64,000 nt of DNA from Octopus sinensis (lineage: Eukaryota): positions 3,100,001 through 3,164,000 of the forward strand of contig NC_043017.1 in the NCBI RefSeq assembly GCF_006345805.1, given 5' to 3'. This document shows, piece by piece, positions 1 through 64,000 of the stretch. The translations under genes and the position numbers were made by a program. The stretch's first letter is position 1. The number at the start of each line of letters is the position of its first letter. A model generated the notes under the pieces. It made no database searches. It saw only the letters and a program-made list of their open reading frames with translations, and was not told where the DNA came from.

Positions 1-13315: not shown

Positions 13316-14262
13316 TACCTGCAAGCCGGTTGGCAGGCAAGCAAGCAGCGAGGCAAGTGGGAAATTAGTTATCAACGTTAGGCAGGCATCGGTAACTTCG
13401 TTGGTGACCAGAAAGCTTGGCTGAGATAGAATTGAAGTTATTTGTTCAAGGGAAGTAACTCTAATAAATGGAGTTAATTCCCTTGAACTAGTTTTAATTT
13501 TATCAACGTTCTAGTGTTGCCCAAATTTTCATCGTTCTGTTGTCCGCTAGACCCAGCATTGGGAAAGCAGGCTACAAGAAAAAACATTCTAACGAAGCTT
13601 CTCAACATTATTTGATACATTCTTCACTTCTTTTTCTTCTCGATATTAGAAGTTCAGTAAAGTAATGTAGATATTTCTAGCTGCGTAAAAACGACTATGT
13701 CGAGGCCCCTATATTTACAGCCATTTCGAAATGGTCACTTTTTTTTTAATTCGAATAATATAAATTAGACTCCGGAACTAGGGGGTGACAGGATGATTCA
13801 TCACGAGGATACACTTTACCTGAGAAATTACAGTATCAGAATGTAGGCAAGTTTGATTCATTCAATGTCTCAGAACAGGGGTCTCACGTTAAACCGACAA
13901 TAGATGCATGGCACCCAGAGATTGGTCAGAACATCAAGACCGAACAATTCCATTACCATGTTTTTCAAAATTTTCACTCAATACACACACACACACACAC
14001 AACACACACTTACACACGCACACATACCTCCTTCTCTTGCACTCTCCTGTCTTTGAAAGAACTTTTTCTTCCCCCATTCCCTTTCTTTCTCCGTCTTCCC
14101 TCTTTGGACTTTTCTATGTTTCTGATGATGAAGAGCTCGCTCGAAACATGAAATCCTCTTCTTTTCCTTCTTTCCTGAGTGTCCAATAACACTGTACTTA
14201 TTCCACGTCCTAGCGTTATTGTTCTTTCTTGCTTGTTCATATTTGGATTAACTATATATAGG

Positions 14263-14334
<72 letters not shown>

Positions 14335-15827
14335 GTATAATATTATATATAGTCATACACACATATATTCAAACTGTTTTATATATATATAATAATAATA
14401 TAGGGAGTAAATCCAAACTTACAGGGAAAAATTAGATTTAGGATTAAATCTAATTTATAGTATAAATACATATTATATTAAATTAGAGATAAAACCACTA
14501 TTAGGCAAATCAAATTAATTGGAATTTATATTTCATATTTTATATTGTTTTATATATTTTTTAATTAATTTTATTTCTATGTATTGGCTCATGATTTTCA
14601 CTGTTTGATTTGCCTAATAGTGGTTTTATCTCTAATTTAATATATATATATTATATTATATATATATATATAATATAATATATATATATATAATAACACA
14701 CACACCACAATAGGCTCCTTTCAGTTTCCGCCTACCAGAATCCACTCACAAGGCTTAGGTCGGCCCGAGGCTATAGTAGAGGACACCATGCAGTGGGACT
14801 GAACCCGGAACCATGTGGTTGAGAAGCAAGTTTCTTACCACACGAATTTCGTGAATGTGACAAAAAGAATTTGAAGATGAGCTAAAAGGAAATAACTCAG
14901 CAGGGGCACCAAGCATGATATTCCACAAGTCAAACACTGATGCCTTCAGCGAGGTATACAGATATCTATTATCACGTACTTTGTAAAAAAAATTCGCTTT
15001 TAAATAAAGAAGACATCAAAATGCCGCAGAAAATGATTTTATTTATCGATTCACAAAGAAAAGAAATCTTGATTTCAAAATTAAGTATTATGCATACACA
15101 GAAAGAAAATATTGGCGCCAGGCACTGAACTTTTCGATATTGGTTTCAAATTTTGAACGCAAGGCCAGCTGTTTTCGCGAAGGAGTAAATCAATTACATC
15201 GACCCCAGTGTATAACTGGTATTTATTTCATCGACCACCGAAAGAATATAAGGCAAAGTCGACCTCGGTGGAATTTGAAGTCAGAACGTAAAGACAGACA
15301 AAATTCAGCTAAGCATTTTGCCCGACTTTCTAACGATTCTGCCAGGGCGCGGACTTAATCGAGTTTTTCAATATTAATATTTAAAATGCAACGTTTCTCG
15401 TGTATTGAGCGTTTTCCCTTCTCTTAAGTAACTCTTACTGACGAGTACACCATGTATGTATATTTTAATTAAGAACATTATATATATATATATACAATTA
15501 TAAATAAAAGCAAAGAGAAAAAATTTTCGTTGCCAACATGGCAAAGATAAAATTTGTTTTTGCCCTTATTTATGATTGTTTTTATAATTTTCACTTTGAA
15601 AGGTATTTTTCATGTGCTGGCCCCAGAGGTGAAATTTTATCCCTCTATATATATATATATAGTTATTTATATATATGTAATGCATACATACCCATACACA
15701 CCACACACACACACACAAACACACACACATAGATATATATATATAAGCATATATTATGGTCAGAGTTCAAATGTACATACATGGGGTACTCGTCTGTAAA
15801 CGACCTTACTATATATATAATATATAT

Positions 15828-15871
<44 letters not shown>

Positions 15872-15874
15872 TAT

Positions 15875-15905
<31 letters not shown>

Positions 15906-16275
15906 GTTTATTCACTCGACTGTAAAGTTTTGAAAGAATCGCAGGGGGGGGGGAGAGAGCTTTGTATGATTATTATGTAATGCACAAACATTTCGACACT
16001 TCTTATATAACTCTCTCTATATATTTATGTAAGCCGAACAAAAAGCGTGTCTGTATGTGTGTGCGTATACTTTTCTGTTGTGTATGTATATATAAATGAA
16101 ATTTCCTCTTAATGATCTGCATGGACACTGTATTACATTATGCAACCATAGTGTAGTACAAATTATATGAAATGATTTTTATAAGTCAATATCGTGTTCT
16201 TCTGTGTTAGCATTGCAATTAAATCACTTCTTAAGATCATCTCTACAGATTTTCTGGAGAAATTATAGCCAGCAC

Positions 16276-16281
16276 TTTATT
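16276..16281 (-). promoter_or_regulatory. Candidate polyadenylation signal of copy A
   Basis: AATAAA on minus strand about 200 nt after stop. Confidence 0.45.
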
Positions 16282-16479
16282 TGTTAGGACAAAATCTGTA
16301 TTGGCTATAATTTTTAAAGAAAATCTGTCAGGATATCCTTAACAAGTGAATTTTCTTTATGGATCATTGCAACTTATGTTTATATTCAGCCGGATTCAAG
16401 AAAATACCAATGTCACATCTGTTTGTTGTTATAAAAAACAAAGAGCGAAGTTCTTTGAGCGATACGATCGTTGGTAGTT

Positions 16480-16751
16480 TTACAAACCAAGGAGTGCTTT
16501 CCTCACTTTTGCATTGTATTCGTTAAGACCCTTGTCGTTGTTAAGATAATGTTTCGACATATCTGTTGTATAGCGGCTGGCCTTGGTCGTTTTTCCACAA
16601 GTCTCACACAGAAGGCGGAAGTAATCAGACGTATTTCCGCAGCAAAGACCGATATACTGGACTCCAATCTCTTTACAGGCATTTCCAAAGAATTTCATTT
16701 CGTCTAAGCTGCAGTGGAACTGGGACAAGTTGCTCGGGAAAGCAGACTCGC
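16480..16751 (-). CDS. BHMT: BHMT-like copy A exon 7 (terminal)
   Basis: tttttag|GCGAGTCT...; YIGLCCG motif; TAA stop at 16480-16482. Confidence 0.92.
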
Positions 16752-17891
16752 CTAAAAATTTGAAGACGAAATTAAGGAATAACGAAAAAGATACATAGAA
16801 TGCACAAATACAATATTTTAACTTTTTTTTCGCTCTCTTTACTTATTATGAATTTCTAGTCAGTAGTCATCACATAGAGCGCTATTTCATTCTTTTTAGA
16901 AACTTCCAGCATGATATAAGGTATATGAATTGAACAGTACGACTTAATGCCTCTCCGTGTTCTTTGTGTACAAGTAGCGTTTTGGTTTGGCTTTCGCGTC
17001 TTATATCGTTCAGAAATTCGTGTTTTAACCCTTCCGAGCCCTCCACATCTATTACTTTCTCTGATTTTTAATTGTTTATTTATTGTGGATAGTTTTTGTT
17101 GCATGCTAGACGGAAAGAGATTATTAGCTAAACTCTTTCCCAATGTTCAATGAACTATTTAGTAGATCAACGCTAAGCAAATCTAACTTTCTCCGTCAGA
17201 TTTCTATCGAACGGCCAAAACAGACCTAGAAGCACCCTCTACTCTCCTTCAAGCATTAGAATGATAAAATGATAAACAAGCAACAGTGGAACTCTTTGAG
17301 CCCGTAACACCGGTTTACCGGTGACTGACTTATTTTTCTCTACACCGTAGCGCCGCTTTACTGGTAGAGTGTATCTGGAAGCCACGTATATGGTCAGATA
17401 AAGTTAGGGAGGTCAGAGCTCAAAGGGTTAAGTCTCAAATCACCAGCCCGTCTGACAGATCAAATCGAACCGGTAGCGCCTCCTGGTAGCACTGCTAAGC
17501 GAAAGACATCTGGAAATTATTTATAATAGTCCCCGACCGAAAAGTCCTCCGGAACAGACTAGTCAGTCGGTCTTGGTCAACGCCCTGAGTCTCCCCTAGG
17601 ACGTCGTCGCACTTTCCCGCCAATAATCCTCTATAGACAGCTAAAGTGGAACATCCACCGAACCTATTGCCCGACTATTAGAGGGAAGTCAGCATTCGCC
17701 ACCACTTTTGCCCGACCTTTCAAACGGGGACTTTTGGCAAAAGAAATTACAAAAATAAACAAATTTGGGAGAAAATGGGGGAGGGCGGGCGGAAGTCTTT
17801 CCCTCTTTTTAACCAAATCCAGTGCTATACACACATATATATCGATGCATGTGTGATTGTTTAAGTACATTTGAATGTGGGTCTATGTGAT

Positions 17892-17934
<43 letters not shown>

Positions 17935-20107
17935 CTGTGACAATCAAATGTTTTCAGTTTCACTTTGTCTTTCTTCTCAAATGAAGTACCAACCATATAA
18001 ACATGCTGAAGGTTAACAGAACCGACGCGAGAAACAAAACCGACGTCAAATGCGAAGCCAAAACCGAAACCCGTTGAACCAGAAGAGCAGTTGTCCGTTC
18101 AATAATTGGAACCAATGAAAACAATAATAATAACACAAAGTAAGTAAAAAGAGCAAATAAAACATCAAACCTGTACAAAGATCCTTGAGCGATTGAAATG
18201 TTACCATTTTCTCATCAGTGCGATAGGTGACGGGCAAAGCTGATATTGGGCCCTGAAAATGTTAAAATGATGTTAACAGGTTGTTGCAGTGACAGGACAA
18301 AAACTTTCAAAATAAGAAAAAAAACTTTGCAGATGAAAGACAATATGTTACCTTACAAGCTTCTCTGACCCTTTTCAGGAGAGGAACCATCGCCTTTGGT
18401 CCCATGCTACAGTTGAGGCCTACAACTGCAGCTCCAGCTTCTTCGAGTTTCCTGCAAGCTTCCTCTAATGGGATATTATCCACCGTGTGATCCTTCGTAG
18501 TAGGGGCAAGGTTTATTACTGCAGGTAAACCTACAGTAAAACGTAAAACAGAATGAAATAGATTTGTGTCGGGGTTTTGTGAGATAAGTAACCCAGTTGT
18601 TTTATCAAATGAACTGGCAATTCGTTTGGTTATAACGTTAAGTGGCTGTGTATACTAGAGGCAGTTGTGTCTTGAACGTAGTTCTTTGGTAGAACCAGCG
18701 AACTACATCATGGAATGCAGCTGGGTCTTTCATTTACAAATACAGGACATCCGATGGGCTACCAAACCGCTATCATGATGCTTGGTCGAACCGAAGCTAT
18801 TGTCATTTGCTCCAGATGCCACGCAATGGCATCTTGTGGTTTCGAAGCGCACGTCTTAGCCAATCAGCCACATTTACATCCAAAATTCCATTTCCAGATT
18901 CCCATTGTACACGTTCAGCCAAAGAACGAGATTCTGGGAGATCGTCGCGCTGCTAGAAATAGTAACTGTATAGCCTTCTGTATAACAAATCCATAAAAAA
19001 ATCTAATACGTTGCTCGACTTAATATCACCCGCTGATCTTATCTACCATTAACAGAGTCCACTCTATCGTATTTAATGACATAAAAGACACGCGGTCATA
19101 TGAGATGCAGTCCAATCTCAGCAGCGCATATTCAGGGGAAAATGCTTTCCATACATTAAAGCATGGAATATGGGCCCGATTTTGCAGATAGAACCTAGCA
19201 TGGTTATTTTCCAGACATTTTTAAATGTGCATCTTATATGCCCTGAAATATGTATAACCTCATTTTCATCCACCGTACTTCGGGGGCCTTCCAAAAAGTT
19301 CCCACCACTGTTAATTCCTGTGACTGAGTCGTTTATAATAAACATACCTACATAAGAAAATCACTCACCTCCACCGTAAGCTTTAATGGCTTCCAAACAC
19401 AACATGGATTCTGCGAGTGAATAGAAAGTTTCTCCTAAAATGAAATCGGCTTTTTCTTCTTTGGCCCATATCACTTGCTCCTGAAAGTAAAATGAATTTC
19501 ACTGAAATATACGAAATATAGGTATAGGCTTGGGTGGTGCGTGTTTCCGGGTTCGTCACTGCTGAACAGAATCCCGAAATCCTTAAAAATGTTTTAGCTC
19601 GAAGGCCGCGGCCATGATTACGGGATAATTTACTTAAACATATACTCGGATTATTTTAAGCTTTGTTATTACGATTTGATACTCTTCTACCTGTTTCAGT
19701 CATTTGACTGCGGCCATGATGGAGCACCACCTTTAATCGGACATATCAATCCCAGAACGTATTCTTTGTAAGCCTAGTACTTATTCTATCGGTCTCTTTT
19801 GCCGAAAGGCTAAGTTACGGGAACGTAAATACACCAGCATCAGTGGTCAAGCGATGTTGGAAGGAACAAACACAAACACACACACACATACATATACATA
19901 TATATACATATAGGATGGGCTTCTTCCAGTTTCTGTTTGTCAAATCCATTCACAAGGCTTTGGTCGGCCCGAGGCTATAGTAGAAGACACCTGCCTAAGG
20001 TGCCACGCAGGGGAACTGAACCCAGAACCATGTGGTTGGCAAGCAAGCTACTTACTACACAGCCACTCGGAAATTTTGCAAAAGCACATCGTTTACATGC
20101 TTGTGTT

Positions 20108-20154
<47 letters not shown>

Positions 20155-20176
20155 AGTGGGAGAAAGAGAGAGAGAG

Positions 20177-20261
<85 letters not shown>

Positions 20262-21196
20262 AAATGACTAGAATAATAACAAAGCAGGTAAAAGTGAAAA
20301 CAAAGTACAACATTATGTTTGACGCCCAATGAGAGTCCCAAAAAGTGGGAAAGCCTTTGCGGTTTCGAACTCAAACCCCGCCCCAGAGTGTCTTCTATTA
20401 TAGCCTCGAGCCCACCAAAGATTTGTGAGAGGATTTAGCTGACGGAAACCGAAAGAAGCCCGTTGTATAAACACACACACACACATTAGTTAAATATATT
20501 CAATGAGAATATTATATCCTGAATTTATATTGAGTGCTCAATTGTATCAAAGTTTTAATACCTTTAAAGTATTTATATATTTAATACGAGCGATTATATA
20601 CATATATATTTTAATAATATATTATTATTAATATTAGGAAATCAATATCAGATAACTCTTCAGAAAGTTACATACATGTGAAAAGTAATTGTTGTATTAA
20701 AAATATATAAATAAATAAATATAAATATGTATAAAAAAATATATGTAAATATGCATGAGAATAAATATATAATGTATTTGACAGTTTAAAAGAGAGAGCA
20801 AATAGTTTAAACTGTCAAATACATTATATATTTATATTCATGCATATTTACATATATATTTTTAAGTGGAGTTAAACGCAGGTGTTATTTCTTTTACTTC
20901 CGACACATGTTTCGAAGATATCACTGGTATTATTTTTTTCTGTGTTAATTGTTAACAAGGGAAAAATACACACATTTATATATATATCTAATATAGGATA
21001 ACATTTTTTTCGAAAACATTAATTTTATCAATGGCCAGCATATTAAAAAAGTTCTTTTAAAGGTTAAATTTATAAACAAGGGCAACAGAAAAAATTTCTA
21101 ATGCCAAATATGTCGAAATAGACTTAATCGTCAATAACCATATAAGTTATCACTATAAGCACGTATTTCGAAGAAAACCGACAGAAATTTCTATAA

Positions 21197-21234
<38 letters not shown>

Positions 21235-24200
21235 CGGGTAATAAGAGAGTCATTGCGTCGAACGAAAATATCTCGAATTATTTGTCTTCTTTGATGTTAT
21301 ACTTGAAATGGCACGACTTTGGCAAACGAGTGAAACACCTAGAATCAGCATAAACGCCGAGCTACAGCATGGCCATGTTCAAATGACTGACAACAGCAAA
21401 TAGATCTTGCTACGTTCTCCTGGAATTAGCGAACTATCTTAGGTTGACGAGAGAAGGATGACCTCCCTTTGCAAATACCATAGGGGCACAGAAAGTCTGC
21501 CTAAAGCCAGCTGGAGACGATGTTCCCCTGGGGCTACAAGCTACAGTAACACCCACCCTTAGGGGTTAGCCGTATTGAGATGGCAAGTATGCCTCACATC
21601 TTTTCTTTATTGTATATTTCTTCGGACCAGAGGTGGACGGGAGGAGTTTTTATGTAGTTCCTCAACCTGCCTGAAATAGCAGTCAAAAATTTTCTCAATT
21701 TCACATCTTTACGTTGCTTCGAGTAATCTAGGCTGACATATACCCAAATTAAGGAATGGTCACAGCTGGAATGTCTTTGATCGTAGAACATCAGAATCAA
21801 GTTTGACTTGGAATTAAGAACATCAACAACAGTAGCTGCAGCAACAATAACAACAACAACAGCAACAGTAGCGATATTTCGAACGACTCCGCGAAACGAC
21901 ATTTGTGATTTGTGATGTCGATTCTCCTACTAAAAATAGCAGCCAAATCTCCCTCGAATTGCACCCTCCTGAATTAAAAATAAAGGTAGGCGCAGGAGTG
22001 GCTGTGTGGTAAGTAGCTTGCTTACCAACCACATGGTTCTGGGTTCAGTCCCACTGCGTGGCACCTTGGACAAGAGTATTCTGCTACAGCCTCAGGCCGA
22101 CCGAAGCCTTGTGAGTGGATTTGGTAGACGGAAACTGAAAGAAGCCCGTCGTATATATATATATATATATGTGTGCGTGTGTGTATGTGTATATGTTTAT
22201 GTGTCTGTGTCTGTCCCCCCAACATCGCTTAACCACCGATGCTGGTGTGTTTAAGTCCTCGTAACCTAGCGGTTCGGCAATAGAGACCGACAGAATAAGT
22301 ACTTGGCTTACAAAGAATAAGTTCTGGGGTCGATTTGCTCGACTAAAGGCGGTGCTCCAGCATGACCGCAGTCAAATGACTGAACCAAGTAAAAGAGAGT
22401 ATCAAATGAGCTACCTCGTGCTCGTTTTCGAGGCTTTTTGCATTTTTAGCTCTTTGATATCACACTCAGCCTGTCTCCCTGTTTAATACCACTCTCTGGT
22501 CCTTCAGAGGTCATAGCGGGGACCACTCGGTTGCAAGATTCGGGCCTTAGTTCTCTCAGTCCCCAAGGCCCTTAAAAAGGTATCCTCATCTATTCTCTTC
22601 TTTTTCCAGGATAAACGATTAAAAATATAGAAAACAAAATACACAACTTGGAAACAAATAGATGTCAACCTTAAACATAGCGTTGGCGGCATCTACAGCA
22701 TCCTTGTCGCCAGGGTTGAAAACGGTGGTGTTGTTCACGTTCCCCGCCATTAAAGTCCCTGTGTTATCAGCCACTTCGCGTGCTATTCTCAAAGCTTTTC
22801 TGTTCAACTGTTCCACTTCGTCCTCACGTCCGACTACGCTCATCTTGTGACGGTTACCATAATACTGTGGGCAGAAAAAAAACAAAACAAAATATGGATT
22901 CACAATAAAGTTGTAATAGGTAGACAGACAATATCAAAGGGTGAGAGAAATGGTGGTGGTGGTGGTGGTGCAGTGGCTGCTGCTGTTATTGAACAGAAAG
23001 GCTTCCGTAAGAGGAACCAGAGAACGAAACATCAGACTTTAATTGATAATAATTATTAGGACCTGCAAGGGAAGACACACAAACCCGAGTATGGCATGGA
23101 TAGACTATTGTAAAGTATACGATATGATACCACACTGATCGATAACCACATTCCAGGATAATAAGAACAAGGGAAATGTACGGAGGAGCAGGAATCACGA
23201 GAAGCCTTATATGGAAGAGGATGAAATGTTTGAGAACTGAACTGACAATAGGGAATCGGGTATAATGAGAGGCGAAAATAAAGAGAGGAATCTTCCAAGG
23301 GGACTTTGTGTCCCTACTGATCTTTGTGCTGGGAATGATTCCTTTGAGTGAAATACTACGGAAGACAAAGTTGGAGTATGATCTGGGAAGAGATAAGGGA
23401 AAACTGAACCCCTGGAAGACCTGAAGTTGTTCACAAAAAATGAGGCAGAACTGAACAGCCTTGTCCTGTCGGTGCGGATTTTCTAGAATGTTATTAAGAT
23501 GGAGTTCCTCTCAGGAGAGAAGTCATATGGATGCCAAGTGATGAAATGATGAAGGCAGTTAAACCTCAATCCAGTTATAAATACTTGGGAATCCTTGCGG
23601 CAGATGGAATTAAACACGACCCGAAAGAAAAGACAAAGAATGTGTCCCTGCGGCGAGGGAGAAGAATATTGGCTTCAAAGCTGAATGCCATAAACATAAT
23701 TTCGGCAATAAACTCGGACGCAGTCGCAGTCGTTCCGTAAGGCTCTGGGATCCTGAAGTGGAGAGAGGAGGAGGAGGAACTAAAGGAGATGGACAGGAAG
23801 TCAAGAAAGCTCCTAACAATGCATGGAACCCATCATCCACGTGCAGACACTGATCACTTTTACATGAAGAGAGCAAATGGAGGAAGGGGACTGATAAGTG
23901 TGGAAAACTAAACGCAAAAGAAATCCCAACAATGGCTGAGTGGACCTCGGCGGAATTTCATTTGAGAACGTAGCGGCAGACAAAATACCGCTTACCATTT
24001 CGCCTGGCCTACTAACAATTCTGCTCAATATGTAAAACTTTGAGATGCTTTTTGGTGCGCTAGTCCTGACAACAATAACATTTTAGGTCAAAAACCTGCT
24101 CGAAAAATGGAACACACAAGACGGGATCACATGTATGCAACGTGTATTCTATAGAAGCTAGACAGCTTTCTGGGTTGCGACGCATACCGTATAGGATATT

Positions 24201-24375
24201 AAGATTCCACAATGTTTAACCCGTGGGTAGAGGCAGATTATATGAATTGCGGCGATTGGGGGTGGGAAGAGATGCAATAAGAAATGCAGCGTTTGCTGCA
24301 AATTCCATATAAGGCAATATGGTGGGGTTGAAATGGGAAATGCAAAACTTGATATATATGTATGTGTGTGTATGC

Positions 24376-24426
<51 letters not shown>

Positions 24427-24613
24427 TATATTTCTATCTATATATATATATGCATATACATATAAGAGAGAGAGAGAGAGAGAGAGATACATATACATAC
24501 ATATATTTATATAAATACTTTATATATATTTATATAAATTCATATACATGCATATATTTATAGAGAAAGATAGATAGCTAGCAAGCTAGCTAGCTAGCTA
24601 GCTAGCTAGATAC

Positions 24614-24698
<85 letters not shown>

Positions 24699-26817
24699 AA
24701 CATACATACATACATACATACATATGCATACACACACATAAATATGAGGGATGCGATCAAATCTATCGCACACTAGATGTAACATCGAGTGCAGTGTTCG
24801 CTGCAACATCCATATAATACAAATGACATGAAGGAAAAAGAAAATGCAAGACTTTTTATAAATAAACTTATATATGTCGTATGTGTGTATTCCTGTGTGT
24901 GTGTGTGTATACATATATATATATATGCATATATTCATATACACATATACATACATACACACATAGAAATATATGTTACGTTTTGCTTTTTCTATTTCCG
25001 CCACGTTGTCCTTAGCTTATATGGATGTTGCAGCGAACACTGCACCCGATATTACATCGGGTGCGCAATAGATTTCATCTCTTTCCTCACATTTATGACC
25101 CTGAGTCAGTGTTTGTACATGTGATACTTGAGTGCGTGTGCAAGTACTCACATCTGTATGCGCATGTCAGCACGTGCGTGTTTATGTGTATGTGTGAGTG
25201 CACTTGTGTGTGTGTGTGTGTGTGTGTGTGTGCACACATGGATATTTCTGTGCATGTGTACGTGTGCATATGCATGCGTATATGCGTTTGAGTATGTGTG
25301 TGTGTGTGAGTGCTGTAAACGTACAGTGAAAGCCAGAACGACGTCACTTCCTGCATGGACGAATTCTTCGTGCATATTTTTGACAAGATCTGGGTGTTCT
25401 ATGACCACTTCCGGTACCATTGCACCAGATTTCAGATAGCCACGTCTGTTGAACTCGAACATGTAACCCTCCGCAGCAAATACTTTCTCCCCAGCACTCA
25501 AACGGTCTTGTAAACCTAGAAAGACAAAAAATGGGGAAGAAAAAACAAAAACAGCAACAATATTATTTAACCGAAAATATTTTGGATTGTTTTATAAATT
25601 CTTCTTTTCTTTCTTATAACATTTTGTTTTTTATTCTCTTTTATTTTCTACTTGTCATACTATCATCATATCTTCCACCCTTATTTGCTTCAGTCGTTCG
25701 ACTGCGGCCATGCTGGTGTACTATCTCGAAATTTTTTTAGTCAAATGTATTGATCCCAGTACTTATTTTTCAAAAGCTTCGTACTTATCCTATCGGTTTC
25801 TTTGGCCGAACCGCTAAGTTACAACTAATAATGCCCTACTTACGAAAAGAGAAAAATGTTTCTTGTATTCACACAGGAAAATATAAGTTCTCTAAATTTA
25901 AGTAATTGATAAATACATAATTAAATCATAGAATAGCAAAACTATATAATATAATATAATATGATACAATATAATATAATATAATATAATATAATATAAT
26001 ATAATATAATATAAAATAACATAACATAATATAATCTCTCTATATATAAATGGCAAAATGTCTGTGTGTGTGTCCTTTATGCAAATCCACAATTATTCAG
26101 TTAGAGGTCTCACACTTTCTATGGTCATTCAAAACCGTCCAAGGGTGGTCGAGCACATCTTTACATTTCCCCAGTCACCCCGCAAAGCCATTAAAAAATC
26201 AATAGAAGTGACTTTTTTGTGAATTTTCTATCCAAAACCCAACCAAAATGCCCGAAACTTGATACGCCAATTGAATGCCAGCTAGCTGTATGTGATTGGT
26301 CGGAGATTTGGACAGTACTTGCGTCTATGTGCGCATGCACGCAGCTGTATATGCATGCACTAGCACTATGACCCGGCAATAGTGCTAGTATAATATACAA
26401 CATTGATAATTTTTGACATCAAGATGTACCTCTCACTGAAGAATTTATATAAAGCCTTTGAAGTTTCAATTCCGCTAATATAATTCTATTCCTCCAAAAT
26501 ATTTACTTAACTAAACTAATAATAATGATTACACTGGCGAAAATAAATTTAAGACCGATGATAAAAGTTCTATTTCTTACAAAATATTTTGTTTCTAACA
26601 CCATACAAATTATTTCTATCTTTTATACCTTATGCAGAATTTACTTCTCTTTCGAATGATGCAGACAATAACTATTTTCATACAACTTGAAGAATCCTAA
26701 TGCCAAATAAATATAAACGTTTCAAATTTATATTAGGGTTAGCCACATTTAAGTGGCAAATATACTTCACGATGTCGTGCAGCTACTGTCTATACCTCAC
26801 TCAGAGATTTATTATTG

Positions 26818-26903
<86 letters not shown>

Positions 26904-26975
26904 TATAGATGTGTGTATATTTCCCTTGTTAACAATTAACACGGCAAAAATATATAAATAGTTACCAGGGTAGCA

Positions 26976-27006
<31 letters not shown>

Positions 27007-27171
27007 GCGCACGCACGCACGCAAAATGAAGATGTGATAGTCGCGGCTAGAAATCCTTTTGATATGATTACTGAGACCACCTATCTGCTCGATCAGGACT
27101 GACCCGGGGCTAAACAAACAAGTCAAAAAACATAACAGATTTTTTTCACACTTACTTTTTCCGGCAGCCAT
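16480..27171 (-). CDS. BHMT: Betaine-homocysteine S-methyltransferase-like (homocysteine S-methyltransferase family), copy A, complete, 7 exons, 348 aa
   Basis: Exons 27171-27156, 25515-25325, 22864-22670, 19480-19369, 18530-18352, 18252-18171, 16751-16480. All introns are GT-AG, phases are compatible, and the total is 1047 nt. Protein [36 protein letters not shown]...GETFY...GLNC...GLCCG...KALLGL carries the three Zn-ligand cysteines of the family. Confidence 0.92.
17029..17427. mobile_element. piggyBac-like non-autonomous element (copy A intron 6)
   Basis: TTAA|CCCTT...AAGGG|TTAA. Confidence 0.45.
18171..18252 (-). CDS. BHMT: BHMT-like copy A exon 6
   Basis: ttttcag|GGCCCAATA...ACAG|gtttga; [12 protein letters not shown]. 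Confidence 0.9.
18352..18530 (-). CDS. BHMT: BHMT-like copy A exon 5
   Basis: ctgtag|GTTTACCT...TGTAAG|gtaaca; contains GLNC Zn ligand. Confidence 0.93.
19369..19480 (-). CDS. BHMT: BHMT-like copy A exon 4
   Basis: tttcag|GAGCAAGTG...GGAG|gtgagt; [20 protein letters not shown]. Confidence 0.93.
19680..20067 (-). mobile_element. SINE family 1 in copy A intron 3
   Basis: Same consensus. Confidence 0.8.
21989..22400 (+). mobile_element. SINE family 1 in copy A intron 3
   Basis: Full-length consensus match. Confidence 0.85.
22670..22864 (-). CDS. BHMT: BHMT-like copy A exon 3
   Basis: cacag|TATTATGGT...TTTAAG|gttgac; YYGNRHK...NAMFK. Confidence 0.93.
23060..23906 (+). mobile_element. R4/Dong-like non-LTR retrotransposon RT fragment (copy A intron 2)
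   Basis: [42 protein letters not shown] motifs with stops and frameshifts. Confidence 0.8.
25325..25515 (-). CDS. BHMT: BHMT-like copy A exon 2
   Basis: ctttctag|GTTTACAAG...TTCACT|gtacgt; [10 protein letters not shown]...[11 protein letters not shown]. Confidence 0.93.
26035..26388 (+). mobile_element. Non-autonomous Helitron (copy A intron 1 only)
   Basis: 5' TC, 3' CTAG with terminal hairpin, inserted between A and T, absent from copy B. Confidence 0.65.
27156..27171 (-). CDS. BHMT: BHMT-like copy A exon 1 (MAAGK + phase 1)
   Basis: ATG GCT GCC GGA AAA A|GTAAGT; phase matches exon 2; conserved in copies B and C. Confidence 0.82.
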
Positions 27172-27323
27172 CGTTTCCAGTCGTTGTTCTTCGCTCTTCC
27201 TTTCGTGTTTCTCTCTTCGAGCTTTTCCTCTCTGCTGCCGTCTTCAACGCCGAATGCCAAGTGTTTCGCTCTGAGAGCAGCGTCTCTGCTAGGAAGACGC
27301 GATGCCGTCGCTCTTATCGGTTA

Positions 27324-28020
27324 GCGGCGGCGGCGGTGGGCGGCAGTGGTGGTGGTGGTGGTGGTGGTGGGTGTATATGTCTACGGCGGCGGTGATGTTG
27401 GCGGCAGTGATGACGATGGTGGTGGCCATGAAGGTGTCGGCGGCGGCGGCGGCTGTGGTTGCGGCGGTGGTGGTGGTGGTGGCGGCGGCGGCGGCGGTGA
27501 AGGCGGCGGTGAAGGCGGCGGTGAAGGGCGTCTGTGGTGGTGGTGGTGGTGGTGGTGGTGGTGGTGAGGGCGGTTGTGGTAGTGGTGGTGCACACGGTGG
27601 CGGCGGCGGCGGCGGCGGCGGCGGTGATGACGGTGCGGTGTGAGGTGGGGTGATGGCGGCGGCGGTGCTGCTGATGCTGGTGCAGATGCTGGTGGTGACG
27701 GTGCGACAGGGGTGGGGTGGGGGGAACGCAAGTGATGTTAGTGGTGGCGGCGTGGGATGTGGGGGTGGGTGGGGGACCTTGTATTACAGCGTAATGTTTA
27801 AAAGTTGTTGAATTTGTTAACTGGATGTTTTTGGTTAATCTCATTTGAATGATTGGTGGGAGGGTGGGGCAACGGCAGCTGGGGTGGTGGTGGTGGTGGT
27901 GGTGGTAGTGGTGCTGGTGCTGGTGCTGGTGGTGCTGGTGGTAGTGGTGGTGGTGGTGGTGGTAGTGGTGGTGGTTGTGGAGGTGGTGGTATTGGTGGTG
28001 GTGGTGGTGGTGGGTTGATG
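27324..28020. repeat. (GGT/GGC)n G-rich tract upstream of copy A
   Basis: Trinucleotide low-complexity tract. Confidence 0.9.
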
Positions 28021-28255
28021 GGACCGAACCCGGAGCCAAGTTGTTGGGGGTGGGGGGCAAACTTCTTACCAAACAGTCACTTACGTATAATATTTATGCG
28101 TCTTTACGATCTGAGTTCAAATTCCGCCGAGGTCGACTTTGCTTTTCATCCTTTCGGGGTCGATAAATTAAGTACCAGTTACGCACTGGGGTCGATGTAA
28201 TCGACTAGTCCCCTTCACCAAAATTAGCAGAAAGGAATGTTTGTTGTATAGAATA

Positions 28256-28460
28256 TACGAGGATTACTGGAAAGTTCCTGGCTTTGGGCAAAAGAAAATA
28301 CAGGAGAATCAGTTATGATTTTATTCACCATATTCCCCTTTCAGATTCACACACTGATTGCAGTGGTCCTTCATTTTTCTAAGCCACGTAAAAGAACTCG
28401 GAAGATTGGACCTCCAGCCAGACCCTTCACGATACCTCTAAAAGCCAGCAACTTTTCAGT
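28256..28460. mobile_element. Mariner-type terminal fragment
   Basis: TA|CGAGG.TTACTGGAAAGTTCC end typical of mariner MITEs. Confidence 0.45.
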
Positions 28461-28589
28461 GCCCTCCTTCCCACTTGTATGTTATATGCAGTGCGCATTT
28501 AAAAGAGATCTTTTCTTCCAAAAGGGTGTTCTTTCCAATTGCAACATAAATAATGTTAGATTGACGTCAACGGTCATTAATGGCGGTCA

Positions 28590-28740
28590 GAGAAGAAAGC
28601 TAATTCGAAGACTACAGATTCAGTCCATCACTGGAACTGTAAAAATCTGTAAAGCTTTCCAGAAGTTCATCATTTAGATATATATGAGCATGTCTAGATA
28701 TGCAACAATATGCATGAGAATACATACATAAAACATACAA
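28590..28740 (+). mobile_element. 5'-truncated 3' end of the same R4/Dong-like LINE
   Basis: Matches 46686-46818. Confidence 0.7.
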
Positions 28741-29402
28741 ATGTACGAAATAAATTAACCACACAATACGTACAGCAACACCGGGTTGTTAATTTGTTTA
28801 CTGGAAGGCGACACTTTTCTCTGTTGATGCATCCAAAAGTCACATTTGACAAACCACATCTATAGATCTAGACCTTTCTAGATTCTTCTTCATTTGTCTT
28901 TTTCAAGTCAACCAGAAACAGATCAATGCTTCCCCCATCGCAACACAGCAATTGAGCTTTCGATTCCCATACAATATAATTTAAAGTTATATGCAGTTCC
29001 AACTTTATTACTGGCAATGTCTGGTGAACTCAACTTCACCATTTATATTCAAACCGGTCATATCAGGCCAAAATATTTAATCTGTTTTATATGGAAACTG
29101 ACCAGATCCAACCTTTCTCACCAGCCCTACAATGCCATTCTAAAATTAAACAATCACATCATTGAAATCTCAAAGCTGATAATCCTTTCTGCTATAGGCT
29201 AAACAGCGGTGGTGTAACCCCCTACTGTCACGTTCACGTTAGATTGACAGTATACAACCATTCTATCGCCCCACTACCGTACATATCTCCTTGAGAGATT
29301 TAGAAATTTAATATTTCTGATTTTGATAATCAGTGAATAAGCTTCACTGAAAATTAGATATATATACATTTGCGAATCGCGACAGAGATTCGCGGCTGAC
29401 GG

Positions 29403-30085
29403 TTTTTTTTTTTTTTGTTTTGTCGGATATTTTGGATTACGTTTATTGTTGTGTCGCGGTTGTGAGTTCGAATTCGTTGGTGGAAGCTGTTACGGCGTGG
29501 TGAATTGTGGAAGTTTTTTTTTTGGAAAATGCAAGCCCAAACTTATGCAGGAGCGGCAGGCAGGGGTCTGGCTACGAGCGAACTGCAGTTGGAGGAGGTT
29601 TTTGTCGAGAAGAAGAGCCTGAAGGAATACTTCAACAGTTTCAAGAAGGAGGGTGACTGCCCGAGAGTCACACCACCAGAAGACGAAGTGAAAGAAGCAG
29701 AGATGCGTATCGTGACATATAGAACGTGGAACGTGGCTTCGAAGAAAATAGAAGTGACAGAGGTGGATGAAATTGAGAAGTGTTTGCAGGAGATTGAAGA
29801 AAAAACTACCTTCTATAATAGAGGTAAAAAGTACGCAACGTGGTAGTTCATTTTGAGAACGAAGCTGAAGCAAAGAAGAACGCTACAAAAATACTGAAAA
29901 ATGAAAACAAAATTGTATTTTAAATGAAACTGCGAGCCTGGGGAACTCGTAAGACATTCCATTAACCCATTATAAATAATTCATTTTCATACCATACTTT
30001 TCGATCTTTTTATTATATGTACCCCATGTCCTGTCTTGTAATGTCCCCTCTTAATTCGGGCCATTGTGCCTATAATAAAGATATT
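29403..30085 (+). mobile_element. Internally deleted non-LTR retroelement (L1/Tx1-like ORF1 start) with 15-bp target-site duplication
   Basis: TSD ATTCGCGGCTGACGG at 29388-29402 and 30086-30100; ORF MQAQTYAGAAG...; 3' AATAAA. Confidence 0.6.
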
Positions 30086-30111
30086 ATTCGCGGCTGACGG
30101 GCATCTGCTAC

Positions 30112-30158
30112 TCTAGACCGATGAAGAACAATGATCCTGAAACATGCGTGTCTCTAGA
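30112..30158 (+). ncRNA. Type I hammerhead ribozyme fold (CCGAUGA core variant) in candidate retrozyme
   Basis: TCTAGA-CCGATGA-agaacaatgatcct-GAAA-CATGCGTG-TC-TCTAGA; GUC site. Confidence 0.6.
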
Positions 30159-30447
30159 TGCCGGCCTGCCTGCTGGGGGGGGGGTGTTTGTCTCCCCTTC
30201 GTAAATGTATATAAAGACACGGGAAAAAATGTATCGAAGCAATCAGAAAGCGTCGATGCTTCCTAGGGCTAAACAGCGGTGATGTAATCCCCTACTGTCA
30301 CGTTCACGTTAGATTGACAGTATACAACCATTCTATCGCCCCACCACCGTACATATCTCCTTGAGAGATTTAGAAATTTAATATTTCTGATATATATAAT
30401 ATATATATTATATTCATACACACGTACATTCAAACCGTTTTATATAT

Positions 30448-30562
<115 letters not shown>

Positions 30563-31556
30563 TACACGCACACCCAACAGGCTCCTTTCAGTTTCCGCCT
30601 ACCAAATCCACTCACAAGGCTTAGGTCGGCCCGAGGCTATAGTAGAAGACACCATGCAGTGGGACTGAACCCGGAACCATGTGGTTGAGAAGCAAGCTTC
30701 TTACCACGCGAACTTCGTAAGTGTGATGCCTTCAGCGATGTAAACAGATATATATTATTACGTACTTTGTAAAAAATTCGTTTTTAAATAAGGAAGACAT
30801 CAAAATGCCGCAGAAAAGGATTTTATTTATCGATTCACAAAGAAAAGAAATCTTGATTTCAAAATTAAGAATTATGCATACACAGAAAGAAAACACTGGC
30901 GCCAGGCACTGAACTTTTCAATATTGGTTTCAAATTTTGAACGCAAGGCCAGCTGTTTTCGCGAAGGAGTGAATCAATTACATCGACCCCAGTGTATAAC
31001 TGGTATTTATTTCATCGACCCCGAAAGAATATAAGGCAAAGTCGACCTCGGCAGAATTTGAAGTCAGAGCGTAAAGACAGACAAAATTCAGCTAAGCATT
31101 TTGCCCGACGTGCTAACGATTCTGCCAGGTCACGGACTTAACAGAGTTTTTCAATATTAATATTTAAAATGCAACGCTTTTCGTGTATTGAGCGTTTTCC
31201 CTTCTCTTAAGTAACTCTTAATGACGAGTACACCATGTATGTATATTTGAATTAAGAACATTTTATATATATATATACAATTATAAATAAAGGCAAAGAG
31301 AAAAGAATTTCGTTGCCAACATGGCAAAGAAAAAATATGCTTTTGCTCTTATTTATAATTGTTTTTATAACTTTCACCTTAAAAGGTATTTTTCATGTGC
31401 TGGCCCCACAGGTGAAATTTTATCCTTGTTATATATATATATTATATATTATATATATATATATATACATATATATTTATTTATATTATGTACATGCATA
31501 CATACCCATACAACACACACACACACGCAAAGACACACACACACACACACACAAAC

Positions 31557-31610
<54 letters not shown>

Positions 31611-31704
31611 CATATATGATGTTCTGAGTTCAAATGTACATACATGGGGTACTCGTCTGTAAATGACCTTACTATAATATATAATATATATATATATATA
31701 ATAT

Positions 31705-31755
<51 letters not shown>

Positions 31756-31852
31756 TACATATATACATATATATATATATATACATAATACATATATTAT
31801 ATATATATATATATAATATATATATATATATAATATATATATATTATATATG

Positions 31853-31858
31853 TTTATT
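31853..31858 (-). promoter_or_regulatory. Candidate polyadenylation signal of copy B
   Basis: First AATAAA after stop (about 140 nt downstream). Confidence 0.45.
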
Positions 31859-31995
31859 CACTCGACTGTAAAGTTTTGGATCATTGCAACTTATGTTTAT
31901 ATTCAGCCGGATTCAAGAAAATACCAATGTCACATCTGGTTGTTGTTATAAACACAAAGAACGAAGTTCTTCGAGCGATACGATCGTTGGTAGCT

Positions 31996-32267
31996 TTACA
32001 TACCAAGGAGTGCTTTCCTCACTTTTGCATTGTATTCGCTAAGACCCTTGTCGGTGTTAAGATAATGATTCGACATATCTGTTGTATAGCGGCTGGCCTT
32101 GGTTGTTTTTCCACAAGTCTCACACAGAAGGCGGAAGTAATCAGACGTATTTCCGCAGCAAAGACCGATATACTGGACTCCAATCTCTTTACAGGCATTG
32201 CCAAAGAATTCAATTTCATTCTTACTGCAGTGGAACTGGAACAAGTTGCTCGGGAAAGCAGCCTCGC
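31996..32267 (-). CDS. BHMT: BHMT-like copy B exon 7 (terminal)
   Basis: 272 nt, GLCCG, TAA stop. Confidence 0.92.
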
Positions 32268-32616
32268 CTAAAATTATATTAAATCCACCTTTATCATCTG
32301 GTATATAAACGTACAAGTAATTCTCAATAATTTCATTTTTCAAACAAGTTGTATCCCTTAGCGGACATAATAATCTCATCATAATATCAAATGGGATTAA
32401 AAATTTGAAGACGAAATTAAGGAATAACGAAAAAGATACATAGAATGCACAAATACAATATTTTAACTTTTTTTTCGCTCTCTTTACTTATTATGAATTT
32501 CTGAAAATTTCTAGTCAGTGGTCATCACATAGAGCGCTATTTCATTCTTTTTAGAAACTTCCAGCATGATATAAGTACATTTGAATGTGGGTCTATGTGA
32601 GAGTGTGTGTGGGGGG

Positions 32617-32648
<32 letters not shown>

Positions 32649-34555
32649 CTGTGACAATCAAATGCTTTCAGTTTCACTTTGTCTTTCTTCTCAAATGAAG
32701 TACCAACCATATGAATATGCTGAAGGTTAACAGAACCGACGCGAGAAACAAAACCGACGTCAAATGCGAAGCCAAAACCGAAACCCGTTGAACCAGAAGA
32801 GCACTTGTCCGTTCAATAATTGGAACCAAAGAAAACAATAATAATAACACAAAGTAAGTAAAAAGAGCAAATAAAACATCAAACCTGTACATGGATCCTT
32901 GAACGATTGAAATGTTACCATTTTCTCATCACTGCGATAGGTGACAGGCAAAGCTGATATTGGGCCCTGAAAAAGTTAAAATGATGTTAACAGGTTGTTA
33001 CAGTGACAGGACAAAAACTTTCAAAATAAGAAAAAAAACTTTGCAGATAAAAGACAATATGTTACCTTACAAGCTTGTCTGACCCTTTTCAGGAGAGGAA
33101 CCATCGCCTTTGGTCCCATGCTACAGTTGAGACCTACAACTGCAGCCCCAGCTTCTTCAAGCTTCCTGCAAGCTTCCTCTAAGGGGACATCATCCACCGT
33201 GTGGTCCTTCGTAGTAGGGGCGATGTTTACTACTGCAGGTAAACCTGCGATAAAGCATAAAATAGAATGAAATAGATTTGTGTCGGGGTTTTGTGCGATA
33301 AGTAACCCAGTTGTTTTATCAACTGAACTGGCAATTCGTTTGGTTATAACGTTAAGTGGCTGTGTATACTAGAGGCAGTTGTGTCTTGAACGTAGTTCTT
33401 TGGTAGAACCAGCGAGCTACTCCATGGAATGCAGCTAGGCCTTTCATTTACAAATACAGGACATCCGATGGGCTACCAAACCTCTATCATGATGCTTGGT
33501 CGAACCCAAGCTATTGTCATTTGCCCCAGATGCCACGCAATGGCATCTTGTGGTTTCGAAGCGCACTTCTTAGCCAATCAGCCACATTTGCATCCAAAAT
33601 TCCATTTCCAGATTCCCATTGTACACGTTCATCCAAAGAACGAGATTCTGGGAGATCGTCGCGCTGCTAGAAATAGTAACTGTATAGCCTTCTGTATAAC
33701 AAATCCATAAAAAAATATCTAATACGTTGCTCGACTTAATATCACCCTCTGATCTTATCTACCATTAACAGAGTCCACTCTATCGTATTTAATGACATAA
33801 AAGACACGCGGTCATATGAGATGCAGTCCAATCTCAGCAGCGCATATTCAGGGGAAAATGCTTTCCATACATTAAAGCATGGAATATGGGCCCGATTTTG
33901 CAGATAGAACCTAGCATGGTATTTTTCCAGACATTTTTAAATGTGCATCTTATATGCCCTGAAATATGTATAACCTCATTTTCATCCACCGTACTTCGGG
34001 GGCCTTTCAAAAAGTTCCCTCCACTGTTAATTCCTTTGTGACTGAGTCGTTTATAATAAACATACCTACATAAGAAAATCACTCACCTCCACCGTAAGCT
34101 TTAATGGCTTCCAAACTCAACATGGCTTCTGTGAGTGAATAGAAAGTTTCTCCTAAAATGAAATCGGCTTTTTCTTCTTTGGCCCATATCACTTGCTCCT
34201 GAAAGTAAAATGAATTTCACTGAAATATACGAAATATAGGTATAGGCTTGGGTGGTGCGTGTTTCCGGGTTCGTCACTGCTGAACAGATTACGGGATAAT
34301 TTACCTAAACATATACTCGGATTATTTTAAGCCTTATCATTATGATTTGTTACTCTTTTATACTCTTTTTAATCATTTGACTGCGGCTATGCTGGAGCAC
34401 CGCCGTTAGTCGAACAAATCAAACCCAGGACTTATTCTTTGGAAGTCTAGTACTTATTCCATAGGCCTCTTTTGCCGAACCGCTGGGTTACGGGGACGTA
34501 AATACACCAGCATTGGTTGTCAAGTGATGTTGGGAGGAACAAACACAAACACACA

Positions 34556-34606
<51 letters not shown>

Positions 34607-35267
34607 CATATATATACGAGAGAGAGAGGGAGAGAGAAAATGATTCGAATAACCACAAAGCAGGTAAAACAAGGTATAACATTATGTTTGACGTCCAATG
34701 AGAGACCAAAAAAGTGGGAAAGCCTTAGACGTTTCGAGCTCAAACGCCGCCCCAGAGTGTCTTCTATTATAGCCTCGAACCCACCAAAGATTTGTGAGAG
34801 GATTTAGCCCACGGAAACCGAAAGAGGCCCGTTGTATAAACACACACACACACAAATGTATGTATATATATATATATATATATATATAGTAAAGTAAATA
34901 AGATGGCTAGCAGCAGGCTGTTTCGCCTCATACCGAAGGAATTAGAAATGGCAGTCAAAGACTGTTTTTTCCATTTTCCGAAAGTGGAGATTCCAAAAAC
35001 GAAGGCCCGTGTATGTGAGTCGCACGGGCCTTCGTTTTTGGAATCTCCACTTTCGGAAAATGGAAAAAACAGTCTTTGACTGCCATTTCTAATTCCTTCG
35101 GTATGAGGCGAAACAGCCTGCTGCTAGCCATCTTATTTACTTTACTATATACTGAACCTTACAAAGTTCCTGACGATGAATTTGTCGTATTTACATACCG
35201 AAATTTACCGGTAAATAATTATTGGTTACATGAAAAACCACAGAAAATTATTTACCATTTTTATTGC

Positions 35268-35310
<43 letters not shown>

Positions 35311-38300
35311 CTTTAGTTAAATATGTTCAATGAGAATATTATATCCTGAATTTATATTGAGTGCTGTATTGTATCAAAGTTTTAATACCTTTAAAGTATT
35401 CATATAATTAATACGAGCGATTATTTACATATATATTTTAATTATATATTATTATTAATATTAGGAAGTCAATATCAGAAAACTCCCCAGAATGATATAC
35501 ACGCGTAAAAAATAATTGTTGTAGTATTGGAAATATATAAATAAATAAATATAAATATGTATAAAAAATATATGTAAATATGCATGAGTATAAATATATA
35601 ATGTATTTGACAGTTTAAACTATTTGCTCTCTCTTTTAAACTGTCAAATACATTATATATTTATACTCATGAATATTTACATATATTTTTTATACATATT
35701 TATATTTATTTATTTATATATTTCTAATACTACAACAATTATTTTTCACACGTGTGTAACTTTCTAAAGAGTTTTCTGATATTGACTTCCTAATATTAAT
35801 AATAATATATTTGAGGCTCTTTGCATTTTTAGCTCCTTGATTATACACTAAGCCTGTCTCCCTGTTTAATACCACTCTCTGGTCCTTCGGAGACCACAGC
35901 GGAGACCACTCGGTTGCAAGATTCGGGCCTTTGTTCTCTCAGTTCCTAAGGCCCTTAAAAAGGTATCCTCATCTATTCTTTTCTTTTCCAGGCTAAACGA
36001 TTAAAAATATAGAAAACAAAAAGCACAACCTGGAAACCAATTCAGTAAAAGACTTTCAATAAATAGATGTCAACCTTAAACATAGCGTTGGTTGTATCTA
36101 CAGCATCCTTGTCACTGGGGTCGAAAACAGTGGTGTTGCTTAAGTTCCCCGCCATTAAAGTCCCTGTGTTATCAGCCACTTCGCGTGCCATTCTCAGAGC
36201 TTTTCTGTTCAACTGTTCCACTTCGTCCTCACGTCCGACTACGCTCATCTTGTGACGGTTACCATAATACTGTAGGCAGAAAAAAACAAAACAAAATATG
36301 GATTCACAATAAAGTTGTAATAGGTAGACAGACAATAGGATTTTCTAGAATGTTATTAAGATGGAGTTGTTGTCAGGAAAGAAGGCATATGGATGCCAAG
36401 TGATGAAATGATGAAGGCAGTTAAACCTCAATCCAGTTATAAATACTTGGGAATCCTTGCGGCAGATGGAATTACACACGACCCGAAAGAAAAGACAAAG
36501 AATGTGTCCCTGCGGCGAGGGAGAAGAATATTGGCTTCAAAGCTGAATGCCATAAACATAATTTCGGCAATAAACTCGGACGCAGTCGCAGTAGTTCCGT
36601 AAGGCTCTGGGATCCTGAAGTGGAGAGAGGAGGAGGAGGAACTAAAGGAGATGGACAGGAAGTCAAGAAAGCTCCTAACGATGCAAGGAGCCCATCATCC
36701 ACGTGCAGACACTGATCACTTTTACATGAAGAGAGCAAATGGAGGAAGGGGACTGATAAGTGTGGAAGACTGCGTGCGTATCGAACTCGAGAGTTTAATG
36801 AGATACCTAGACCAAAGTAAGGACAACTTGCCAATATCAGTTAGGAATGAGGGAGTATTGAAAGCAGTGAAAAAAAAGGAAAGAACAAAGAAAGAAGTAC
36901 AAAAGGACATAAAGAAGAATTACGCAACAAGAGACTACACAATCAATTCCATGTAACGGCAATAGAAGTTGCTGGAAAACATAGGGCGGATTGGCTGTAG
37001 AAAGGAACACTAACAAAAGGGGCTGAGAGCACTATACTAGCTGCGTAAGACCAAATTTTGGGCACCAATTGGAATGTGCAAATGTCTCCGCTGTTCTGCA
37101 TCTGTAATAAAGTTGATGAAACCATTGCTCATGTCACGAACGAATGCCCAAGACTTGACCAAAACCACTACAAGTTGTAGCGAATCAATGAGATAGTGAA
37201 AGTGGTATATTGGAAATTGTGCGAAAAGTGGGGCTACAGACAGGTAACACGTGGTATAATCACAAATTGCAGAAAGTGGCGGAGTCGGAGATTAGCAAAA
37301 TCCTCTGGGATTTTCCAACCCAAACAAATCAGGTCCCGAGCATAACAGACCGAATCAATTGGTGCTCAACACGATTATAGCTGCAATATCCTTAACTGGA
37401 CACGAAATGCGCTAATCAAAATAGACATGAAAACAGGATTGAGGATGCACCACCCCAAATCTGACATAGAAAGATTATATATACAAGGTATAAAAGGTGG
37501 TAGAGGCCTTATACAGCTAAAAAAATATATTACGAAATAAGCACCATAGGATTGCAAAGCTACCTACTTCAGAAAAACTAATACAAATAGGCACAAAACA
37601 CGAACAAAACGAAAAACAGTTTACAGTCTTTAAGGAAGCTGACAAATACAAATAAGAAGCCATACTAACTAACAACTATGAAGAAAAAGAAGAACCAACA
37701 AAAGCTGTAAAACAACTGAAATCTAAACTAAAACTGGGACAGCAACGGATCATGAGAAAACGATGGCAAGAAAAGCCTTTTTATGGTAAATACTAGGTTA
37801 AACTAAACGCAAAAGAAATAGACAAAGCAAAATCCCAACAATGGCTGAGTGGACCTCGGCGGAATTTCATTTGAGAACGTAGCTGCAGACAAAATACCTA
37901 TTTCTTTATTACCCACAAGGGGCTAAACACAGAGGGGACAAACAAGGACTGACATAGGTATTAAGTCGATTACATCGACCCCAGTGCGTAACTGGTGCTT
38001 AATTTATCGACCCCGAAAGGATGAAAGGCAAAGTCGACCTCGGCGGAATTTGAACTCACAACGTAACGGCAGACAAAATACGGCTTAACATTTCGCCCGG
38101 CGTACTTACGATTCTGCTCAAAAAGTAAAACGTTGAGCTGGTTTTTGGTGCGCTAGTCCCGACAACAATAACATTTTAGGTCAAAAACCTGCTCAAAAGT
38201 CGTACACAAAAGACGGGGGCACATGTACGCAACGTGTAATCTATAGAAGCTAGACAGCTTTGTGGGTTGCGACGCATACCGTATGGGATATTAACCTTCC

Positions 38301-38468
38301 ACAATGTCTAACCCGTGGGTAGAGGTAGATTATATGAATTGTGGCGATTGAGGGTGGGAAGAGATGTATTAAGAAATGCAGCGTTTGCTGCAAATTCCAT
38401 ATAAGGCAATACGGGTGGGGTAGAAATGGAAAATGCAAAACTTGATATATATGTTTGTGTGTGTATGC

Positions 38469-38513
<45 letters not shown>

Positions 38514-40844
38514 AGAGAGAGAGAGAGACATATACATACATATATTTATATGTATACACATATATTTATATAAATACATACACATACAATCAACCAAATA
38601 TGAACCATTTTGTTATACAATGCGTCTCCATCTCACCTTTAACTTGAAAATACCCTCTTCCCAGAACTGACGTGGTTTCATGACAAAGAATTCATCAAGG
38701 TATCTTTTTACCGCATCGAAGGAATTAAAATTTTTACCATTAAGACTATTCTACAGAGACCTGAAGAAGTGGAAATCCGAAGGAGCAATAGCTGTAGAAT
38801 ATGAGGGTGGGGTAACACATCCCAACCGAGCTGCAGCAATTTTTGTCTGGTTCCCAAAGCATCAAATGCCGAAAATGAACTTTCTTATCTTCCATTTTAA
38901 AGGGTTACAGAATTAACACAGGTTATAGGAACGTAAACCTTCTTCCACGAAAAGCTTAAACTGTGCTCTAAATGGAGGTGTAGTCAAATCCTATTTCATG
39001 GACTCAACCATGTTCTAAAATAAGTCAAAAGGTAAGCTACTATAGATCGGCACGAACTTTCTGGACAACCCAATATATAAATATATATATACAGTATAGT
39101 ACTGTTTCTACTTCGTGGATTTTCACCTGTCGTGGGAGGGTTTGGGAACGTAACACCTGCGAGAGTTGAGGGATTATTGTACGTGTGCATATGCATGCGT
39201 ATATGCGTTTGTGCATGTGTGTGTGTGTGTGAGTGCACACATGGATATTTCTGTGTGTGTACGTGTGCGTATGCATGCGTATATGCGTTTGTGCATGTGT
39301 GTGTGTGTGTGAGTGCATTAAACGTACAGTGAAAGCCAGAACGACGTCACTTCCTGCATGGACGAATTCTTCGTGCATATTTTTAACAAGATCTGGGTGT
39401 TCTATGACCACTTCCGGTACCATTGCACCAGATTTCAGATATCCACGTCTGTTGAACTCGAACATGTAACCCTCCGCAGCAAATACTTTCTCCCCACCAC
39501 TCAAACGGTCTTGTAAACCTAGAAAGACAAAAAATGGGGAAGAAAAAACAAAAACAGCAACAATATTATTTAACCGAAAATGTTTTGGATTGTTTTATAA
39601 ATTCTTCTTTTCTTTCTTATAACATTTTGTTTTTTATTCTTTTTTATTTTCTACTTGTCATACTATCATCATATCTTCCACCCTTATTTGCTTCAGTCGT
39701 TCGACTGCGGCCATGCTGGGGTACCATCTCGAACATTTTTTTAGTCAAATGTATTGATCCCAGTACTTATTTTTCAAAAGCTTCGTACTTATCCTATCGG
39801 TTTCTTTTGCCGAACCGCTAAGTTACGGCTAATAATTCCCTACTTACGAAAAGAGAAAAATGTTTCTTGTATTCACATGGGAAAATATAAGTTCTCTAAA
39901 TTTAAGTAATTGATAAATACATAATCAAATCATAGAATAGCAAAACTATATAATATAATATAATATAATATAATATAATATACAACATTGATAACTTTTG
40001 ACATCAAGATGTACCTCTCACTGAAGAATTTATATAAACCCTTTGAAGTTTCAATTCCGCTAATATAATTCTATTCCTCCAAGATATAAACTAATAATAA
40101 TGATTACCTTATATATAAATATAATTATAATGATACGGTCTTAAACTAATTTTGCTGGTAAATTTGAAACGTTTATATTAATTTAACATTAGGATTCTTC
40201 AAGTTGTATAAAAATAGTTATTGTCTGCATCATTCGAAAGAGAAATAAATTCTGCATAAGGTGTAAAAGATAGAAATAATTTGTATGGTGTTAGTAACAA
40301 AATATTTTGTAAGAAATAGAACTTTTATCATCGGTCTTAAATTTATTTTCGCCAGTGTATATATATAGCCAGTTGGAGGAGATGTCTTTCTGGGGCTACA
40401 AGCTACAGTAGCATCGACCCTTGAAGGTTAGCCACATTTAAGCGGGAAATATGCTTCACGATGTTGTGCAGCTATTGTCTATACCTCGCTCAGAGATTTA
40501 TTATTGCTTATATATATTGTTTAAACCTCGCCAAGATAAATATTTAAACCACCTGAGGAATGACTGCGACTCAAAAATTTGAAGAAGTTAGCAGGCATGA
40601 AACGATCGTCTTGTGATATTAATTATATTTTTTTTAATAATTTTGTTATATATTTAAATAATATAAATTAAATAATCTTATGTATTGGCTTAAGTTTTTC
40701 ATTGTATGATTTGCCTAATAGTGGTTTTGTCTCTAATTTAATATAATATAATATTTTACTATAAAATTGGATTCAATCCTAAATCTGATTTTTCCCTGTA
40801 AGTTTGGATTTATTCCCTAATATTTATTATTAATTTATATATAT

Positions 40845-40898
<54 letters not shown>

Positions 40899-41893
40899 GT
40901 GTGTATATTTCCCTTGTTAACAATTAACACGGAAAAAATATATAAATAATTATCAGAGTAGCACACACAGAGACACACAGACATCCTGTTAAATGAAAAA
41001 ATGGAATAATCACGATGGGAACCCGCTTGGGGAGAGGTCTGCTCCCTCGGGAACTGAGTTACGGTTAAGCAACATAAACACCAACAACTCTTTTCGTTTT
41101 TTTACTTGTTTCAGTCATTTGACTGTGGCCATGCTGGAGCACCGCCTTCAGTCGAGCAAATCGACCCCAGGACTTATTCTTTGTGAGTCTAGTACTGATT
41201 CTATCGGTCACTTTTGCCGAGACGCTAAGTTACGAGGACGTAAACATACCAGCATCGGTTGTCAGGCGATGTTGGGGGGGACAAACACACGCACACAAAC
41301 ACACACAGACAGACAGACACACACACACACACACATACACACACACACACACACACGCATGCACCCAAAGTGAAGATGGAAATCCTTTTGATATCTATAT
41401 ATATAAAAGTGAAGTTGTGTGAGTGTCTCCTACGATTTAGATTCCTAACTACTCCCACATTTTGCGGTGCTGTTTAACCAAAACCGGGTATCTTATAGTC
41501 GTGATTCATATCGAGCCCTTCTGGGTATTAGCACGCGTCTACGATGAGTCTACGATTTTTAAAATAATTTACCATAATTTTTTCCATTTTAAAGCATGTT
41601 TTTTAAATAAAGGGAAGTAACTCTCTAAAAATGTCTACGATGAGTCAACTACTTCAAAAAAAATTTACCATAATTTTTTTTCCATTTTTAATGCATTTTT
41701 TGCTGTTTTTTTTGCTATAACTCTCTAAAAATGCTTTATAGTTATTTCCCTTACAAACCCGAGCAACGCCGGGCGATATTGCTAGTGATTACTAAGACCA
41801 CCTATCTGCTCGATCAGGACTGACCCGGGGCTAAACAAACAAGTCAAAAAACATAAGAGCATTTTTTTCACACTTACTTTTACCCGCAGCCAT
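31996..41893 (-). CDS. BHMT: BHMT-like copy B, complete, 7 exons, 348 aa
   Basis: Exons 41893-41878, 39518-39328, 36269-36075, 34198-34087, 33244-33066, 32966-32885, 32267-31996. Exon lengths and phases are identical to copy A, no stops or frameshifts were seen, and GLNC and GLCCG are intact. Confidence 0.92.
32885..32966 (-). CDS. BHMT: BHMT-like copy B exon 6
   Basis: 82 nt, AG/GT bounded, [12 protein letters not shown]. Confidence 0.9.
33066..33244 (-). CDS. BHMT: BHMT-like copy B exon 5
   Basis: 179 nt, AG/GT bounded, GLNCSMGP. Confidence 0.93.
34087..34198 (-). CDS. BHMT: BHMT-like copy B exon 4
   Basis: 112 nt, AG/GT bounded, EQVIW...AYGG. Confidence 0.93.
34883..35151. repeat. Perfect palindrome, 129-bp arms, 11-nt loop
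   Basis: Arms are exact reverse complements by eye; loop 35012-35022. Confidence 0.9.
35441..35812. repeat. AT-rich imperfect palindrome (shorter in copy A, about 20735-20860)
   Basis: Arms around spacer 35620-35634. Confidence 0.8.
36075..36269 (-). CDS. BHMT: BHMT-like copy B exon 3
   Basis: 195 nt, AG/GT bounded, YYGNRHK...NAMFK. Confidence 0.93.
36338..37850 (+). mobile_element. R4/Dong-like LINE fragments (copy B intron 2), two pieces
   Basis: YKYLGI...[12 protein letters not shown]...KILWDF...HNRP, then a second [11 protein letters not shown]...GGRGL piece. Confidence 0.8.
37850..38118 (-). mobile_element. SINE family 2
   Basis: Same core on minus strand. Confidence 0.75.
38590..39075 (-). 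mobile_element. Internally deleted mariner element (copy B intron 2)
   Basis: N-term [13 protein letters not shown] joined to C-term LGWDVLPHP...[12 protein letters not shown]...FWEEGI; TA-flanked end TTGGGTTGTCCAGAAAGTTC. Confidence 0.8.
39328..39518 (-). CDS. BHMT: BHMT-like copy B exon 2
   Basis: 191 nt, AG/GT bounded, [10 protein letters not shown]...LAFT. Confidence 0.93.
40549..40615 (+). ncRNA. Type I hammerhead fold, stem I degraded
   Basis: CCAC-CTGAGGA-ATGaCTGC...GCAGgCAT-GAAA-CGATCG-TC; palindromic stem III ACGATCGT. Confidence 0.55.
41394..41785 (+). mobile_element. Non-autonomous Helitron (copy B intron 1 only)
   Basis: 5' TC, subterminal hairpin CCCGAGCAACGCCGGG, 3' CTAG; empty site GATA^TGATT in copy A, no TSD. 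Confidence 0.8.
41878..41893 (-). CDS. BHMT: BHMT-like copy B exon 1
   Basis: ATG GCT GCG GGT AAA A|GTAAGT. Confidence 0.82.
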
Positions 41894-42045
41894 CGTTTCC
41901 AGTCGTTGTTCTTCGCTCTTCCTTTCGTGTTTCTCTCTTCGAGCTTTTCCTCTCTGCTGCCGTCTTCAACGCCGAATGCCAAGTGTTTCGCTCTGAGAGC
42001 AGCGTCTCTGCTAGGAAGACGCGATGCCGTCGCTCTTATCGGTTA

Positions 42046-42980
42046 GCGGCGGCGGCGGAGGCGGTGGGCGGCAGTGGTGGTGGTGGTGGTGGTGGTGGTG
42101 GTGTATATGTCTACGGCGGCGGTGATGTTGGCGGCAGTGATGACGATGGTGGTGGCCATGAAGGTGGCGGCGGCGGCGGCGGCTGTGGTTGCGGCGGTGG
42201 TAGTGGTGGTGGTGGCGGCGGCGGCGGCGGTGAAGGCGGCTGTGGTGGTGGTGGTGGTGGTGGTGGTGGTGTGGTGGTGCAAACGGTGGCGCGGCGGCGG
42301 CGGTGGTGACAGGGGTGGGCCTGGGGGGAACGCAAGTGATGTTAGTGGTGGCGGTGCGGGGGAGGTGGCGTGGGTGGGGGGGCCTTGTATTACAGCGTAA
42401 TGTTTAAAAGTTGTTGAATTTGTTGACTGGATGTTTTTGGTTAATCTCATTTGAATGATTGGTGGGAGGGTGGGGCAACGGCAGCTGGGGTGGTGGTGGT
42501 GGTGGTGGTGGTTGTGATGGCGGTTGTGGTGGTTGTGGCGGTGGTGGTGGTGGTGGCGGTGGTGGTTGTGGTGGTGGTAGTGGTGGTGGTGGTTGTGGTG
42601 GTGGTGGTCGTTGTGGTTGTGGTGGTAGTGGTGGTAGTGGTGGTGGTGGTTGTGGTTGTGGTGGTGGAGAGGTTGGTGGTGGTGGTGGTGGTGGTGTTTG
42701 TGATGTGGCGGTGTGGTGGTTGTGGCGGCGGGGGGTGGTGGTGGTGGCGGTGGTGGTTGTGGTGGTGGTAGTGGTGGTGGTGGTGGTTGTGGTTGTGGTG
42801 GTAGTGGTGGTGGTGGTTGTGGTTGTGGTGGTGGAGGTGGTGGTGGTGGTGGTGGTGGTGGTGGTGGTGTGGTGTGGTTGTGGTGGTATAGTGTGGTGTG
42901 GTGGTTGTGTTTGTGGTGGTGGAGGTGGTGGTGGTGGTGGTGGTGGTGGTGGTTGTTGTGGCGGTGGTGGTGGTGGTGGC
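42046..42980. repeat. (GGT/GGC)n G-rich tract upstream of copy B
   Basis: Paralogous, expanded tract. Confidence 0.9.
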
Positions 42981-43262
42981 TATGTGCTTAAAAAAACTCG
43001 CTTTGCGCTCTTGTGGTAGTGGTGGTTCTGTCTCACTGCGCCGCACACCTTAAACAATCCTTTTCCACCCAGACCTGGACCCGGCAAATATATATTGGGT
43101 GAGTTTGGTACAGGGAAACTGTGTGAAAGTCCGTCGTATATATAAATTTACTTATGTGTGTGTGTGTATCTGTAGAAATATATATATGTATATGTGTGCG
43201 CGTGTGGCAGGGTGAGTATGTGTGAGTGTGTATTACACGAGAACAAATTAAAATTTTTATCT

Positions 43263-43651
43263 TACTTGGAAGCACTCCGTCGGTTACGACGATGAGGGTT
43301 CCGGTTGATCCGAATCAACGGAACAGCCTGCTCGTGAAATTAACGTGTAAGTGGCTGAGCACTCCACAGACACGTGTACCCTTAACGTAGTTCTCGGGGA
43401 TATTCAGCGTGACACAGAGAGGGACAAGGCCGGCCCTTTGAAATACCGGTACAACAGAAACAGGAAGTAAGAGTGAGAGAAAGTTGTGGTGAAAGAGTAC
43501 AGCAGGGATCACCACCATCCCCTGCTGGAGCCTCGTGGAGCTTTAGGTGTTTTCGCTCAATAAACACTCACAACGCCCGGTCTGGGAATCGAAACCGCGA
43601 TCCTACGACCGCGAGTCCGCTGCCCTGACCATTGGGCCATTGCGCCTCCAC
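43263..43651 (-). mobile_element. tRNA(Arg-like)-derived SINE, family 3, with 13-bp TSD
   Basis: tRNA-like head GGAGGCGCAATGGCCCAATGGTCAGG; TSD AAAATTTTTATCT at 43250-43262 and 43652-43664. Confidence 0.85.
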
Positions 43652-44021
43652 AAAATTTTTATCTATTGAATTAGATTTGACAGTCAGTCCTTGGTAATTT
43701 TGGTGCGCTGATCACGAATTTTTACTCGGTTTTGCTCTATCTGGTCCTGGTTTGGGGTAATAAATGTTGATAAAATTTTTAAAAGCAACTCTCTGGTCGC
43801 TTTTGTGATCGCTTTTCCTAACAGCAACAAACCAGCGCCTGACACGCCTCGCTCTGCGCATTCTTACTCATGACCTCATGTACAAGTTCGTTTGACTAAT
43901 TTTGAACTGAAATAAAGATAGTGAATTTAATCGAGTGGCGGTCAGAGAAGGATGGTTTAATTGGATATAAATGGATTGTGCTTATATCAAAATAACCTTT
44001 TGACACAATTTTTTGCCCATA

Positions 44022-44336
44022 TGTTGTTCTTTGTTCCTTCTCGAGCCATGCCTGGCTCATTAGGGCCGGTTTCCCGGTTTCTTTGGCGTATAGGTTCCCC
44101 ACCTGGACGGGACGCCGGTCCATCGCAGGTGAGCTGCAAGATGCAGGAGGAAAGAGTGAGAGAAAGTTGTGGCGAAAGAAAGAGTCAGCAGAAGTTCGCC
44201 ATTCCCTTCTGCCGGAGCCGCGTGGAACTTAGGTGTTTCGCTCATAAACACACACATCGCCCGGTCTGAGATTCGAACCCACGATCCCTCGACTGCGAGT
44301 TCGCTGCTCTAACCACTAGGCCATGTGCCTCCACAG
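44022..44336 (-). mobile_element. tRNA-derived SINE, family 4, with 13-bp TSD
   Basis: A/B boxes TGGCCTAGTGG / GGTTCGAATC; TSD TTTTTTGCCCATA at 44009-44021 and 44337-44349. Confidence 0.85.
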
Positions 44337-44929
44337 TTTTTTGCCCATACAAGTCTGACGAGAACCTACTAACCATGAGACCGATTGCTACTTTGTTTTA
44401 TCAAGTCTTCGGGCTTCACTAAGAAAAATAAACATTGTGCCGAGTACTCAAATATCGACACTGCATTACGTCCTGTGCTACGTTCAAATGGAATCCCCAT
44501 TCTAATATTTAAGATTCTGCCACCACAAGAATTAGTTGAAGATGTTCCAGAAAATATTTTATTCATTCTGAAGAGACTGACACCGATTTTGACCCTAGCG
44601 TATTTGAAATTCAAAATGATCCGTAAAAATGTTTAACCAGGCCGTGTTGAGTGATCTTGTAAGCGATTTAAATTTGCCATAAAAGGCTGCAGAAATTTCA
44701 GATTTAGAGGGAAAAACTTGCTTACTTCAAATACACACTATATTTTCCAGAAAAAGAGAACTTATTAAATATTTTTGAACAGAAAATAGTTTAGTGTCTG
44801 GCTGTGACATATCTGGTTTGTTACAGGAGATGGGGGTTGAGCCTGAAGATTGAAACGATTGGCACTTGGTTTTAGACAATTCGGAAAGAAGTCTTAAATG
44901 TGTGTTGTATAATGGCTATCTATACGTCT

Positions 44930-45314
44930 GTGGAGGCGCAATGGCCCAGTGGTTAGGGCAGCGGACTCGCGGTCATAGGATCGCGGTTTCGATTCCCAGA
45001 CCGGGCGTTGTGAGTGTTTATTGAGCGAAAACACCCAAAAGCTCCACGAGGCTCCGACAGGGGATGGTGGTGATCCCTGCTGTACTCTTTCACCACAACT
45101 TTCTCTCACTCTTACTTCCTGTTTCTGTTGTACCTGTATTTCAAAGGGCCGGCCTTGTCACTCTCTGTGTCACGCTGAATATTCCCGAGAACTACGTTAA
45201 GGGTGCACGTGTCTGTGGAGTGCTCAGCCACTTACACATTAATTTCACGAGCAGGCTGTTCCGTTGATTCGGATCAACCGGAACCCTCATCGTCGTAACC
45301 GACGGAGTGCTTCC
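44930..45314 (+). mobile_element. tRNA-derived SINE, family 3, with 12-bp TSD
   Basis: Inverted near-copy of 43263-43651; TSD ATCTATACGTCT at 44918-44929 and 45315-45326. Confidence 0.85.
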
Positions 45315-45930
45315 ATCTATACGTCTCGATACCGATTGGACACTCAACGAAAATAAAAGAAGAGTATGAACATAGAGAAAAAGTTTCAAATATTATCAAC
45401 TATAGGGATGACGAGTTGATCATTTGCGTTGACTTAAAAATGGTTAATTTTCTGCCAGGAGAACAAGCGGGGTATACTAAATATTCCTGCTTCCTTTGCT
45501 AATGGGACAGCAGAGCGAAGGTAGAAGAATGTTTCAGACAAACCTGGTCAGCACAAACATCATTTACTGTCGGAGATAAAAAAAAAAAACGTAATTCACA
45601 AACCTTTAGTGACCAGAGTTAGAATTATATTTCCTCCTCTGAGTATCAAACTAGGCCTCATTAATCAATACGCAAAAACTTTAGATGCAAACGGCTAGAG
45701 TTTCAAATATATGATTTCAAAATCTCCAAGTTTAAGCTCAAAAAAGATCAAAGCAGAAATTTCAACCGTAACATCGATCATCAAAGCAGTTTATCATGGA
45801 CCAATAGCCGGATTACTACCTCCCACTTGGAAGGGTATGCGTTTGCAATCCAGGAACAGGAAATATCAACCAAGTACCAGATGCACAAAAGAGATATAGA
45901 TACAGGTAAAGCTGTAAAGTGTGACAACCC

Positions 45931-46161
45931 ATTTCTTTATTACCCACAAGGGGCTAAACATAGAAGGGACAAACAAGGACAGACATAGGTATTAAGTCGA
46001 TTACATCGACCCCAGTGCGTAACTGGTACTTAATTTATCGACCCCGAAAGGATGAAAGGTAAAGTCGACCTCGGCGGAATTTGAACTCACAACGTAACGG
46101 CAGACGAAATACCGCTAAGCATTTCGCCCGACGTGCTAACGTTTCTGCCAGCTCGCTGCCG
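45931..46161 (-). mobile_element. SINE family 2, full length, flanked by duplicated GTAAAGTGTGACAACC
   Basis: Core match; TSD-like repeat on both sides. Confidence 0.8.
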
Positions 46162-46169
46162 TAAAGTGT

Positions 46170-46820
46170 GACAACCGATGCAGACTTTGAGGAGTTCACG
46201 CTGAAGATATCGCCTGCATCATAAGCAGTTGTCCGAAAATGTCATCATGGTATTATCTACCGATGAGACATGACGTTGTAGCTAGGATACTCTGTAATGA
46301 AATCCGTCGGAAGGGTAATCCCGAGGACAAAGAAATAAGAACCCACAGTATGGTAGAAACCATAGCCACTCATAATGAAAAGGAATACTTGTCGAATGTC
46401 CCAGTGGAAACCTCAATAAAATGTAAGCACAACAGACCTGATATAATGATTTGGAATAGAGAAGAGAAATTGTGCACAGTTGTAGAAATTAGCTGCCCAG
46501 CGGATGTTTACATAAAACTGAAGATCAGTGAAAAGGAGAAGATCTATGCTGAACTATTGAGAAATCGCGAGTTACTCTATCCATATCACAAATTCAGGTT
46601 TATACCAGTAATTATTGGGACCCTGGAATATGTAACACAATGCCTAAATACCAAACTTGAGAAATTAGGCTTCTCAAAACCAGAGAGGTGAAAGCTAATT
46701 CGAAGGCTACAGATCTGTAAAAATCTGTAAAACTTTCCAGAAGTTTATCATTTAAATATATATGAGCCTGTCTAGATATGCAACTATATGCATGAGAATA
46801 CATACATAAAACATACAACC
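46170..46820 (+). mobile_element. R4/Dong-like LINE 3' end with restriction-like endonuclease domain
   Basis: RHD.VA, HNRPDIMIW...VVEISCP (PD-D/ExK); ends in (TACA)n. The same 3' end occurs at 28590-28740. Confidence 0.8.
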
Positions 46821-47178
46821 CTGCACATTCATACATACATACATACATACATACATGCATACATACATACATACATACATACATACATACATACATACAT
46901 ACATACATACATACATACATACAAAACAGCCCTGTTGTTGATGCTGAAATTCCATTAAAGCAGCCTTGAATCTAGGGTAGAAACTGGTTCTCTCTCTAAT
47001 GGCAAGAAATCTTGAAGTAAACTGAATATTGATATACCTACCTACCTACATATATACATACATGCATGCTTACAAAAACACCTTGTTGTTCATGTTGAAA
47101 TTCCAATGAAGGATACTTAGTTCTAGGTTAGTAACCGGCACTTTATTGGCAAGAAATCTTGAAATAAAACTGAACAAT

Positions 47179-47264
<86 letters not shown>

Positions 47265-47438
47265 TTAAATATTAGGGAATAAATCCAAATTTACAGGGAA
47301 AAAATCAGATTTAGGATTAAATCCAATTTTATAGTAAAATATTATAAAATATTATTAGAGACAAAACACTATTTTGCAAAACAAACAAGGAAAGACTTAA
47401 TCAATACATAAAATTTTAATAAATAGTCAAAAAAACCG

Positions 47439-47481
47439 CCACTACAATTGTTACTTGTCTTGATCGACAATCTTCAGGTGG
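47439..47481 (-). ncRNA. Minimal type I hammerhead fold with one core mutation (GAAA>GTAA)
   Basis: CCAC-CTGAAGA-TTGTC-gatcaa-GACAA-GTAA-CAATTG-TA-GTGG; all three stems pair. Confidence 0.6.
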
Positions 47482-47603
47482 ACTTCCAATAAGTCAGTTT
47501 CAAATTATGAAGTAATTTGAAACTATTTATTAAAATTTTATGTATTGATTAAGTCTTTCCTTGTTTGTTTTGCAAAATAGTGGTTTTGTCTCTAATAATA
47601 TTT

Positions 47604-47637
<34 letters not shown>

Positions 47638-47642
47638 TAATT

Positions 47643-47695
<53 letters not shown>

Positions 47696-47760
47696 TAAAA
47701 CGGTTAGATAACAAAAGAAAGAAAGAGACCTCAATATTATGTAAATAGAGGAAATTTATC

Positions 47761-47972
47761 TATAAAATAATATGTTACATTACTCGATAGTCAAGATAAA
47801 ACTCTGAGTTTCAGATGCCGAAGTGGGAATCCACAACGCCATCTCTTCGGTTATCTAGCTAGATAACGTTTTCAAATAGCCAGATAACCGAAGAGATGTC
47901 GTGGATTCCCACTTTGGCATCTGAAACTCAGAGTTTTATCTTGACTATCGAGTAATGTAACATATTATTGTA
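47761..47972. repeat. Inverted repeat, about 95-bp arms, each with a hammerhead-like fold
   Basis: AATAATATGTTACATTACTCGATAG.../...CTATCGAGTAATGTAACATATTATT. Confidence 0.85.
47883..47940 (+). ncRNA. Type I hammerhead-like fold (CCGAAGA variant); inverted twin at 47795-47855
   Basis: GATAA-CCGAAGA-GATG...CATC-T-GAAA-CTCAGAG-TT-TTATC. Confidence 0.5.
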
Positions 47973-47995
47973 TATATATATATATATATATATAT

Positions 47996-48051
<56 letters not shown>

Positions 48052-48239
48052 AGAGTTTACGAAAAAACAAAAGACGAAGACAGGTGGTGTATAAAACAAA
48101 CAGATGTATAAGTATAATGCTCAGGAATAGAAAATGTCTTTTACGTTTCGAGCCTACGCTCTTCTAAAGAAAGGGACACAGAAAAAAAAACAAGGAGAGA
48201 AACAAGGAGAGAAAAATAAGGAAAGAAAAAATGAGAGAA

Positions 48240-48285
<46 letters not shown>

Positions 48286-48890
48286 CAATTTTTCGCACAA
48301 GGCCAGCGAGTTCGGTGGAGGGCTAAAGTTGATTACATCAACTGGTACCTATTTTATCGATCTCGAAAGTATGAAAGGCAAAGTCAACCTCAGCGGAATT
48401 TGAAATCAGAACGTAAAGACGGACAAAATGCCAGTTAGCATTTTTTCCGGCCTGCTAGAGACTCCGTCAGCTGATCGCTTTATGTACGCCATATATTGAG
48501 TAATTTTTTCATCTCGTTTCTAATGCCAAAACTACATTCATTTATGTAGATATAATTCCTTCGAATTCATGAACCGATTCATAATCCGCCATATTGGAAC
48601 AGGTATATCTATGCTACAAGCTAATAATATTTATATTTAATGAATGTGGAAAACATTAAATGCTTCACAAACAATAATAAAATATATCGTAGATACTGTT
48701 TATCGTAAAATCTATAATATCTTATATCAAGATGTCATATTTTATGGGTTCTGGCCATGTTTTTTTACCTGGCCTAGTTTTTATCTTTTGATACAAGAAC
48801 GATAACGGAAGTAAGTATGCAATTCGTTTATATACCAGCACATCTACTTAAGCGCGCACACACACACACACACAGAGGCACACACAGAGG

Positions 48891-48921
<31 letters not shown>

Positions 48922-49779
48922 CACACACACACACACACAAGCATATATCAGTTGGAAAAAGACAGGTGGTGTGCAGAAATCTTTCTCCAACTCTCCTTTT
49001 CACATTCTCGCATTCTAGATATCCTCTGTCATGTATGTATATATGTATGCATGTATGTATGTACGTACGAATGTATATATGTATGTATGTATGTATGGAT
49101 GGATGGATGGATGGATGGATGGATGTGTGTGTGTGTATGTACGTATTTATGTATAAGGATGGTCACGGCTGAACACTAAAACGCTTCAGATAAAAGGACC
49201 GACTTTGTGCTGAAACAGCTTAACCACAAATTGCTTAGTAAGCTGTTGCTGTTGCAGTTGTTGTTGTTGTCGTTGTTGAATGATGATGATGATGACGATG
49301 ATGATGATGATGACGATGATGACGATGATGACGATGATAATGACGATGATGTTGTTTAACCGATGGTCGGCCTTTATGAAGCAGATCAATGATTAAAGAC
49401 ATTGCAACACTTCCCACCTTTTTTTTGTTTGCTTTTTTTTCTGTTTTTTCGTGGGACATATTGTATCCAGGATTACCTAAGTCAACGTGGTCTGGCATTT
49501 CTGTTATTTCTGGGGGGGGGGGGGGCTACTATTTCTTTTTTTTTTTTTTGCAGATCGAATGACCATATCCATGATAGGTGTAAAAAACGAACTGAAGATG
49601 TTGCCGTATGTATTTATAAAAATGGTTTTTGTGGCTGTTGTTTTGTTCCAGGTCAAGACTTCTCCTGAAAACCACATTCGAAAACCTTCTAGTCACAACT
49701 AGACCGTCTTTTATTTTTCCAGTTATTGTATCCAATACTAACATATCGCCTTTCCTGTATTTTAAGACAATAGTAGTAG

Positions 49780-50045
49780 CAAAGTAAAGTTCCTTCCCGA
49801 GTCATAGACTCCTGGGGCCCGTTTTCTTGCTTTTCATACCGTATATGTTCCCTGTATATGTTCCCCACCTGGACGGGACGCTAGTCCGTCGTAGGATAAC
49901 TCACTTTTTCTAGCTGAGTGTACTGGAGCAACGTGAAAGGAAGTGTTTTGCTCAAGAAAACAACACATCTCTCGGTCCGGAAATCGAAACCACAATCTTA
50001 CGATCACGAGTCCAACACCCTAGCCACAGAACTTCGCGCCTCCAC
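49780..50045 (-). mobile_element. tRNA-derived SINE (V-SINE-like core), degraded
   Basis: Head GTGGAGGCGCG..., core CTTGAGCAAAACACTT...TCCAGTACACTCAGCT; tail shares CGTCCCGTCCAGGTGGGGAA with family 4. Confidence 0.6.
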
Positions 50046-50065
50046 TAAGATAGTAGAGTCTAATC

Positions 50066-50453
50066 TTATTTCTTTATTGCCCACAAGGGGCAACACATAG
50101 AGGGGACAAAAAACGACAGACGGAGAGATTAAGTCGATTACATCAACCCCAGTGCGTAACTGGTACTTAATTTATCGACCACTAAAGGATGAAAGGCAAA
50201 GTCGTCCTCGGCGGAATTTGAACTCAGAACGTAACGGCAGACGAAATACCTATTTCTTTACTACCCACAAGGGGCTAAACACAGAGAGAACAAACAAGGA
50301 CAGACAAACGGATTAAGTCGATTGTATCGACGCCAGTGCGTAACTGGTACTTATTTAATCGACCCCGAAAGGATGAAAGGCAAAGTCGACCTCGGCGGAA
50401 TTTAAACTCAGAACATAGTGGCAGACAAAATACGTTTCTGCCAGCTCGCCGCC
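50066..50453 (-). mobile_element. SINE family 2 dimer
   Basis: Two tandem cores. Confidence 0.8.
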
Positions 50454-50529
50454 TTTGTGGACATAGTGTGGTCTAATCTTGAGTGACATTTGGCTGCAAT
50501 GCGTGGCTGGTCGTTCCTCAGATTCAGGC

Positions 50530-51038
50530 CCCGTCTTGCATCGGAAAGACAATTTAGTGTATGTTTACATAGAGATGTAGTGATATATTTTATCATTTTG
50601 TCAGAAGATTAACTGCAATGTTTAATTGCAAACACAAAGTGTTAGTATTGATTGTATGTCACAAAGACACAAACATAAACTCTACTCGCCGTGTTAACCA
50701 GTGTATATTTGCAATTTGCTCATGTCGACATCTTTGCTATGCTATTCATAAGCTTTTGTTAATCTTATACACATAATCGTGTTATTTTTCACAGTTTGTT
50801 GATTTTCTATTATTTACTTCTTGCTCTTCAACACCGGATCGGTTCTGGTAAAGACTATAATCAAAATGATCTAGTTGCTGCCATTCTATTTTATTTTCTT
50901 TCTTTTTTTTAGACCAGCGGGTCCGAGCAGAGAAGTATTTTAACCTCTATTTTTAGCAATGCCCGTGCTCACGTATTACCCTTGTGTAGATACATACATA
51001 CATACATATATACATACATACATACATACATACATACA

Positions 51039-51069
<31 letters not shown>

Positions 51070-51185
51070 GCATATGTGTATGTATGTATACATATGTCAT
51101 GGGATCACACGTGATCACGTGACTGACGATTTAATTCGTTTGTCCATGTATCTCATGTTGTTTACACAGTTGGTGACGTCCTATA

Positions 51186-51269
<84 letters not shown>

Positions 51270-52060
51270 CATTATTATTTAATTGAACGTCACGCATCTA
51301 TTTCCAAGTAAGCATATATATATGCAAACACACACACACACACACACACACAAATATGTATGTATATATGCACATGTATGTGTGTGTGTGTTTACGACAA
51401 AAGTATACACAATATATTACATATGGTACCTATTTATCTATAAACGTATTTCTGTGTGTATGGGTGTCCCTGAGAGTATGTTTGTTTATCTATATGAGTG
51501 TGAACTGGGTTAGCGATGTAAACAAACAAGAAGAAGAAGAAGAAGAAGAAGAAGAAGAAGAAGAAGAAGAAGAGGTGGACCAGCAGCAGGATGACGAGAA
51601 GGAGCAGGAGGATGAGGAAGAGCAAGGGGACGTGGAGGACCAGCAGAGGCACGAGGGGGAATTCGAGATAAGCTGCGTCTTATTAAAAGATAGGACAGTG
51701 ACGGACAGAACATCTTATCCATAGTTAGTCTTCATCAGAATCCGCCTGGTGTTGAAGAAAAGACAAATAAATAAGAGAAAATCAAGAAACGGCGAGAATA
51801 AGATTGTTATGTGTATAATAAGATTTAAGAAAAGCTTAAGAATAATATGGCAAGGATGTTGACAATGAGCCAACTGCAAATATACACTGGTTAACACCGA
51901 GAGCAGATTTTGGATTTGTGCCTGTGTGACGAACAATCAATATTAACACTTTCTGTTTGCAATTAAACATTGCAGATAATCTTCTGACAAATTGATGAAA
52001 CATTTCTACGTCTTTATATAAACATACTCCAAACGGTCTTTTCTGTGCAAGACACATACC
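50530..52060. repeat. Diverged inverted duplicate (50530-50870 vs 51715-52060)
   Basis: Shared blocks TTGTCAGAAGATTA.CTGCAATGTTTAATTGCAAACA and GTGTTAACCAGTGTATATTTGCA in opposite orientation. Confidence 0.8.
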
Positions 52061-52109
52061 TCTCTGAATAACCTTTTCTACTCTGAATATCCACATTGAA
52101 TATATTTTT

Positions 52110-52720
52110 CTACTCTAGGCACTAAGCCCGAAATTCTGGGGAAGGGGCTAGTCGATTAAATTGACCCCAGTACGCAAATGGTAATCAATTTATCGACCCT
52201 GAAAGGATGAAAGGCAAAGTCGACCTCGGCGGAATTTGAACTTAGAACGTAAAGACAGACGAAATACTGCTAAGCATTTCGCCTGGCGTGCTAACGTTTC
52301 TTATTTCTTTATTGCCCACAAGGGGCTAAACACAGAGGAGACACAGAGGGGACAAACAAGGTCAGACAAACGGATCAAGTCGATTATATCGACCCCAGTG
52401 CGTAACTGGTACTTATTTAATCGACCCCGAAACGATGAAAGGCAAAGTCGACCTCGGCGGAATTTGAACTCGGAACGTAGTGGCAGACGAAATACCTATT
52501 TCTTTACTACCCACAAGGGGCTAAACACAGAGAGGACAAACAAGGACAGACACACGGATTAAGTCGATTATATCGACCCCAGTGCGTAACTGGTACTTAT
52601 TTAATCGACCCCGAAAGGATGAAAGGCAAAGTCGACCTCGGCGGAATTTGAACTCGGAACGTAGCGGCAGACGAAATACCGCAAAGCATTTCGCCCGGCG
52701 TACTTACGGTTCTGCCAGCT
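52110..52720 (-). mobile_element. SINE family 2 trimer
   Basis: Three tandem cores. Confidence 0.8.
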
Positions 52721-53060
52721 CATTTCTTACCACTCTGAATATCGTACTCAAAAACAGAAAATAAGAAAGCCTCTTGTGACAGTCGGAAATGAGAGGATTA
52801 CGTCTGCTATTAAGATGGTCTAAAGGGATATTCTTATTCACTTGTTGTTCTAACAAGTGCTAAACGGGACTTACTGTCATGGTCTCAGTGTGGGTTACAG
52901 ACAACTTTAACGGTTTCTATGTCAGGGACTTACTCCACTAAGTACAACCGCCTGTGTTTTCAACAAGCCATTTCTCTATTCTCCTGTTGTATACAGCTGA
53001 TGGCTTGTCTCTGTCATAATCAAGTTAACTGTATTTTGTATTTATGTGCTATCTGCGTAT

Positions 53061-53119
53061 ATTCCACTGATGAAGGCAAAGCATTTCTTATGCAGATCCA
53101 GAAATCCGGGATCTGGAAT
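53061..53119 (+). ncRNA. Type I hammerhead ribozyme fold, intact core
   Basis: ATTCCA-CTGATGA-AGGcaaaGCATttcttATGCagatCCA-GAAA-TCCGGGA-TC-TGGAAT; 6-bp stem I, AUC site. Confidence 0.65.
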
Positions 53120-54319
53120 TATCCAGTAATTTTTTTTGCTAGTTTATTTTGTCACTTTGTCTTCTCTCCTGGAGCTGTATGAACATTTAATGTGGTGTTA
53201 GAATCAAGTTTTGGCTGCTATGTCTAGCATGGTGGTATCTCTTAGATACCCTTAATTATGATTTTAATAATAATTATTACCTATGAGGTTTTTATTCCCA
53301 TGTTGGCCACCTGATAAGATCGGTATTTTAAATAACGATCTTATCCTTATTTATATAAATTTATACACACGTATGTATACATAGTTTCTGTTTAGCAAAT
53401 ACACCCACAGGCCACTGGTCGGCCGGAGGTCTTAGTGGAAGGCGCACGCCAAAAATGTCACTGCGTTCTTGAACCTAAAACCAACTGGTTTCATGAGAAA
53501 TGGCAATGTTCCGAGTTTAGAAACCGTCTGAGTTTTATATTCAAGTCGCTCTTTCTCACTGAAAAAAAATGGAAATAAAAATTTGCGCAGTCAGAAATTG
53601 CTTTCTATCTCTTCTTTTATCTCTTTTCTTTGACCTTTTACCCACATTCCTCAGTTTCGACAGGGTTCCTAATGTGACAGCGGGCTTAGGATGTAAGTTT
53701 TAGCACAAACCTGTACAACCATCAGCTTTGGTTTACTTCTTTCTCTCGTTGAAGTAGAGCCGAGATATACAAACATCCGTTGTATATGGGTAGCTTCTTA
53801 GGTACAGCCGTACTCACAGAACAGGAGAAGGAGCTAGAAACGGTGTTTTAAAGAGAATCGCTTTACTTGACTGTGACTGGTTTATCGTCACCGATAAAAG
53901 TACCACCTACGCAGCCAGAGGGGGGGATATGTTCTTGAGAATTGGATTATGACACATTTAAAACCTCTAAAACAATGAAAGCAGCATTGTAAAAAGAACA
54001 AGACTGATTACTCTGGCATTTGCTTGGTACAACGTGGGTATCATCACACTTAGTGAGACTCGGGTTGTATTTCAAAAGGGATTTTTTTTTTTTTTTGCTG
54101 TTTTGAAACCATCTCTGAAAGACTAAACAAAACAATATTTAATACTGTTGCCATAGAGAGAAGCTGAACGTCCATAAAATGATGTGTGCTTTTTGCATGT
54201 GATATTAGAGAAAGTATGAGGTTATAACATAGCCCCATACATCCATTAAAATGTAAACGAATACAAGTATAATATATAGAGACGTTATTGATCTAAACAG
54301 TCATTTTGATTTATTAGAA

Positions 54320-54815
<496 letters not shown>

Positions 54816-55647
54816 AGAACGCAAAATAGGAGAAGCTGTTTATTTTAATAAGGACAGGAGTAACTGAATAATTAGCAGGAATAAACTTTTCTGCATCTCC
54901 TTGAATATTAGGAAATGTCAATCATGATTCTACCAATGTAAATAATATTCCAAGAAAATTTGGAACAACTTAGAAATTTATTATAATTTGTATAAAATTT
55001 CTAATTGATTCAAAGGATTACACGATTCTTCCTTTGGTAAAAAATGCGATAAAGCAAAACAAGCAGCTTGATAGAGGAAAGTGAAAAGGAATGCAAAAAA
55101 TTCGTCCAAATGGACACCAAATCGACCCCAGGAGTCATTCTTTGTAAGCCTCTTACTTATCCTATCGATTTCTTTTGCTGAACTACTAAGTTACGGGGAC
55201 GTAAACACACCAACATCTGTTGTCAAGCAATGGTGTGGGGACAAACACAGACACACAAACGATGCATGGCATTCAAAAATATTTCGTCTGTCGTTACGTT
55301 CAGAGTTCAAATTCCGCCGAGTTAGACTTTGCCTTTCATCCTTTCGGGGTCGATGAATTAAGTACCAGTTACGCACTGGGGTCGATGTAATTGACTTAAT
55401 CCCTTTGTCTGTCCTTGTTTGTCCCCTCTGTGTTTAGCCCCTTGTGGGTAGTAAAGAAAAAAATAATATGGCATAGCGTGCATAAATTTTATGTGACAGA
55501 AGATTTCTTGAGCCGCACAACGATACATTCGCATAATTAGTAATCCTTCGTTATTAGTACACAACCTTACCTCACGATATAGATAAAGAGGTTAGGCCGA
55601 AAAAGAGGGTGAATGACGTCGTCTCCTTTCTCCGACACTCTCCAGAC

Positions 55648-55977
55648 CAGGGCAGGTCAACCTGAGGCCCGCGGCCCGCAGACTGTTATCTTGCGGCCCG
55701 ATTGATACTTTCTTGAAATGGGTTTATTTAAAAAAAAACATTTTTAAAATGTTATCAAAAATTAAAGATTGTGATGAAAAGCAAAAAAGAAAAATACTAC
55801 TGTTTTTACAACAATATTATTTGATGTTGAATCTAAGATCATTCATTCATTGTTTTAATAACAGCACGATAAAGCAAAATGCTTTCAATTCTGTCAGTAT
55901 ACAGGCAACCCTCAAAAAACTTTTTGTTTTTAATGTTTTAAAGTGGCCTGCAATGTAATTCGAGTTGCCCAGGCCTG
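55648..55977. mobile_element. hAT (Charlie-like) MITE upstream of copy C
   Basis: CAGG...CCTG ends, GCGGCCCG subterminal motifs, 8-bp TSD CTCCAGAC/CTCTAGAC. Confidence 0.75.
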
Positions 55978-56326
55978 CTCTAGACCAATACCGAAAGAAC
56001 GCCTCATGGTTTTACGTGTTCCACTACCTTGGCATATTTGATAATCTGGTCCTACTCCGGTAACAAAGGCCAATGTTGATAAATTAACGGATCTGCTCGG
56101 TAGCACCACCACCACCACCATCATAAGCAGCCAACACAATTATCACCTGCCTCTACCGCCCTCACCACGGCCACCACTATCGTTTCACCACCGCAACCTC
56201 AGCCACCACCAAAAACATCAGCACCACCACCACCACCACAACAACAACAACAACAACAACAACCACTACCACTACCACCACTACCACCACCAGCCGTCAT
56301 CAACAAAGAACGATAACCCTATTTTG

Positions 56327-56333
56327 TATAAAA
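56327..56333 (+). promoter_or_regulatory. TATA box of BHMT-like copy C
   Basis: TATAAAA starting 68 nt upstream of the exon 1 ATG. Confidence 0.55.
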
Positions 56334-56394
56334 CGCTCACAACAGATTTGGCGGCTGACGTAGAAATTAGTTAACAGAGACTAGGGACGAAAGG

Positions 56395-62797
<6,403 letters not shown>

Positions 62798-62976
62798 GTA
62801 ACGTACTGTGTCTTAATTTGAAAGTCTGCTTAGAAATTGTTGTTCTTGTTGTTGTTCTTGTTGCTATTGTTGGTGGTAGTGGCGGTGGTGGCGGTGGTGA
62901 CGGTGGTGGCGTTAGTGGTGGTGGTGATGATAGTGGTGTTGTTGTGGTTGTTGTTGTTGCTGCTGCTGCTGTTACT

Positions 62977-63324
62977 GTTGATCGAAGCGGTCTTCGTCCC
63001 ATTAGTGGGAGAAGAGCGAAACGTGGTCCTTTGCTATTCGTAAGACCCGCAGAAGAGAAAGCAGGTCAACCCCCGACACCGAGAGCATCGACGGATGGAT
63101 GAATGCGCATCCAGGCTCAGCGGTTGCGTAGGAAGTCGGGGACCAGAAACAGAAAGAAAGAGTGAGAGAAAGTTGTGGCGAAAGAGTACAACAGGGGTCG
63201 CCACCACCCCTGCCGGAGCCTCGTGGAGTTTTAGGTGTTTTCGCTCAATAAACACACACAACGCCTGGTCTGGGAATTGAAACCGCGAGTCCGCTGCCCT
63301 ACCACTGGGCTATTGCGCCTCCAC
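62977..63324 (-). mobile_element. tRNA-derived SINE with family-3 head/core and a different 3' tail
   Basis: Head GTGGAGGCGCAATAGCCCAGTGGTAGG and core CACAACTTTCTCTCACTC are shared; the tail is unique. Confidence 0.75.
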
Positions 63325-64000
63325 TGCTGCAGCTGGTGTTATTGTTGGAGGTGGTGGTGGTGGTGGTGGTAGATGTTCTGTTGTTGATAGTGGTGATGGT
63401 GGCGCTGATGGTGCTGGTGTTGGTGCTGGTGGTAGTGGTACCGGTGCTTGTGCTGGAAGCGGCGGCGGTGGCGTGGTATTATTGTTGGTGGTGGTTCTGT
63501 TACTGATGTAATTATTTTTTCGTGGCGGAGGTGGTTTTGATGCTTGTCTGTTATGTACGAAGAAAGCATAAAACTCGAGGCGCGCAAAAGATATTTCACA
63601 GAATATTCAAACATATCAAAAATTTACGTAAGAAATGAATGACAAGTAAAATAATTAAAAAAACCCACATATATACCACAATCCACACAGGGAAGATGAC
63701 CCTAGGTCGCCTAGGTTGGACTAGAACGCCCTACGACCCCTATCAGGTACCACACGTTGACTGGAAGCTGGTAAATCTTGAAATCCCGGTACACATTCTC
63801 TGCGTTTGACGGGGCCAGAACTGTCCTATGTCCTTCGGGCAGGCTTGCTTCAGTGAGGATTGAACATTTGTGTGGGTTTTCATCAATAGTTTGTTAGACG
63901 TATAGTATTTCTTTCTGTATGTTAAAGGTCAAATTTGCCTTTCGTCCTTCCAGGGTCGGTAAATTAAGTACCAGTCGAGCACTTGGCTCGATGTAATCGA

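Follow-up and report, generated by a model that had tools for sequence, protein, structure and literature searches.

The insert that interrupts a hammerhead repeat in the window (the whole 64,000-nt stretch of DNA analysed here), together with its LINE lineage, is the more unusual part of the locus than the ribozyme repeat. We consider it probable that this lineage is promoterless and targets Pol II start sites, as predicted from promoter motifs, landing in sense at the predicted +1 and using host promoters. Insertion in sense at the predicted +1 means that the host promoter would transcribe the LINE, and target choice of this kind, with a borrowed promoter, would be new for a LINE.

The locus in the window

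The first-pass annotation had described a hammerhead-bearing, retrozyme-like monomer hidden by a later insertion, and its geometry was confirmed. The direct repeats of 125 bp (29197-29321 and 30267-30391, 3 mismatches) lie 1070 bp apart, an exact 15-bp duplication (29388-29402 and 30086-30100) flanks the insert as claimed, and a period of 372 nt is indeed left once the insert is removed. All parts lie on the forward strand. By sequence comparison the first part (29197-29402) is a 5′-truncated family A hammerhead repeat, which comprises the monomer 3′ part, the predicted promoter and the first 15 nt of the predicted transcript. Within it, ATCAGT (29329-29334) stands at -59 from the duplication start and is predicted to be an snRNA-type proximal element, since U1 and U2 genes are preceded by this motif at an equal distance; a TATA-like stretch (29359-29366), presumably functional, starts at -29, and A29388, the first base of the left duplication copy, is the predicted +1. 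Next comes an ORF1-only LINE derivative with an internal deletion (29403-30085), which has a T-rich 5′ end, an ORF remnant (truncated ORF1 of 105 aa, 29529-29846) and the 3′ end TATAATAAAGA plus 4 nt. The right duplication copy opens the second repeat copy (30086-30391), which contains the hammerhead motif and stops at the usual 3′ terminus of the family, followed by (TA)n.

The window also contains a colinear segmental duplication (7132-27618 and 28738-42306, 85-97% identity), and the annotation had placed the element exactly where the match between the two units stops. The match to 7132-7594 stops at 29199, with a 3-nt overlap GGC (29197-29199) between the hammerhead repeat and the matching flank. 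Matching to the other unit restarts only at 30501 against 14640, so that 7 kb of that unit are absent and the window offers no clean empty site. Stated from the other side, 7595-14640 of the first unit is missing from the second where the hammerhead element sits. Long GGT/GGC-rich triplet tracts (27317-28022 and 42074-42979) occur in both units, and a tRNA gene with a CAT anticodon lies at 6943-7014 on the reverse strand.

The single GUC hammerhead reported at 30112-30158 was confirmed as a type I motif with its GUC at 30150-30152 and predicted cleavage after C30152 (+67); it is the sole match of a motif scan over both strands of the 64-kb window. Its parts are stem I (TCTAGA/TCTAGA), the core CCGATGA, stem II, GAAA and stem III CATGCGTG. 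Rfam at gathering score did not detect it, and isolated stretches of 53-81 nt neither folded into a hammerhead nor rose above shuffled sequences in single-strand folding (z -0.2 to +0.2). Stem III is complementary to itself, with a dimer pairing energy of -12.5 kcal/mol; the dimer would be the active form. Stem II of the window copy is weaker (-2.2 vs -5.5 kcal/mol) because an A at 30127 replaces the G of the family, a mismatch that is absent from the commonest family variant. The core variant CCGAUGA is the most frequent one in family A. Across related hammerhead families the pair type differs in all three stems, a result partly conditioned by a filter that demanded the inner pairs and not the outer ones.

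A high-copy repeat with Penelope-type ends

A search of its own genome with the monomer gave 1983 candidates, with 72 matches from the 40 scored, and the reconstructed monomer proved to be multicopy, with many non-coding, hammerhead-bearing copies of retrozyme size. The monomer is thus a high-copy, non-coding repeat, and it has Penelope-type ends: copies stop at two fixed points ~55 nt apart and pass into (TA)n or AT-rich DNA, and an adjacent inverted copy is present at 19 of the 29 other monomer loci, some of which are duplicates (L018 and L030 are duplicates; L028 and L029 look like one locus). Two tandem hammerheads 364 nt apart were found at one locus only among 58 partly overlapping loci, a lower bound from an exact-motif scan. 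Of the claimed retrozyme-type tandem repeat, therefore, the sequence features hold, but the copies show Penelope-type ends and not long tandems.

The reconstructed monomer junction exists natively. Among the 30 best hits to 29322-29402, the sequence runs into the hammerhead in 27 cases and into the insert family in 3 (the window included). The annotation had itself raised the case of a monomer that is only the terminal repeat of a coding Penelope element; none of these 30 promoter hits leads into a Penelope ORF, and in this non-exhaustive search no autonomous Penelope element (RT and GIY-YIG ORF) bounded by the hammerhead repeat was found among them. We consider it very improbable that the monomer is merely such a terminal repeat, with no circular RNA and with an incidental insertion site. 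It is true that the ends, the tail and the (TA)n targets are Penelope hallmarks, that no circle was seen, and that one Penelope element is described, in the accessible text of PMC11167929, as having no reads that end at the ribozyme site. Apart from the 30 promoter hits, however, Penelope ORF pieces near family loci lack the hammerhead repeat at their ends, and the insertion site recurs at dozens of loci. A candidate Penelope partner beside one repeat locus was rejected, as its 30 loci end in a CT-rich tail without hammerhead repeats; likewise, Penelope ORF fragments at L018/L030, L020 and L175 merely adjoin repeats, the repeat being absent from their ends.

Folded as a circle, the native 364-nt unit reaches -131.6 kcal/mol against -90.6 ± 5.5 kcal/mol for 60 shuffles (z -7.5). 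The window copy has a single hammerhead and hence cannot release a unit circle. In contigs of presumed-RNA runs neither a circle nor a start was seen; a tandem back-junction equals the genomic junction, and contigs cannot show starts. Judged by its sequence, the monomer has the features of a non-LTR retrozyme (a type I hammerhead in a non-coding unit of 170-400 nt, multicopy with tandem units) together with those of a non-autonomous Penelope-type element (partial tandem, inverted 5′ copy, tail, AT-rich target). It fits the known animal hammerhead repeats as a candidate non-LTR retrozyme of Penelope type, for which cleavage and circles are putative.

The available parts of the literature describe mussel non-LTR retrozymes as repeats of 350-390 bp (PMC7229834) and interpret animal retrozymes as non-autonomous Penelope derivatives (bioRxiv 10.64898/2026.07.22.740005, a 2026 preprint). 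The family shares with metazoan non-LTR retrozymes a non-coding unit of 364-372 nt, a type I hammerhead, many copies and a highly self-paired predicted circle. It differs in consisting mostly of 1.3-mers and inverted pairs, with cleavage and circles at the putative stage, and in that a LINE pinpoints the predicted promoter and +1, whereas the accessible retrozyme texts mention no LINE targeting. With Penelope-like elements it has in common the partial tandems, inverted 5′ copies, one-sided tail and (TA)n or AT-rich targets given as hallmarks in the accessible text of PMC8557442 and PMC11167929, as well as a hammerhead in the repeat; unlike in those elements, no RT or GIY-YIG ORF was found linked to the window repeat, and the tail measures ~55 nt against 30-40. 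A Penelope-type enzyme acting in trans may copy the repeat into (TA)n, which would give rise to partial tandems and inverted 5′ copies.

The insert and its LINE lineage

The claim that an insert hides the monomer was right about a real, later insertion, but the insertion is no accident: it is a site-specific LINE derivative at the predicted transcription start. A true later insertion with target duplication is supported. The 698-bp insert derives, by deletion, from an ORF1-only element of 1.64 kb, itself a derivative of an L1-group (Tx1-like) LINE lineage. It is 93% identical to full 1.64-kb elements, with ~960-975 bp missing after 29905, so the window copy has, after inserting, lost ~960 bp and its reading frame. 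Full 1.64-kb copies encode ~445 aa with a CCHC-type knuckle (the zf-CCHC profile match is below cut-off) and no RT. The protein had no homologue in a protein search and no Pfam family above cut-off; compared directly with ORF1 of a 5.5-kb LINE, it is 29% identical over 207 aa (E 5e-30), and both elements have the 3′ end TAATAAAGA. ORF2 of the 5.5-kb LINE contains apurinic-type endonuclease and RT domains and matches human L1 ORF2p over residues 5-868 (E 3e-62). In its predicted composition, then, the full-length partner is an L1-group LINE, with ORF1, ORF2 (apurinic-type endonuclease, RT) and target duplications. A genome search with part of it gave 21,519 candidates, and the relatives found carry no informative names. 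We call the lineage L1-group and, provisionally, Tx1-like; target preference, a trait of the Tx1 clade, is present in it.

It may be asked if repeat, ORF1 and repeat form one composite element, Penelope-like with a captured gag-like gene, which was amplified whole and has the 15 bp as a terminal redundancy. Several composites do lie inside Penelope-type inverted structures (L032, L045, L047), and the accessible text of PMC8557442 describes an algal Penelope-like family that combines a hammerhead with a zinc-knuckle ORF. We nevertheless give this explanation hardly any credence, as the empty junctions are the majority (27/30) and the same insert occurs in different repeat families, in head-to-tail arrays (L049, L050) and after full-length LINEs. 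Moreover, divergence among 8 family-B composites is 0.3-0.6% in the LINE against ~3% in the flanks (Spearman 0.01), the flanks being 6-8 times more divergent, and the window insert belongs to a 100/100 clade of 8 inserts whose hosts are of family A (5), B (2) and C (1). The uncorrelated divergence and the one clade spanning three hosts indicate that the insertions are independent and largely refute a composite. The insert was also considered as the body of a Penelope element; this was dropped after the varied hosts, the LINE-like ORF1, the independent flanks and the native empty junctions.

Targets of the lineage

The counts for LINE and ORF1-only loci refer to best-scoring, mostly young copies and are no census. 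Of the 40 principal ORF1-only loci, 38 were inspected, the window among them; of the other 37, 29 adjoin a hammerhead unit at the same position, 5 belong to arrays or complicated joins and the last 3 lie in other targets (by eye). For the LINE, 89 ORF2-bearing loci out of 145 were taken, and the 3′ end was located in 80. The neighbour at this end is a hammerhead unit in 38 (45 pattern calls minus 7 false ones removed by eye, the lenient pattern having a background of 6.8%), another LINE after a short target piece in 13, U2 in 1 and something else in 28; three rows of this table were moved by eye. At least five hammerhead-repeat families (A, B, C, D and F/G) carry insertions at one position, in sense, and families A and C have only a 54-nt stretch in common. 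The target duplications measure 11-20 bp in 31 of 33 cases, with a median of 17. Subfamily and target are correlated, one LINE 3′-end type being always in family A (6/6) and another mostly in B and C. At five loci (L049, L050, L043, L266, L267) two or three LINE or ORF1-only copies form head-to-tail arrays with a short target piece between them, i.e. repeated insertion at one site.

Spacing of promoter motifs at the insertion sites

The motif ATCAG(T/C) lies 57-61 nt before +1 at 19 of 20 U2 loci and 14 of 14 U1 loci, and upstream of U6 at 0 of 10; the U2 locus without this spacing is the one interrupted by a LINE. The same motif precedes the first ATC of the duplication by 57-61 nt at 10 of 12 LINE junctions and in the window, where chance would give ~0.2% per site, and an AT-rich block near -85 is likewise shared (by eye). 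The insertion position is thus likely to be the predicted +1 of the hammerhead monomer, a start deduced from motif spacing, and each repeat unit would contain a U1/U2-like promoter. An internal snRNA-type Pol II promoter has been reported in another hammerhead repeat, newt satellite 2 (Coats et al. 1994, as cited in the accessible part of PMC2220036); there the promoter was shown by experiment, whereas here it is predicted from motif spacing. If true, this would extend the newt result to a mollusc and give invertebrate retrozymes a predicted promoter, polymerase and +1, which the consulted portions of the retrozyme literature do not give; promoter terms are absent from the available part of PMC2837043. 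One LINE sits at the U2 +1 itself (L058/L158) and duplicates U2 nt 1-14, and U2 and family B both have ATCGCT at +1.

Non-hammerhead targets were tested with one representative per target type having a resolved duplication (12; these were not picked blind, and some of them may be related to one another). TATAWAW starts at -35 to -26 in 8 of the 12, seven of these at -29 to -31, and in those 8 the duplication begins 29-34 nt after the TATA box; as background, the motif was present in 3 of 84 upstream windows and at 5.3% of random positions (binomial P 2e-8). A strict TATA is absent in the other four (L262, L294, L299, L181). Left out of the test were L284 and L296, which lie inside LINE bodies, and, among others with the left duplication not resolved, L270, L272, L280, L283, L289, L290, L295, L301, L305, L309 and L312; at L270 and L283 promoter motif and left duplication are both absent.

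Many TATA targets are short tandem non-coding units, possibly related. Units of this kind with a TATA box and no hammerhead seen occur at L256, L267, L293, L294, L299 and L300; those of L256 and L299 end in (TA)n, L256 with an inverted part, and the group may represent ribozyme-less Penelope-type passengers. At L194 (650-1080 and 2680-3601, as oriented) an ORF1-only element lies 30 nt after TATAAAAA; its host unit contains a CCAAT box and, further downstream, AATAAA, and may be a solo LTR. Where U1 and U2 have ATCAGT, the U6 loci L102, L107, L110 and L111 carry the motif ATGC(A/T)AAT together with a TATA and a GCCT block common to them.

Foreign 5′ leaders and the choice of target

In several LINE copies the left duplication is followed, ahead of the LINE 5′ end, by the first bases of a different target, and these foreign leaders begin at, or at most 3 nt from, +1 of the previous target. 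The U2 insertion L158 has a family-B leader from the family-B +1, L176 has a family-A leader in a B site (L040 is similar), L292 and L294 carry leaders of one TATA unit inside two others, and L270 starts with an exact U1 nt 1-17. These leaders are most simply explained by LINE RNA that begins at the +1 of the host, in which case the element would need no promoter of its own. The LINE ORF2 protein would nick near +1 and ~14-18 nt downstream and so duplicate the first transcribed bases, the pattern that is observed. In hammerhead hosts, speculatively, the ribozyme could trim read-through RNA at +67. A degenerate U1-like leader also stands ahead of a LINE at L274:7329, in an array beside the U1 gene cluster.

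Ordinary targeting by sequence or RNA homology, combined with survival, is an explanation that we consider unlikely but take seriously. Here each subfamily recognises its own target, via the endonuclease or via pairing of read-through RNA with the nicked target, and lineages that once fell at start sites were expressed and spread, the promoter itself not being read. The correlation of subfamily with target (6/6 in family A for one 3′-end type) agrees with this, as do ATCGCT at the +1 of U2 and family B, the ATACTT that the L270 target shares with its U1 leader, and the existence of off-target copies; among the latter, the L284 and L296 insertions inside LINE bodies also count against start-site targeting as such, and so do the four targets with no strict TATA, the sites L270 and L283, and the possible kinship of several TATA targets. 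On the other hand, the duplications share little sequence across families, yet the ATCAGT or TATA spacing is fixed; one-off targets with a true duplication and a foreign leader (L158, L194, L294) fall at +1 too; survival would not demand +1 over any downstream site; and 5′-truncated, dead copies are also on target (L169, L300). Since subfamilies keep to one target family and ATACTT recurs at L270, sequence or RNA homology would also play a part in start-site targeting.

Start-site targeting may go further. It is quite possible, though we stop short of favouring it, that the lineage recognises the Pol II initiation site as such, probably via the initiation complex or DNA opened at the start, and inserts at +1 of whatever short promoter is active (snRNA- or TATA-type). 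Its 5′ end would then accumulate the initial bases of its earlier hosts, and it would be a parasite of the ribozyme repeats, themselves parasites. The insertions would record start sites like a fossil map, and the protein would be a natural integrase directed to them. The usual view of target-specific LINEs is that the endonuclease picks out one short sequence. A LINE site set by distance from two promoter types would, if true, represent a new principle of LINE targeting and would allow direct tests of protein contacts with the Pol II start machinery.

Comparison with known elements

Ty3, Tf1 and TRE5 are promoter-directed retroelements whose integration is placed relative to the transcription machinery. 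Together with R2, they resemble the present lineage in such placement or in reliance on host transcription; they differ in that their targets are Pol III genes, wide promoter regions or a single rDNA site, and not the predicted Pol II +1 of snRNA-type and TATA promoters. R2 is cotranscribed with its host according to the accessible text of PMC4494074. An octopus repeat annotation lists active L1-Tx1 families, and its main text, in the part available, leaves hammerhead, retrozyme and target unmentioned (PMC13282606). Our literature search found no LINE that targets hammerhead repeats or a Pol II +1; Repbase, figures, subscription papers and supplements may hold such families.

The closest comparison is with the target-specific LINEs of the Tx1 clade, namely Tx1 (in Tx1D), Keno (U2), Kibi/Koshi and Tx1-Mar, for which we used the accessible parts of PMC4494074 and PMC4640811. 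Elements of this clade prefer U2, microsatellites, DNA transposons and some LTR elements (PMC4494074), and share with our lineage an apurinic-type endonuclease and RT, a zinc-knuckle ORF1, insertion into other repeats and U2, and tandem arrays at one site. Keno and Utopia are described as inserting before U2 nt 39 (PMC4640811), unlike the LINE here, which duplicates U2 nt 1-14 and so does not share the Keno position. The present lineage further differs in that many different target sequences are tied together by promoter spacing and in the existence of an ORF1-only non-autonomous form. Near five U2 loci (L087, L092, L095, L097, L100) we also observed a repeat of ~390 nt with ends that we take to be Helitron-like, which carries a 65-nt piece of the family B/C monomer 3′ region.
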